Source: a virus (lineage: Duplodnaviria > Caudoviricetes). From it: a DNA stretch of 64,000 bases. The stretch is from the IMG/VR virus record IMGVR_UViG_3300027707_000015, positions 942 through 64,941 of that record; one strand, 5' to 3'. Numbering within the stretch: the first letter of the stretch is position 1; each line of letters starts with the position of its first letter. The notes beneath the pieces are model-generated. The model ran no database searches and was not told where the DNA came from. It saw only the letters and a list, made by a program, of their open reading frames with translations. The position numbers were made by a program, and so were the translations under genes. This document shows, piece after piece, positions 1 to 64,000 of the stretch.

Positions 1-233
1 TCGTCGCCTTCGATAGCAATATCTTCAAAATCTTCTTCAAGATCGTCATCTTTTTTGTCTTCTTCACCATCGTCATCTTTTTCTTCTTCTTCAGCAATTT
101 CGCTGTCGATCAAAGATTCGTAGATTTCACGTGATGCTGTAACCACGTACTCGTGGAACAGTTCTTCTGCTTTAGCTTGATCGTCGTTGACCAAATGCTC
201 AAGCATTTGTTGTAATAGTTTATTATCGGCCAT
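1..233 (-). CDS. Acidic prohead core/scaffold-like protein (N-terminal part; runs off the window)
   Basis: ATG at 233 with GAGGAG RBS. Reads MADNKLLQQMLEHLVNDDQAKAEELFHEYVVTASREIYESLIDSEIAEEEEKDDDGEED..., very acidic, downstream of portal as for T4 core proteins. Not in the supplied ORF track. Confidence 0.6.
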   Translation of the reverse strand, partial: MADNKLLQQMLEHLVNDDQAKAEELFHEYVVTASREIYESLIDSEIAEEEEKDDDGEEDKKDDDLEEDFEDIAIEGD

Positions 234-266
234 AGTTTATCTCCTCGTATGGTATGGGCTGTTGTT

Positions 267-273
267 TATTTAA
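267..273 (-). promoter_or_regulatory. T4-type late promoter-like motif TTAAATA
   Basis: Variant of TATAAATA upstream of the CDS starting at 233. Confidence 0.45.
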
Positions 274-294
274 CACGAAGATTACAATCTGGCG

Positions 295-951
295 TTAAAT
301 GGTAGTTTTTTGATTGATTTGATTGGAATATATAGTATCAGGAATACTTCTACTAAATTCATCGTAGGTGATATGACTTAGGTTAGTCAAGGTAGGCCCC
401 AGCTTGTCTGGTATAAATGCACCAGGTTCTATTACCCTAAAAAAATGTATGTGACGGAATTCTTTGATTACTTTTTCAGTCTGACTTAACCAGTTTCCGT
501 GGTAAGTGGCGGCATCTGTTGATTTTTTATAGTTAAATGTGTCTGCATAAACATTGTTGAACTTGCCGTTAGTGCCTTGATAATCAAAGCCAAAAATATA
601 GATGGTCTTGTGTTCTTGACTAGCTGCGAACCATAATGCTGTGGGTCCTGAACTCCATCCCTTGTGCGGACTAAAAAAATTAATACCGTGTTTGGTTTGT
701 ATGCCTTTGTTGGGGTTGGTCCATACTTGATGTTTTTTATGATAACCGGATTCAACGATTTCGTTGACCATTTTTACATCTACAGCTATTAGATAATGTG
801 GTTCAAACTCACGATATTGCGCATTGCACCCGTAGATCACACCTTTGGTCATTAGAGCACGAACGTCTAGACAATTTCGGCTGGTGCCATTGCCTATAAC
901 AAATCCGGGATTATTGTGCAGGTGCTGCTTCTTCGCCAACTGGAGTTCCAT
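295..951 (-). CDS. Glycosyltransferase-like protein (DUF115/MAF/GT29-like Rossmann fold); start uncertain
   Basis: Motifs FVIGNGTSR, YGCNAQYR, YLIAVD, WSSGPTA and IYIFGFDY resemble DUF115/sialyltransferase-like proteins. The ATG overlaps the upstream ORF by 41 nt and has no RBS. Confidence 0.5.
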   Translation of the reverse strand: MELQLAKKQHLHNNPGFVIGNGTSRNCLDVRALMTKGVIYGCNAQYREFEPHYLIAVDVKMVNEIVESGYHKKHQVWTNPNKGIQTKHGINFFSPHKGWSSGPTALWFAASQEHKTIYIFGFDYQGTNGKFNNVYADTFNYKKSTDAATYHGNWLSQTEKVIKEFRHIHFFRVIEPGAFIPDKLGPTLTNLSHITYDEFSRSIPDTIYSNQINQKTTI

Positions 952-1162
952 ACATTTGTCTTATAAAGTCCAGTTCAGATTGTGATTCTAATTGATGTGC
1001 TTCGCTCTGAAGCCTCAGTTGATTGATTTGTCGCAGTGTAAGACGTATCTTTCTAGTGTCTTTTTTGCTGATGACACTGCGATCTCTGCTGGACTCATAT
1101 CTGCGATCTTGAGCAAAGTCGTTGTTTTTTTCGTTAAAGTAAAAGAATTCGTTAAGAAGCAT
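911..1162 (-). CDS. Small hypothetical protein downstream of portal
   Basis: 83-aa ORF on the operon strand, preceded by AATAAATA-catt-ATG. Confidence 0.7.
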   Translation of the reverse strand: MLLNEFFYFNEKNNDFAQDRRYESSRDRSVISKKDTRKIRLTLRQINQLRLQSEAHQLESQSELDFIRQMYGTPVGEEAAPAQ

Positions 1163-1166
1163 AATG

Positions 1167-1174
1167 TATTTATT
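1167..1174 (-). promoter_or_regulatory. Late promoter motif AATAAATA
   Basis: Overlaps the portal stop codon, 4 nt before the ATG at 1162. Confidence 0.55.
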
Positions 1175-2882
1175 ATTGAGCTGGTGCTTCTGGTGCTGCT
1201 TCTGCGCTGGCTTCTGCTCCTGGTTCTGCAGCCGCTGCCATGTCTAACGGTGCTTCTGCTTCTTGAGCTCCAGCATCTGCAGCCATGCCTCCGGGTGTTA
1301 CACCTATACCCCGTAGTTGACTTTGTGCATCAGCAGGTGCTTTGAGATTGGCACCGTTTTCTTCGCGCCACAGTCGTTCGTTCTCTTTGACTTCATCTTC
1401 AGTCATTCCTAGGAATCGCTTCATAGCAAAACGCTTGCTGAGATGTGGAATTGCTACTACCTGTGCAAATGTTGCTGCTCGAGCTGTGTCAAGCTCACTT
1501 TGTCGATAGGCAGCAAAATTCTGTGGCTGATTGAATTTAAGTTCAAACAAGCCGCTGTCAATATTCACCCCTTGATCATTGAGCCATAGTTTAAATTCAA
1601 GATCAAATGTCTCAACTATAATGCTTTGCAGCCGTTTGCAGTATTCATTGAAGCGTAGCTCTTGAATATAAGCTGTGCCTACTTTGCCGTCCGATACAGT
1701 GTTAGCCGCTTCATCTATGGATGTAGGCAAGTAAGAAGCAGGAATACGTAGGGCACGGAACAGCTTGTTGGTAAAATAACGTAGGTCAGTGATTTCGCCT
1801 AGGTTAGTACCGCCTGGAAGTGTTTCAACTTTTGATCCACGACCTTCTGCTGTCTGTGGAAAGAAGTAATCTTCGTTTACACTTAGAGGATTATAACTGG
1901 CGTCTATGACGTTGGCTCCGCCACCTGTTGATGAAGGAATACGTCTTTGTTGGATTTCATTCTTCACACGCTCAACAAAACTCATGGCCATGTGTGCTGG
2001 CATGTTTCCAACGTCCACGTAGAAAATACGTCTTTCTGGAGCACGTTGTATACGATAGATAATGATAGCATCTTCAAGCAATTCTTTCTGCTTGTAAACT
2101 TTAAACACAGATTCTAGCAAACTGTTGCCAAATGGATAGTTGTTGTCTAGACCTTCTGATAGACTGAGATGAATAACATGTTTGGCATCTATCGTGATTT
2201 CGTTGGTTTGATTACTAAATCTTGTGCCCACTGAACGTGCTGCATCGCCTGCGAATCCTCTTGCGCCGCCACCGCCGCCAGTTGTGTATGAGCTGGTACC
2301 GCTAGGGGCAGTGTTGGTGGTATTGTGCGGAGTAGTGGCTATGAATTCTTTGAAGTTGAAGTTGAGATCACGGATCACATACTGTTCAGGAATCTTGCCT
2401 TCTGATTCGTTAACGATGATCTTTGTGACCTTGGCAGCATCAACAAACAACCACTTTTTGGTTTCGGGATCGCGAACAAAAAAGCAGTCACCGTACTTGA
2501 ATGCGTTGCGCAGTATGCGGAATATTCTGGTTTCAAAACTGTTCTGTTTGCACCACTTCTGTAGACTATCTTTGAGAATTTTTACTTCAGTGGCAGTTGG
2601 CTCACCGCGGAAAAATGTATGAAACGGTGTGGCGTTTTCTTTGTCTTTTTGAGTGCAGAATTCTGTGAGTATGTCCAAGGCAGCGTTGACTTCTGAGTCC
2701 ATGTCCATGGTATCATACTGCATGTATCGTTCTATGCGATTGGGTGAACCTGCATACACATCTGGCAAATAGCTGGAGTAATTAGCACGAGCGGGACCAG
2801 GGCGACCACGACCACTTATTGGGCTCATGCTGCCGCCCGTGTTGTCTATGTTAACGGGTGTAAAGTATTTTTTCCAGCTCAT
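1173..2882 (-). CDS. gp20: Portal vertex protein (T4 gp20-like)
   Basis: Hallmark T4-portal motifs LEDAIIIYRIQRAPERRIFYVDVGNMP, EDYFFPQTAEGRGSKVETLPGG and YFTNKLFRALRIP. Confidence 0.95.
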   Translation of the reverse strand: MSWKKYFTPVNIDNTGGSMSPISGRGRPGPARANYSSYLPDVYAGSPNRIERYMQYDTMDMDSEVNAALDILTEFCTQKDKENATPFHTFFRGEPTATEVKILKDSLQKWCKQNSFETRIFRILRNAFKYGDCFFVRDPETKKWLFVDAAKVTKIIVNESEGKIPEQYVIRDLNFNFKEFIATTPHNTTNTAPSGTSSYTTGGGGGARGFAGDAARSVGTRFSNQTNEITIDAKHVIHLSLSEGLDNNYPFGNSLLESVFKVYKQKELLEDAIIIYRIQRAPERRIFYVDVGNMPAHMAMSFVERVKNEIQQRRIPSSTGGGANVIDASYNPLSVNEDYFFPQTAEGRGSKVETLPGGTNLGEITDLRYFTNKLFRALRIPASYLPTSIDEAANTVSDGKVGTAYIQELRFNEYCKRLQSIIVETFDLEFKLWLNDQGVNIDSGLFELKFNQPQNFAAYRQSELDTARAATFAQVVAIPHLSKRFAMKRFLGMTEDEVKENERLWREENGANLKAPADAQSQLRGIGVTPGGMAADAGAQEAEAPLDMAAAAEPGAEASAEAAPEAPAQ

Positions 2883-5587
2883 GCTTTGTATAGATTCTTA
2901 TTCAATCCCTTGGTTGCATTAAAGGTTTCGTATGTGTTTATCTGCGTTCCAGCTGCGTGTTGTATCAATAGTGCCATCTTAGTATTTAACTCCGCAAGCA
3001 AGGTTGATGGAGATTCTTGAGATTTTTTATTTTGCTCTTCTTTGGTTTTGGCTTCTGCATCTGCTTTGGTTTTGGCTTCTGCATCTGCTTTGGTTTTGGC
3101 TTCTGCTTCCTGTTTTTTCTTGTCAGCATCGGATACTGCTGCTGCAACTGCGGTATTGGCTTTTTCAGTGGCTGCTGGTTTATCCGGAATCAATGCACTG
3201 CCTTCTCGTGCAGCAAATCCTTTTAATAGATCTTCACTGCTGCCAGTTAAATTTAAACCTGCGCTTTCCTGAGCAGCTTTCTTATCCAATGCATCTTTGG
3301 CTTTTTTGTTGCTGTCTTCTTGTTGTTTGTTAAATCCTGCTTTGGATTTGAGATTTTTTGCATCTAGTCCGGCATGCAGTGCTTCTCGCTTTTCTTCTTT
3401 GGCTGCTGTTTTAGCTGCTGCTGCGGTTTCATCAGCTGCAAGTTTTTTGCCAAGCACAGAGTCTGATTTTGCTGCTTCATTGGTTTTCTTTTCTTCCTGA
3501 ATGTCCTGCAGATTCTGGTCAAAATCTCCTCGCATACCAGGTATCATATTCAGTAACCCAAAAATTCCTTCTTTCAATGACAGCCACAGGCCTTTCATCA
3601 TTAACCCTGTATATTTGAATACATTACCGATATCTGCAGCACTGGTTCCTAGCTGAGTGAAATATCTATACAAAGCAACAACTCCAGCCGATAAGGCAAC
3701 AACTCCAGCTACGAGAGCAATCACCGGCCATGTCGCAGACCACATTGCGGCAGCAACTGCGATCATTGCTGGTATCTGTGCCAACAGTGCTGGCAGCGCC
3801 ATGGCCATCTGAATTCCATAATATATTCCCAATGCCAATGCAAGAGTTGTTAAAATAGGAACCACATTGTTTAACACAAACAAGGTAAGCGTTTGAAATG
3901 CTGGCCACACATAGTCACGAATCAATCCGCCAATCATAGTCAACGCAGGTTCGAAGAAGTTGTACAGATTTTCCCATGCTGCTTGCAGAGCAGGCAGTAG
4001 ATCTATCAATACAAATTCGGCCAGCGACAACAATGCTGGCATCACTGTGTTTTCTAAAAATACTCCAAGATTGGCAAACGCTGGTTCAAGAACATCAAAC
4101 AATATGCCGCCTACGGTGGTTACAACACTTGCCATGATGTTAAATGCTGGTACTAGATATGTCATAACCAGTCCAGCTGTAAATTCAAAAGCTCTCATTA
4201 ACAAATCTAATAATCCGCTGTTGGCTAAGGCTAGTTGGAAACTATTAGAAAACGCTGCCAACGCTTCTTGACTTTTGTTAACATTGGCATTTAATCCGTC
4301 TGTGTTTTTTGCAGCATCGGTTTGAGCTGCTGCTGCATCCTTGGTAGCATCAGTGTTAATTCTCATACCAGCAGCTACATCTGCAGATACAGCAGCCATT
4401 TCAGAACTACTTCTATAGGCTGTTTTATTTCTGTCCATGGTACTCTTGGCTTCTGATTTCATATTATTCAGAGTTTGATTACGTTCCTGGTCTGAAATTT
4501 TAATATTGCTTTGAGTCTGTTGATGCTGCTTTTGCAGTGTTGCATACAATTCAGGATAGGCGGCGGCTAGTTGTCTAGTACTGTCAGTGGTAGCTGATCC
4601 TGAAGATAACACATCTTTAGCAAAATCTTTCAGTCCTTGAGACGGCATTGACTGCACCATGTTTAGCATGGAGTCTGCAACATCTTTGTTTAGTCCCTGC
4701 TGTGCAGCAGCAAATTGTCCGTCTTTGATCAGTCTTTCTCGTTCTTTTTCTTTGTCTGCTCTACTTTCACCTGTGACCTTGGCTAATGCATCCATTTCTT
4801 TGAGATAGTTTTTAGCTCCTTGAGCTAATTCTGCATTGCTTTGTGTGCCTTGGCGGCCTGAGTTTCTTAAATTTTTTGTGTAGTTTGCTAGGCCTGCATT
4901 AATATCTTGCGTAGAATATCCCAAGGCATATAAGTCACTGCCTGTGGCTCGCAGTGCTTTAGATACCTCACCAAATCGTTTAGCACCTGCTTCTACGTTT
5001 GATCCCAACCCCAACATGGCTTCGCCGTTGGCAGCGATCAGACCACCAAACTGCTCCATGGTCATGCCTGCGCTACTGGCAGCAGCACTAAAGGCTGTGA
5101 TACTTCCGCCAAATGTTGCACCTGACTTGGATACTTCGTTGAAGCTTTTTGCCACACTGGTAGCTGCACCTGCTACCGCTGCAAACATAGGACCAACTAT
5201 AGGAATAGATGAAAAAATACCTGCAGCAGCATTTAGATCATTGCCTACATTGGCAAATTGTTTTATAGTATTTGTTACTGCTGAGGACATGCGATCAAGT
5301 CCCCCAACCACTGTGCCTGTGGTGCCGACTAGTGTACCAAATGCTTTGCCTACACCAGAAGCCATTTTGGTCATTATTCCAGGACCGCTGCCACCACCAC
5401 CTCCAGCATTACCACCACCACCGCCTCCAGCATTACCACCACCACCTCCACCAGGACCTGGAGGGCCGGGTCTGCGTGGTCCTCCGCCACTCATTACCGC
5501 GAGAAGTTGCTTCAGCGTTTCCTCTGAAGCGGCATTTTTGGCTTCTACTTGTCCAATTCCTGGAATGTCGATCATTACTGCTGCCAT
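2879..5587 (-). CDS. Tape-measure-like protein (gp29-like)
   Basis: 902 aa, Ala/Gly/Lys-rich helical composition, central hydrophobic segments, adjacent to gp26/gp51-like chaperones. Confidence 0.65.
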   Translation of the reverse strand: MAAVMIDIPGIGQVEAKNAASEETLKQLLAVMSGGGPRRPGPPGPGGGGGGNAGGGGGGNAGGGGGSGPGIMTKMASGVGKAFGTLVGTTGTVVGGLDRMSSAVTNTIKQFANVGNDLNAAAGIFSSIPIVGPMFAAVAGAATSVAKSFNEVSKSGATFGGSITAFSAAASSAGMTMEQFGGLIAANGEAMLGLGSNVEAGAKRFGEVSKALRATGSDLYALGYSTQDINAGLANYTKNLRNSGRQGTQSNAELAQGAKNYLKEMDALAKVTGESRADKEKERERLIKDGQFAAAQQGLNKDVADSMLNMVQSMPSQGLKDFAKDVLSSGSATTDSTRQLAAAYPELYATLQKQHQQTQSNIKISDQERNQTLNNMKSEAKSTMDRNKTAYRSSSEMAAVSADVAAGMRINTDATKDAAAAQTDAAKNTDGLNANVNKSQEALAAFSNSFQLALANSGLLDLLMRAFEFTAGLVMTYLVPAFNIMASVVTTVGGILFDVLEPAFANLGVFLENTVMPALLSLAEFVLIDLLPALQAAWENLYNFFEPALTMIGGLIRDYVWPAFQTLTLFVLNNVVPILTTLALALGIYYGIQMAMALPALLAQIPAMIAVAAAMWSATWPVIALVAGVVALSAGVVALYRYFTQLGTSAADIGNVFKYTGLMMKGLWLSLKEGIFGLLNMIPGMRGDFDQNLQDIQEEKKTNEAAKSDSVLGKKLAADETAAAAKTAAKEEKREALHAGLDAKNLKSKAGFNKQQEDSNKKAKDALDKKAAQESAGLNLTGSSEDLLKGFAAREGSALIPDKPAATEKANTAVAAAVSDADKKKQEAEAKTKADAEAKTKADAEAKTKEEQNKKSQESPSTLLAELNTKMALLIQHAAGTQINTYETFNATKGLNKNLYKA
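3041..3106. repeat. 24-bp tandem repeat (about 2.7 copies) encoding AEAKTKAD
   Basis: tttggttttggcttctgcatctgc at 3041 and 3065, partial copy at 3089. Confidence 0.9.
5391..5453. repeat. Imperfect 21-24-bp repeat encoding GGGGGGNA linkers
   Basis: ccaccaccacc(g)ctccagcatta units in the tape-measure N-terminus. Confidence 0.85.
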
Positions 5588-5615
5588 GTCTTATTTTTTC
5601 CTGGTAAAATGCGCA

Positions 5616-5623
5616 TATAAATA
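5616..5623 (+). promoter_or_regulatory. Late promoter TATAAATA for gp26
   Basis: Exact T4 late consensus upstream of a GGAG RBS and the ATG at 5656. Confidence 0.75.
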
Positions 5624-5638
5624 CACTGTGTACAATAG

Positions 5639-5646
5639 TATTTATT
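5639..5646 (-). promoter_or_regulatory. Late promoter AATAAATA for the tape-measure/portal operon
   Basis: Faces the + strand promoter; upstream of the ATG at 5587. Confidence 0.6.
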
Positions 5647-5655
5647 GGAGATAAA

Positions 5656-6531
5656 ATGAGTGAAATAGTAAAATCATCGCCAGAATCCAAAGGTAAAAAT
5701 CCTTTAGCCAACTGGTTTAGACAACCTAAAATTTATGTTAATCTGCCTAGCAAAGGAAAATTCTATTCTGTGGATTCATTGGATCAAAGCAGCACAGATG
5801 AGTATGCTGTGTATGCAATGACTGCCAAAGATGAACTGATGTTTAAAACTCCTGACGCTATGATTTCAGGTCAGAGCACTGTGGAAGTGATCAAAAGCTG
5901 TATTCCGTCTATTAGAGATCCTTGGCAGATGCCCAGCATTGATCTTGATTTTTGTTTGATAGCTATCAGGATAGCTACCTACGGGGAACACATGGATGTC
6001 ACTGCACCATGTCCTTATTGCAATCATTCAAATGAATACATGTTAGATCTCAACCAATGGATGCAGATGTTTAACAATTTCGTGTTCCAAGATGTGGTTG
6101 AAGTTGATCCCTTGCGTGTTACTATACGTCCATACACCTATAAAGAAACTACCAAAGCAGCTATCAAGAGTTTAGAACAACAAAAAATCTTTCAGATCAT
6201 CAACGATGAAAACATGTCTGATGAGGACAAGTTAGATAAATTTGGCAAGAGTTTTGTTAAATTAACTGAGCTAACTGTGGATGTCATTGCCGATTGCATC
6301 ACAAGAATAGAAACCCCTGATGGCCACAGTGAAGACAAAGCACAGATCAAAGATTTCATCAACAACTGTTCCAAAGATGTGTTTGCTAAGATTTCAGATA
6401 ACCTCACACAGATGAAGACTCAGATCAATCTTGAAATCAAGGACGTGGCCTGTGGAGAATGTGAAAAGAAATTTGATCTTCCTATCACCATGGATCAATC
6501 AAATTTTTTCGCAGTAAAATCTCAAAAATAA
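5656..6531 (+). CDS. gp26: Baseplate hub assembly chaperone (T4 gp26-like)
   Basis: NPLANWFRQPKIYVNLPSKGKFY, MTAKDEL, IDLDFCLIAIRIATYGE, two CxxC pairs, ends NFF-AVKSQK. Confidence 0.85.
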   Translation: MSEIVKSSPESKGKNPLANWFRQPKIYVNLPSKGKFYSVDSLDQSSTDEYAVYAMTAKDELMFKTPDAMISGQSTVEVIKSCIPSIRDPWQMPSIDLDFCLIAIRIATYGEHMDVTAPCPYCNHSNEYMLDLNQWMQMFNNFVFQDVVEVDPLRVTIRPYTYKETTKAAIKSLEQQKIFQIINDENMSDEDKLDKFGKSFVKLTELTVDVIADCITRIETPDGHSEDKAQIKDFINNCSKDVFAKISDNLTQMKTQINLEIKDVACGECEKKFDLPITMDQSNFFAVKSQK

Positions 6532-6552
6532 CTTTGCCGGAGATTTTACTGC
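6501..6552 (+). promoter_or_regulatory. Putative -1 programmed ribosomal frameshift signal
   Basis: In-frame slippery A AAU UUU / U UUU UUC (6501-6510) followed at once by a perfect 13-bp stem (6511-6523 with 6540-6552). The -1 frame is open from 6477 into the next ORF. Confidence 0.75.
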
Positions 6553-6737
6553 TTTCTTCCGATATGGACAAAGAGGCAAAGGCTATAAAGAAAGATGTAC
6601 TCAAATTGTGTTGGTATATGAGAGGACTTTCTTATGCCGAGGTCATGAATATGAGTTGGGAAGAACGAGAAATTGTAGGTGAAATAATAAAAGAAAATTT
6701 AGAAACTACGAAAAAGACTGGCTTGAATTTCTTTTAG
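6534..6737 (+). CDS. gp51-like / gpT-like tail assembly chaperone segment, probably made as the C-terminal part of a frameshift fusion with gp26
   Basis: LCWYMRGLSYAEVMNMSWEEREIV resembles gp51 / P2 gpE'-type domains. The annotated start is a TTG with no RBS, lying in the stem loop. Confidence 0.7.
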   Translation: MPEILLLSSDMDKEAKAIKKDVLKLCWYMRGLSYAEVMNMSWEEREIVGEIIKENLETTKKTGLNFF

Positions 6738-7234
6738 AACAGTGTTGAAAATTGCTGTAATGTACTAATTTGTTTTGAATTCAACTGTTGACCACCAATC
6801 ACTGTTTTCAGCGCCTGAGCTACTGCATCAGGATTATCAGTATCGTACATGTTGTTTTTAACATTGCTGCGTAGAGTTTTTAGCAGTGTTATGTCTGAAG
6901 ACACTAATTGTGACCCGCGAGTAACCAAATCTAAAGTTTGAACTACCGAATCTGCATTTAACGCAGTGGATTTTTCTTGTGCTGCAGGTTCAGCTGCTGC
7001 CACAGGCGCTGCTTTTTTTGTAGGAGTGTCATTACCTCCAAACCATTTTGAAGGATCTAAAAACTTGTCTACAGCAGCAGCTCCTTTTCTATATCCCGCG
7101 ACTGCTCTGGCAGGAGCTGCTGCAATGCCGCCAGCAACTGCGCCAACACCCTTGGCTACTGCGCCAACACCTTGGCCGGCCCTGGTGATGGCCGGATCTA
7201 ATGGTTTGGCTTCGATGAGCTCTTTTATTCTCAT
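6734..7234 (-). CDS. Ala/Pro-rich putative internal head protein (paralog of 7231-8331)
   Basis: Starts MRIKELIE; shares GxGVGxxAKGVGAVAGGxA with the neighbouring ORF. Confidence 0.55.
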   Translation of the reverse strand: MRIKELIEAKPLDPAITRAGQGVGAVAKGVGAVAGGIAAAPARAVAGYRKGAAAVDKFLDPSKWFGGNDTPTKKAAPVAAAEPAAQEKSTALNADSVVQTLDLVTRGSQLVSSDITLLKTLRSNVKNNMYDTDNPDAVAQALKTVIGGQQLNSKQISTLQQFSTLF

Positions 7235-8331
7235 TTTCTAAACACGCTGACTGTTCCTCGTGCTAATCCAGTTTCAAACATCTTCTGCTTGTGCATTTCC
7301 ACTCGTTGAGCCAAGGCTTCTGACAATGCATTTCCGTAATTATTTTTACTGGCAGTCGCAATACCTTTTTCTCTAGCGGCGGCCATTCCGGTTTTAAATC
7401 CACTCTGAGCACTAGCTGCTCCGCCTCCTGCTTTTAATTTAGCTTTAAGTGCTGCTTGATCTGCTGTTTGTTGAGGAGTTAAATTACTGCCTGTTTTTGC
7501 CGCTGTAGGTTCTGCTGCCGGTGTTGCCGCTGTAGGTTCTGCTGCCGGTGTTGCCGCTGCTGGATCTGCTGCTCCTGTTGTTGGCTCTTGAGTCAATTGC
7601 TTGGCCATGTTGTCAAATGCACCTGCACCTGGATCTGCTGCTGCTGCTGGATCTGCTGCTGCCACTGCTGGCTTGGCTTTATTTCTAGCCATAGATTTTT
7701 CAGTTGCGTCAACTTTACCATCTTTGTTTAAATCACGTGGGTCTGCTCCTGGTGCAGGAGCAGCTAGAGATTGTTTCAATAATTGTAGAATACGCCCTTT
7801 GCCTTTTGCGTCTAACTTGTCTATGTTGGCTTTGACCTGTGCATACACGGTTTCTCCTGCTTTGGTAGCAGTTTGATTGTCTGTGACAGCATCAGTTTTG
7901 GCCAACGCTGCACCAGCGGCTCCTGTCTGTGCTTTAGCTGGTGCTGTTCCAGCAGGGCCTGCAGCGTTTATATCTTGAGCTGATGGAGGAGTTGTAGAAG
8001 GTTCTGCCGCTGCTGGTGCTGCTGCTGCCGCTGCTGGTGCTGCTGCTGGCGCTGCTGGTGCTGCTGGTGCTGCTGGTGCTGCTGCTGGTGCTGCTGCTCC
8101 TCCTGCTGGTGCTGCTGGCGGCGGTGGCACATCATCACCTGCTCCGCTTACTACTCCTTTACCTGCTTGAAATCCTTTTTTCATAGCAGCGCCTAGGCCA
8201 GCTACACCACCTGCTACCGCACCAACACCTTTGGCCAGTGTTCCAACCCCTTTGCCCACAGCAGAGCTAATTTTATTTAAAATTGGACCTTCCTCCAACT
8301 GTGATTCTGTGATTATTTCATGAAGTCTCAT
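7231..8331 (-). CDS. Ala/Pro/Gly-rich putative internal head protein
   Basis: Starts MRLHEIITESQLEEG; long AP-rich linkers; DLNKDGKVD motif. Confidence 0.55.
   Translation of the reverse strand: MRLHEIITESQLEEGPILNKISSAVGKGVGTLAKGVGAVAGGVAGLGAAMKKGFQAGKGVVSGAGDDVPPPPAAPAGGAAAPAAAPAAPAAPAAPAAAPAAAAAAPAAAEPSTTPPSAQDINAAGPAGTAPAKAQTGAAGAALAKTDAVTDNQTATKAGETVYAQVKANIDKLDAKGKGRILQLLKQSLAAPAPGADPRDLNKDGKVDATEKSMARNKAKPAVAAADPAAAADPGAGAFDNMAKQLTQEPTTGAADPAAATPAAEPTAATPAAEPTAAKTGSNLTPQQTADQAALKAKLKAGGGAASAQSGFKTGMAAAREKGIATASKNNYGNALSEALAQRVEMHKQKMFETGLARGTVSVFRK
7499..7559. repeat. 27-bp direct tandem repeat x2 (AATPAAEPT)
   Basis: gctgtaggttctgctgccggtgttgcc at 7502 and 7529. Confidence 0.9.
8007..8119. 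repeat. (GCT)n/GGT low-complexity coding repeat (poly Ala-Pro)
   Basis: Runs of gctgctggt encoding AAPAAPAAP. Confidence 0.85.
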
Positions 8332-8332
8332 A

Positions 8333-10093
8333 TTATGCAGTCCTTAGTGATTGAGTGAGAAAAGCCACCATATCTTTTTTTTGTTTGATATCAAAAGTGC
8401 TAATTTGTTTTTCTAGTTCGGCCATGTCAACTGGTTTTTCAGCTCCAGCTGATGCGCCTGCCGGTAGTTGCATAGTTGTATATACTTTGTCTACAACTTC
8501 TGTGGCTACACCTTGGGCGACTAAGAATTTTTTCAACTCTTCAGAATCTGTGGGTGACCCTGCTTTTTGCCAGGCTGAGTTGAGTTTGTCAGCAGTGACT
8601 TTGGTTGTTAAATTTCTTGCTTTGGTTTTAAGCCAATCCATGGGACCTTCGGCCAATCTTCCTTCAGTGAGAAGATAGTTGTTGCGTGTGACAATTCTAT
8701 TGAACACAAGATATACTTGACCTTCTGACAATTTTTTCCCAGTGCGTTCAATTGAATTCTTCAATGGTGCGTATTTGGCATTGCCTTGCAGTTCAATAGC
8801 CTGCATTTTGAGGCGTTGTGTGGCATCAAAATAGCCAGTTGTCAGTTGTGCAGCTTTGGCTCCTGTGACTACTTCTCCAGAGTTAAGCGTGAGTTGTGAA
8901 TTAGGACTACCAATATTAGATGTGCCCTTGGGATTGGTTTGATCAACCATTTGTACGGCAGACCTTTCTATCTTGTCAAGATAGCTCATTTCTTGATCAG
9001 TTGGTGCTTGACCGGCGGCTAATTTTGCAGCTAATTTGTTAAGAGTAGGAGAAGACAGGGGATTATCGGTTATGCCTGGATCAGCTTTACCTGTTGAAAA
9101 AGGCCCAGCACCTGGCGGCGCTGATACAGCTTTATTGGGATCGTTGGCTAGATCTGCTAGAGTCTTTGTGTCCATGGACTGGCCTTGAAGGCCTGGAATA
9201 GTCCGTACAGGGTTTCCTGTGGCTCGGTCTATGACAGTTAGCTCGTCCCCCGATCCAGAAAATTCAAACTTGTCTGGAGGATATTCCTTCTGTAGATCAG
9301 CGATCATTTTGTTGTCAGCGTCCATAGCAGTGGTCGCGGCACTGGTATCACCTCCAGGTGGTGCGCCAGTATCTTTAAATGCTCCTGCTACCTTGTCAAC
9401 AGCAGCGCCAGCAATTCCAGCTGCAAATTGACCAATAACAGCGCCAGCTGCACCTGCTAGTGCAGGTTTTATTGCTCCCTTGAATGCTTCTTTCCACGGC
9501 TTGCCTTGCAGCTTGGCTGCTGCAATAGCAACACCGCCTGCAACAAGAGCACCAGTGATAGCCACAGCAGCAGTGCCACCTCCAGGAAAGAAAGTAGCAA
9601 TTAACGGTCCGGCCTTGCTCATTAGACCGCCCAGCACACCACCAACTAGACTAAGCACCACTGCTTGAGCTTGCGGATTTTTCAACGCAGCTTTGACAAT
9701 GGCCATTAGACCTGTTTTGGTTTCAGCTGGTGCTTCTAGATTATTCACAGCGGCTGTGGCTTTGGCTTCAAATTCTGGATCAGGCACAGCTTTTGGATCA
9801 GGTTCAGGCAGTGCTTTTTCTAACTTGCCTAGAAAAGAATCCGGAATAATTTTATCAACAATCTTGCCTAACATGGTGCTGTTGCCACCTCCTGCTGATG
9901 TTTCTTTTTCAGCAGCAGCAAACATCTGATTGATCTGATCTGGAGTTAGTGTTGCTTCATTGAGATATTGTTGCCATGGTTTGAAGAACTCGTTGTCAAT
10001 ACGATCCCAATGCTCATTGAGAGAAGTATCTTTCTTGAGATCCTCACTAAGATAGTATTTGATACTTGTTTTGTCTAAATCATGTAATCGCAT
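8333..10093 (-). CDS. Large putative internal head/ejection protein with hydrophobic Gly-zipper segments
   Basis: 586 aa; starts MRLHDL; hydrophobic stretch AVVLSLVGGVLGG...ALVAGGVAIAAA; several L-x-E sites. Confidence 0.5.
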   Translation of the reverse strand: MRLHDLDKTSIKYYLSEDLKKDTSLNEHWDRIDNEFFKPWQQYLNEATLTPDQINQMFAAAEKETSAGGGNSTMLGKIVDKIIPDSFLGKLEKALPEPDPKAVPDPEFEAKATAAVNNLEAPAETKTGLMAIVKAALKNPQAQAVVLSLVGGVLGGLMSKAGPLIATFFPGGGTAAVAITGALVAGGVAIAAAKLQGKPWKEAFKGAIKPALAGAAGAVIGQFAAGIAGAAVDKVAGAFKDTGAPPGGDTSAATTAMDADNKMIADLQKEYPPDKFEFSGSGDELTVIDRATGNPVRTIPGLQGQSMDTKTLADLANDPNKAVSAPPGAGPFSTGKADPGITDNPLSSPTLNKLAAKLAAGQAPTDQEMSYLDKIERSAVQMVDQTNPKGTSNIGSPNSQLTLNSGEVVTGAKAAQLTTGYFDATQRLKMQAIELQGNAKYAPLKNSIERTGKKLSEGQVYLVFNRIVTRNNYLLTEGRLAEGPMDWLKTKARNLTTKVTADKLNSAWQKAGSPTDSEELKKFLVAQGVATEVVDKVYTTMQLPAGASAGAEKPVDMAELEKQISTFDIKQKKDMVAFLTQSLRTA

Positions 10094-10115
10094 TGATATA
10101 CTCGCTGTTGTGTTT

Positions 10116-10123
10116 TATTTATT
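10116..10123 (-). promoter_or_regulatory. Late promoter AATAAATA
   Basis: Directly after the terminator and upstream of the ATG at 10093. Confidence 0.6.
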
Positions 10124-10145
10124 AAAAACGAGCTTGCGCTCGTTT
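10124..10145 (-). terminator. Intrinsic terminator-like hairpin
   Basis: Minus strand AAACGAGC-GCAA-GCTCGTTT then TT: perfect 8-bp stem, GNRA loop, U-tract. Confidence 0.7.
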
Positions 10146-10581
10146 GCATTTTCGCTTGTCGCTCAATGCGGATTGTCTTCTTTTTTATTGATTTACATTG
10201 TAATTGCGAAGCAATTCAAGTATTATGCAGATTGTTCAGTCACACTTTGCCCAGGCCGGGCAAAGATAACAGCATTATGCGAGTTGCACAGTACACTCTA
10301 GCGTTACAGCGTTACAGAGGCGGTCATCCGGTACCTCGAGCTGCGTCTTTATACGACGGCGGTGTATACATTTACGCTAACAAATGCACACACGTAGGGT
10401 ATTTCTCCCTTCTTTTTGCCTTGTTGTTCTTTTCAAATAACCAAATCGCAGGTCTTAGTAGCGATCGTCATCCTTTCGGGTAGTGGTTAAGCACCTTTGC
10501 GGCAAGGTTTTCCATCCCTGTGTACACGTAGACCAGGTTTAGAGCGCACGAAATTGGGCCTGCGCTAGCCAATAAACCGCT
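10124..10581 (-). ncRNA. Candidate large structured non-coding RNA (unassigned family)
   Basis: The only long ORF-poor gap in the window, packed with hairpins. Several contain G-U pairs that work only on the minus strand (10393-10362, 10270-10239, 10549-10540 with 10300-10291). GAAA/GCAA tetraloops. Ends in a terminator. Confidence 0.65.
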
Positions 10582-11016
10582 TTATTTTGCCTGAGATTGT
10601 TCTAGTAGACGCTGTCTAAGTATGTTTGATCCGCCGACTCTGACATTTATAATACCATTATAATAGTCATCAGTTTCTAAAACTCTGCGTTCAAACTGCT
10701 CTCGAGCTTCTAAATATGATAGTTCTGCCTTGGACTTGCAAAGGTAAATGATTTCTCTTGTGAAATTTTCCGGACCTAATGCTTGGACGTCTGCGTTCAA
10801 CCTATCAGATGAACCATAGTATTCACGCCAATCGCTTTCTACTACACTTCTTCTTTTGAGTTTTTTGCCTTTGAGTGGGGGTTTAGTACGTTTGAATTGT
10901 GCTAATTTCTTGCCTATGTACTTCTGTCCGGTGGTTTTATTCGTGATTATATAAACAAAGCCAATATAGCCTTCTGGTATTTCGTCTATTATTTGATTTT
11001 GAAACGTCCATTGCAC
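10582..11016 (-). CDS. GIY-YIG endonuclease, catalytic domain only (Seg-like)
   Basis: GFVYIITN...KYIGKK, YYGSS and a conserved Glu in YLEAREQF; 144 aa; GTG start. Confidence 0.85.
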   Translation of the reverse strand: MQWTFQNQIIDEIPEGYIGFVYIITNKTTGQKYIGKKLAQFKRTKPPLKGKKLKRRSVVESDWREYYGSSDRLNADVQALGPENFTREIIYLCKSKAELSYLEAREQFERRVLETDDYYNGIINVRVGGSNILRQRLLEQSQAK

Positions 11017-11027
11017 TCTTTAATTAG

Positions 11028-11246
11028 TTAAAGCTTCTTGCCTCTCATGCCTTTTCTGGATGCTTGTTGTATCTTTCGTTTGTCTTGTATTTCTACTCTT
11101 AATATCGATGCCTGTGTGCGTATTTCTGATAGCCATGATCTAGCCTTGATGCCTGCTTCGTTGGATTTTTTGTGATGAAATCGATCCTGCCATTTAAAGT
11201 ATTCTTGAAAGGCATGGATCATGCGATCGTGTGCGTCTGAACTCAC
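11028..11246 (-). CDS. Small basic protein, Hc1/histone-H1-like DNA-binding family (tentative)
   Basis: KKSNEAGIKARSWLSEIRTQASILRVEI resembles the GNKAAGTRARKxxLEL pattern; basic tail. Confidence 0.45.
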   Translation of the reverse strand: MSSDAHDRMIHAFQEYFKWQDRFHHKKSNEAGIKARSWLSEIRTQASILRVEIQDKRKIQQASRKGMRGKKL

Positions 11247-13021
11247 GCTACGATCTCTATGTCATTGCTGTAACTAGTGAATCCATTTTCTTTAATAACC
11301 TTCAGCACGTGATTAACCCGGCTGGTCAAGTCATCTCTATGTGAAATCAAGAACACGTTCTTGTCACGCTCACGAGTCATGCGTTTCAGCACAGCAATAC
11401 TGGATTCAACACCACTAGCATCCATACCTGAATCCACAAGTTCGTCAATGAACAGCAAGTTGATACTGGTGTATAGGTTTTCCCACACATCGCGGAATGC
11501 CCACGACAAGGATAGAATCAGTCTGTTACGTTCACCACGGCTTAGATTGTCAAAATCTAGATCCTGCCCCAGCTGTGTGATAATCACAGTCAAGTCGTTC
11601 TGAAACTCCACCGTGTGGGGTAATCCAATCTTGTCCAAGTAGTAGGTCAATCGTTGATTCAAGAACGCAAGATTCTGATCTATTATTCGTTTGCGAACAA
11701 AACTATCTTTGTTAGTCAATAACTTGTGTAAGAACTCTTGATGGTCTTTGACACGAACCAACTCGTTGAGACCGTTCCAATCTATTTCCTGTACGGCTGT
11801 TTCTTTGAGTTCAACAATCTGATCGTCATAGGGATTTTCTTCCGCAGTCTTGATAGTAATATCACGTTCTAGGCTACCTAATGTATTTTTATGATTTAGA
11901 GCCTGTTCTAGATTGTCATAAGTCACTGCAGGACATGTTCCAATTTCTCCTAGCAGCGATATTGCTTCGACGATCACACTAAGTTCTTCAAGATGCTCGT
12001 TGATAGCGCCACGGCTTTCTTGAATCTGCGTAGACTTAGCAGACATGATTTCTGTATGCTTGGAATCGTGTAACTCTTGACCGCAAGTATGACACTTGTG
12101 CTCTGTTAGACTAGTTAATTCTCGTTCCAACTTTTCTAAAATACGCTGTTCTTTTTCCAACGCCGACGTTTGTTTAGCACTCAACGATGCTAGACTTTCG
12201 TGTTCTTTTTTGTTAGCAGTCCAATCTGCTAGTGATCGCTGATTGAGAATTTCTTGATCAATATCAATATCGCTGAGTCTGTCTATGCTTTTAAGCAAGT
12301 TGGTCAGACTAGTTTCTTTCTGTTCTTCCCACATGCGTTGTTTGCGTATCAGCGACTCTATGCTTTGTTGTATTCTTTCGTTGCTAGCTTTGACAGTTTC
12401 TATTCTTGTGTTTTCTGTCGCAATACTGTCTTTGCTGATCTTGATTGCATCTTTGAGAGCTTCTGCTTTTTCTGACAGTATGGTAATGCCCAACAGTTGT
12501 TCAATGATAGCACGTTGCTCTGCTGCCTTCATGCTCAAGAACGGTTCTGTGTAAGTGTTCAAGGCAATGAGATGCTTGAACATTTCGTGTTTCATGCCAA
12601 ACACTTCTTCAATGGCCTTTTGTGTTTCACGGCTGTCGCCTTGGCTTTCGTCAAGGTCGCTGAGCTCCTGTTCCTGATCGTTGATGCTGAATCTCAACAG
12701 ATTAGGTTTACGACCTCGCTCGATATGATACTTGACACCATCTTTTTCAAATGTAACTGTACACAACATGCCTTTGCAGTTGATCTTGTTGATGAGATTG
12801 TCACGCTTGATATTGGTCAGTGCTTGTCCGTAGATGGCATAGCTGAGACCGTTGATGATAGTGGTTTTGCCTGTGCCGTTACGAGCTCCGCTGTCATCAC
12901 CGCCAAGGTCTAGGTTCTCGCCTAAGACCAACGTGAGTTGTCCGCGATCGAAATCTATGGCCTGGGTTTGATTGCCCACGCTCATGAAGTTGCGTACTGT
13001 GAGATTATTGATTTTAATCAT
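11243..13021 (-). CDS. gp46: Recombination endonuclease ATPase subunit (gp46, SbcC/Rad50-like)
   Basis: Walker A NGTGKTT, coiled coil with CHTC zinc hook, signature LSRGE, Walker B LLFIDE, ISH. Confidence 0.95.
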   Translation of the reverse strand: MIKINNLTVRNFMSVGNQTQAIDFDRGQLTLVLGENLDLGGDDSGARNGTGKTTIINGLSYAIYGQALTNIKRDNLINKINCKGMLCTVTFEKDGVKYHIERGRKPNLLRFSINDQEQELSDLDESQGDSRETQKAIEEVFGMKHEMFKHLIALNTYTEPFLSMKAAEQRAIIEQLLGITILSEKAEALKDAIKISKDSIATENTRIETVKASNERIQQSIESLIRKQRMWEEQKETSLTNLLKSIDRLSDIDIDQEILNQRSLADWTANKKEHESLASLSAKQTSALEKEQRILEKLERELTSLTEHKCHTCGQELHDSKHTEIMSAKSTQIQESRGAINEHLEELSVIVEAISLLGEIGTCPAVTYDNLEQALNHKNTLGSLERDITIKTAEENPYDDQIVELKETAVQEIDWNGLNELVRVKDHQEFLHKLLTNKDSFVRKRIIDQNLAFLNQRLTYYLDKIGLPHTVEFQNDLTVIITQLGQDLDFDNLSRGERNRLILSLSWAFRDVWENLYTSINLLFIDELVDSGMDASGVESSIAVLKRMTRERDKNVFLISHRDDLTSRVNHVLKVIKENGFTSYSNDIEIVA

Positions 13022-14028
13022 AGTTCGTTATAGATGTTCAACAGTAGTTTTTTGTCATAGGTGTCGCTGTCTATGTTATTGATCTGATTCATCACAATGG
13101 TGTCAACAGATTCGAATGTGATGTCTATGGGATTAACAGCACTTTCTACTTCTACCTTTTCTGGAATCAACATGAGCTCACGCAGTTTATACTGTGGCAT
13201 GAACTGTTCTTTGATGAAGTTTGCTTCTTCAAATGTAATAGGCAAGTCAATGGTTACACGACAATGCATCTTTTCACGCAGCAACTTGTCCGGAGTGTCG
13301 ATGATCTGACTCAGCTTATAGGTTCTATATATGGGTTGATCAGGCCAAGAATGATATTCGGGCTTGCCACCCCAATCCATGATCATCATGCCACGATCGT
13401 CATCACCTGCATCTGCATAATTGTGCGGAAAAGCATTGCCTATATAGACCACATTGCCTTTTTGTTGTCGCTTGTGAAAGTGTCCAGTAAATACCAATTC
13501 CTGATGCTGAAAGTGTCCAGTCTGCAACTGGCCGTGATCGGGCATCTGTACCATGGCATTCATGTAAAAATGCGGCAGCTCAAGATGTCCAAATATGTAT
13601 CTGCTTTTCAGTTGTTTTACCGTGGTCCACTCGTCACCTATCAGCCAAGGCATGATAGTGACATTGCCTTCTGTGTGTAATTCACGTATGGGCACGATGT
13701 TGGGAAACAGGCGCATGAACTCAATGGAGTTGATTTCGCGTTTGTCTTTGTAGAACAAGTCGTGATTGCCTAGAATAAAATAGACTCGTTCAAAACTCTG
13801 ACTGAGTTTTTCCAAGTTACTCACAGTATAATTCATGGTACTTACATCAGTGGTACTACGATTATGATGCCAATCGCCTAGGAATATAGCTGTTTCGCAG
13901 CCCTGTGCTTGAGCTGTGTCACAGAACCAAGACACAAAATTTTCACAGTCTTGATTGTGTGTACGACTTCCGGACTTCAATCCAAAGTGTATGTCAGTGA
14001 AGCATGCAACTTTCTTAAAAAGGTTCAT
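13018..14028 (-). CDS. gp47: Recombination endonuclease nuclease subunit (gp47, SbcD/Mre11-like)
   Basis: Metallophosphoesterase motifs DIHFG, LGD, GNHD, GHLE, GHFH. Confidence 0.95.
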   Translation of the reverse strand: MNLFKKVACFTDIHFGLKSGSRTHNQDCENFVSWFCDTAQAQGCETAIFLGDWHHNRSTTDVSTMNYTVSNLEKLSQSFERVYFILGNHDLFYKDKREINSIEFMRLFPNIVPIRELHTEGNVTIMPWLIGDEWTTVKQLKSRYIFGHLELPHFYMNAMVQMPDHGQLQTGHFQHQELVFTGHFHKRQQKGNVVYIGNAFPHNYADAGDDDRGMMIMDWGGKPEYHSWPDQPIYRTYKLSQIIDTPDKLLREKMHCRVTIDLPITFEEANFIKEQFMPQYKLRELMLIPEKVEVESAVNPIDITFESVDTIVMNQINNIDSDTYDKKLLLNIYNEL

Positions 14029-14034
14029 AGATTA

Positions 14035-14063
14035 ATTATAACAGAAAATAAATGTAAGGTCAA
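14035..14063 (-). promoter_or_regulatory. Sigma70-type promoter TTGACC-N17-TATAAT with extended TG
   Basis: -35 at 14063-14058, 17-nt spacer ending TGT, -10 at 14040-14035; predicted +1 falls on the gp47 ATG. Confidence 0.8.
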
Positions 14064-14065
14064 AC

Positions 14066-14908
14066 TCAATCTAAACTATCTGTGATAGTGACTGGCCCAG
14101 GAGCGTTCTTACCACCATTGGCGCTGTTTTGTCGTGTCCAACTAGGATTCATGCCGTTCATTTCAAGAATGTCGTCTCGAATGTTTTGATTGCGTTTTTC
14201 AAGATTGATAATTCTAACGAATGAATTGGTCACAGCAGCAGTATAATAGGCAAACGGATTGTCACTTTTTGATTCGTCGAATTGTAGTCCAATCTGGGTA
14301 AGCTGAAGTATGGCCTGCCCTTTCATTTCATCATTGTAGGTATAACCACGGACGTTGCCTCTAGTGGCATATCTCTCACAGAGCTTGATAAACATGCGAG
14401 CTAGATCGTTGGTCATTTGTCCGTGATCCTTGGAGAACTCTCCTTGATCTAAATTGCCCTTCCAATGACTTTTTCCCACACACAACAAGTTGTTGTTGTC
14501 GTCATATTTCCAATGTTGAAACGGTGGAAAGTTTACCTTGTCATGGCTGTCAGCTGTGTTCTTTAGAGTTTTCTTGCGTCCCGGTGCCAGCGGTATATGT
14601 GTAAAGGTCATCACACGAAACACTAGATCCTGCTTCTGCACTTTGCGATAGTCTACTTCAAATTCTTTGGCTGGCATTTTTTTACCGGCTGCGTATACGG
14701 CTGCTTCGTGTGCGGCCTTGGCCATTTTAGATGCTCTGTTTCGTTTGGCTTCTGCGATAGTGCGTATGTTCAGCTTGTCTAAGGTAGTAACGATTAGATC
14801 GTATTCTTCGTATGCTGGGTCTGTGAAACTACAGTAGGTATTTTTGCTTAGGTGTATTTCTCTTAATAGATCTTTGTTGGTTAGATACTTAATTTTAGGC
14901 ACAATCAT
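14066..14908 (-). CDS. gp55: Late transcription sigma factor (gp55-like), enlarged
   Basis: YLTNKDLLREI; RYATRGNVRGYTYNDEM...FDESKSDNPFAYYT match gp55 region-2 motifs. Confidence 0.9.
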   Translation of the reverse strand: MIVPKIKYLTNKDLLREIHLSKNTYCSFTDPAYEEYDLIVTTLDKLNIRTIAEAKRNRASKMAKAAHEAAVYAAGKKMPAKEFEVDYRKVQKQDLVFRVMTFTHIPLAPGRKKTLKNTADSHDKVNFPPFQHWKYDDNNNLLCVGKSHWKGNLDQGEFSKDHGQMTNDLARMFIKLCERYATRGNVRGYTYNDEMKGQAILQLTQIGLQFDESKSDNPFAYYTAAVTNSFVRIINLEKRNQNIRDDILEMNGMNPSWTRQNSANGGKNAPGPVTITDSLD

Positions 14909-14956
14909 TAGTTAGAATTCTCCGTTATATGTTATATAATAGCACATTTTTATCAT

Positions 14957-14964
14957 AATAAATA
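14957..14964 (+). promoter_or_regulatory. Late promoter AATAAATA for the baseplate operon
   Basis: Upstream of a TAAGGA RBS and the ATG at 14993. Confidence 0.65.
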
Positions 14965-14992
14965 GTCTATATGATAAGGAAATCTGCTCAAA

Positions 14993-16300
14993 ATGGCTCT
15001 TCAGACATACCCCCAATCTCCTAAACAGCGTGTCGAACAAAGTCAAAAGAAAAATTATACCTTTCGCACCGATGACGAAATCGCATCAACGGATCGATTT
15101 GGCCGCCCAGTTAACAATGTTGCTAGCACACCAGAGCAACAGGCTGAAGGACTAAGATTAGCAAGAGAATTTGGTCTTCTAGGAGACAATTCACCGTCTT
15201 CGGGTCCAGGCAGTAACCCGCTGTCACCTTTTTCACAGTTGGTAGCGGGCATTTCAGAAAAAGTTAGCCAAGCTACCAATGAAGGACAAGCAGCACTGCA
15301 AGATGCTTCATCTCTTATAGAAAAAACAAAACTGGATGAAAAAGTGTCTGACTTGGTAGCCGGTGCAAAATCAGGCCTGAGCCAACTGGCCGGCGATGCA
15401 AAAAACTTTGGTAACAGCGCCATGGGCGGTAACATCACGGTGAACAGTGCGGTTAGTGGGGTTGTGGACAAATTAAAATCAGTGGCAGGTTCAACTAGTA
15501 ATCTAGGAGCAGATATCTCAGGGGTAATTAACAAACTCACTGGCGGTAACCTCGCAGGCGGGTTGCTGAAAGCAGCCAGTAGTATCAGTGGTGCAGCAGG
15601 CATGCTCAACAATATACTTAGTCTCAAACGCGGTATCAACATTCCAAAGGGAGCGCAGGTTTTCATGCCACAAGGGCAGGCCATACAGTTGAGCGCCGGA
15701 GCCAAAGATGACTGGCGTGTGCGTATAACCTGCCAATGGGATATCTTTAACAGTCCGTTGTTTGCAGTTCTACAACAGACCGGGGGTGTGGTTTGGCCAT
15801 ACATGCCTAACATCACAGTCAGCACCAAAGCAGAATACAGTACTATACCTATCACTCATGCCAACTACTCGCAGTACAGTTACAAAAACAGCGTGGTGGA
15901 TGACATTTCAATCAGTGGAGAGTTCAGTTGCGAAACCAAAGCAGATGCTGCGTACTGGATTGCCGCCACAACATTTTTTAAGACAGCTACAAAGATGTTT
16001 TTCGGCCAGGGCGACAAAGCTGGTAATCCGCCTATAATCTGCAATCTCACAGGATACGGCAGTCATGTGTTTGACAAAGTACCTGTGATTGTAAAATCGT
16101 TCTCGGTAGATTTCAAAGACGATGTTAATTACATACAGTGCGATCCGTTCAACGATCAGAAATACACTTGGGTACCTATCCTAAGCACTATCACTGTGGT
16201 AGTTGCACCTGTGTACAGTAGACAAGGACTGAGAAAATTCAGCCTACAAGACTACGCCAAAGGCAAAATGTCCGGCGATAAAGAGGTGGGATACATCTAA
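14993..16300 (+). CDS. Baseplate/tail-tube initiator-like protein (gp48/gp54-like, tentative)
   Basis: First gene of the baseplate operon. Low-complexity N-half; C-half has a tube-fold-like beta pattern (GGVVWPYMPNI...ISISGEF...PVIVKSFSVDF). Confidence 0.5.
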   Translation: MALQTYPQSPKQRVEQSQKKNYTFRTDDEIASTDRFGRPVNNVASTPEQQAEGLRLAREFGLLGDNSPSSGPGSNPLSPFSQLVAGISEKVSQATNEGQAALQDASSLIEKTKLDEKVSDLVAGAKSGLSQLAGDAKNFGNSAMGGNITVNSAVSGVVDKLKSVAGSTSNLGADISGVINKLTGGNLAGGLLKAASSISGAAGMLNNILSLKRGINIPKGAQVFMPQGQAIQLSAGAKDDWRVRITCQWDIFNSPLFAVLQQTGGVVWPYMPNITVSTKAEYSTIPITHANYSQYSYKNSVVDDISISGEFSCETKADAAYWIAATTFFKTATKMFFGQGDKAGNPPIICNLTGYGSHVFDKVPVIVKSFSVDFKDDVNYIQCDPFNDQKYTWVPILSTITVVVAPVYSRQGLRKFSLQDYAKGKMSGDKEVGYI

Positions 16301-16599
16301 TGGCCAACTACGCAAAAACCAGTCCTTGGGCAGATACCGATCAAAACAATTTCTATCTAGATCTACTAGAGATTAGACCAGTGCCGTCTGAATCAGATGA
16401 CTTTAGATACGTGATAGAAAATCAATATAGGCACAGACCAGATCTGTTGGCCTATGATGTGTATGGCAGTGCAAAATTATGGTGGGTGTTTGTTCAACGC
16501 AACATGAGTGTGATAAAAGATCCCATCTATGACTTTGAACCAGGCACCGTTATCTATCTTCCTAAAAAAAGCAATCTAGAAAAGTTCCTAGGAGTCTAA
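16300..16599 (+). CDS. gp53: Baseplate wedge subunit (gp53-like, LysM-type)
   Basis: YRHRPDLLAYDVYGSAKLWWVF motif. Confidence 0.8.
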   Translation: MANYAKTSPWADTDQNNFYLDLLEIRPVPSESDDFRYVIENQYRHRPDLLAYDVYGSAKLWWVFVQRNMSVIKDPIYDFEPGTVIYLPKKSNLEKFLGV

Positions 16600-19020
16600 A
16601 TGGTAGCGAGATTTATTCCTGCAGGTAAAGAATTATTTTTTAAACCAGACGGCAGTGTAGTTATTCCAGAGTTTATAAACTCTACTATTCCTGAGGGTGT
16701 AGCAAAAAAAATAACCGATCTAGATCCTACTAGACCATCAAATCCATTGAGAGGCGGAGCTTCTACACAACAAGAAAAAACAAATACCACAGCTGCCACC
16801 GCCAGGAAAAATCTTCCGTCTGTGGTGCGAAACCCCATGGAAGTATTTGCCAGCTCTACTGTGTTGTGGACGTTTGCATGTCTTAGTCCCGCACAATACA
16901 ACAATCCGCCATCATATCGAAATTCTCCAGGTGACTTGAAAAATATTGTTTTTTCATCTGCAGGCAGATTTGACGGAAACAGAGCCACAACATTTTACGG
17001 AAGTCCTGAGTTTTACATTAATAATTTTACAATGATTAATGTGATAGGAGCCAACGAATCAACTGGTAACAGCAACGCTGTGAAATTTTCGTTTGACATC
17101 ATCGAACCTCATTCCATGGGCCTGTTATTACAGAGCATGCAGTCGGCTGCGATCAAAGCAGGATATCTCAGTTACTTAGACAATGCTCCTTTTGTGTTGC
17201 GTATGGATATACAAGGATTCAATGAACTAGGACAAAATCTATCTACGATCAAACCCAAGTTTTTTGTGTGCTCGTTGACGTCGACTAAATTCACAGTAAG
17301 TGAAAGTGGTAGTGTCTACAAAGTCGAAGCTATTCCCTACAATCATCAAGGGCTTTCAAGTCTCATCAACACCACCTACAGCGATGTAAAACTTTTTGCC
17401 AGCGGCCAAGGCACAGTGTTTGATCTGTTGTCCAGCGGCGAAGGCAGTCTCATGTCTTATTTGAACAAGAATGAGGACAAATTACTAGCTGAAAAACTCA
17501 TCGAACAAAAAGATGAATACGTGATTCAATTCCCTATTCTAAGCAGTGATTGGGTTTCATCAGCAGGGAACACGGAAACAATTAAAAAAGCCACACTTGA
17601 CCCTAGAAAAGACAGTGGTGATACCAATAAAGCAGTGTCATCGGCCGTGCCAAAAACTGATCCTCAACGATTGGATAAGAATTCAATCGCATCTGCCAGT
17701 TTGGGACTCGATCAAAGCTCAGGAGGCAGACCCTTGTTTAAACGTGCCGGTGATCAATACGACGAAAAGACAGGTGTGCTGAAAAGAGATGGCATGACCA
17801 TAGATCCTAAAACTCGTGCTTTTCAGTTCGGACAGAGTCAATCTTTGACTGCGATTATAAACCAAGTAATTCTAAGTTCTAAATATGCCACGGATGCGCT
17901 TGACCCTAATAATCTTGTGAATGGGTTTATCAAATGGTTTAAACTGGATGTGCAAATAGAACTTTTAAAATTAGATGTCAGCACAGGAGATTATGCTAAA
18001 AAAATTACTTATCGAGTAGTGCCCTATCTTGTACATCAAAGCATATTCACAAACGCCACATCAGCACCAGTGGGCTATACCGAGTTGACCAAAGACATAG
18101 TGAAAGAATATCAATACATCTACACAGGGCAGAATGTTGACATTCTCAGTTTTAACATCGAGATCAATAATTTATTTTATTCTGGTATCGCACCTAAGCC
18201 AGCAGACAAGGGTGCTAATACTGCTAATCAAAATCAAAAACCCAGTGAGAAATTAAATCCATCAGCTAAAACCGGCAAAGGATCAGCTCCTGAAGTACAG
18301 TCAGCGCAGACTGGCCGCAGTAGAAAAAAACGCGATCCTGAATTATTAAAAGGATACAAGGGTGGTGCAGAAAACAAAAGCGTGGAGCAAAATGTAGCTG
18401 AAAATTTTCAACAGGCCTTCATCACCGGTAGCAGTGCAGACATGGTGGTTGTGAATATGGAAATACTCGGAGATCCTTATTGGTTAGTTGACTCTGGGAT
18501 AGGTAATCATTTTTCGGCAGCCGCCGCACCCACATCACAGATATTAGATGATGGCACGATGAATTATGAAGCTGGCAATGTTTTTATCTATATCACATTC
18601 AGAACACCAGCAGATGTCAACACACTTACTGGCCTATATGATTTTTCAATAGCTGGCAAGGAAAGTCCGTTTGGTGGTATATATAGGGTAAACAAGTGTG
18701 AAAACACATTCAGCGATGGTAATTGGAAACAAAAATTGACATGCCTTAGAATGCCAGGCCCACAAGGTCCTGAAGTCAACAAAACTGTTACTGGAGATCC
18801 ACCATCTAAGATAGAAAAAGCTACTACACCGGCAGTTGAAATAGGACCAACACAACCACCTAGTACATCACCTATCGAAAAAAGTAGTCCTAACATTGCT
18901 AGTAATGTTAACACAGGGAACAACAGTGCGGCCGCTAACAACGGTACAACAGTAACAACATCTAATCAATCACGGAGAGTGGTAGGATTTAGATATTACA
19001 GAGATCTAGGACAAAATTAA
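16600..19020 (+). CDS. Baseplate hub protein (gp27/GPD-like, tentative)
   Basis: 806 aa between gp53 and gp5; C-terminal ILGDPYW and GIYRVNKCENTFSDGNWKQKLTC hub-like motifs. Confidence 0.55.
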   Translation: MVARFIPAGKELFFKPDGSVVIPEFINSTIPEGVAKKITDLDPTRPSNPLRGGASTQQEKTNTTAATARKNLPSVVRNPMEVFASSTVLWTFACLSPAQYNNPPSYRNSPGDLKNIVFSSAGRFDGNRATTFYGSPEFYINNFTMINVIGANESTGNSNAVKFSFDIIEPHSMGLLLQSMQSAAIKAGYLSYLDNAPFVLRMDIQGFNELGQNLSTIKPKFFVCSLTSTKFTVSESGSVYKVEAIPYNHQGLSSLINTTYSDVKLFASGQGTVFDLLSSGEGSLMSYLNKNEDKLLAEKLIEQKDEYVIQFPILSSDWVSSAGNTETIKKATLDPRKDSGDTNKAVSSAVPKTDPQRLDKNSIASASLGLDQSSGGRPLFKRAGDQYDEKTGVLKRDGMTIDPKTRAFQFGQSQSLTAIINQVILSSKYATDALDPNNLVNGFIKWFKLDVQIELLKLDVSTGDYAKKITYRVVPYLVHQSIFTNATSAPVGYTELTKDIVKEYQYIYTGQNVDILSFNIEINNLFYSGIAPKPADKGANTANQNQKPSEKLNPSAKTGKGSAPEVQSAQTGRSRKKRDPELLKGYKGGAENKSVEQNVAENFQQAFITGSSADMVVVNMEILGDPYWLVDSGIGNHFSAAAAPTSQILDDGTMNYEAGNVFIYITFRTPADVNTLTGLYDFSIAGKESPFGGIYRVNKCENTFSDGNWKQKLTCLRMPGPQGPEVNKTVTGDPPSKIEKATTPAVEIGPTQPPSTSPIEKSSPNIASNVNTGNNSAAANNGTTVTTSNQSRRVVGFRYYRDLGQN

Positions 19021-20615
19021 TGGCAGAATTATCAAGACCGTCAGTTGGCGATTCAGACAGAAGTGGCGGACTCACCACTGGCATTTATATCGCCACGGTG
19101 ATCAGCCATCTTGATCCATCATTTATGGGATCGATAGAAGTTAATCTTTTAAAAGATCAAGCCAACACCGCAGGTGATGACAGTCAAACTTTTATTGTAA
19201 AATATGCTTCTCCATTTTTTGGTTACACCCCATTTGAGTTTATGGGCAAAAATGACGGAACTAAATCTACCATCGACGGATTTAGTGACACACAAAAATC
19301 ATACGGCATGTGGTTTGTGCCACCGGATGTCGGTGTCAACGTATTAGTATTGTTTGTTGACGGCAACCCAGCAGCAGGCTATTGGTTTGCTTGCGTCCCC
19401 GGAGTAAACATTAATCACATGGTACCGGCCATAGCTGGTAGCACAGTAAACAGTCTTGATGCCGAAGATAAAAAAAGGTACGGCAATACTGCACTGCCTT
19501 TGCCTGTGGCCGAAGTCAACAAACGTATCAACGGTGATAAAAAAGAAATAGATCCAGAAAAATATCCCAGAGTGGTGCATCCTATAGCAGATAGATTTCT
19601 CGAACAAGGCCTTCTAGAAGACGATGTTAGGGGTTTTTCAACCTCGTCACCAAGACGGGAAGCCCCCAGCATGGTGTTTGGTATCAGCACTCCAGGACCG
19701 CTTGATCGTAGAAACAGCGCAAAAAAACAACAGATAGGCAAGTCAGACAGTGTGGCCACGGTGCCTGTGAGTAGACTAGGTGGCACACAGTTGGTCATGG
19801 ACGACGGCAATGATAGATATCATCGAGCGACATCAGCGGCTGAAGGCCCAGTAAAATACATCGATCTATTAGATGCTGCCAATCAACGAAAAGGTGATAC
19901 AGGATCAGCTACAATTCCAGCCAGTGAATACTTTAGAGTAAGAACTAGAACTGGACATCAGATATTGATGCACAATTCGGAAGATTTGATCTATATAGCC
20001 AATGCTCGAGGCACAGCATGGATAGAATTGACCAGCAATGGAAAAATAGATATCTATGCTGAAGACAGTATCAGTGTGCATACTCAACAGGATCTCAACA
20101 TACGTGCTGCTCGAGATATAAACTTAGAAGCAGGAAGAAACATTAACATGCGGACTGAGTCAGGTAAGTGGCATGTAGAAATAGCCACTGACATGGAGTT
20201 CTTAGTCAATGCAGATTCCAAGCTCACAGTGGGTGCCAATTTAGACATACTAGTAGGAGCCAAGACTAAAATATCCACTAACAATGATTTAGATATAGCG
20301 TCTGGAGCAGAAACCAAGATCAGCTCTACTTCAGACATAAATCTTGGCAGCGGGTCTGAGCTCAAACTCAACGGTACTAAAATCAATTTCAATGGTCCAA
20401 ACAATGCAGAAACTGCCGCGGCAGCTGATTTTGTGAGACCATACGATCTCAGAGACAATCCAGCTACTAGCACAGCAGCAGGATGGGACAAGCGTTATCA
20501 AGCAGGCATTGTGAAAAGCTTCATGAAACGTATACCCATGCACGAACCTTGGGTCCTGCATGAACATCGAGCACCAGAGTTACTCACCCCAGATAAAACA
20601 GATAGGGATATTTAA
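19020..20615 (+). CDS. gp5: Baseplate central spike (gp5/VgrG-like OB fold plus beta-helix)
   Basis: GMWFVPPDVGVNVLVLF OB-fold motif; RTRTGHQILM; repetitive beta-helix C-terminus; no recognisable lysozyme domain. Confidence 0.75.
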   Translation: MAELSRPSVGDSDRSGGLTTGIYIATVISHLDPSFMGSIEVNLLKDQANTAGDDSQTFIVKYASPFFGYTPFEFMGKNDGTKSTIDGFSDTQKSYGMWFVPPDVGVNVLVLFVDGNPAAGYWFACVPGVNINHMVPAIAGSTVNSLDAEDKKRYGNTALPLPVAEVNKRINGDKKEIDPEKYPRVVHPIADRFLEQGLLEDDVRGFSTSSPRREAPSMVFGISTPGPLDRRNSAKKQQIGKSDSVATVPVSRLGGTQLVMDDGNDRYHRATSAAEGPVKYIDLLDAANQRKGDTGSATIPASEYFRVRTRTGHQILMHNSEDLIYIANARGTAWIELTSNGKIDIYAEDSISVHTQQDLNIRAARDINLEAGRNINMRTESGKWHVEIATDMEFLVNADSKLTVGANLDILVGAKTKISTNNDLDIASGAETKISSTSDINLGSGSELKLNGTKINFNGPNNAETAAAADFVRPYDLRDNPATSTAAGWDKRYQAGIVKSFMKRIPMHEPWVLHEHRAPELLTPDKTDRDI

Positions 20616-20617
20616 TC

Positions 20618-21055
20618 ATGGCCACAAGACTATACAATCAACAATCAGCAGCACAACGTTCTGCTATAGTGACGCAGAATCAAGGGCAATTCACATACAA
20701 AGGATTTAGTTCTAGCGAAGCCAATAAGAACTTCAAACTATACGATATCAATCTTGTCAAGCAGGATTTGATCAATCATTTTTATATCCGCAAAGGTGAA
20801 AAATTAGAAAATCCAGAATTTGGCACAGTGATCTGGGACATGCTGTTTGAACCTTTTACCCCAGATGTCAAAGAAATTATAGCTAAGGATGTAGAAGCTA
20901 TCATTAACTATGATCCTAGATTTGCAGTCACCGAAATCAACATAGACAGCACAGATCAAGGCATGCGAATTCAGGCAGATTTGGTGTATATTCCTTTTAA
21001 TATCAATGAACGTATGACTTTGAACTTTGACAAAAACAATAGTGTAATTAACTAA
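20618..21055 (+). CDS. gp25: Baseplate wedge subunit gp25
   Basis: DINLVKQDLINHFYIRKGEKLENPEFGTVIWDMLFEP...YDPR motif. Confidence 0.9.
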   Translation: MATRLYNQQSAAQRSAIVTQNQGQFTYKGFSSSEANKNFKLYDINLVKQDLINHFYIRKGEKLENPEFGTVIWDMLFEPFTPDVKEIIAKDVEAIINYDPRFAVTEINIDSTDQGMRIQADLVYIPFNINERMTLNFDKNNSVIN

Positions 21056-21072
21056 GCAGTTTATTTTTAAGG

Positions 21073-21079
21073 GTAAATA
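21073..21079 (+). promoter_or_regulatory. Late promoter-like GTAAATA
   Basis: 5 nt before the gp6 ATG. Confidence 0.45.
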
Positions 21080-21084
21080 TTGGT

Positions 21085-24000
21085 ATGACCACAACCAGCA
21101 GACAAAACAATCTCATACTAAATCAAGATTGGACTAGGATCTATCAGACGTTTAAAAACGCTGATTTCCGCAGCTACGACTTTGAAAATCTGCGTAGAGT
21201 TATCATCACCTATCTACGTGAAAACTACCCAGAAGATTTTAATGATTATATAGAAAGTTCAGAATACATGGCACTGATAGATGCTGTGGCGTTCTTGGGA
21301 CAAAGCCTGGCATTCCGTATAGACCTTGCCAGCCGTGAAAATTTTATTGAACTAGCAGAGACCAAAGAAAGTGTGCTGCGTATTGCTCGCATGCTTAGTT
21401 ATAATGCCAAACGCACGGTTGCAGCCAGCGGACTGTTAAAGTTTGCAACAATAACCACTACTGATACTATCACAGATAGTAACGGAAAAAATCTTGCGCA
21501 ACAACTGATAACTTGGAACGACCCCACAAACGCCAACTGGTTAGAACAGTTTCTGACTGTGTTAAATTCTGCCATGGCAGATAACACAGAATTTGGTCGC
21601 AGCCAAGGCTCTGCTACTATTCAAGGAATTCCTACAGAACAGTATAGATTCCGTACAGTTAGCACAGATGTACCGTTGTTTTCGTTCTCTAAGACTGTGG
21701 CCAGCAGAGGCATGATCTTTGAGATAGTTAGCACAGCTTTTAAAAACAGCGAAAATATCTACGAAGAGCCGCCAGTTCCTGGTAATCAATTGGGATTCAT
21801 CTATAGAAATGATGGGTCTGGCCCAGGCAGTGCTAACACAGGATTCTTCGTTCAGTTCAAACAAGGCACATTGGAGTTAGCAGACTTCACAGTGGATGTA
21901 CCTACTACCAATGAAAAAATTGCTGTTGATGCAGGTAACATCAATAATGATGATGTGTGGTTGTTTTCCTTGAACTCACAAGGCGCACAACTCGAGGAGT
22001 GGACTAAGGTATCGTCTTTGGTAGGTAACAACATTGCCTACAATAGTCTCACGCAGGACATACGCAACATCTATGCTATTAATACCAAAGAAGATGATAA
22101 CATAGATCTCGTGTTCGCAGACGGAGTCTACGGAAATTTACCACAGGGATCTTTTAGAGTATTTTACAGAACTAGCAATGGACTGTCGTATACAATATAC
22201 CCCAACGAATTAAGAGGTATCAATATTTCTGTTTTGTATAGAAACAAAAATAATGTTGAACACACTCTGACCATCGGACTGGCTTTGCAGAGTACTGTGG
22301 CTAATTCTGCAGCTTCTGAAGATATAGACAACATTCGTGCTAATGCCCCAGCGGTGTACTATACTCAAAATAGAATGATCACCGCAGAAGATTATAACCT
22401 TGCACCATTGTTGGGTTCACAAAACATTGTAAAAATTAAAGCAGTGAATAGAACATCTAGCGGTATAAGCAGAAATTTTGATGTTATAGACGCCACTGGA
22501 AAATACAGCAGCATCAATGTATTCGGAGATGACGGATATCTTTACAAACAAGAAGATGAATCTGTGCTGTCATTTAAATTTACTAGCAGAATAGATATTA
22601 TCAATTTTATCAGACGCAGTGTAGAACCGGTGTTTACAGAAGATGAAGTTTATAATTTTTATTTTACAAAGTTTGATAAAATATTATTCACAGATGTCAA
22701 CACAGTATGGCAGTCTGTGACCACAGCTACCAGCACAGGATATTTTAAAAATGTGGTAGATAACGCCCAACTCAAAGTTGGCAGCTACTCTACCAGCAAC
22801 TTGAAATATGTATTAGTTAACGCAGCAGTGAAATTTATTCCACCTACCGGATTTAAATTTAAAAAAGGAAAATTAGTTGCGACTAACGCCAACGATTCTG
22901 AACAGACAGATTACATATGGACAAAAATGGTCAAGGTCACCGGAGACGGAACATATGTCAAAGGGCTAGGGCCAATCACACTCAGCGATCTAGTGCCCAC
23001 CGGCGCTGTGGCTCAACGCATAGTGCCAAGATTTGTCAGCGATCTGCCAGTCGCACTTGAGACTGAAATTGTTAATCAAGTGTTTGATAATCAAACTTTT
23101 GGATTGAGATACGAGATTACCGAATCTCAATGGAAGTTGATCACTGCCAGCAATTTAAATCTAACCAATGATTTTACTTTAGGCAAAGCTGGAGATACCA
23201 CCAATACTAATATAGATAGTTCGTGGGTGGTAGTCTTAATCAAACAACCCGACAGTTACATAGTAAGGATTAGAAAGCAGTCATATATCTTTGGTAGCGT
23301 ACAACAGAATAGATTTTATTTTGATAGCAATGAAAAACAGTATAATGATCAAGTAGGGGCAGTGGTCAAAGACCAGATCTCAGTGTTGGGAATCAACACC
23401 GGCAAGGATTTTATCACAGAGCTTAAACAGGATGTTCCGTTTGAAATCAGTGACACAATAAAGTTTGATGACGGCTACGAAAGCACCAACGAAATTAAAT
23501 TAAGTTTTAGAGATGCTGACGACGACGGAGTTGTTGACAATCCTGAATCATTTGAAAATATTGTAGGCCTAGATCAAGATTTAAATTTCTTATTTTTTCT
23601 AGCTTCAAATGATGTCTACGGAACAGCAATTAAAACACTCATAGACAACTCGAATGATTTAATCTTAGTTAGACAAAAAGAAGCTGGAATAACTTTCAAT
23701 GATACTGTGACATACCCTGATCAACAGTTGATATATTTCTATGACTCTGCTGAAAATATTATCAAACGAGTAAATCGAACTACCAACACCTTGGACATAG
23801 CCAACGAATATACAGCAGTTGTTGGCAGAAGAAATCTCAAATTTCAATATACTCATAACGCCAGCGTGGATAGACGGATCGATCCTTCTACCAGCAACAT
23901 CATTGACATATACTTGCTAATTAGAAGCTATGATGAAAGTTACAGAATATATCTCGCAGGTGGCACTGATATCGAACCAGTGGCACCTACCAGCGACGCA

Positions 24001-24474
24001 TTGAGAACAACATTTGGCACAGCATTGTCGTCAATCAAGTCTATCAGCGATGATATTATATATCATCCTGTGAAATACAAAGTGCTGTTTGGATCTAAAG
24101 CAGATCCTAAACTACAGGCAGTGTTTAAGATTGTTAAGAATCAAAATCGTTCGATCAATGACAACGATCTTAAAGTCAGAGTAATCACTGCTATCAATAC
24201 TTTCTTTGATATTAATAATTGGGACTTCGGCGATCGATTTTACATGGGCGAACTAACTACATATATTTTAAACACAGTGTCTCCGGATCTTGCTAACATT
24301 GTGATAGTACCGAAACAATCTAATCAATCATTTGGTAGTCTTTTTGAAATACAAAGTAGATCAGATGAAATACTGATCAGCGCAGCCACAGTAGATGATA
24401 TAGAAATCGTCTCTGCTATTACCGCATCCGAAATAGGTGCTAGTACCAACTCTATAGTATCAACAACTTATTAA
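21085..24474 (+). CDS. gp6: Baseplate wedge subunit gp6-like (extended, 1129 aa)
   Basis: DFENLR...YLRENYPEDFNDYIESSE...ENFIELAETKESVLRIARMLSY; ESDIDNIRANAP-like ASEDIDNIRANAP...QNRMITAEDY. Confidence 0.85.
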   Translation: MTTTSRQNNLILNQDWTRIYQTFKNADFRSYDFENLRRVIITYLRENYPEDFNDYIESSEYMALIDAVAFLGQSLAFRIDLASRENFIELAETKESVLRIARMLSYNAKRTVAASGLLKFATITTTDTITDSNGKNLAQQLITWNDPTNANWLEQFLTVLNSAMADNTEFGRSQGSATIQGIPTEQYRFRTVSTDVPLFSFSKTVASRGMIFEIVSTAFKNSENIYEEPPVPGNQLGFIYRNDGSGPGSANTGFFVQFKQGTLELADFTVDVPTTNEKIAVDAGNINNDDVWLFSLNSQGAQLEEWTKVSSLVGNNIAYNSLTQDIRNIYAINTKEDDNIDLVFADGVYGNLPQGSFRVFYRTSNGLSYTIYPNELRGINISVLYRNKNNVEHTLTIGLALQSTVANSAASEDIDNIRANAPAVYYTQNRMITAEDYNLAPLLGSQNIVKIKAVNRTSSGISRNFDVIDATGKYSSINVFGDDGYLYKQEDESVLSFKFTSRIDIINFIRRSVEPVFTEDEVYNFYFTKFDKILFTDVNTVWQSVTTATSTGYFKNVVDNAQLKVGSYSTSNLKYVLVNAAVKFIPPTGFKFKKGKLVATNANDSEQTDYIWTKMVKVTGDGTYVKGLGPITLSDLVPTGAVAQRIVPRFVSDLPVALETEIVNQVFDNQTFGLRYEITESQWKLITASNLNLTNDFTLGKAGDTTNTNIDSSWVVVLIKQPDSYIVRIRKQSYIFGSVQQNRFYFDSNEKQYNDQVGAVVKDQISVLGINTGKDFITELKQDVPFEISDTIKFDDGYESTNEIKLSFRDADDDGVVDNPESFENIVGLDQDLNFLFFLASNDVYGTAIKTLIDNSNDLILVRQKEAGITFNDTVTYPDQQLIYFYDSAENIIKRVNRTTNTLDIANEYTAVVGRRNLKFQYTHNASVDRRIDPSTSNIIDIYLLIRSYDESYRIYLAGGTDIEPVAPTSDALRTTFGTALSSIKSISDDIIYHPVKYKVLFGSKADPKLQAVFKIVKNQNRSINDNDLKVRVITAINTFFDINNWDFGDRFYMGELTTYILNTVSPDLANIVIVPKQSNQSFGSLFEIQSRSDEILISAATVDDIEIVSAITASEIGASTNSIVSTTY

Positions 24475-24475
24475 T

Positions 24476-27400
24476 ATGGCCGATAAATTTCCTAACAGTC
24501 AACTACCTATACGCAGATCAGTAGAACTGCTACCAGTAATTTTCCAAACTCCTGCCAATGATAAATTTTTATCTGCGGTAGTTGATCCCTTAATACAGCC
24601 GGGTGTGCTAGACAAAGTTGTGGGGTACATCGGTCGTAGATATGACAAAACCTATAACGGTAAAGATGTATATGTTGATACAGATGGCACCTTGCGTAGC
24701 AGCTATCAACTTGAGTCTGGAGTGATATTTAAAAATCACGATAAAATAGAAAATTTCTACGACTATATTGATGTTAAAAATCAATTGAAATTTTTTGGAA
24801 ACGCCATTGAAAGAGACGACAAAGTAACCAGTCAAACACACTACACTTGGGATCCCCCCATCGACTGGGACAAGTTTATCAATTATCGAGAATATTACTG
24901 GGAGCCACTGGGTCCACGCAGTATTAATATAACAGGGCAGAGTGCAGCCATCAACAGCACCTATAAGGTGGTATTAGGTACGACTAAGAATTCATTTGTA
25001 TTCACCCCTGATGCATACACTAATAATCCCACGCTGACTCTTTATCGAGGACAGACCTACAAGTTCAAAGTCAATGCTCCTGCCGAAGGCTTTGCAATAC
25101 GCACTAATTTTGACACGGGTAGTTTATTGTTTCAACCTAGCAGAAGCTATGCACAGGGTAGTCTTGTGGTTTATGATTCAAAACTATGGCGAGCTATTAG
25201 AGATATAACTAGTTTTGATACTAGCTCAATTACTATAGACAGTGAGGATTGGCAATATATAGAACCCGCCGGTGCAGGCTCTGCATTGGACTACGACAAC
25301 GGAATCACCAACAACGGCGTTGAAAATGGTACCTTGACATTTGTGGTACCATACGATGCTCCTGACACATTGTATTATCAAAGTAAAATAACTCCGGATG
25401 CATTTGGCAGATTTATTATTGCAGACATAGAGGAAAATACATTTGTTAATGTAGACATAGAGATCATCGGCAAAACCACATATACCAGCGGCAACGGTAT
25501 AGAATTCAGCAACGGTATGGTTGTTGAATTCTCAGGTAACATATTACCTACTATCTATGCAACAGATACATGGTTAGTAGAAGGAGTAGGCGCAGCTATA
25601 ACCTTGACTAGATTTAGTGATCTTGTGGTGCCAGTACTTAGCACAGAAGTTCCTGAGGTGTTGTTTGATAACGAAGGCTTTGATACGCAGCCTTTTGACG
25701 ATGCCACGGAGTATGCTGCATTTAAAGACTATGTTACTATTGCTAGAGATAGTGTTGATAACAATCCCTGGAGTAGATACAATCGTTGGTTCCACAGATC
25801 TGTCTTAGAAAAAGCATATCAATTAAGAGGTCAGGATTTTCCAGCCAACGAAGCTGCTAGAGCCAAACGACCAATTATAGAATTTCGTGCAGGCCTACAA
25901 TTATTCAATCACGGGTCTACAGCCAAACAGACTGTGGATTACATAGACACTGCAACCACTGATGTGTTTTCTATTATCGAAGGCGCCAAGGGATATAACA
26001 TAGACGGTGAATTTATATTCGAAGGTGCAAGAATACTAGTAGTAGCAGACACCGACAACCTAGTCAATAATAAAATTTACACAGTGGAATTTATCACCCA
26101 TAACGGCGTTGTTCAAATACACCTTAATGAAAGTGATGATACTGAATCGATACTAGGGCAATGTGTTACTGTAAGACGCGGCGCAGTAAACAAAGGGCTA
26201 ATGTTCCATTACAACGGAACTAATTGGGTATCTAGCCAACCCAAGACTACAGTTAATCAAGCTCCTATGTTTGATGTCTATGATTCCAATGAAATCAGTT
26301 TCGGTGACAACACCACATATGCAGATACAGAATTCACTGGGTCGAGTATATTAAGCTATAAGCCAGGTACTGCTAGAATCGATAAAGAACTAGGATTCAA
26401 GATCAGTTATCTCAACATAGATAATATCGGAGACATAGAATTTAATTGGAATTGGGACACTGAAATATTTCGCTATACCATTGACCGATCTCCTGTGCAG
26501 AAAAAAATATCTACAGGTTTTTATAGATTTGGATCTAATAGATATGCCAATGGATGGCAACAACTAGATTCTAAATATCTACAACCTATAATAGATAATC
26601 AAATAGTAGAAACAGCCACGAACACTTTGGTGTTTTTCACAGTACAATGGGAAAGCCTAACTGTTGACCCCGAAATAAATTTCTATGTTAACGGCGTAAA
26701 ATATACCGGTACATGGACTAGAAATCGTGGCACCTTTGTGTTTAATAAAACATTTGCAGTGAAAGATGTTGTAGTAATAAAACTTATCACAGATATTGAA
26801 CCTGACCAAGGTTTCTATGAAATACCAGTCGGCCTAGAAAAAAATCCTTTTAACACACCTATTGCCTCGTTTACTCTTGGTCAGGCTGTTGATCATATTG
26901 CCAGCGCAGTAGAATGGGACACAGAATTTACAGGAACATTGCCAGGAGTTAGTAATCTAAGAGATCTTGAAGATTACAGACTGTTTGCCAAAAGATTTTT
27001 AAAACATAGTGGTAACACACCATTGGCTGTGATGACCTTGTGTGACAAATCTCATAATATTATAAAATCTATTCAATATGCTAAAAAAGAATATACAGAT
27101 TTTAAAAACAATTTCCTACAACGGGCAGTTGAAATTGACTTTAATGATGACGTAGTTAATTTTGTTGATGATATCATTAATAGTCTTACCGCAGTAAAAA
27201 CATCAAAAAATGCATTTGCTGATTCAGACATGATAGGAGCCGGTGCTTATACTGCATTAGCAACAATAGTTGAAGATCCGGGAATCACAGTGTTTTCTCT
27301 AACACAACCATTTGATTTAAAAACACCTAGTACTCAGGCTGTTTATGTTTATAAAAACGGTGTGCAATTGATAAACGCTCAAGACTATGAATTTGATTCT

Positions 27401-30400
27401 ACATTTAGTTTTGTGAAAATCTTAAAGTCAATATCGGTAGGCGATGCTATTGAGATAAGAGAATATCTCAGCACAGCAACCAATCATATTCCTCCAACCC
27501 CTACAACCATGGGATTGTACAAAAAATATACTCCGATGAAATTTCTTGATGACACCTATCAAGAACCTAGATATGTGATACAAGGACACGATGGTAGTAT
27601 CACATCAGCCTATAATGATTTTAGAGATGATCTGTTGATGGAACTTGAATTACGCATCTATAATAATATCAAGCAGGAATACGATCCTGCAGTTTTTGAC
27701 ATAGATCAAATATTGGCCGGATACTACGGTGTAGGCGAATATTCTAAGCCTCAGTTAGATGGTATTGTAGTGCAGGATTTTCTCAAGTGGATTCAAAATA
27801 CCAACATCAACTATACCTTGAATGAATACTTTGACAGTGAGAATTCATTCACTTACACCTATTCAAATATGTCAGACCCTACCAAGACCAAAAACATCCC
27901 TGGCTGGTGGCGCGGGGTATATCAACATTTCTATGACACCGATCGCCCGCATCGCTGTCCTTGGGAGATGTTGGGATTTAGCCAGCAACCATCTTGGTGG
28001 CAAGAAGAATACGGTGCTGCACCTTATACCAGCAATAACTTAATTCTTTGGGAAGACCTCGAAGCCGGTGTTATTCGACAAGGTGTTCGAGCTGGAAGAC
28101 ACGATAGATACAAACGTCCGGGGCTTATTCGACATGTACCGGTAGATGGAGACGGCAAACTGTTAAGCCCGTTAGACTCTAATCTAGCACAGGATTTTTC
28201 GTTGATCAACAATCGTGGTCCTTTTGTACTAGGGGACGTGAGTCCGGCGGAGTACGCCTGGAGATCTAGTTCTGAATGGCCTTTCGCAATAGTCACCGCT
28301 ATGTGCTTGATGAAACCATTCGAATATATACCTGACAATTTTGATAGATCAAGAATCATAAAAAACAAGTTAGATCAATATGTAAATTTCACCACAAATT
28401 TATTTGTGACCATTGCAGACATTGCACCTTACGTGACAAATTCTACAGCGTTAGGATTGGTAAAGTATCTAACCAGCTATACAAAATCTCAAGGATTGTC
28501 TTCGGACGGTCTACAGACTAAAATAGAAAAATTAGATGTAGCTCTTAGTTTTAGGATGAGTGGGTTCGTTGATCAACAACAGCAGAAATATCTATTAGAT
28601 TCTAAAAATCCCTCAGCTACTACATCTGGAATTTTTATCCCTGCAGAAAATTACGACATTATATTCAATGTCAGCAGCCCGGTAACCACAGTAAGCTACA
28701 GTGGTGTGAGACTGGAAAAGACTGCAGGCGGATGGATAGTAGCAGGCTACGATGACATTCATCCTTACTTCAATTATCATTTAGCTCAGGCCAGCAGCAA
28801 AGATCCCGTAATCTCCGTAGGTGGTGTTAGTGAATCATTCACAGACTGGATAGAAGACAAAAACTACAACAACGGCACACTAGTAAGATATCAAAGTAAT
28901 TTTTATCGAGCAGTAAAAACACATCGAAGCGGCGGAGATTTTGATCGTAGTCAATGGAAAAAACTGGGTGATGTGCCGAAAGTAGGCGCAATAGAAGCTC
29001 AACGTAGACGTGTGTTTAACACATTGTCGGTGAGACAGATTAGCTATGGAACACTGTTGACCTCTATACAGGAAGTAGTGGATCTGTTATTGGGGTATGA
29101 AAGTTATTTGAAAACACAGGGCATCATCTTTGATAATTATGACCCTCAAAATGCCACCAGCCAAGATTGGCTCAGTGCTGCCAAAGAGTTCATGTTCTGG
29201 ACCAAACACAATTGGGAACCAGGAGCTATTATTGCCCTAAGCCCATCTGCACAAAAATTAGAGATTTCAGTGCCGATAGGAACACCAGACAATTTATTAG
29301 ACGGATTCTATGACTACCAGATCCTCAAGGGAGACGGAACGCCGTTGGCTCCGAGATTTATAAATGTTAACAGAAGTTTTCAAAATCTCAAGATAGAAAC
29401 CACAAACACTACCGACGGTATCTACTATGCAAGACTGCATTATGTAATAAAAGAACACGTCACTGTATTTGATGATCGCACAGTATTCAATGATATTATC
29501 TATGACAAGCCTACTGGATATCGTCAGGGCCGTATTAAAATGCAGGCCTTCCGTACAGTGGACTGGGACGGCGACTACACCAGTCCCGGATTTATATTTG
29601 ATAATGTGGATATACAGATCTGGAAACCTTTCAACGATTATAGACTAGGAGATATCGTATCTTACAAATCGTATGATTGGACTAGCCTTGTAAATCAACT
29701 AGGCACAGAAGAATTCAATGATGCCAACTGGACAAAACTAGATTCAAAACCAGTCAAACAGCTAGTGTCAAATTTTGATTATAAGATAAAAGAATTCAGC
29801 GATTATTTTGAAACTTCCTCTCAGGGACTAGATCAAAGTCAACGAGAATTAGCTAGACACGCCATTGGTTATCAACAACGAGACTATCTACAAAATCTTG
29901 CAGATGATTCTGTGAGCCAATATCAATTGTACCAAGGATTTATTAGAGAGAAAGGCACTGCCAACAGCATAAACAAAATTTTTAACAAGCTCAGCAGATC
30001 GGGTTCAGACAGTGTTATACTCAATGAAGAATGGGCCTTTAGACTAGGTCAGGTTGGCGGTGTTGATCAATTTTCAGAAATTGAAATTCAACTAGAAAAG
30101 AATAGATTTAAATTGAATCCACAGCCGCATTTGGTTACCAGCAGCGAATCGCATAATGCATTGGATCAATATTACAGGTTTACTGCCAGTGATTTTACAA
30201 TTTCTGCAATTCCTTACACTACGGATATTTTACCTACTACAGTAGATCTAGAACCAGAATTAACTGCTGGCTACGTTAGTTCGGGGCAGTATCAACATGT
30301 GATCGGCACAATAGATCAATTAACCACATTGGATATAACCACAGTTGACGAAAATGATCACATCTGGGTAACATTCGATCAAGACTCATGGCAGATACTT

Positions 30401-33400
30401 CGAGTTAACGAATCTCCACTGCTATATGTCACCGAAGCACTGCGTATAGACGACACGGTTGTTACTCTGACACTGAATAGACCGCATTCGATAGTAGTTG
30501 ATAGTTATGTAGGGTTCCGTGAGATTGTCAACCTTAGTGGATTTTTTAAAGTCAGCGCAGTAACTAATACCACTATAACAGTTGTGGTCAACGCAGACAT
30601 CAGTGATCCCGAGCTAGATTCCAGCACAACAGTTAATATTCAATTATTGACTACTGCAAGATTTGCCGACTATGCAGCTGTCGATCAACAGCCAGTAGCA
30701 TTGTTGAAAAACAAATCATTGGTATTTGTAGACAACAACGGCAGCGATCAATGGGAAGTAGTACAGAAAAATAAATTATATACTGCGAAACCTATAGTAG
30801 ATTTTGGTACCTCAGCACCACTGCTCACTGGTGCTAAGGTTATTTACGACAATGTCAACAAACACGTGATCAGCAGCATGCCTGGCGCAGGATTTGTAAA
30901 TGTGTATGTGGAAACAGATACAGGACTTTCGTTAAAACAGATCATAGCACCACCTATTGGATTCTATGACATTGCTCTAGGATCGTTCGGCGAAAAAATG
31001 GCAGTAAGTCCAGACGGCAAATATCTAGTAATCGGTGCGCCTACCGCCAGCGGCGTAGTGAACAGATACATGGGCGAGTGGCAAACCGAAGTGGCCTATG
31101 AACAAAATGATATCGTGCTGTATGGTGGTAGACTTTATAGAGCATTAAATGCCAATGGAAATTTTGTTGGTCTAGGTGATGGTAGTACACAGGTAGCTAT
31201 AAATTCAGATGATTGGGTACAACATACCACAGTTATCCCTGCTGAAACATCAGCACGTAATCCCGGCTATTATCAACAAGGTATGGTTGCTGTATATGAA
31301 TTTATCAGCGGCAGATATATCAACACCACAGCGTTTGTGAGTCCTCGACCCACAGACAACGAAAAATTTGGATCAGAAATCACGGTTGGAGTAAACGGAA
31401 CCGAATATTATCTAGCAGTATCTGCCATAGGCTCTTACAACAACACAGGCAGAGTATATCTTATCAAGTACACCGGAGCTGAATGGACACACATGGAAAA
31501 CCCTTTGTACAAGGGTATCTACAATCTGTTTGATTCATACAAGCAAGGTGAAATAGTATGGCAAGCTGCTCAAGATCCTGTGGGCGAAGCTGTTCGTGGC
31601 AACCTCTGGCAGAGTCTAGATGGTTCAACATCAGACGGCAGCACTATAACTCTAGATTCTCAGAATTGGCTAAAAGTCAGTGAGATTTCTACACACTGTT
31701 CGTTGCCCACAAATATCTCTGTAGAAGATGATGGTTCTACCTTAGAATTTACTACCACAGGACTGTTAACAGACACACAAAAAGCAGAATTAGTCAAGCA
31801 GGGAGATCAATTTGGTTTTTCTATGACTATGAGCAGTGATGGCAGCATATTGGTCATAGGAGCACCCGACAGTGACGGTGCCTACTTTGCTAATTATAGA
31901 GGACTGTGGCGTGCCGATGTAGAATATGTTGAAGGCGAAACAGTTAGATATCGAGGATCACCTAGCGAGTCATATCAGTACTATCAGTTAGGTGATTTAT
32001 TCTTAGGCCCAGATAGTACATATCGAAGCTACAACGAGGATCCCTCAGACAGTGCAAGTTGGCAACAAGTTGGAGATAGTACCTCCACTTCCAGCGGTAA
32101 GATTTTTGTTTACAAGAAAACTCAATATGATTCTTATGAACTAACCCAGATGATCAACGCCGGCTCGTTGTCATCGTTTACCGATATTGATTCTGGGTTA
32201 GTTATTAGCACAGGAGATCAATTTGGTTTTAGTATGGACATGGATTCCAACGGAACAACCTTAGCTGTTTCTTGCCCTAGATCAGATGTAAACTATCAAG
32301 ATCAAGGTGCTGTATTTGTGTTGGAACTAGATCAACCAGTTACTGAATATCGTGTGAAACAACGTTTACAGAGCTATGAAATATATGCCAACGAATATTT
32401 TGGCTTTGCTGTATCAGTGAGTCCTGATAGTGCGAAAATAGCTGTAGGTGCTAGAAATACCAAAACGCCATTTCCTATCAACTTTGATCTACTAGAAGGT
32501 ACTACATTCGACAATAGCAGAACACGCTTTTATGTAGAACAAGGATTTACTGGTGGAGTCTATGTGTTTGATAAAAAGGATCAAATATTTTTCCTCACAG
32601 AAAAACTTGACAGCGATTTACAAACAGATGAATCATTTGGTCACAGTGTAGATTGCGTGGGCACAAAGTTGCTGGTCGGGTCTCCTTACTATAGAAATTC
32701 AGTGACTAATACCTATCAAGGAATTTCTCGACTGTTTACTTCCAACACCACCGGCGCAAGTTGGACCACGTTGACCAACCAACAGCCATTGGTTGATCTA
32801 AGAAAAATAAAGAAAATTGAACTCTATGACAATGTCAAAAATGTAAAAATACAAGATGTAGATTACATTGATGCTGCTAGAGGAAAAATTTTAAACATAG
32901 CCGAACAGGAAATAAAATATAAAACTCCCTATGACCCTGCAGTATACACTGTGGGTACAACATCAGTGGTAGTAGATACTACTATTAACTGGTTGGAAAA
33001 AAATGTAGGCAAATTATGGTGGAATATCAGCACCGCTAAGTTTCAATATGCAGAACAAAAAGATTCTGCCTATAGAATAGGAAATTGGAATCAAACCGTT
33101 CAAGGCGCCAGCATTGATGTTTATGAATGGGTAGAAACAGTGCTATTACCTAATGAATGGGCAGCTTTGGCAGACACCAATGCAGGTCTAACTCAAGGCA
33201 TCAGCGGACAGCCTTTGTATCCTAACAATGATGTTTACAGTGTGAAATTTTTCTTTAGTTCTACTACTGGTCAAGTTTCAGAAACATTGTACTATTACTG
33301 GGTTAGAAGCAAGGCTGTGACTCCGGCTAACATGGTGGGTCGCAAACGATCAGCAGCCGAAGTGGCAAATTTAATTTCTAACCCCGCAGGTACTGGCATT

Positions 33401-36400
33401 GCATTTGTGGCATTTTTGCAATCAGACAAATTTTTAAGTTATAATTTTAAATCAATTATGCAGTCTGACACTGCACTGATAAATCTACAAATTAGAAAAA
33501 ATTTAGAATCACAGATTCCTGTACACAACGAATATCAATTGCTCACAGAAGGTGTGGCTGATAGTTTGCCTTCTGCTAAACTAGAAAACAAATGGATCGA
33601 CAGTCTCGTAGGTTCGGATATCGCCGGCAACAAAATTCCGGATATATCATTGTCAGCCAAACAAAAATACGGAATTGAATATCGACCCCGGCAAACCATG
33701 TTTGTTGATAGAATTTTAGCACTGAAAATTGTTATAGAATACATCAACAATATTTTACAAAAAGAAACGTTTGCAGAGACCATAGATTTTACCAATCTCA
33801 GCAGTGTGGATACTGTGCCTAGTTCTGCATTAAATCTTTATGATGTGGCAATAGACACCGATGTTGACCTTCAGACAGTGGGGACCACTAATACTCGTCG
33901 TGCTGTTCTACGAGGCAATCTAATCAATGGCGAATTAGATACCATAGATATTGTGGATCCTGGCTACGGATACAAACCCAAAGAATTATTTGATCAAGAA
34001 CAGAGTGGAATTTATATTGGCCCGCCGATCGCTATATCCGGAGACGGAATTAACGCTACCGCAGTGTGTCATATAGACGGCCAAGGTCGTGTAATTATTG
34101 TGGTAGTAACTAATCGAGGTAAAAAATATAGTAGCATAACTGTTCAGGTAAGATATTTTTCTGTGTTAGTTAACAATGATGCTACCCTAAACGATTTTTG
34201 GAGCATATATTCTTGGGATGATTTACGAAAAGTATATTTCCGTAGCAAATCTCAATCCTTTGATACGACCAAATATTGGAGCAAAATAGATTGGGTCCGC
34301 ACAGGATATAACAGCAGTCTTCGAATAATTAAAGAATTAAACAGTATCTACGACGTAGTTGATGCTCAAATTGCCATCGGTGACATCATAAAAGTCAAAG
34401 AATATGCTGCCGGTGGTTGGGCCATATTCGAAAAAATCTCAGACACTGCTGAGTTGTTCCTAGACAGGTATCTATTAGTCAGCAGACAACTTGGCACCAT
34501 CGAAATAAATTCATCATTATATAATACAGGTATAATTGGGGTTGGATTTGACAACACACAAGCATTCGACACCACAACATATGACATTGAAAATTCTAGA
34601 GAATTAAGAAATATTTTCACAGCGATCAAACAACAAGTGTTTGTTGGTGACTATGCAGTGGAATGGAACAAGTTATTTTTTGCTTCAATACGACATGTGT
34701 TCAGCGAACAGCAATATGTAGATTGGGTGTTCAAAACCAGTTTCCTAAATGCCACACATAACATTGGGGCATTCGAACAGAAAGTTAATTATAAAAACGA
34801 CAATTTACAGAGTTATCAAGAATACATCAACGAAGTTAAACCATTTAGAACCACGGTTAGAGAATATGTAAGTCGTTATGATACCCCAGAAACATATTCA
34901 TCGGCAATAGCTGATTTTGATTTGCCACCGTCATATTCAATCTTTGATGGCCGAGCCAATCCTGTTAATGCGTTATCTGCAGAAATATCGCAGTATCCAT
35001 GGAAATGGTGGGCAGATAACAACGCCTACACGGTAACTGCTATAGAAGTGTATCAACAGGGCTCAGACTATATCACTCCTCCCAAGGTATTGATCAGCGG
35101 AACAGGTACCGGTGCCACTGCTAAAGCATTTATTTCCAACGGCAAAGTTTCAAGCATACAGGTACTAACTGCAGGCTCAGGGTACACCGCGGCACCAACG
35201 ATTACATTGGTGGGCGGAAACTCTCCTACCTCTATCCAGGCTAAAGCAGTATCGGTTATAGGTGATGCTCAAGTTCGAACATTTGATGTCTCAGTAAAAT
35301 TTGATAGAATTTCTACAAGCGGAATTTACAACACATTTTCACAGACGCAGACATTTACAGCCACAGGCAGTAGTGCTGTGTTCTTGCTGAATTACTCACC
35401 AACTAACGACAAAGCTAAAATTAGAGTAACACAAAAATCATTTGTAACTAAAAAAACACAAGTGGTGTTAGCCAGCGAATACTCAATCAATCTATATTAT
35501 CAAGCCACTGATAGTTATTCTTTATTGCGTGGAAAACTGGTGTTTAACACAGCGCCGTCTAAAGATGATGAAATAATAGTGACCTATGACAAGAACATTT
35601 TGTTATTCGATGCTGTGAATAGAATCAACCAATCCTACACACCCAAAGCAGGCATGATAGGAAAAGAACTAAATCAGTTGATGACAGGTATTGACTTTGG
35701 TGGAGTTAGAATCCAAGGAACCACATTCGATGTTACTGGTGGTTGGGATGCTCTACCTTGGTTCACAGACAATTGGGATTCAGTGGAGTCTAGTTCGGAT
35801 TATTATCATGTTGCCGATGGCAGTACTGGCACAGTAACACTACCATATATACCAGCTGCTGGCCAACAAATCAATATCTATGTCAAACGAAAGAATACTA
35901 ACATCACTGTACGTGTTGATGATGAAAATTATTCACCGGTGCAGGATTCTAGCACAGGCACAAATCCAACAGCAGAAATGCCAACATTTGTCGGTGATGG
36001 CGTGAATGCAGTAGTGACCATTGGTGGTTATCTAAGTACCATAGACGGTGATATTCTTATATTCCGTCCTATAGAAAGCGATGGATCTGTTGTTATAACA
36101 GATGACAATATTCTAGATACCAAACTCAGTGGAGGATCGCTGTCGTCGATCAGCGGCGCCTACGCCACAGCTAATGGTACCACAGCAGAAGAAATAACTA
36201 TCACTGGTGGTAAATTCATAGATCCTACAGTAGTGCCAGCACCTGAAGAAAATGTTCCGGGGCAGGTGATAGAAAGTGTTTCAATCAAGGTATACAACAA
36301 TGCAATCTCTGGTGCTGCAACACTACAATCCAATGTAAAAACGGCTAACGGTACAGATACAGAATTTGCCATAGGACAAACAGTATTAGAAACGCAGTCA

Positions 36401-38302
36401 GTGTTTGTGTATGTGTCTAATACACCAAGAACTATTAACACACACTACACTATCGATCTTGAAACAAATACTGTAAACTTCTTGGCGGCTCCGTTAGCAG
36501 ACGAATTTGTAGAAATATTCAGTATTGGAATCGGTGGTGTTGGTATTTTAGATTATCAAAGTTATACCGCAGATGGCGCTACTGGATTATTTTTGACCAA
36601 TGCCAATTATGACAATACCAGCAGTGTATTTGTTAGTGTTAATGGCACCCAGGTTGATGTGGGATTCCGTAACAGCACAGATGTAGTCGATGCTGTGGGC
36701 AAAACTTTGGTAGATTTTGGAATCACTCCACAAGTGGGAGACATAGTTAAAATAGTATGTTTGGAAGCAACAGCTGATATTGATAGTTCGGGATTGTCTT
36801 TGGTACAAGTTAATACTCAGACCTTCTACTTTGAAGGAAGCACAAGAAGTTTTGAGATTACCGGCTTTAGTGAATTAACTAGGGGGTCGACTCTAAGCTC
36901 AATGATAGTCGAAGGCGCCGGTCGATTGTTGAAAGGGCCCGATACAGTATATGCTGTCTATGACGGTACCAATAATGTATTCTCGCTAGGTTTAGACCCA
37001 CTCGAACCCGGCGGCAGCATACTGCCATCAAATCTAAAAGTTTTTATAAACAATATACCTAGAACATTTATTGTAGACTACACTCTAGATGGACCTGCTA
37101 AAGTGCTAACTGTTAACGCATCTAAATTATTCATCGGCGATGCTATTAAGATTGAAAATGATCTCAGGGCAGAATATTCTATACAAGATAACACTATTAC
37201 TATCGACTCTGCATTTGACTTTGGATTTCCTGGAGATTCTACAGTATCTGATTCGACATACCCTGCAGTTAATGTCACCTGGTTTGGCGAGTATCCATCT
37301 ATGGATATTATCCAAGATGAAAGCAGTGGGGGTCAAGTACAGTATAAATTATCAAGATCTCCGATCTCAGTAAGCTATGTGTGGGTATATAAGAACGGAC
37401 TTCGCTTAAGACAAGATAAGGACTATTATGTGAGTTTGCCTAGAGCGGTGGTATACGTCACAGCGGTTTCAACCCCTGCAGATACTATAAAAATTGTAAA
37501 CTTTTCCAATGAAATCTTTAAATTACCGTCGGCTTATGAAATTCACAAAGACATGTTGAATGTGTTTCATTACAATAGATTTTCAAAAGATGAATGTAAA
37601 TTAACCAAGGTGTTAAACTACTACGATACAACAATAGAAGTTACTGATGCTACTGAATTGTCTCAGCCAATAGCCAATAGAAATTTACCAGGTGTTGTGT
37701 TCATTCAAGGTGAACGCATTGAATACATGTCAAAGGTAGGCAACATATTGAGCCAACTACGTAGAGGTGCTCAAGGAACGGCTATAGCAAATACATATGC
37801 GCAGGACACAGCAGTTGTTGATGTAGGATACAGTGAAGTGATCCCGTATAACGAAGTTCAGCAGAGAACTGACTTTACCAGCGACGGTAGCACATTGTTA
37901 ATTGGACCGCTAGATTTTGTGCCTCAAAAGGGTACTAGAAGCGGAACATGGTACAGAAGTTCTATACCAGCAATCTATGGTCCTTGCGATCAAATAGAAG
38001 TGTTTGCCGCAGGCCGTAGACTAAAAAAAGATCCTCAAGCCGTTTATGTAGAAGCCAATGGTGCTGCTAGTCCAGCAGCAGATCAGACACAAGAAGCCGA
38101 GTTCAGCGTAGACGGTGCAACAGCACAGATACGACTTACCACTGTTCTACCAGCAGGTACTCGAATCACAGTGTTACGAAGACAAGGTAAAACTTGGCAT
38201 GCTAGAGGTGAAACAACGGCTACAGATGGCGTAAGTTTGATAGATTCTGATACAGCCATAGCTAGATTCATTGTGGAAAAGACCACAGCTATACCTGAAT
38301 AA
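24476..38302 (+). CDS. Giant baseplate/fibre structural protein (gp7 position), 4608 aa
   Basis: Follows gp6. Six FG-GAP-like repeats (FGxxxxxSxDGxxLxIGAP), about six CBM5/12-like WxxxxxYxxGDxVxY repeats, repeated FDxxxFD motifs. Confidence 0.7.
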   Translation: MADKFPNSQLPIRRSVELLPVIFQTPANDKFLSAVVDPLIQPGVLDKVVGYIGRRYDKTYNGKDVYVDTDGTLRSSYQLESGVIFKNHDKIENFYDYIDVKNQLKFFGNAIERDDKVTSQTHYTWDPPIDWDKFINYREYYWEPLGPRSINITGQSAAINSTYKVVLGTTKNSFVFTPDAYTNNPTLTLYRGQTYKFKVNAPAEGFAIRTNFDTGSLLFQPSRSYAQGSLVVYDSKLWRAIRDITSFDTSSITIDSEDWQYIEPAGAGSALDYDNGITNNGVENGTLTFVVPYDAPDTLYYQSKITPDAFGRFIIADIEENTFVNVDIEIIGKTTYTSGNGIEFSNGMVVEFSGNILPTIYATDTWLVEGVGAAITLTRFSDLVVPVLSTEVPEVLFDNEGFDTQPFDDATEYAAFKDYVTIARDSVDNNPWSRYNRWFHRSVLEKAYQLRGQDFPANEAARAKRPIIEFRAGLQLFNHGSTAKQTVDYIDTATTDVFSIIEGAKGYNIDGEFIFEGARILVVADTDNLVNNKIYTVEFITHNGVVQIHLNESDDTESILGQCVTVRRGAVNKGLMFHYNGTNWVSSQPKTTVNQAPMFDVYDSNEISFGDNTTYADTEFTGSSILSYKPGTARIDKELGFKISYLNIDNIGDIEFNWNWDTEIFRYTIDRSPVQKKISTGFYRFGSNRYANGWQQLDSKYLQPIIDNQIVETATNTLVFFTVQWESLTVDPEINFYVNGVKYTGTWTRNRGTFVFNKTFAVKDVVVIKLITDIEPDQGFYEIPVGLEKNPFNTPIASFTLGQAVDHIASAVEWDTEFTGTLPGVSNLRDLEDYRLFAKRFLKHSGNTPLAVMTLCDKSHNIIKSIQYAKKEYTDFKNNFLQRAVEIDFNDDVVNFVDDIINSLTAVKTSKNAFADSDMIGAGAYTALATIVEDPGITVFSLTQPFDLKTPSTQAVYVYKNGVQLINAQDYEFDSTFSFVKILKSISVGDAIEIREYLSTATNHIPPTPTTMGLYKKYTPMKFLDDTYQEPRYVIQGHDGSITSAYNDFRDDLLMELELRIYNNIKQEYDPAVFDIDQILAGYYGVGEYSKPQLDGIVVQDFLKWIQNTNINYTLNEYFDSENSFTYTYSNMSDPTKTKNIPGWWRGVYQHFYDTDRPHRCPWEMLGFSQQPSWWQEEYGAAPYTSNNLILWEDLEAGVIRQGVRAGRHDRYKRPGLIRHVPVDGDGKLLSPLDSNLAQDFSLINNRGPFVLGDVSPAEYAWRSSSEWPFAIVTAMCLMKPFEYIPDNFDRSRIIKNKLDQYVNFTTNLFVTIADIAPYVTNSTALGLVKYLTSYTKSQGLSSDGLQTKIEKLDVALSFRMSGFVDQQQQKYLLDSKNPSATTSGIFIPAENYDIIFNVSSPVTTVSYSGVRLEKTAGGWIVAGYDDIHPYFNYHLAQASSKDPVISVGGVSESFTDWIEDKNYNNGTLVRYQSNFYRAVKTHRSGGDFDRSQWKKLGDVPKVGAIEAQRRRVFNTLSVRQISYGTLLTSIQEVVDLLLGYESYLKTQGIIFDNYDPQNATSQDWLSAAKEFMFWTKHNWEPGAIIALSPSAQKLEISVPIGTPDNLLDGFYDYQILKGDGTPLAPRFINVNRSFQNLKIETTNTTDGIYYARLHYVIKEHVTVFDDRTVFNDIIYDKPTGYRQGRIKMQAFRTVDWDGDYTSPGFIFDNVDIQIWKPFNDYRLGDIVSYKSYDWTSLVNQLGTEEFNDANWTKLDSKPVKQLVSNFDYKIKEFSDYFETSSQGLDQSQRELARHAIGYQQRDYLQNLADDSVSQYQLYQGFIREKGTANSINKIFNKLSRSGSDSVILNEEWAFRLGQVGGVDQFSEIEIQLEKNRFKLNPQPHLVTSSESHNALDQYYRFTASDFTISAIPYTTDILPTTVDLEPELTAGYVSSGQYQHVIGTIDQLTTLDITTVDENDHIWVTFDQDSWQILRVNESPLLYVTEALRIDDTVVTLTLNRPHSIVVDSYVGFREIVNLSGFFKVSAVTNTTITVVVNADISDPELDSSTTVNIQLLTTARFADYAAVDQQPVALLKNKSLVFVDNNGSDQWEVVQKNKLYTAKPIVDFGTSAPLLTGAKVIYDNVNKHVISSMPGAGFVNVYVETDTGLSLKQIIAPPIGFYDIALGSFGEKMAVSPDGKYLVIGAPTASGVVNRYMGEWQTEVAYEQNDIVLYGGRLYRALNANGNFVGLGDGSTQVAINSDDWVQHTTVIPAETSARNPGYYQQGMVAVYEFISGRYINTTAFVSPRPTDNEKFGSEITVGVNGTEYYLAVSAIGSYNNTGRVYLIKYTGAEWTHMENPLYKGIYNLFDSYKQGEIVWQAAQDPVGEAVRGNLWQSLDGSTSDGSTITLDSQNWLKVSEISTHCSLPTNISVEDDGSTLEFTTTGLLTDTQKAELVKQGDQFGFSMTMSSDGSILVIGAPDSDGAYFANYRGLWRADVEYVEGETVRYRGSPSESYQYYQLGDLFLGPDSTYRSYNEDPSDSASWQQVGDSTSTSSGKIFVYKKTQYDSYELTQMINAGSLSSFTDIDSGLVISTGDQFGFSMDMDSNGTTLAVSCPRSDVNYQDQGAVFVLELDQPVTEYRVKQRLQSYEIYANEYFGFAVSVSPDSAKIAVGARNTKTPFPINFDLLEGTTFDNSRTRFYVEQGFTGGVYVFDKKDQIFFLTEKLDSDLQTDESFGHSVDCVGTKLLVGSPYYRNSVTNTYQGISRLFTSNTTGASWTTLTNQQPLVDLRKIKKIELYDNVKNVKIQDVDYIDAARGKILNIAEQEIKYKTPYDPAVYTVGTTSVVVDTTINWLEKNVGKLWWNISTAKFQYAEQKDSAYRIGNWNQTVQGASIDVYEWVETVLLPNEWAALADTNAGLTQGISGQPLYPNNDVYSVKFFFSSTTGQVSETLYYYWVRSKAVTPANMVGRKRSAAEVANLISNPAGTGIAFVAFLQSDKFLSYNFKSIMQSDTALINLQIRKNLESQIPVHNEYQLLTEGVADSLPSAKLENKWIDSLVGSDIAGNKIPDISLSAKQKYGIEYRPRQTMFVDRILALKIVIEYINNILQKETFAETIDFTNLSSVDTVPSSALNLYDVAIDTDVDLQTVGTTNTRRAVLRGNLINGELDTIDIVDPGYGYKPKELFDQEQSGIYIGPPIAISGDGINATAVCHIDGQGRVIIVVVTNRGKKYSSITVQVRYFSVLVNNDATLNDFWSIYSWDDLRKVYFRSKSQSFDTTKYWSKIDWVRTGYNSSLRIIKELNSIYDVVDAQIAIGDIIKVKEYAAGGWAIFEKISDTAELFLDRYLLVSRQLGTIEINSSLYNTGIIGVGFDNTQAFDTTTYDIENSRELRNIFTAIKQQVFVGDYAVEWNKLFFASIRHVFSEQQYVDWVFKTSFLNATHNIGAFEQKVNYKNDNLQSYQEYINEVKPFRTTVREYVSRYDTPETYSSAIADFDLPPSYSIFDGRANPVNALSAEISQYPWKWWADNNAYTVTAIEVYQQGSDYITPPKVLISGTGTGATAKAFISNGKVSSIQVLTAGSGYTAAPTITLVGGNSPTSIQAKAVSVIGDAQVRTFDVSVKFDRISTSGIYNTFSQTQTFTATGSSAVFLLNYSPTNDKAKIRVTQKSFVTKKTQVVLASEYSINLYYQATDSYSLLRGKLVFNTAPSKDDEIIVTYDKNILLFDAVNRINQSYTPKAGMIGKELNQLMTGIDFGGVRIQGTTFDVTGGWDALPWFTDNWDSVESSSDYYHVADGSTGTVTLPYIPAAGQQINIYVKRKNTNITVRVDDENYSPVQDSSTGTNPTAEMPTFVGDGVNAVVTIGGYLSTIDGDILIFRPIESDGSVVITDDNILDTKLSGGSLSSISGAYATANGTTAEEITITGGKFIDPTVVPAPEENVPGQVIESVSIKVYNNAISGAATLQSNVKTANGTDTEFAIGQTVLETQSVFVYVSNTPRTINTHYTIDLETNTVNFLAAPLADEFVEIFSIGIGGVGILDYQSYTADGATGLFLTNANYDNTSSVFVSVNGTQVDVGFRNSTDVVDAVGKTLVDFGITPQVGDIVKIVCLEATADIDSSGLSLVQVNTQTFYFEGSTRSFEITGFSELTRGSTLSSMIVEGAGRLLKGPDTVYAVYDGTNNVFSLGLDPLEPGGSILPSNLKVFINNIPRTFIVDYTLDGPAKVLTVNASKLFIGDAIKIENDLRAEYSIQDNTITIDSAFDFGFPGDSTVSDSTYPAVNVTWFGEYPSMDIIQDESSGGQVQYKLSRSPISVSYVWVYKNGLRLRQDKDYYVSLPRAVVYVTAVSTPADTIKIVNFSNEIFKLPSAYEIHKDMLNVFHYNRFSKDECKLTKVLNYYDTTIEVTDATELSQPIANRNLPGVVFIQGERIEYMSKVGNILSQLRRGAQGTAIANTYAQDTAVVDVGYSEVIPYNEVQQRTDFTSDGSTLLIGPLDFVPQKGTRSGTWYRSSIPAIYGPCDQIEVFAAGRRLKKDPQAVYVEANGAASPAADQTQEAEFSVDGATAQIRLTTVLPAGTRITVLRRQGKTWHARGETTATDGVSLIDSDTAIARFIVEKTTAIPE

Positions 38303-38305
38303 ATA
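38298..38305 (+). promoter_or_regulatory. Late promoter AATAAATA
   Basis: Overlaps the stop of the giant gene; 4 nt before the ATG at 38310. Confidence 0.55.
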
Positions 38306-38309
38306 CATG

Positions 38310-38981
38310 ATGGAACAAAAAGAGATCAAAATGCCAAACAATCAAGATCAACAAACAGTTAGTCCCCAAGCTCGCCCTAACGAAACAGGCGGGTTTCATT
38401 TTGAAGGACATATAAAAATCCATGATCCCAACACCCAAGAAGTCTTTGTGGACAAACGCAATGCTATTCATTATGAAAATATGAGTGTGGCCATGGTCAA
38501 CAGTTTAAGCAATCAAGGCTACGGAACAGTGTACCAAATGATTTTTGGTACAGGTGGGACCACAGTGGACCCCACCGGGCTTATCACATATCTTACTCCG
38601 AATACAGTGGGAGTAAATTCTAGCCTATACAATCAAACCTATCAAAAAGTAGTGGATCAAAACGCCATTGAAAATCAAGATCCGATTAGAAACAAGATGG
38701 AAATTAGACATATCAGCGGTGCAACCTACAGTGATATTTTGATCAGTTGTTTATTAGATTACGGCGAGCCTTTAGATCAAGAAGCCTTTGACAACAGCGT
38801 GGATATGAATGGTGAATTTGTGTTCGATGAATTGGGATTAAAAGGTCTCGGCCCAAATACATCAGACGGAAAGTTACTGACTCATGTTATATTTCATCCA
38901 GTACAAAAAAGTTTGAATAGATTACTGCAGATAGACTACACCATACGTGTGCAGAGTTTAACTGGCTTTGCTGAGGTCTAA
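38310..38981 (+). CDS. Putative virion structural protein (tail/baseplate)
   Basis: ORF 38271-38981, start reassigned to an in-frame ATG (38307/38310; 38331 also possible). Lies within the tail operon. Confidence 0.6.
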   Translation: MEQKEIKMPNNQDQQTVSPQARPNETGGFHFEGHIKIHDPNTQEVFVDKRNAIHYENMSVAMVNSLSNQGYGTVYQMIFGTGGTTVDPTGLITYLTPNTVGVNSSLYNQTYQKVVDQNAIENQDPIRNKMEIRHISGATYSDILISCLLDYGEPLDQEAFDNSVDMNGEFVFDELGLKGLGPNTSDGKLLTHVIFHPVQKSLNRLLQIDYTIRVQSLTGFAEV

Positions 38982-38983
38982 TC

Positions 38984-41101
38984 ATGCCATATATAGTTAA
39001 TTTTACAGATAACCAAAACAAAAGTCCTATCACAGTATTTGATAATACTTCTAGCACAGACACCAGCCTAGTCTTTCCTGGTCGAAACGTCACCGGCTAC
39101 GGACAGATCATAGCGGAAAACTTTTTATCACTGCTGGAAAATTTTGCATCTACTAACCAACCGGTAAATCCAGTAGAAGGACAGTTATGGTATGACAGCA
39201 CTGGCGGCACACAGACTCTGAAAATATGGGATAACACAGCATGGAAAGCAGCCTCAGGCATACAGAAAGGTGTTAGCCAACCTGCGGTTGAGACTAGTAA
39301 AGTTGGCGAACTTTGGGTAGATACCACAAACCAACAACTGCGCATTTTTACTGGCACACGATGGATTTTAGTTGGCCCTACTGAAAGTTCAGTAGGCGGT
39401 TTAAGATACGGACCCGTAATAGAAAAAATATCTGATTCCGACAACGTAGATAGATTTATATTGGTATTTTATATTGCCGATATTCCTGTGATCGTTATAA
39501 GCAAGGACAGCTTTACTCCTAAAACTTTAATCACTGGATTTGTCACGGTAAAATCGGGAATAAACATCAGTGCTCCGGCCGATTCCACTGAAATAGCCAA
39601 TTTTGTAGGAGGGTTTTTACCTCTGCTTAACGGTACGGCTAAAAATGCTCAAGCACTATTAGTAGGTGGAGTAGAAAAAGCTGCAGGAACATTTCTCAGA
39701 TCAGACACTATTAACACCACTGATTATGAAATAAAAATAAAAAACAACAACGGTCTTTCTATCGGAGTTGACGAAACATTCAAGTTGTTATCGACTGAAT
39801 CATCTAACAGCATATACAATTCTGCAGCAGGTAGTTCTCTTGATTTACAGACTAACAGAAACGGAATTCCTGCAACAATACTTAGAGTAATAGATAATCT
39901 TGTAGGAATAAATCAAGAAAACCCAACCGAATCTCTAGATGTTATTGGTAATTTTAAACTCACAGGAACACTAGTATCTAACAACACCACAGCTAGTAGT
40001 AATTTGAATAATGGTAGTATAAGAACACTGGGCGGAGCAGCAATTACTAAAAACTTAATTGTAGGAGATGGCATAGATGTTACTGGAACCCTACAAACTA
40101 ATACCATACAACCAAGTCTCACCAACACCTATGATTTAGGCACAGGTCTAAAAAGATTCAACAATATACGTGCTAAAACAATCATAGCAGATACCATACA
40201 GGGTGTACTAGAAGGAAATATCAGTGGTAATGCTAACACTGCCACTGCCCTGAGCACAGTGACTAGTTTTCAACTAGCAGGCGATGTTGTGTCACCTGCT
40301 GTGCCGTTTGACGGTCAGGTAGGCGCAGCTACTAAAATCTTCAATGCTACTCTTACCGCAAACATCATAGCAGGTAAAAGTGAACCGGCACCTAACCGAG
40401 GTAAAAAGGGAGATTTTGTATTAACATATAGACCAAGTGAAAGTACTTTGGCTAGTTCGGGATTGTTGAAACAGACTAGAGAAGTTTTCATGGGCGATTT
40501 AGCTGTGCCAATTGGTGCAATATTACCTTATGCGGGTGGAACTACTCCTGATGGATATTTGTTATGTGATGGATCAGAAATTGAAAGATCAAAATTTGGT
40601 GATTTATTTGACATTATTGGAGTTACATTTAATGGATCCGCAGCATTAGTGGGTGTGAATACATTTAGATTGCCTGACCTTAGGGGTAGATTTGCTCTAG
40701 GCAAAGATAACATGGATAATGCAGGAACTGTACCAACATCTGCAGGTCCTTATATAGACGCCGGTGGTGGTACTGCAGGCCGTGTTCCAGACGTGCAGGC
40801 CACGATCCTGGGCGGTGCAGCGGGCCTTAGCTCAGTGGCACTGACCTTGGCCAACTTGCCAGAACACAGTCATACTTTGTCAACAGCTACTCAGGACTAT
40901 GCTGCGGTAGCAGTGAGTACAACACTTGATCCATTGGCCACTTCTGGTCTAGGACCAACAGCCCCAGGGCAAGCACAGTACCTTAAAGATAGTGGCAATG
41001 TCAAAAAACCAGTAGGTGTTACTCTTGGAACTGCTGTGGGATTAATGAATCCGTTTCTATCAATGAACTTTATAATCAGATCCGGACCACCGGCATTCTA
41101 A
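38984..41101 (+). CDS. Tail fibre protein with tail-collar domain
   Basis: Collar motif PIGAILPYAGGTTPDGYLLCDG...FRLPDLRGRF near 40505-40690; shared fibre N-terminus. Confidence 0.85.
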   Translation: MPYIVNFTDNQNKSPITVFDNTSSTDTSLVFPGRNVTGYGQIIAENFLSLLENFASTNQPVNPVEGQLWYDSTGGTQTLKIWDNTAWKAASGIQKGVSQPAVETSKVGELWVDTTNQQLRIFTGTRWILVGPTESSVGGLRYGPVIEKISDSDNVDRFILVFYIADIPVIVISKDSFTPKTLITGFVTVKSGINISAPADSTEIANFVGGFLPLLNGTAKNAQALLVGGVEKAAGTFLRSDTINTTDYEIKIKNNNGLSIGVDETFKLLSTESSNSIYNSAAGSSLDLQTNRNGIPATILRVIDNLVGINQENPTESLDVIGNFKLTGTLVSNNTTASSNLNNGSIRTLGGAAITKNLIVGDGIDVTGTLQTNTIQPSLTNTYDLGTGLKRFNNIRAKTIIADTIQGVLEGNISGNANTATALSTVTSFQLAGDVVSPAVPFDGQVGAATKIFNATLTANIIAGKSEPAPNRGKKGDFVLTYRPSESTLASSGLLKQTREVFMGDLAVPIGAILPYAGGTTPDGYLLCDGSEIERSKFGDLFDIIGVTFNGSAALVGVNTFRLPDLRGRFALGKDNMDNAGTVPTSAGPYIDAGGGTAGRVPDVQATILGGAAGLSSVALTLANLPEHSHTLSTATQDYAAVAVSTTLDPLATSGLGPTAPGQAQYLKDSGNVKKPVGVTLGTAVGLMNPFLSMNFIIRSGPPAF

Positions 41102-41114
41102 CAGGTAAAATAAC

Positions 41115-42929
41115 ATGGCATATCAGATTAACAAAACAGACGGAACCATAGTTGCTACTGTTGCTGACGGTCAAATTGATGATCGATCAACAGATATTAC
41201 CTTAATTGGTAAAAACTACAGTGGTTTCGGAGAAATATTTAATGAAAATCTAGTTAAGATATTAGAAAACTTTGCTGAGTCAACACAACCGGATCATCCT
41301 CTAAGAGGCCAAATATGGTTCGACTCTAGTCAATCAAAATTGAAAGTGTATAACGGTATTAGTTTTGTACCAGTCAGTTCTGCAACAATATCCAGTGCTC
41401 AGCCTTCAACATTGGCCATAGGCGATCTATGGTATGATGATGTGGGCAAACAAATATTTTTCTTTGATGGTACTTCGGCAATATTGTTAGCTCCGACCTA
41501 TAGCAGTTCACAGAGTCTAAGTGGACTCCGAGTTGATACTATATTAGATACTCTTAATCAAACTAGAGTTATTACCAGCTTGTATAACAATGGTATATTA
41601 TTAGGCATATTTTCCAAAGACAGCTTCACGCCAAAAATAGCTATTATTGGCTATACAGGCAGCATCGAACCTGGGTTTAATGCAGGAACATTGGCTAATT
41701 TTAAAATACGTGCCACCTGCACCAACAGTGACAGCCTCGGAGGCGCATCTGCTACTACCTATGTTCGCACTGATACTGCTAATGCAATCAACGGACAATT
41801 ACAAATTACTGTTGACTCGGGATTAATCTTTGGGTCAGCCAACCAAGGATCGTTGTTTGTTACAGATGGTAATGTAAATTTAGCCAATTCCGCAAGTAAT
41901 AAAAATATTACGTTAAGCGTGAATAGAGCAGATACTCAAGAAAACGCAATAGTAATAAATTCAAATGCAAGGACTATTGGACTATATCCTACAGAATCTT
42001 CTAGCACCATTAATCTCGGTGGAAATCTGGTAGTAAACGGAAATCTCACAGTAGAAGGAACTACCACTACACTAAACACCAGTATTTTCACAGTAGAAGA
42101 TAAAAATATTATTATTGCCAATGTTACCAGCCCCACCAACAGCACAGCTGACGGTGCAGGCATAACCATCAAAGGCACCACTGATAAAATCATTGCTTAT
42201 AGTAATAGCAGCAATTGGTTAGACATTTCTGAAACATTGAATCTAGCATCAGGTAAAGCGGTATACATAGGCGGTACAAAAGTCATTGATGGAAACAGCT
42301 TAGGTTCTGCTATTACCAGTATTCCCGGGGTGAGCTCATTTGGTACACAAAATGTAGTAAACGTTGGCCCGGGTGCTCCGGCCGTAACACAACTGAGATT
42401 AGAAAACCATAGGATCTCTACAGTATCAACTAACTTTGATATTGAATTAGAACCAGATGGCACTGGCAATGTTTCTTTGATCGGTAGCCCAAGGATTATC
42501 GGCATGGCAGATCCCACAGCTGCCCAAGATGCTGCTACTAAAGAATATACAGATAACAAAGTAGAATCAAGACCGTTAATTTTCAGCATTGATCTTTCCG
42601 ATGGAAAATCAAACACATATATAATTGCTAGCATATTAAATAATCTTGCTCCGGTAGGTGAATATCGCACAGGAACCTATGCAAGAATATTATGCAGTTT
42701 GATCAGCAATAATGCACAGAGTCTAGAAATAAACTCACTGCCTCCGGCATTCTCAACAGCAGCATTCTTAACTACTCTTGGCGGCGCTAGCAGTTTGGCT
42801 ATTACCAACATAAGTTTTCCAACAGCCACTATCTCAGCAGCCAGTGTGTCTGTGACAAGAATTATTAAATTGTTTCAAATAGTAGGTGGTGTGTGGGCAT
42901 GGCAATCAGATACCAGTTTACCACCATAA
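41115..42929 (+). CDS. Fibre/whisker protein, paralog family member
   Basis: MAYQINKTDG...LIGKNYSGFGE..NENLVKILENFA...GQIWFD N-terminus shared with three neighbours. Confidence 0.75.
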   Translation: MAYQINKTDGTIVATVADGQIDDRSTDITLIGKNYSGFGEIFNENLVKILENFAESTQPDHPLRGQIWFDSSQSKLKVYNGISFVPVSSATISSAQPSTLAIGDLWYDDVGKQIFFFDGTSAILLAPTYSSSQSLSGLRVDTILDTLNQTRVITSLYNNGILLGIFSKDSFTPKIAIIGYTGSIEPGFNAGTLANFKIRATCTNSDSLGGASATTYVRTDTANAINGQLQITVDSGLIFGSANQGSLFVTDGNVNLANSASNKNITLSVNRADTQENAIVINSNARTIGLYPTESSSTINLGGNLVVNGNLTVEGTTTTLNTSIFTVEDKNIIIANVTSPTNSTADGAGITIKGTTDKIIAYSNSSNWLDISETLNLASGKAVYIGGTKVIDGNSLGSAITSIPGVSSFGTQNVVNVGPGAPAVTQLRLENHRISTVSTNFDIELEPDGTGNVSLIGSPRIIGMADPTAAQDAATKEYTDNKVESRPLIFSIDLSDGKSNTYIIASILNNLAPVGEYRTGTYARILCSLISNNAQSLEINSLPPAFSTAAFLTTLGGASSLAITNISFPTATISAASVSVTRIIKLFQIVGGVWAWQSDTSLPP

Positions 42930-42948
42930 TGAACCAGGAGCGGCATAA

Positions 42949-45219
42949 ATGGCCTATGTAATTAACAAGTTTAATGGGGTACAATTAGTAGTGTTGGATG
43001 ACGGCACTATAGATACCACCACCAGTCTGGGTCTAGTGGGCAGGAACTATGTGGGCTACGGTGAAACACAGAATGAAAATTTTGTATTTCTCTTAGAAAA
43101 TTTTGCCAACACAGCTCCTCCTTCGAGACCGTTGCCTGGGCAGATATGGTTTAATACCACAGACGATACGGCATATGCCTATGATGGATCAAATTGGAAT
43201 CCTATTGGATCGGCTACACTAAGTTCATCAGCCCCACCTAATACCAACTCCGGTGCTCTATGGTTAAAAACTCCTATTAATCAATTATATGTATATACTG
43301 GTACAGAATGGAGATTTATAGGACCTGAGGCTGTGGAAGGATTTGGATCCACTAGAGCCAGAGCTGGCTCTTTAGATAATACAGCAGGCGATCCTCAGCC
43401 TGTGATCTTTTTAGAAACCAATGGTTCTGTATTTGCTATCTGTACTGCTGCTGCGTTTGTTATAAATCCCAGCAATTCAGTCGCTGGATTCGGCAATGCC
43501 TTGCAGGCGGGAATTAATTTATCTGCCACAGCCAAGATCAATGGCAGCATAACAGGCAACGCTGCCACAGCAGATCAATTGGCCACTGCAAGATTGATTA
43601 ATGGCGTGCCATTTAATGCTTCATCCGACGTCACAGTGACCGCTAACACTACTAATCTATTGAAAAAAGGCACTTATATTGCTGGTGCTGATTTTAACGG
43701 TAGTTCAGAAACTACATGGAGTGTTGACGCAACATCTTCCAACGTTATAGGAAAGCTAGTAGCAAGAAATTCAGAAGGTGGATTTTCGGCAGGTACTATT
43801 ACAGCTACATTTATAGGTGATCTAACTGGCAATGTTACTGCTGCTAGCGGAACCAGTGTATTCAACACAGTACAGGCTAATCAATTTATCGGAGCTACTT
43901 TGTCAGGTAATGCAGCTACCGCTACAAGATTGGCTACTGCGCGAACTATAAACGGTGTAAATTTTGATGGATCTAACAGTATCACGGTATCGGCTAGTGC
44001 AGAAACATTAACAGGAAATGCTATTAATAATTCTGTGACACTAAGCGGCCTGACACAGGTAGGTACACTAAGTTCTCTAAATGTCAATGACAGTGGAATA
44101 TTTCTAGGCAGCGGAACACAACTGAGAGTATTTGTAGACTCCAGTGTCCCCACAATTAGATCAACCACTGGTCGATTGAATTTTGATATGGGTGGCAGCG
44201 GACCTGATATTAACTTTGTAGATTCTGCAACTTCTTTGAGCCTCGGTGGACCAAATGCTCCGGCTATAACAGGCGACAACACCACCAATCTCGGTATCAC
44301 AGGATACAAATTTAACAGTGTGTATGCCAATAACTTTTTTGGTAACGCTACCACAGCTACCCTAGCAACCACAGCTACTAATCTTCCAGGCGGCGGCCTT
44401 GGCGCTATTCCTTATCAAACAGCAGCTGGCGCCACTACCATGTTAGGCCTGGGAGCATCTGGTACTGTGCTTACTGCACAGGCAGGTGGACTAGCATGGC
44501 AGACGATTGCTCAAGAATCTCTAACCAAAGGTAGTTATTTGAATATGATAAACACCACCACTAGTGGTAGTTTAAGTTTATTTGATGGTAATATTCCGGC
44601 AACAATTTCAGTAGATGCTACCACAACTAACACCGCTAGTAAAGTTGTAGCACGTGATGCCAGCGGCAATTTTTCAGCAGGTACGATCACAGCTAATCTC
44701 GTAGGAGCAGTTACAGGTAATGCTTCTACCGCAACACAATTACAAACTGCAAGAAACATCAACGGGGTATCGTTCAATGGCACACAAGATATAACAATTG
44801 TAGCTACTGACGCTACTAAAGTGGCACTGGCAGGCAGCACTATGACAGGGTATCTAACATTAGTTGGCGCTCCTGTGAATGGCAATCACGCCACCACTAA
44901 AACTTATGTAGACAGCAGATTGCCTCAGTATACTATTGTCAGTGGAGCACAATACAGCACATCGGGATTTACCAATCAAGTTGGATCATTCAACGATGGT
45001 GCTAACTTCTTTGATGTGTTCCCCCCGGCGGGAAAAAGCATGGGAAATATTGTAGCTTTCATTCCGTCTATCCATGTAATTCATTATGCTGGCGGTGTCA
45101 ACGGCGATGATTCAATGCGATGTACATATTCGTATCTCGGTGATAGGATCAGAGTCTATGTGCAGAACACAGAACAACGAAGCACACCTGCAGCCAACTA
45201 TTTGGCCATTTGGAGTTAA
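42949..45219 (+). CDS. Tail fibre protein with internal repeats and C-terminal receptor-binding domain
   Basis: Shared N-terminus; three GNAxTAxxLxTARxINGVxF repeats; two VDATxxNxxxKxVARxxxGxFSAGTITA repeats; followed by a chaperone gene. Confidence 0.8.
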   Translation: MAYVINKFNGVQLVVLDDGTIDTTTSLGLVGRNYVGYGETQNENFVFLLENFANTAPPSRPLPGQIWFNTTDDTAYAYDGSNWNPIGSATLSSSAPPNTNSGALWLKTPINQLYVYTGTEWRFIGPEAVEGFGSTRARAGSLDNTAGDPQPVIFLETNGSVFAICTAAAFVINPSNSVAGFGNALQAGINLSATAKINGSITGNAATADQLATARLINGVPFNASSDVTVTANTTNLLKKGTYIAGADFNGSSETTWSVDATSSNVIGKLVARNSEGGFSAGTITATFIGDLTGNVTAASGTSVFNTVQANQFIGATLSGNAATATRLATARTINGVNFDGSNSITVSASAETLTGNAINNSVTLSGLTQVGTLSSLNVNDSGIFLGSGTQLRVFVDSSVPTIRSTTGRLNFDMGGSGPDINFVDSATSLSLGGPNAPAITGDNTTNLGITGYKFNSVYANNFFGNATTATLATTATNLPGGGLGAIPYQTAAGATTMLGLGASGTVLTAQAGGLAWQTIAQESLTKGSYLNMINTTTSGSLSLFDGNIPATISVDATTTNTASKVVARDASGNFSAGTITANLVGAVTGNASTATQLQTARNINGVSFNGTQDITIVATDATKVALAGSTMTGYLTLVGAPVNGNHATTKTYVDSRLPQYTIVSGAQYSTSGFTNQVGSFNDGANFFDVFPPAGKSMGNIVAFIPSIHVIHYAGGVNGDDSMRCTYSYLGDRIRVYVQNTEQRSTPAANYLAIWS

Positions 45220-45221
45220 TC

Positions 45222-45578
45222 ATGAATTACGTTTGTATAGAAAATAATCTAGTAGTTGGTGTATTAAATTACCAGCCCAATGTACCGGGCTCAGTTACAG
45301 TAGTAGAAATTACAGATGCACAAGCTGCCCAAATAGCAGCTCAAACACATTATTTTGATGTACCTAGCAGATCTGTTACTGCGGTAAGCTCTGCTATTAC
45401 AGCGCAAAAAGTAGCAGATGTTGCCAACGGACAAGAGCGTGAATTTTTAAACAGCACAGATTGGAAAGTTTTAAGGCATATTAGACAGAAAGCACTGAAT
45501 ATCGCCACCAGTCTATCAGATGCAGAATACATACAACTTGAGCAACAGCGTGAAGCCGCAGCAGCTCGTATAGTATGA
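45222..45578 (+). CDS. Tail fibre assembly chaperone-like protein
   Basis: ATG at 45222 after a GGAG RBS; REFLNSTDWKVLRH...REAAAARI resembles fibre-assembly chaperones. Confidence 0.65.
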   Translation: MNYVCIENNLVVGVLNYQPNVPGSVTVVEITDAQAAQIAAQTHYFDVPSRSVTAVSSAITAQKVADVANGQEREFLNSTDWKVLRHIRQKALNIATSLSDAEYIQLEQQREAAAARIV

Positions 45579-45582
45579 CAGC

Positions 45583-45590
45583 AATAAATA
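45583..45590 (+). promoter_or_regulatory. Late promoter AATAAATA
   Basis: Upstream of the ATG at 45613. Confidence 0.6.
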
Positions 45591-45612
45591 CAAGATATTA
45601 GGGGCTAACAGC

Positions 45613-47415
45613 ATGGCATATGAAGTCAACAAATTCAACGGTGTATTTTTAACGTCAGTAGCTGACGGCACCATCGACACCACTACTGATCTAAGATTAG
45701 TTGGTAAGAATTACGCAGGTTACGGTGAAGTACAGAATGAAAATTTTGTGCATCTATTAGAAAATTTCGCCAACACCACAGCACCTCCTAAATCTATTAC
45801 TGGTCAAATCTGGTTCGATACCTCTACTAAAAAACTCAAATTCTATGATGGAACTAGGTTCAAAGTAGCCAGCGGCGCCGAAGCCAGCGCATCCGCACCC
45901 AGCGGTCTAGCCGCAGGCGATTTTTGGTGGGATACCGGAGCTAAACAATTATACACATACAACGGTACAGCATTCACTCTAATCGGTCCGATTTCTAGTC
46001 CGGATCTAGGAACTTCGACGATTAGTCCAGCAGTGGTCTATGGAACCATAGGCACCGCAGAAGGCCCACATACTATATTAAAGGTCATATCTGATAGCAA
46101 AACTATTGCAGTGATCAGCAAGACTGCATTCACTCTCGACAACAGTAAAAATGCCATAGATGATTTTACAGTCATAAAGAAAGGCGTTACATTGGCCAAA
46201 TCACAAACTGGTGTGTCCACTGATGATTTTACCTTTTGGGGTACTGCTAGTAACGCCGCTAAACTAGGCGGCTTCACAGCCGACCAATATATTAAAACAG
46301 GCGAAAGCTCATTTACGTCAGAAGTCAGTTTCAAAGATCCCGGCCTGCAAGTAGGTGATGGTAACGATCTTAGAATACGAGTAGAAGGCGGAAATCAAGT
46401 TGTAGTTGAAAATCGCTTAGGTAACGAAATTACATTTAGAATCACAGTTACTGAGACTACGGATGAAAGAGACATAGCTGTTATAACCTCCACAGGACTA
46501 GTTCCCGGAGTTGGTGGTTCTTATACGTTAGGAACTTCAGACTTGCGATGGAGCAATGTCCATGCTAATATATTTACTGGCTCTTTGGTAGGTGCAGTTA
46601 CAGGAAATACAACCGGCAGTCACAAAGGCAATGTGCTGGCCAATGATAATGATATCATGATCAATGCTGCTACCAAGCAGATAGGATTTGCTGGTGCTAA
46701 TATTGTAGGCACATTAACTGGATCTATCACAGGATCATCTGCCACAGCCGCAGATGCCGGCACCCTAAACGGATTGGCTTCCAGCGCCACTGTGCCTGGG
46801 TCGGCAATAGCCACAGTGACTATACGTAATTCCAGCGGTAACATATTAGCTAACCAATTTGTGGGCATAGCAGACAACGTAGACCGTACGTTTATTGACC
46901 GCACTGATGCTAGAGTTGACCCAGCGTGGTCAGATGGCACAGCCAGTACTCAATACAGAACTGCTAGACTCACAGCCACTGCTTACAGCATAGCTGCTAG
47001 GGATGTCAGCGGTAACATCACAGCTAACATCTTTAATGGCACAGCCACAGCTGCTCGATACGCTGACCTAGCAGAAAAATATCTTGCTGATCAAGAATAC
47101 GAAGTTGGCACAGTGGTGATGATAGGCGGCGAAAAAGAAGTTACTGCTGCAGATGTCAACACTCGTGCTGTTGGAGTGGTATCTGCCAACCCAGCTTACA
47201 TGATGAACAGTGAATTACAAGGCGGCACTTATATCGCTCTAAAAGGTCGTGTACCATGCAAGGTATATGGTTCAGTTAGAAAAGGTGATCGGTTGGTAGC
47301 TGGCCCTAGAGGCGCAGCAATTGCCGCACATGGCAATTATGCCAATGTGTTTGCAGTAGCACTAGAGTCAACTGGATCAGATAATATTAGCGTAATAGAA
47401 GCATTGGTGTTATAA
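45613..47415 (+). CDS. Fibre protein with C-terminal intramolecular chaperone / autocleavage domain (Peptidase_G2-like)
   Basis: Shared N-terminus; C-terminal YADLAEKY...VGVVS..PAY.MN...IALKGRVPCKV..GDRLV. Confidence 0.75.
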   Translation: MAYEVNKFNGVFLTSVADGTIDTTTDLRLVGKNYAGYGEVQNENFVHLLENFANTTAPPKSITGQIWFDTSTKKLKFYDGTRFKVASGAEASASAPSGLAAGDFWWDTGAKQLYTYNGTAFTLIGPISSPDLGTSTISPAVVYGTIGTAEGPHTILKVISDSKTIAVISKTAFTLDNSKNAIDDFTVIKKGVTLAKSQTGVSTDDFTFWGTASNAAKLGGFTADQYIKTGESSFTSEVSFKDPGLQVGDGNDLRIRVEGGNQVVVENRLGNEITFRITVTETTDERDIAVITSTGLVPGVGGSYTLGTSDLRWSNVHANIFTGSLVGAVTGNTTGSHKGNVLANDNDIMINAATKQIGFAGANIVGTLTGSITGSSATAADAGTLNGLASSATVPGSAIATVTIRNSSGNILANQFVGIADNVDRTFIDRTDARVDPAWSDGTASTQYRTARLTATAYSIAARDVSGNITANIFNGTATAARYADLAEKYLADQEYEVGTVVMIGGEKEVTAADVNTRAVGVVSANPAYMMNSELQGGTYIALKGRVPCKVYGSVRKGDRLVAGPRGAAIAAHGNYANVFAVALESTGSDNISVIEALVL

Positions 47416-48329
47416 TGACTTTAGGAACCAACGTCTTTGCTGCACAATATGTAGCTATACAAAACAAAGCAGAAACAATGATAGGCACAGGTTCTGGCAC
47501 ACTAGGCTACGGACAAACTATACAAAGTTCCGACGTGTTTTCTGGCAACACAATTACCAAAGCACAATGGGATCTAATTAAATTTGATATTATTAATATT
47601 AAATTTCATCAAGATGGAACCATTCCTCCGGTAGTGAATGTTAATGTAGGCGATCCTATAGGGTTTGGAGCTAATTCACCGAATACCAATTATGATATAC
47701 TATTAAATGATGCCAGTGCAAAAAGGTTTCTCATAGCCGGAAGCCAATCTATAGTCGCTGCCAAAGCCAGCCAAACATATAGCACACCGTGGTCCACGCA
47801 GGCACAGGCAACACTAACAGTGACATTTGGTGATGCTAATCAAGGCAGATATTTTTTCAACAGCGGCGGCAAAATAAGATTAACTTCGTCTCTAGTAGGA
47901 GCAGCAATATCACCACAGATCACTGCTTGGGTTAATTTTCTAAGCTCAGTTGGCACGCAGGGATTTGGTGCCGACACTGACCCTGCAGTTAATTACTATA
48001 CAATGACAAATTCTTATCAGACCTATTATCAAAATTTCTTGAGCAGTTCTTATTCTGCCAACAGTTACAAACTTGAAGCCAGAACCAATGTATCAAACAA
48101 TTCCACTGGAACAGCCACGCAGTTAGAAATACGTGTGACACTTTTAGATAGCTACATTGATCCGGACACAGCTAATCCCGGCCCGCCAACCTTTGCGCCA
48201 AACGACGTTGTCAACGGCACCTTGACCATATCTGTATCTGAACTCAAAGCATCCGGGCAATTACAACCTTCTGGTACTTTTTCTATAACCAGCCCATCGT
48301 ATTCACTTTCTAGTATAACAGGCAGTTAA
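47415..48329 (+). CDS. Putative virion structural protein (paralog of 48346-49344)
   Basis: Shared GxGSGxxGYGQ, DIINxxxHQxG, YxFNSGGKxR and QLEIRV motifs. Confidence 0.65.
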   Translation: MTLGTNVFAAQYVAIQNKAETMIGTGSGTLGYGQTIQSSDVFSGNTITKAQWDLIKFDIINIKFHQDGTIPPVVNVNVGDPIGFGANSPNTNYDILLNDASAKRFLIAGSQSIVAAKASQTYSTPWSTQAQATLTVTFGDANQGRYFFNSGGKIRLTSSLVGAAISPQITAWVNFLSSVGTQGFGADTDPAVNYYTMTNSYQTYYQNFLSSSYSANSYKLEARTNVSNNSTGTATQLEIRVTLLDSYIDPDTANPGPPTFAPNDVVNGTLTISVSELKASGQLQPSGTFSITSPSYSLSSITGS

Positions 48330-48333
48330 GGAC

Positions 48334-48340
48334 TTAAATA
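48334..48340 (+). promoter_or_regulatory. Late promoter-like TTAAATA
   Basis: 5 nt before the ATG at 48346. Confidence 0.45.
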
Positions 48341-48345
48341 ATCTC

Positions 48346-49344
48346 ATGCCAGCAGTTAACAGTAAAATTCTTAAAGTAGATTATAACGCAATCAGAGACA
48401 AGGTAATTGGGGTCTTGGGATTCGGATCAGGTAATTTTGGTTACGGTCAGCAGGCACGGATTCAATCAACGGCAGTCACCGATGACAGCAAAGTCACCAT
48501 CAACGAATGGGCCAATCTCAGATATGATATTATCAACGCCTACAAGCATCAAAACGGATCTAATCCAACCACTGCTGTGGTCTCTGAAGGTGGCACAATA
48601 AGGTATACTTCGAGCTTTACCCCAGACACCGGCACACTGGATGTGCCCCAACGCCAGTATGATGCATGGGCAGATGATTTAATCACTTATAGATTTTTAG
48701 TAGCAGCTGGCGAGTCCGCCACCACTGGAGTTGTGTCATCAAGTAAAACAACTTCGTGGTTATCTCAATGTGTGTGTACCATACAGATCTATTGGTCAAA
48801 TTCCAATGATGCCAGATATTGGTTCAACAGTGGCGGCAAAGTCCGAATCAGTGCATCTAGATCCGGCGGCGCTGCAACTAATCAAAATACATCGTGGACT
48901 AGTTTATTGAGTTCGGCCGGTACTCAGAGTTTCGGTGCCGCGACCCCGAGTACAGGAACATCACCCAATGATGGCACAAATTGGTATAAAACTACCAGCA
49001 CATTTCAAACCTACTACACAGCCACCGCATCAAGCCCTTATGGATCTAACACCTATCAATTGCAGGCTAGATGTGTTGACCAACCCAGTAACAGTGGAGG
49101 CTCTGCAAGCCAATTAGAGATTCGGGTGCTATTCACAGACCCATATGTTGATCCAGGAGTCGGAGTACCACCTGCAGGAGTCCAAACTCAAACAGCAGCG
49201 AATTTCCCCCCTGGAGATTTAGTGGATGGTACGCTGACTGTGAATGTTTCTTCACTGTATGCCACAGGTATTATGGTGCCTGGAAGCTTAAACTTTACAG
49301 TGCCTCAACCAATTATTGCCATAGGCGCAGTAACCGGCAGTTAA
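48346..49344 (+). CDS. Putative virion structural protein (paralog of 47415-48329)
   Basis: Same motifs as the upstream paralog. Confidence 0.65.
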   Translation: MPAVNSKILKVDYNAIRDKVIGVLGFGSGNFGYGQQARIQSTAVTDDSKVTINEWANLRYDIINAYKHQNGSNPTTAVVSEGGTIRYTSSFTPDTGTLDVPQRQYDAWADDLITYRFLVAAGESATTGVVSSSKTTSWLSQCVCTIQIYWSNSNDARYWFNSGGKVRISASRSGGAATNQNTSWTSLLSSAGTQSFGAATPSTGTSPNDGTNWYKTTSTFQTYYTATASSPYGSNTYQLQARCVDQPSNSGGSASQLEIRVLFTDPYVDPGVGVPPAGVQTQTAANFPPGDLVDGTLTVNVSSLYATGIMVPGSLNFTVPQPIIAIGAVTGS

Positions 49345-49371
49345 TTAATTTTTCCCAGGTTCTAGTTCATC

Positions 49372-49379
49372 TATAAATA
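49372..49379 (+). promoter_or_regulatory. Late promoter TATAAATA heading the glycosylation island
   Basis: Exact consensus; AAGGAG RBS then ATG at 49407. Confidence 0.75.
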
Positions 49380-49394
49380 AACTACGTAGTTTAT
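49377..49394. promoter_or_regulatory. Perfect 18-bp palindrome ATAAACTACGTAGTTTAT (operator-like)
   Basis: Self-complementary; overlaps the promoter 3' end and the expected start site. Confidence 0.5.
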
Positions 49395-49406
49395 CAAGGA
49401 GAACTC

Positions 49407-49757
49407 ATGGACCAACAGCTTAAACAAGCTCTGGATTTTGCCAACTATCAACAGACCTTTTCTATTCAAAAAAAAGTTCTCAAAGAACGTATGTCAGCCA
49501 AACTAACCTATGGATTCAATGGCGGCCTGTTTCGAATCGATAGAACTCTTTTGACTTTTGTAGACATGCTGTGCGCCAAGGATAGAACATCCGGAGTGAT
49601 TCTGTTAGATGCCAATGAAAATCCTGTGCTAGTAGATGACCTCGAAGAATTTCGTGATGAGATTTTCCGCAGATATTTTGAAGTTACTAATGAATATTTT
49701 GAACAACATCAAAAGATTAAAAAAAGTAGATCTGTGGAAAAACTAATATCGCAATGA
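49407..49757 (+). CDS. Hypothetical protein
   Basis: 116-aa ORF with a strong RBS. Confidence 0.75.
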   Translation: MDQQLKQALDFANYQQTFSIQKKVLKERMSAKLTYGFNGGLFRIDRTLLTFVDMLCAKDRTSGVILLDANENPVLVDDLEEFRDEIFRRYFEVTNEYFEQHQKIKKSRSVEKLISQ

Positions 49758-50614
49758 CACAGGGAATACTACTCTATGCACACAATAATCGCACAGTCGA
49801 TTATGCATTAATGTCGGTAATAGCTGGGGGGCTGGCTAAGAAAAATTTGCAGGTTCCAGTTTCGTTGATTACCGATGCATCTACTATTGCATGGATGAAG
49901 GAATCAAATATTTTTAATCAGGCCGAGACCGTGTTTGATCATATTATCGTGGTTGACAGACCTACCACTGATAATCAAAGACGCCTGCATGACGGTCAAA
50001 CCGGTCAGATGATTCCGTTTATAAACACCAACAGAAGTACAGCATATGATCTTACCCCCTACGATAGAACATTATTAATAGACAGTGATTTTTTTATCTT
50101 GTCAAACAGTCTTGGAGAATATTGGAATGTTGATGCAGATGTCATGCTAGGAAGTGCTATCAACGATATCTATGATGATTCTCGTGTAGGATACCTAGAC
50201 AGGCACGTGAGTGACACAGGCGTCAAAATGTATTGGGCTACCACAGTGATGTTTTCAAAGAATGCAAATGCCAAATTGTTTTTTGACACAGTAAATTATG
50301 TCAAAGAAAATTACTCTCAATTTGCCGATGTGTTTAGATTTGACTGTCGTCAATTTAGAAATGACATTGCCTTTAGTGTGGCTAAACATATATTAGATGG
50401 CTATCAACAGGATGACGTATTATCATTGCCTCCGGTATTATCAGCCTTGGACAAGGATATCCTGCATGGTGTTAATGGTAACACTCTGACATTTCTTGTA
50501 GATCATAAATTGACCAACTCGTATTGTGCTGCTGCTATATCTAACATAGACATACATATCATGAACAAGCAAAGTGTGATTAGAAACAAACAGGCGTTAT
50601 TGGAGTTAATATGA
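49754..50614 (+). CDS. Nucleotide-diphospho-sugar transferase (GT-A fold)
   Basis: TPYDRTLLIDSDF DxD motif; paralogous to the next gene. Confidence 0.7.
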   Translation: MTQGILLYAHNNRTVDYALMSVIAGGLAKKNLQVPVSLITDASTIAWMKESNIFNQAETVFDHIIVVDRPTTDNQRRLHDGQTGQMIPFINTNRSTAYDLTPYDRTLLIDSDFFILSNSLGEYWNVDADVMLGSAINDIYDDSRVGYLDRHVSDTGVKMYWATTVMFSKNANAKLFFDTVNYVKENYSQFADVFRFDCRQFRNDIAFSVAKHILDGYQQDDVLSLPPVLSALDKDILHGVNGNTLTFLVDHKLTNSYCAAAISNIDIHIMNKQSVIRNKQALLELI

Positions 50615-51450
50615 ACTTCGGATATTTGCTAATTGTTGCAGAACACGAGTCTATTGATTATCTACAGCTGGCCTACGGCCTGGCACTGAGTATAAAAAAC
50701 ACACAACGAGAAGGTTACGATCGAGTAGCGATCGTGATAGATGATAAAACAAAAATAGAAAAACTTACCAGCCCGTGGGTGTTTGATCATGTGATAGAAT
50801 GGAGCCAAGAAACATTTTGGGACGGTCGTAGCTGGATGGATCAGCTTACTCCGTTTGATCACACAGTATGTTTAGATGCTGATATGATATTTTTACAAGA
50901 CCACAGCCACTGGATTGATTATTTTGTTGATAACAGTGAATTGTATGTTGCAAATCAAGTGTTCACTTACAGAGGTGATACTGTAGTCGACCGCACTTAC
51001 AGAAAAGCCTTTGATAAAAACAATCTTCCGAATTTATATTCTATGTGGACTTTTTTTAGCAAGGATTCTCAAATGGCCAGAGAATTTTTTGATCTAGGCA
51101 GGAGCATAATTAAAAATCCCATAGAATTTTCAAACATGTTCTTGAATAATTTCAAACCAAAAGTCTTAGGTACTGATGAAGCATTTGCATTGTCTGCAGA
51201 TATACTAGGCATCTCAGACGACATAGCGTATGAATTAGAATTTCCTAGAATAGCACATATGAAACCCATGTTACAGAATTGGCCATGGCCTGCAGATACA
51301 TGGAGTGACCATGTGGGATTTTATTTCAACAAAAAAGGACAATTGAAAATAGGGAACTATCAACAGTATGATATAGTACACTATGTGGAAAAAGATAAAA
51401 TAAACACAGAAATGATAAACAATCTAGAGGAAATCGCATGGAAACCGTAG
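50611..51450 (+). CDS. Nucleotide-diphospho-sugar transferase (GT-A fold)
   Basis: TPFDHTVCLDADM DxD motif; TDEAFALS. Confidence 0.7.
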   Translation: MNFGYLLIVAEHESIDYLQLAYGLALSIKNTQREGYDRVAIVIDDKTKIEKLTSPWVFDHVIEWSQETFWDGRSWMDQLTPFDHTVCLDADMIFLQDHSHWIDYFVDNSELYVANQVFTYRGDTVVDRTYRKAFDKNNLPNLYSMWTFFSKDSQMAREFFDLGRSIIKNPIEFSNMFLNNFKPKVLGTDEAFALSADILGISDDIAYELEFPRIAHMKPMLQNWPWPADTWSDHVGFYFNKKGQLKIGNYQQYDIVHYVEKDKINTEMINNLEEIAWKP

Positions 51451-52055
51451 AAGATTTTGACAAGTGGTTAGCTGAGTACAAGCCAGCACCAGTGAAATAT
51501 GTGGCTGTGTATGATCAACTAACAGGTGCAGTAATCAGTGTAGGTCCTGATTATGCCTTTCCGAATGAAGCATGTGTGGTTGAAATAGATAGCGAAACAG
51601 CATTATCAATCATCACAGCAGAAATACAGATACACCATTGCCAGATAGATATTCATTCGGGCGATTTAGAAATAGCTGAAACAAAAACTTTGAATAAATT
51701 AGATGACGTTTTACATAGAATACCGTTGATACAATATACCGATATAGCTAAACCAGATGTATATCTTACCTATACAGCAAAAAGTCAAACATTAAAAATA
51801 CAGCTATCAACTGAGTTTGGCGGAACCAAAAAATACAAAGATGCAAACAAACAAAGAAAATTTGTTTGGGACGGCAGCACAGTTATGGACTTTTTAATTA
51901 CTGAATACAACGATCCTAATTTGATCTACAAGATGTTTTCTGTTAAAATAAATGATCTAGTAGGTAAAACAGTCACAGTTAAAAACGTATCCTATGATAC
52001 CTTTAGTGTTTATACTAGACGGTTATTTAAAAATTATGTGATTGAACTAAAATGA
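51438..52055 (+). CDS. Hypothetical protein
   Basis: 205-aa ORF coupled to its neighbours. Confidence 0.7.
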   Translation: METVEDFDKWLAEYKPAPVKYVAVYDQLTGAVISVGPDYAFPNEACVVEIDSETALSIITAEIQIHHCQIDIHSGDLEIAETKTLNKLDDVLHRIPLIQYTDIAKPDVYLTYTAKSQTLKIQLSTEFGGTKKYKDANKQRKFVWDGSTVMDFLITEYNDPNLIYKMFSVKINDLVGKTVTVKNVSYDTFSVYTRRLFKNYVIELK

Positions 52056-52945
52056 AAATTATTGAATTTGATATTGTGTTTTTAAGTTATGATGAACCTA
52101 ATGCAGATCTGCATTATGCTGACCTCTGTGTCAAGGTACCTTGGGCCAAGCGTGTACACGGAGTCAAAGGCAGCGACCATGCACACAAAGCCGCAGCAGA
52201 ATTAAGTGAAACAGATTGGTTCATCACCGTTGACGCCGACAACATTGTAGATCCTGCGTTTTTTAATCTAGAACTAGATATGAAAGACCCTAAAATACAG
52301 GTCTACGGGTGGTGCGGTCGAAATAAAATCAATGGGCTTAGATACGGCAACGGTGGAATAAAAATCTGGAAGAAAGACTTTGTTCTCAATATGAAGACGC
52401 ATGAAAATTCAGAAAGTGATCGAGGCCAGGTAGATTTCTGTTGGGAAGATGGATACCGTAATTTTCCAAGGGTCTACAGCGACAGCGTGATTACAGGATC
52501 ACCGTTCCAGGCATGGCGAGCAGGATTCCGTGAAGGTGTTAAGATGACGCTGCTTGATGGAGTGCGTGTGCCGCCACAAGAAATTAAAGAACGCATCTGG
52601 TGGCATAATATTCATCGTCTTCGAATGTGGTCAACTGTAGGCGCCCATGAGGAAAACGGGTTGTATGCTGTTTACGGTGCAAGATTAGGCACATGGATGA
52701 CCAACTGCACCGATTGGAATTATATTGATGTTAGAGATTTTGAAATCCTTAAAAACATATATCAAGAAAATGTTCTTCATGGTAGTTTAGAAACGGACAT
52801 AAAAGACCTAGGAGACAGATTGAAAACTCATCTAGGCCTAGATTATCCTTGTCTGGATGCAGCGCAAAGCAAGTTTACATTGGATCTCTATGACGAGACT
52901 ATTAATCTAGGATTAACATATTATCGGACAGTTGATAATGTATGA
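52052..52945 (+). CDS. Glycosyltransferase-like protein (GT-A/GT2-like)
   Basis: DIVFLSYDEPNAD, RVHGVKG, FITVDADN, YGNGGIKIW, QAWRAGFREGVK. Confidence 0.65.
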   Translation: MKIIEFDIVFLSYDEPNADLHYADLCVKVPWAKRVHGVKGSDHAHKAAAELSETDWFITVDADNIVDPAFFNLELDMKDPKIQVYGWCGRNKINGLRYGNGGIKIWKKDFVLNMKTHENSESDRGQVDFCWEDGYRNFPRVYSDSVITGSPFQAWRAGFREGVKMTLLDGVRVPPQEIKERIWWHNIHRLRMWSTVGAHEENGLYAVYGARLGTWMTNCTDWNYIDVRDFEILKNIYQENVLHGSLETDIKDLGDRLKTHLGLDYPCLDAAQSKFTLDLYDETINLGLTYYRTVDNV

Positions 52946-53972
52946 TATATTCTTTGTAAGTGAACACAACTGCAATGTAGAGCTTTGGAATAAATGCAAA
53001 TCTCGATTTCCTAATTCACAGCAGATTCAAAATTGTAATAATATTAATCAGATATCTGAACGGGCATTAACCAAGATGTTTTGGGTGATATGGGATGATC
53101 TATGTGTCAACGAAACCTTTGATTTAAATGGATATCGTGCTACAAAATGGGATGACATGTATGTTCATATATTTCAAAACGGTAATAATTTCGACGGAAT
53201 TTGTTTATTTCCAAAAAAATTAAAAATTTCTCAGAGAGAATTCGACAACAGATTTTTTACAGAAAAAAAAGAAATTAATACAACAGCATCTATACCATTA
53301 CAACAACACTATGATATTATTTTTATTAGTTTCGACGAATCTAATGCAGACGATAATTTTAATAAACTGCTGGAAAAATTTCCTAGAGCAAAACGTATTC
53401 ACGGAGTAGTTGGAATACATCAAGCTCACATCGAAGCAGCTAAAATCGCTACTACCAGCATGTTTTATGTAGTAGATGGCGACGCTGTAATTTTAGATAA
53501 TTTTAATTTTGATTATCTAGTTCCTAGGTATGAAAGGAATCATGTGCATGTGTGGCGTAGTCAAAACCCAGTAAACCATCTAGAATATGGATACGGTGGT
53601 GTTAAATTATTACCAAGAGAAAAGGTGTTAGCAATGAGCATCGACTCAGCTGATATGACAACTAGCATTTCTAATAATCTCAAAGTTATGAATGATATTT
53701 CAAATATTACCGCTTTTAACACAGATCCGTTTAATAGTTGGAAATCCGCGTTTCGAGAATGCGTTAAATTGTCTAGTCGACTTATTGATCGACAAACAGA
53801 AAACGAAACACAAATACGATTAACTCAATGGTGTACAGTCGGCGATGACGTTAACGCAATCGAAGGTGCGATTGCAGGCCGAGAATTTGGTATAAAAAAT
53901 AAAAATAATAAAACAGAATTGAAAAAAATAAATGATTTTAATTGGCTGCGAGAACAGTTTGATGGACGATAA
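52938..53972 (+). CDS. Glycosyltransferase-like protein, paralog of the upstream gene with a duplicated N-terminal module
   Basis: MYDIFFVS module followed by YDIIFISFDE...RIHGVVG...YVVDGDA...YGYGGVKLLP...SWKSAFRECVK. Confidence 0.65.
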   Translation: MYDIFFVSEHNCNVELWNKCKSRFPNSQQIQNCNNINQISERALTKMFWVIWDDLCVNETFDLNGYRATKWDDMYVHIFQNGNNFDGICLFPKKLKISQREFDNRFFTEKKEINTTASIPLQQHYDIIFISFDESNADDNFNKLLEKFPRAKRIHGVVGIHQAHIEAAKIATTSMFYVVDGDAVILDNFNFDYLVPRYERNHVHVWRSQNPVNHLEYGYGGVKLLPREKVLAMSIDSADMTTSISNNLKVMNDISNITAFNTDPFNSWKSAFRECVKLSSRLIDRQTENETQIRLTQWCTVGDDVNAIEGAIAGREFGIKNKNNKTELKKINDFNWLREQFDGR

Positions 53973-55332
53973 GAAAAGAATACAAAAGTTTATTCCAATA
54001 ATGAACGAGATTAGTCCTACGTTCTGTATGGCCAAGTGGCACCACACGACTATCTATTTACAAACAGGAGAAACTCATAGTTGCTATCATCCTGCACCTC
54101 ATAAAATTCCTTTAGATGAAATAACCATAGATCCGAGTGCATTACATAACACCAATCAAAAGAAAATGGAACGTCTTGAAATGCTCAACGGCGGCAAACC
54201 TAGTGGATGTAATTACTGTTGGAACATCGAAGCACTAGGAGATGATGTTGTATCGGATCGTAAAGAACGTAACAGCACAATTTATACTCCGGAACGATTT
54301 CAAAAAATTAAAGACGGTGATTGGGATCAAAATGTTAATCCGCAATATATAGAAATTTCGTTTGGCAACGAGTGTAACTTTAAATGCGGGTATTGTCATC
54401 CTAAACACTCTAGTAGTTACTACAAAGAGATCAAAGATCATGGACCATACACCATGGTATTAAATCATCGCAACGACATAGATTGGTTCAAAGTACATGA
54501 AGAAGAAACAAATCCCTATGTAGAAGCCTGGTGGCGTTGGTGGCCGGAAGTACGCAAGACATTGACTATACTACGTATCACTGGCGGCGAACCGTTATTA
54601 CAAGCTAGCACATGGAAACTGTTAGATGACCTAGCAGTTAATCCCTTGCCCAATCTTGAATTAAACATCAATACTAATTTTGGAGTCAAGCCAATATTAA
54701 TTGATAGACTGGTAGAAAAAGTTAATAATTTAATTACCAACGACTGTATCAAAGATTTTAAAATTTTCACAAGCACGGATACTTGGGGCGCCCCAGCAGA
54801 ATATATTCGCACCGGGTTAGATCTAACAGTATGGGAACGCAATTTAGACACATACTTGACGAAGACTCGACTCCCTATAACATTTATGATAACTTTCAAT
54901 ATTCTCACAGTAACTAACTTTCAAAGTCTATTAGAAAAGATCCTAGAATGGCGTGTTAAGTACAATGGATTTGAACAAAATAAATGGCAACGTGTGCGCT
55001 TTGATACACCTTACTTAAAAGAACCGTTGCAGTATGACATGAATATCTTGCCTAAAGACAAGTTTATGCCGTACATGGTAAGACATCTGGACTTCATTCT
55101 AGCCAATCTAGACGATAAAAACCGTAGTAAATTCAACGACTTAGAGTATGCTAAATTTGAAAGAGTTGTAAAATACATGGAATCAGCTATCTATACCCCA
55201 GAAAAGATAAAAGAAGGTCGCAGAGACTTCTTTAATTGGTTCACGGAATATGATCGAAGACGCGGCACCAATTTCTTAGAAACATTCCCGGAACTGAAAG
55301 ATTTTTACTTTGAGTGTGGCCAAACAGCTTAG
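53962..55332 (+). CDS. Radical SAM protein with auxiliary Cys cluster (twitch/SPASM-like at N-terminus)
   Basis: CNFKCGYC (CxxxCxxC), ITGGEP, N-terminal CMAKW...SCYHP...CNYCW. Confidence 0.9.
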   Translation: MDDKKRIQKFIPIMNEISPTFCMAKWHHTTIYLQTGETHSCYHPAPHKIPLDEITIDPSALHNTNQKKMERLEMLNGGKPSGCNYCWNIEALGDDVVSDRKERNSTIYTPERFQKIKDGDWDQNVNPQYIEISFGNECNFKCGYCHPKHSSSYYKEIKDHGPYTMVLNHRNDIDWFKVHEEETNPYVEAWWRWWPEVRKTLTILRITGGEPLLQASTWKLLDDLAVNPLPNLELNINTNFGVKPILIDRLVEKVNNLITNDCIKDFKIFTSTDTWGAPAEYIRTGLDLTVWERNLDTYLTKTRLPITFMITFNILTVTNFQSLLEKILEWRVKYNGFEQNKWQRVRFDTPYLKEPLQYDMNILPKDKFMPYMVRHLDFILANLDDKNRSKFNDLEYAKFERVVKYMESAIYTPEKIKEGRRDFFNWFTEYDRRRGTNFLETFPELKDFYFECGQTA

Positions 55333-56459
55333 AATTTAATGGCATTTATTAATTTTTCAAATAATGCTATTTGTTGTTTTCGATGAATATTTTCAATAAA
55401 AACATTATAATTATATTTCAGCAATTTTTTATTTCTAAACCGCCATTCTATTTGTTCTTCTCGAGACATTATTTTTAAAAAATTAACTGCCTCGGAAGCA
55501 CTTTCTAATAATTTCTTATATCGTATAATGTCGTCGGGTTCGTTATCAAAGTCTAAATTGAAATAACTTTCGTAACTTTTAAATCCTAATAGACTTAATT
55601 TTTTATTAATTCCTTGATGTCCGTAAATCAGCATAGGCTGAAAGTTAATAATAGGTTTTAAGAATTTTTCTGAAAAGAACAGTGTAGTATTATTAGAATT
55701 GTCCGCCAGTGTCTCATTGACAATACTAAACGCTGTTTTAGCATGTAATTCGGGCAATGCGTTAAATGGATCATTAACGTCAAACTGTTTCTTATCAGCA
55801 ATCAATGGGAGATTGTTTTTAAAATCTTTATATTGAAGATCAGTTATTTTCATTTTTTCAAGAGCATACTTGCTGATCTCGTAATTAACTATATCTTGAC
55901 TAATAATACTGTGATCAACTAATGGTGAATTAAACAGCATACAGTGTGCAAATACTCGATGCGATCGATTTCTTCTAGACAAGCTAAGTATAGCTTTTTC
56001 ATAATTTTTATAGCAATGACCTTTGGCTTTCTTTAATCCCCCGACCGGAGTATCTTTCCAGGCACAACTGCTATCTAATGCAAAAATTGGAATACTATTG
56101 ATTTCAGTTAAATCGTCAATAAGATTTCCTGTAAAGTAAAATACCTTTTTAGGATTTATATTATGAGTAATACAACTCTCATGAAGTGCTTTTGCAATAG
56201 GAGTAACATTCGGACTGAATCCTTCGAATATAGAATCAAATACTAATACAGTTTTATGATTTCTGAGTTTGTCTAACGATTCATTATCGATATATTGGAA
56301 CAGATTAACACCGTCATAAGATGGCACTGGATAATTTAGTAATAATTTGATGTAGGATATTTTATTATCAATGCCATCAAAATAGCCAGTGAGTAATGTT
56401 GTGCCTTTAGGACTCCAGAAATACGGATTGGCAGTTATAGTAGCATTTAATTCTATCAT
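55329..56459 (-). CDS. Glycosyltransferase-like protein (GT10/exostosin-like C-terminal domain), paralog 1
   Basis: LSLSRRNRSHR, FSIVNET, FFSEKFLKPI, LGFKSYESYF..DFD; AT-rich. Confidence 0.5.
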   Translation of the reverse strand: MIELNATITANPYFWSPKGTTLLTGYFDGIDNKISYIKLLLNYPVPSYDGVNLFQYIDNESLDKLRNHKTVLVFDSIFEGFSPNVTPIAKALHESCITHNINPKKVFYFTGNLIDDLTEINSIPIFALDSSCAWKDTPVGGLKKAKGHCYKNYEKAILSLSRRNRSHRVFAHCMLFNSPLVDHSIISQDIVNYEISKYALEKMKITDLQYKDFKNNLPLIADKKQFDVNDPFNALPELHAKTAFSIVNETLADNSNNTTLFFSEKFLKPIINFQPMLIYGHQGINKKLSLLGFKSYESYFNLDFDNEPDDIIRYKKLLESASEAVNFLKIMSREEQIEWRFRNKKLLKYNYNVFIENIHRKQQIALFEKLINAIKF

Positions 56460-56463
56460 GATA

Positions 56464-56480
56464 TATTTATGTACTAAATA
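56464..56480. promoter_or_regulatory. Back-to-back late promoter motifs: CATAAATA (- strand, 56471-56464) and CTAAATA (+ strand, 56474-56480)
   Basis: 4 nt and 6 nt before the divergent ATGs at 56459 and 56487. Confidence 0.55.
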
Positions 56481-56486
56481 TTTGAT

Positions 56487-57305
56487 ATGCAGAATTCAAC
56501 CTCCTCTATCGATTTTAAAAAGTATAAAAGATTTTTTGCATTTGGTTGCAGTTTTACTACCTATTCATGGCCTACCTGGGCAGACATAATAGCAAAGGAA
56601 ATTCCGGATCATTACATATACGCCAAACCAGGAGCCGGCAATTTTTATATTTTTCAAGCATTGATGGAAGCAATTATACATCATAAAATCAATACAGACG
56701 ATCTTGTGATGATCATGTTTTCAAATATAACAAGAGAAGATCGATTTATCAAAAACCAAGGATGGATTACGCCTGGTAATTTATATCATCAAACAGAATA
56801 CAGCCAAGAATTTTTAAAAAAGTATTTGTGCCATCACGGATATTTAATGAGAGATTTAAATTTAGTCCAAGGTTGTAAACTAGCATTAGAAAATATTGGA
56901 TGCGACTACGACTTGATGTCTATGGTTCCGTTTGACAGCGAGCAAAGCAACGATAAAAAAATAGATCATGTTGATTACATTCTTCGATTTTATAAAGATA
57001 TTATAGAATCTGTTAGACCCAGCGTGATGGATGTGGTGTTTAACAATGATTGGGAATCTCGTCCACACCGTCCTGAATATTTTGTTCAATGGCAAAAACA
57101 GAAATACAGAGATAATCATCCTACACCTGCAGAGCATCTGGAATTTCTACAACGTACCTACACCGACATTAAATTTAGTAAGTTCACGCTGGAGTTTGTC
57201 AACACTTGTAATGAAGTTGTTTTATCTGACAATTTTGTAAATAGTTTGCACGATGTTTCACCAGTTATATATCCTAGACTAGGTGAAGGTACTGATTATG
57301 AGTAA
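56487..57305 (+). CDS. SGNH/GDSL-like hydrolase or acyltransferase
   Basis: FFAFGCSFT block I, GAGN block II, C-terminal DNHP. Confidence 0.6.
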   Translation: MQNSTSSIDFKKYKRFFAFGCSFTTYSWPTWADIIAKEIPDHYIYAKPGAGNFYIFQALMEAIIHHKINTDDLVMIMFSNITREDRFIKNQGWITPGNLYHQTEYSQEFLKKYLCHHGYLMRDLNLVQGCKLALENIGCDYDLMSMVPFDSEQSNDKKIDHVDYILRFYKDIIESVRPSVMDVVFNNDWESRPHRPEYFVQWQKQKYRDNHPTPAEHLEFLQRTYTDIKFSKFTLEFVNTCNEVVLSDNFVNSLHDVSPVIYPRLGEGTDYE

Positions 57306-58512
57306 AATACTTCAGATACTTGATATAAGTTCAACGCCGGTTAACACACAGTTGTTTAACATAACGGCTGTGAATCGTAGGCAAGACCCATATTGGGTTG
57401 AATTTGCAGAGCCCCATTTTAATGAACTTGGAATAGAAATAAAAATATTATCGTTAGATAAAATTGATTTATCAAAAAAATGGTTAATTAACGTAGATAT
57501 TAATAGTTGGAATTGGAAAGCACACACTGGTAGTATTATTGCAGATTTTGATCCTTTGATACAACAAGAATTAAAATCAGGAAATGCTTTTTTAATACTA
57601 AACCATCAATGCGAATCGTTCACACAATCATTCTTAAACATAATTTATGAAAAAGTTTTAGATATCTCTTTCAACAAAATTATCTACATGGTTGCCGCAG
57701 CAGATATAGAACAAGAATACATGAATTTTGTAAAAGAAAATAATACTAAAAATAAACTAACAGTTATGTATGTGCATCATGTTTACAAAAGATTTAAACA
57801 TGACATAAACTTAGAATATTTCAAGTATAGTCCGATCAAGAAAACAAAAAAATACCTTTCACTAAATCGTAGAGGTAGAGATCACAGGATCATGCTAACA
57901 AGTTTGCTTTCTTATAAAAACTTATTGGATCAAGGGTTTGTTAGTTTAGGAGTAATGCCCGACGAAAGTACTGTTGCAATGAAAAAATTAACCAGTAATA
58001 ATCAGCGTATTGGATTTTCAAAATTTAAAGACATGCTGCCGTTGCAAATAGACGACGTTGATTTAGCTATCAATCAATTTCAAATGAATTCTTTACCGAT
58101 TAAATTTTATCAACAAAGTTGTTTTAGTCTAGTATCTAGTACAATGGCCCTAAAATCCGACGAAGGTTCTGTAGGGTTCACAGAAAAAGAAATAAAACCA
58201 ATATTAGCAAAACACCCCTTCATCATTTTAAATAGGCCGGGAGTTCTTAAACACATGAAGAGCATGGGGTTTTTAACATTTGAAAGATGGTTTGATGAAA
58301 GTTATGATAATGAATTAAATGACGAATCTCGCATAGAACAAATTGTCAACGAAGTAGAACGACTTTGTGAGTTTTCTTTTGAAGAATGGGATATCATGCT
58401 AGAAGAAATGTCTTTAGTCCTTGAGCACAACTACAATAGACTGGTTAACTATACAACCGAACACTGTTATTTTAACAGTGACTTAAAGAAGTTATTATAC
58501 TATGTCTCGTAA
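57298..58512 (+). CDS. Glycosyltransferase-like protein (GT10/exostosin-like), paralog 2
   Basis: YLSLNRRGRDHR, FSLVSST, FTEKEIKPI, MGFLTFERWFDESYD. Confidence 0.5.
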   Translation: MSKILQILDISSTPVNTQLFNITAVNRRQDPYWVEFAEPHFNELGIEIKILSLDKIDLSKKWLINVDINSWNWKAHTGSIIADFDPLIQQELKSGNAFLILNHQCESFTQSFLNIIYEKVLDISFNKIIYMVAAADIEQEYMNFVKENNTKNKLTVMYVHHVYKRFKHDINLEYFKYSPIKKTKKYLSLNRRGRDHRIMLTSLLSYKNLLDQGFVSLGVMPDESTVAMKKLTSNNQRIGFSKFKDMLPLQIDDVDLAINQFQMNSLPIKFYQQSCFSLVSSTMALKSDEGSVGFTEKEIKPILAKHPFIILNRPGVLKHMKSMGFLTFERWFDESYDNELNDESRIEQIVNEVERLCEFSFEEWDIMLEEMSLVLEHNYNRLVNYTTEHCYFNSDLKKLLYYVS

Positions 58513-60433
58513 ACTTATTAGTTTAGTTCAGCCCAATTTTCAACAAGGCCCAAAAGAATATAATGCACACTACTTGCCTTATAGCGTAGGAGTATTATGG
58601 GCGTATGTTAATCAGTTTGATTCAATCAAAGACAAGTATCAACTAGAAGATTTAATATGGCGGCGGGATAACATCGAGGATACTGTTGCCAAATTATCTC
58701 GTTGCGATATTGTGGGATTTAGTACGTATGTGTGGAACAAGAATTACAACTATACACTAGCACGTAAAGTTAAAGAATTAAATCCAGATTGTATGATATT
58801 CTTTGGTGGGCCAGAAATGCCTATTACTAAAAGTGATATATTTAAAAAGTTACCGTTTATTGATGTGGTTATCAAATCTGAAGGTGAAATAATACTACGA
58901 CAATTATTAGATGCAATATCAAACAACACATCTTGGTTTGATATCAAGGGATTATTAATTAACAAAGATGGCCAAGCAGTGGACACCGGCAATGGTGATC
59001 GCATTAGCAACTTAGAAGATTTACCTAGCCCCTACCTCACAGGAGTGTTTGATAAGATTATGTCAGAAGTCACTGACGTAGAATGGAACGCAACTGTAGA
59101 AACCAATAGAGGGTGTCCGTATGCTTGTACATTTTGCGACTGGGGTAGTTTAACATACAACAAAGTTAAAAAGTTTGGGCTTGAAAAAGTATTTGCAGAG
59201 TTAGAATGGATTGGCCAAAAGAAGTGCGGCTTTGTGACTATCACAGATGCTAACTTTGGTATGTTTGTAGAACGTGACAATGCCATTGCTGATAAGCTAA
59301 TTGAAGTGCAAGAAAAATATGGATGCCCTAACAGCTTTAGTATGAGTTGGGCCAAGGATCAAAAGCCAGAAGTATTTGATATTGTATTCAAACTAATCAA
59401 GAATCCCAAGTTTAACCAAGGATTGACTGTTAGTGTACAGAGCATGGACCTAGATGTATTAGAGAATATCAAACGCAAGAACCTTGCACAACATAAGATT
59501 GAAAATATTTTTGCATTGTGTGATAAAAACAATGTACCGGTGTATACTGAGATTATTCTAGGATTACCAGGTGAAACTGTTTCAACTTGGAAGGAAGGCT
59601 TCTATAAAATATTCCGTGCAGGCAACCACACAGGCACTAATATTCTTCAAGCTCAGATGTTAGAAAATGCCGAGATGAATTTGTTACAAGAAAAACTCTT
59701 TAAGATCACAAGTGTGCCTGTATACGATTACATGAGTGGAAGCTATAACTACAACGAATTAGAAGAATGTGTAAGTGTAGTAACCAGCACCAAAGATATG
59801 TCCATGGAAGAGATGTTAGACAGCCAAATATTCAGTTGGTTCATGCAGACATTTCATATCAACGGGCTTACTACTTACATCAGTAGATTCTTGCACAAGA
59901 AGGCAGGAGTGGATTATTCAGTGTTCTACGATAAACTCTGGCAATACCTTATTGAAGATCCTTGGTTCATAGCAGAACAAGATGCTGTTCGTATGTACTA
60001 TCGAAATTGGATGACGGTTGGAAAGATCAACCATCCCAATATCAGTAACATTGAGATACATGGTTGGAATATCATACACAGAACTACCTTGCACATGCAC
60101 AAGGACAGACGGTATGAATATGTTTTTGATTTGATAGAACGATTTGTAACCAACGAATTTGAATTAGACCGCGACTGTTTGAATCAATTGTTGTTGTTCC
60201 AAAAGAACTACGTGATAAACTATGATGATATTTCAAAGTTTCCGTATACCGTTGAATTCGATTATGACTTTCTTGGATACATTTTAGATGATACCTCATT
60301 AGAAACTGGCGTAAAATACAATTTTGAATTTCATGAAAGCAGCGACATTAGTCTAGACAGATTTTTAGAAAATATCTACTTTGGAAGAAAACGTAATTTT
60401 GGAAAAACATTAATAACAAAGGAACCGGTATGA
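58502..60433 (+). CDS. Cobalamin-binding radical SAM enzyme (class B methyltransferase-like)
   Basis: N-terminal B12-binding region (PYSVGVL, VGFSTYVWN, FFGGPE); ETNRGCPYACTFCDW; DANFG. Confidence 0.9.
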   Translation: MSRKLISLVQPNFQQGPKEYNAHYLPYSVGVLWAYVNQFDSIKDKYQLEDLIWRRDNIEDTVAKLSRCDIVGFSTYVWNKNYNYTLARKVKELNPDCMIFFGGPEMPITKSDIFKKLPFIDVVIKSEGEIILRQLLDAISNNTSWFDIKGLLINKDGQAVDTGNGDRISNLEDLPSPYLTGVFDKIMSEVTDVEWNATVETNRGCPYACTFCDWGSLTYNKVKKFGLEKVFAELEWIGQKKCGFVTITDANFGMFVERDNAIADKLIEVQEKYGCPNSFSMSWAKDQKPEVFDIVFKLIKNPKFNQGLTVSVQSMDLDVLENIKRKNLAQHKIENIFALCDKNNVPVYTEIILGLPGETVSTWKEGFYKIFRAGNHTGTNILQAQMLENAEMNLLQEKLFKITSVPVYDYMSGSYNYNELEECVSVVTSTKDMSMEEMLDSQIFSWFMQTFHINGLTTYISRFLHKKAGVDYSVFYDKLWQYLIEDPWFIAEQDAVRMYYRNWMTVGKINHPNISNIEIHGWNIIHRTTLHMHKDRRYEYVFDLIERFVTNEFELDRDCLNQLLLFQKNYVINYDDISKFPYTVEFDYDFLGYILDDTSLETGVKYNFEFHESSDISLDRFLENIYFGRKRNFGKTLITKEPV

Positions 60434-60475
60434 AGATCGAATTTATCTTAACTACACAAGGAACATTGGTAACGC

Positions 60476-61510
60476 ATGGCTAAAAAACAAAAATCAAAAA
60501 GACCAACGCTAAATTACAATATCTGGAATACAAATATTCCAGTGGTCATTGAGCAGGATATCAAAGAACACAATCCCAGCCGAATTAATATATTTGCAGC
60601 AGAAGAACACGAAATAGCATCGACTTGGTCGGGAGATTTCAATATTCTCAAACAATTATTCATAGATAATGATATAGAAGTTCACTTTATTTACGGTGCT
60701 GCTAATATGGAATTTTATAATACTAGATATCATTTTCCCGAGCATAGAATTTACACACATCTTTGGCCGTTTTATTATTTGTCTTTTACATTATCTTCGA
60801 TGAAACACAATGAGTTTGTAAATCATGCTGATCATAACAACCCAACTTTTACAACGCCTTTTATATCAATGAACAACAGACCGCATACTCATAGATGTAT
60901 GTTTATGGATCAAATGGCAAGATGCAACTTAATAGATACCGGTTCGGTATCGTGGCACAATGACAATGTTCCGTATCAGTGGAAGTGGTGGAAAACTCCG
61001 CAGCGATTAAAGTTAGTTGATGATTTTAGCAACAACGGTAATTCATACCGATTGCCAATAGAATGGAAATCTAGTTTTATGAATCTAGTATCTGAGTGCA
61101 GCATAAATCGAATATACTTTTCAGAAAAAACTTGGATTCCATTATTATGTCACAAAGTTTTCCTTTCTCAATCCGATCAATACTTTTACAAGAAATTTAA
61201 AGAATGTGGATTTGAATTATACGATGAAATTTTTGATTATTCGTTTGATGATTATGCAGATGCTGATATTCGTACATCGATGATTATGGAAAATGTAAAA
61301 AATATAATAGGTAAAGATTATAATGCAATGCACAATTTACTGCTTCCTAAATTAAAACATAATTTTAATCGAGCAATTACTATTGCAACTAACAACGAGT
61401 ATATGCCCAAGATTGCAAAAAATAGTGAATTTGCCATGGAACTATATACTGCCCTTAAAGACATACAAACATCAAAGCGTTTTTTGCTTTCCCTAAAAGC
61501 CAAGCAATAA
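60476..61510 (+). CDS. Glycosyltransferase-like protein (GT10/exostosin-like), paralog 3
   Basis: FISMNNRPHTHR, MNLVSEC, FSEKTWIPL, GFELYDEIFDYSFD. Confidence 0.5.
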   Translation: MAKKQKSKRPTLNYNIWNTNIPVVIEQDIKEHNPSRINIFAAEEHEIASTWSGDFNILKQLFIDNDIEVHFIYGAANMEFYNTRYHFPEHRIYTHLWPFYYLSFTLSSMKHNEFVNHADHNNPTFTTPFISMNNRPHTHRCMFMDQMARCNLIDTGSVSWHNDNVPYQWKWWKTPQRLKLVDDFSNNGNSYRLPIEWKSSFMNLVSECSINRIYFSEKTWIPLLCHKVFLSQSDQYFYKKFKECGFELYDEIFDYSFDDYADADIRTSMIMENVKNIIGKDYNAMHNLLLPKLKHNFNRAITIATNNEYMPKIAKNSEFAMELYTALKDIQTSKRFLLSLKAKQ

Positions 61511-61513
61511 ATA
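61506..61513 (+). promoter_or_regulatory. Late promoter AATAAATA
   Basis: Upstream of an AGGA RBS and the ATG at 61541. Confidence 0.6.
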
Positions 61514-61540
61514 ACACAAGAAAAAGATATAGGAATCAAC

Positions 61541-62776
61541 ATGAAAATTGGATTTATTGGAATAGGCAAATTAGGAATGCCCTGCGCTGAGGCGATTGCA
61601 AATAAGGGGCACGATGTTAGCGGATATGATGTTCGACTTTTGGAACCTACATGGTTAGTTAACATTAAATCTTCTATCAAAGCTGTTGTGCAAGATAGAG
61701 ATATTGTGTTTATCGCAGTCCCAACTCCGCACGATCCGGCATACGATGGTAGAGAACCTACAGCCCACCTTACACCAAAAGATTTTAGTTATGACATTGT
61801 TAAAGAATGTTTAACAGAAGCAAATAAGCATATGAATAAGAAACAATTGTTGGTTCTTATATCTACAGTATTGCCAGGCACTACTCGTCGCGAATTTATT
61901 CCGTTATTAACTAATACTAGATTTGTCTACAATCCATATCTCATAGCAATGGGCAGCGTAGCATGGGATATGGTCAATCCTGAAATGGTTATGATCGGCA
62001 CCGAAGACGGAACCGAAACCGGCGATGCAAAACAATTAGTAGAGTTTTACGATTCTATTATGGAAAATAATCCACGCTATGTTATAGGCACCTGGGATGA
62101 ATGCGAGTGTATCAAAGTTTTCTATAATACGTTCATCAGTACAAAGATTGGTCTAGTTAACATGATACAAGACGTTGCTATGAAACAAGGTAATATAAAT
62201 GTAGATGTAGTAACAGAGGCACTGTCAAACTCGACTATGCGCATCATGGGTCCGCAATATATGACAGCTGGAATGGGCGATGGAGGTGGATGCCATCCTA
62301 GAGATAATATTGCTTTGCGTTATATGGCCCAAGAGTTAGATCTAGGATACGATCTATTTGATGCAGTAATGAATGCTAGAGAAATACAAGCTAGAAATTT
62401 AGCTAAATTTCTTGCAATAGAATCAGAAAAGGCAGGTAACATGCCAGTATACATCCACGGTAAATCATACAAGCCCGGGGTGGAATATTGTGACGGTAGT
62501 TACAGTTTGTTAGTCGGATATTATCTAGAACACAATTTTGGTGTTACTCCCATGTACATAGATCCGTTAACCGGTGATAATGTAACAGTGCCCATCAAAG
62601 GGGTGATATTATTAGCTCACAATAAAAAAGTCACTTACGAATACCGCGGGTTTGAAGAAACTCAAAATTTGTATTGTACAATAGAGAAAGGGTCCATTGT
62701 TGTGGACCCTTGGAGAACTTTTGTTTCAGACCAACACAAAGTTATTCATTACGGAAATACTAGAAAATATTTTTAG
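61541..62776 (+). CDS. ugd: UDP-glucose/GDP-mannose dehydrogenase family protein
   Basis: GFIGIGKLG Rossmann motif, FIAVPTP, ISTVLPG, YNP, IKVFYNTFISTKI, catalytic GGGCHPRD. Confidence 0.9.
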   Translation: MKIGFIGIGKLGMPCAEAIANKGHDVSGYDVRLLEPTWLVNIKSSIKAVVQDRDIVFIAVPTPHDPAYDGREPTAHLTPKDFSYDIVKECLTEANKHMNKKQLLVLISTVLPGTTRREFIPLLTNTRFVYNPYLIAMGSVAWDMVNPEMVMIGTEDGTETGDAKQLVEFYDSIMENNPRYVIGTWDECECIKVFYNTFISTKIGLVNMIQDVAMKQGNINVDVVTEALSNSTMRIMGPQYMTAGMGDGGGCHPRDNIALRYMAQELDLGYDLFDAVMNAREIQARNLAKFLAIESEKAGNMPVYIHGKSYKPGVEYCDGSYSLLVGYYLEHNFGVTPMYIDPLTGDNVTVPIKGVILLAHNKKVTYEYRGFEETQNLYCTIEKGSIVVDPWRTFVSDQHKVIHYGNTRKYF

Positions 62777-63065
62777 ATGAATCCTTGATATCTTTCTTAA
62801 GTCTTTCTACATCAACTTTAAAATCTATTTTTTTGATTTCGTCTTTGTATTCTTGAAGTGTACTAATCAACACATCCGCAATTCCTTCCGCAGTTTGTGT
62901 ATCTAGTTCGTGTTTGACGTCGATCTCCCATACCCTGCCATCTGTAAAATCTAATCTCACAGAGTCCAGATAAGCCACAGGCATGGTATTCATATAGAGA
63001 TCTTCAAAAACCTCCGGCCATTCTTTTACAAGGTGGCGCGGAGGTTTGAATAGCGGATTAGGCAT
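62760..63065 (-). CDS. Hypothetical protein
   Basis: Start reassigned to the ATG at 63065 (MPNPLFKPP...), which overlaps the upstream stop. Confidence 0.65.
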   Translation of the reverse strand: MPNPLFKPPRHLVKEWPEVFEDLYMNTMPVAYLDSVRLDFTDGRVWEIDVKHELDTQTAEGIADVLISTLQEYKDEIKKIDFKVDVERLKKDIKDSSKNIF

Positions 63066-63708
63066 CGACAGTTTCTTCTGCCTTTTTAACCTTCTTGACT
63101 GTAGGGTCGAGATCTTCTGCTTCTTTACGCAATCTTGCCGCTTCTTTGTACATGGCATCAGCTTGACTGCGATATGATTTTGCTAGATCCTTGTCACTAA
63201 GTGCAGCGTTGGTATTAGCCTGTGCTCTGATAGGTGCAGGAATATCTGAATCAACTGCGGGTGCTGTGTCATTTACTGAAGCTACATCAGTGACTTGGGC
63301 CTTAGCGGCTGGAGCACCTGATACAAATGTGCATAAATCGTCTACTGTGCAGTTTTTCTGTTCCGCAATCAGCGTGTTAAGATTAGCCAACAGCACAGTG
63401 TCGTTGGTTGTAGGAGTCATCATCACGGTATCTGTGGCCACTTTTACCAATCTATTATCTGCCTGCATGGCTCGCAGCATGGGTCTGCCATCCTGGAACG
63501 GCCGGATGTGCATGATTTCGCCAAACTCAAATGCGTCTTGAGCTTGATCGGTTTCTACCAAAGTCATGATTGAATCATGATATTGATCTGGCAACTGCGC
63601 TACAGGTAATACCAGAGCCATGTTTGACTCTCCGGGCAGAGTTCTAAACACCACTAGCACCTTGGCACCTGTGTTTTGAATCCTTCCTATGTGTTTTAAG
63701 CTTCTCAT
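63058..63708 (-). CDS. Hypothetical protein
   Basis: 216-aa ORF on the operon strand, coupled to both neighbours. Confidence 0.75.
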   Translation of the reverse strand: MRSLKHIGRIQNTGAKVLVVFRTLPGESNMALVLPVAQLPDQYHDSIMTLVETDQAQDAFEFGEIMHIRPFQDGRPMLRAMQADNRLVKVATDTVMMTPTTNDTVLLANLNTLIAEQKNCTVDDLCTFVSGAPAAKAQVTDVASVNDTAPAVDSDIPAPIRAQANTNAALSDKDLAKSYRSQADAMYKEAARLRKEAEDLDPTVKKVKKAEETVDA

Positions 63709-63948
63709 TTAGGCTTCCTTTTTAGATACAGCTTCAAGGAAGGAATTTAGTTTGTTGAAACTTTTACCAACTGCCTCCAATTCTGCTGCTTTGAACGCTC
63801 CTCTGCTTGTTGCAACTTCGATGATATTTTTTACAGCTAGCAGATCGCTGATATTTAAATCAGGACCTTGTGCTGTTGGTGTATCTGTTGCCGCAGGCGC
63901 TGCTTCGGCTGGTGTCTCAACTACTTGATCTTTAACTTCTTCTGACAT
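63709..63948 (-). CDS. Small hypothetical protein
   Basis: ATG at 63948 after an AAGGAG RBS; LNISDLLAVKNIIEVATSRGAFKAAE pattern recalled from small T4-like phage proteins. Confidence 0.7.
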   Translation of the reverse strand: MSEEVKDQVVETPAEAAPAATDTPTAQGPDLNISDLLAVKNIIEVATSRGAFKAAELEAVGKSFNKLNSFLEAVSKKEA

Positions 63949-64000
63949 TAGTTTCTCCTTAGGTGTGGGCATGCAAGCATGAAATAGGTCAATTCTTTTC

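Follow-up and report, generated by a model that had tools for sequence, protein, structure and literature searches.

A pseudoknotted RNA of T4-like freshwater phages extends the Polynucleobacter-1 motif and carries twin variable boxes

HEARO, like the RNA described here, was an orphan RNA of a 2010 survey found beside a small nuclease gene on mobile DNA, and it was later shown to guide IscB. The bridge RNA of IS110 is likewise a structured mobile-element RNA with two programmable loops, encoded beside a recombinase gene. GOLLD and ROOL are large, intricately folded RNAs borne by phages and prophages that have no assigned function. Closest to the present locus is the Polynucleobacter-1 motif (Rfam RF01718), described in freshwater metagenomes and in a single genome of Polynucleobacter (Weinberg et al. 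2010, Genome Biol 11:R31, PMC2864571). The motif sits downstream of genes resembling GOS11034 or PSSM2_218, the latter from cyanophage P-SSM2 (PMC2864571, supplement). Its 3' half was not always detected, no purified phage carried it, and the question of a riboswitch was left open for the 5' motif (PMC2864571).

Comparison with Rfam identified the RNA as a member of this known but unexplained family. The window analysed is a 64,000-nt stretch (positions 942 to 64,941) of IMG/VR virus record IMGVR_UViG_3300027707_000015, a 64.9-kb sequence of an uncultured freshwater phage estimated to be 17% complete. Genes resembling T4 gp46 and gp47 stand upstream of the GIY-YIG gene next to the RNA, which makes the phage T4-like. 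The initial annotation had described the RNA as unassigned, yet its first 136 nt match RF01718 (E 3e-21, gathering score 37), with model positions 1–141 all aligned by cmscan. The upstream gene belongs to the same family as the 145-aa PSSM2_218, judged by the shared label of a mislabelled "NAD synthetase" (phrog_447), so the window reproduces the published association of gene and RNA. The freshwater and Burkholderiales setting also agrees. Novelty is thereby removed for the first third, and the remaining two thirds score below every Rfam gathering threshold. The RNA is less novel than first thought; its full-length architecture and its twin boxes are uncatalogued.

The gap encodes a discrete, conserved, knotted RNA that is a real feature of these genomes. 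It is poor in open reading frames, as had been claimed, and is bounded by two minus-strand genes, the GIY-YIG gene and a 586-aa gene at 8333–10093. Against shuffled controls, folding is better for the minus strand (z −2.65) but not for the plus strand (z −0.50), in keeping with the structured minus-strand RNA first proposed. Homologs came from IMG/VR, first by two pattern scans and then by an nhmmer search whose profile spanned the entire gap. More than 110 viral T4-like contigs, compared with none in a purified phage in 2010, matched over nearly the whole 500-position profile, at identities down to ~65% (BLAST, nhmmer). A DNA search with the whole gap found no match among cultured phages. Compared with the catalogued motif of 141 nt, we read the RNA as ~450 nt in phages and ~600–660 nt in bacteria, and find in it two more domains, the twin boxes and three pseudoknots. 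We infer its ends, abundance and strand.

Covariation defines a fold held by three pseudoknots. The RNA comprises three domains: the catalogued 5' motif, a central domain with two pseudoknots, and a tandem-duplicated tail (Table 1). We worked from an alignment, A1, of 28 diverse representatives and from a mutual-information scan of 80 distinct sequences. The RNAalifold consensus on A1 contained 34 covarying pairs, and the scan recovered long-range pairs that cross hairpins. Counted on A1, a hand-written structure of 107 pairs in 22 helices was paired in 93.9% of cells, versus 36–42% when partners were slid by 1–3 columns. Across the 28 sequences, 51 pairs showed compensatory changes on both sides, versus 12–20 in the slid controls, an outcome that favours the structured RNA originally put forward. 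The covariation score of 0.309 stood against a control maximum of 0.07, and none of 500 shuffles reached the observed values. The helices of RF01718 covary in the same 28 sequences.

Table 1. Features of the RNA locus. Coordinates are positions in the 64,000-nt window.
Feature	Coordinates	Strand	Evidence
Whole non-coding RNA, ~455 nt	10124..10581	minus	predicted start just past the GIY-YIG stop codon, predicted end at the terminal-hairpin U-tract
5' domain, Rfam RF01718 Polynucleobacter-1 motif	10435..10570	minus	cmscan 103.2 bits
PK2, GCGG with CCGC (loop of the ACCUU/AAGGU hairpin)	10577-10580 with 10499-10502	minus	98% paired; one pair GC16/AU8
Hairpin AGGG-AGAAAUA-CCCU	10396..10410	minus	3 of 4 pairs covary
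Central domain resembling Rfam cow-rumen-2 (RF02947)	10298..10393	minus	cmscan 22.2 bits, E 0.15, gathering score 66
12-bp hairpin, conserved loop GUUAGCGU	10362..10393	minus	compensatory changes in 11 of 12 pairs
PK1, loop UUAGCGU with ACGCUAG	10374-10380 with 10298-10304	minus	100% paired; three pairs covary, e.g. CG22/UA6
PK3, strand with hairpin-loop AUGA	10353-10356 with 10324-10327	minus	pairs covary CG15/UA13, AU11/GC11
Stem GCAG/CUGC around hairpin GAGGU..GGAUGACC..GCCUC	10307..10344	minus	five pairs covary
Twin box 1, CAA-CUC-GCAUAAU (variable 7-mer 10274-10280)	10274..10286	minus	identity covariation with box 2, 80/80
Hairpin CUUUGCCC-GGCCU-GGGCAAAG between the twin boxes	10245..10265	minus	three pairs covary
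Twin box 2, CAA-UCU-GCAUAAU (variable 7-mer 10222-10228)	10222..10234	minus	identity covariation with box 1, 80/80
Small hairpin AAUUGC-UUC-GCAAUU	10202..10216	minus	covarying pairs
Hairpin with conserved inner sequence GAGCGACAAGCGAAA	10146..10169	minus	four pairs covary; same sequence in bacterial loci
Terminal GCAA-capped hairpin and short U-tract, terminator-like	~10123..10145 (hairpin 10126-10145)	minus	sequence reading and mutual-information covariation
GIY-YIG nuclease gene, SegE-like, 144 aa; stop codon abuts the RNA	10582..11016	minus	PF19835 1.2e-36, phrog_447
AATAAATA, resembling the T4 late promoter TATAAATA, for the downstream gene	10116..10123	minus	exact TATAAATA here in many homologous loci

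The local helices read by eye from the single sequence fared better than its long-range architecture. All 12 pairs of the hairpin at 10393–10362 are supported, 11 of them by compensatory changes. Covariation analyses equally uphold the stems CC-GAAA-GG, GAUCGC/GCGAUU, AGGGA/UCCCU, GAGG..CCUC and AAUUGC/GCAAUU, and both RNAalifold and the mutual-information scan back the ACCUU/AAGGU helix and the terminal GNRA-capped hairpin, which a simple terminator scan did not call. In the second large hairpin, the 8-bp core (10265–10245) stood, whereas the proposed GUUAU/GUGAC extension, paired in just 19–71% of cells, is not supported. The 10-bp long-range helix drawn between 10549–10540 and 10300–10291 is not supported: three of its pairs are unpaired in 11–17 of the 28 sequences, and its strands belong to P1 and PK1, which are 99–100% paired. 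The ~240-nt multibranch domain that it was to close gives way to the three pseudoknots, which hold the fold instead. A suggested CGUC/GACG stem is weaker than its rival, PK3.

The same RNA occurs in bacterial cassettes that contain no GIY-YIG gene. We found 20 such loci in genomes of Polynucleobacter, Limnohabitans and other Burkholderiales, each matching RF01718 at 74–104 bits. These versions keep the domain order of the phage RNA and end in a terminal hairpin of their own. A divergently transcribed DUF6641 gene flanks 17 of the 20, and a gene for a 188-aa tyrosine recombinase flanks 10. At least two Polynucleobacter loci (L088, L100) have copies of a 17-bp palindrome, TGTCGTTTAAAACGACA, on the flanks of the cassette, and in L088 its limits coincide exactly with two of them. 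The palindrome does not match the twin boxes. DUF6641 is unrelated to the GIY protein by BLASTP, its AlphaFold model (pLDDT 80) matched no solved fold, and a protein atlas returned DUF6641 clusters and nothing else.

The tail carries two boxes that are always identical. From 10297 to ~10200 it is a tandem duplication whose unit, a module followed by a hairpin, appears twice. Each module consists of GUGU(A/G)AC, four or five variable bases, NNA, CUC or UCU, and a variable 7-mer; the module stems AGUGU/AURCU around each box are paired, without covariation. The two 7-mers, ~52 nt apart, agree in 80 of 80 distinct sequences, which use ten words in all: GGAUAAU, GCAUAAU, AGAUAAU, AGAUGAG and six less frequent words. 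On a quick tree that excluded the box columns, parsimony gives 18 changes of word, a soft count because many branches are weakly supported, and at least nine in any case. Bacterial versions also have two boxes identical to each other, with other words such as AGCGAAA, AGAGAAA, AUCGAAA, ACCAAAA and GGAGAAA. In two near-identical Polynucleobacter RNAs, the 120-nt tails differ at three places, and two of these represent an identical A-to-G change, one in each box.

The boxes are not read by a complementary sequence nearby. No complement of the box word lies within 3 kb in the 80 loci, the 64-kb window holds neither a palindromic box site nor an enrichment of box words, and the 2.2-Mb genome of a Polynucleobacter lacks a complement of the 13-mer. 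The neighbouring proteins are also unlikely readers, because near-identical copies of them go with different boxes: DUF6641 proteins that are 99% identical accompany different words, and GIY proteins that are 90–91% identical accompany three. A comparison of box letters with GIY residues yielded just three independent pairs on supported branches, too few for power.

The central domain points to a relationship with a second orphan motif, cow-rumen-2, from rumen phages. Both seem to have, in one order, a UAGC-loop hairpin, GCCGCC, a stem around a hairpin whose loop is GGAUGACC, and GUAA. The window's score, at 22 bits, is far below the gathering score of RF02947, and 16 other loci gave no match at E up to 5. 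Searching with the cow-rumen-2 pattern, we recovered 35 rumen-phage contigs, one of which has four copies. A model of the freshwater central domain alone (R1) aligned end to end with cow-rumen-2 sites at 16–20 bits (E 0.03–0.3), scores helped by the fact that these loci were picked by pattern from the Rfam consensus. Those sites were R1's sole matches in 333 kb.

Rumen and freshwater RNAs also share a particular arrangement downstream of the core. The rumen-phage copies, which lie in T4-like phages, have a hairpin flanked by twin words there (ACGGAAUA, ACAGAU, GCAGGU and others). They differ in having another 5' domain, their own TTTACA-17-TATAAT promoter and no nuclease neighbour, GIY-YIG or other, and PK1 is not evident in them. 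We consider it fairly likely that the freshwater central domain and cow-rumen-2 descend from a common ancestor. Because the central domain resembles cow-rumen-2 and the rumen copies also carry twin words, Polynucleobacter-1 and cow-rumen-2 are probably pieces of one superfamily.

In phages, the RNA keeps constant company with a nuclease gene. In nearly all phage contigs the GIY-YIG gene is the immediate upstream neighbour, and gene and RNA diverge together, with identities as low as 41% for the gene; wherever a phage locus extends far enough upstream, a nuclease gene lies within ~1 kb. Locus L106 has a 257-aa ORF between gene and RNA, and L110, L114 and L154 separate the two by 0.8–1 kb. In L038, a non-orthologous PD-(D/E)XK endonuclease (PF24608) takes the exact place of the GIY-YIG gene. 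A purely accidental neighbourhood explains this constancy poorly. Within the 144-aa protein, Pfam recognizes the catalytic domain alone, and 95 distinct homologs keep Y22, Y33, E103 and N120 without exception; a GIY-YIG catalytic domain with conserved active-site residues is what a Seg-type free-standing homing endonuclease would have. The patchy presence of a Seg-type cassette was not seen: no empty sites occur among the RNA-bearing phage loci, so a functional tie between RNA and nuclease is possible. Matches to the protein by tblastn include Prochlorococcus phages. Cultured phages with a GIY homolog (Melnitz, S-SRM01, phiN3, ACP17, P-SSM2) have no room for the RNA and no Rfam match.

On balance, we favour reading the gap as a full-length Polynucleobacter-1 RNA that is self-standing and trans-acting, with a scaffold core and re-programmable twin specificity boxes. 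It would be an RNA of mobile elements, neither the leader of a downstream gene nor an obligate partner of the nuclease. A self-standing gene is suggested because bacterial loci lack the GIY-YIG gene, the rumen RNAs have a promoter of their own, cultured phages with the nuclease lack the RNA, an ORF intervenes in L106, and downstream genes vary among phage loci. The RNA and the nuclease gene of this phage are probably transcribed together, since no promoter-like site lies in front of the RNA and its first helix begins two bases past the stop codon. The conserved knotted core would serve as a scaffold, and the twin boxes as a specificity element whose reader may be a two-copy partner or a symmetric dimer. 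That a nuclease from one family or the other is so regularly present has its simplest explanation in a free-standing endonuclease gene that settled next to a conserved RNA gene.

We regard a decoy function as unlikely. The RNA would be an antitoxin-like sponge, each box binding one subunit of a host- or island-encoded dimer, and the boxes would change fast through an arms race that pits phages against the island-borne systems of freshwater Burkholderiales. Phages and the island cassettes of bacteria from the same habitat do have the RNA family in common, the spacing of two identical sites would fit a dimer, and neither the flanking 3 kb nor the 2.2-Mb genome offered a nucleic-acid complement. 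However, neither candidate protein tracks the boxes, DUF6641 and GIY proteins alike carrying different words at near identity, and the DUF6641 model is without a match among solved folds. The layout is also unlike that of type III toxin-antitoxin loci.

A partnership with the adjacent nuclease, comparable to HEARO and IscB, is distinctly unlikely. Here the RNA would scaffold the GIY-YIG protein or guide it through the twin boxes, because the protein has no DNA-binding domain of its own. The arrangement of the phage loci speaks for this reading: a nuclease gene, mostly abutting the RNA, is close upstream wherever enough sequence is available, another nuclease family fills the same place in L038, the protein is a catalytic domain with conserved catalytic residues, and the boxes change fast and look programmable. 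Yet no nuclease gene neighbours the RNA in bacteria or in rumen phages, the cultured-phage homologs have no RNA, and L106, L110, L114 and L154 break the adjacency. One RNA is unlikely to suit two unrelated nuclease folds, and no box complement turned up at any of the three scales searched. T4 endonuclease II, moreover, belongs to the small GIY-YIG enzymes and likewise lacks a distinct DNA-binding domain.

A ribozyme or ligand-sensing RNA is improbable. Under such a reading, an active site or pocket would be built from the knots and invariant unpaired bases, with the boxes as substrate-like or processing sites. All three domains do contain long stretches of unpaired bases that never vary, alongside three pseudoknots, and the riboswitch question raised for the 5' motif by Weinberg et al. 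2010 remains on record. Against this, no ribozyme, intron or riboswitch family in Rfam matched at E up to 10, and the varying flanks speak against an intron.

We hold out little hope for a bolder proposal, a new class of mobile-element RNA whose twin 7–13-nt words pair with two copies of a foreign or host sequence and so recruit an effector. If it were true, the effector would be the phage nuclease, the mini tyrosine recombinase of the islands or the knotted core of the RNA itself, and Polynucleobacter-1 and cow-rumen-2 would each represent a piece of a single superfamily of this kind. A cis-acting 3' untranslated element that stabilizes or regulates the GIY-YIG messenger would suit an RNA that starts ~1–3 nt past the stop codon, with its first helix inside the footprint of the terminating ribosome and no sigma-70-like promoter in front by promoter scan, but it is very improbable: a length of 455 nt, three pseudoknots and co-evolving boxes far exceed a stabilizer's needs, and in bacteria and rumen phages the RNA stands as a gene of its own behind a separate upstream region.

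Several other identities were rejected. The RNA is not the leader of the downstream gene, because downstream genes differ between loci and both the terminal hairpin and an element resembling TATAAATA, the T4 late promoter consensus, lie between. It is not a group I or II intron: no Rfam intron family matched at E up to 10, and the flanking genes are complete and differ between loci. Neither Rfam nor ARAGORN gave a tmRNA or tRNA match; the initial annotation had seen no resemblance to tmRNA or introns by eye, and the Rfam search agrees. A ToxI-type toxin-antitoxin locus does not fit two diverged modules only, followed by genes that vary or encode a recombinase.

Neither of the RNA-guided systems introduced above provides a match. 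For an RNA-guided nuclease of the HEARO/IscB type, a constant pairing of RNA and nuclease is refuted by the 20 bacterial and the rumen loci without nuclease and by GIY phages without RNA. The boxes do vary as a guide would, but the flanking sequence, the 64-kb window and a host-type genome of 2.2 Mb yielded no complementary target. HEARO itself differs in giving no Rfam match here, in its nuclease family, and in having one terminal guide, compared with two identical variable boxes inside an RNA that also occurs without a nuclease. The loops of the IS110 bridge RNA are unlike each other and pair with target and donor, whereas the boxes here are identical and without a complement, and the island enzyme is a tyrosine recombinase rather than a DEDD enzyme. 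GOLLD and ROOL show no sequence or model match; the present RNA is smaller, stands outside a tRNA neighbourhood and carries twin boxes.

The analysis gives an orphan motif catalogued in 2010 its true size, fold and home. That home is twofold, in T4-like freshwater phages and in small island cassettes of Burkholderiales, and the motif is now probably tied to a second orphan from rumen phages. Its evolution also leaves a rare trace, in that a pair of short boxes changes often and always together, the kind of pattern that has marked programmable RNAs before. The RNA thus offers a well-defined target for structure work and for a partner search.

In phages, the T4 late-promoter-like sequence TATAAATA recurs at the equivalent place in the homologous loci L002, L003, L014, L031, L034 and L043, where it precedes the next gene, whichever gene that is. 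In the window, the 586-aa protein gene on this side belongs to no Pfam or PHROG family. Related contigs conserve just its two ends, or lack it entirely, which marks it as a mosaic, fast-changing gene.

Upstream of the RNA, one related phage contig carries a different nuclease gene. L038 encodes a PD-(D/E)XK endonuclease (PF24608, phrog_244; L038:4127-4642, +) in place of the SegE-like GIY-YIG gene, in exactly the position relative to the RNA that the GIY-YIG gene occupies elsewhere. The window's GIY-YIG protein (10582-11016, -) falls in phrog_447, which PHROGs labels 'NAD synthetase'. The same label accompanies this small GIY-YIG family in hundreds of phage records (736 matched) and looks like a propagated misannotation. 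The 72-aa ORF farther upstream is 61-100% identical in closer relatives and missing from distant ones.

Features flanking or carrying the RNA
Feature	Locus	Position	Strand	Remarks
T4 late-promoter-like TATAAATA	window	10116-10123	-	directly 3' of the RNA's terminal hairpin
586-aa protein gene	window	8333-10093	-	downstream of the RNA
72-aa ORF	window	11028-11246	-	between gp46 and GIY-YIG gene; overlaps gp46 stop codon
17-bp perfect palindrome TGTCGTTTAAAACGACA	L088	3600-3620, 6581-6601
17-bp perfect palindrome TGTCGTTTAAAACGACA	L100	1337, 2272, 4307, 5951
Conserved gene-free stretch, ~350 nt	L088	4850-5073		equivalent stretch in L100, L085, L086
Giant rumen phage contig	IMGVR_UViG_3300028832_000001			415 kb; source of L200, L205, L207, L210

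A single giant rumen phage contig carries the cow-rumen-2-type RNA four times, at separate sites. In Polynucleobacter cassettes, a further gene-free stretch, the conserved one of ~350 nt, separates the recombinase gene from the terminal hairpin of the RNA. The palindrome does not match the twin boxes, the two identical 7-nt words in the RNA tail; in L088, two copies of it bound the whole Polynucleobacter island cassette of DUF6641 gene, RNA and mini recombinase.
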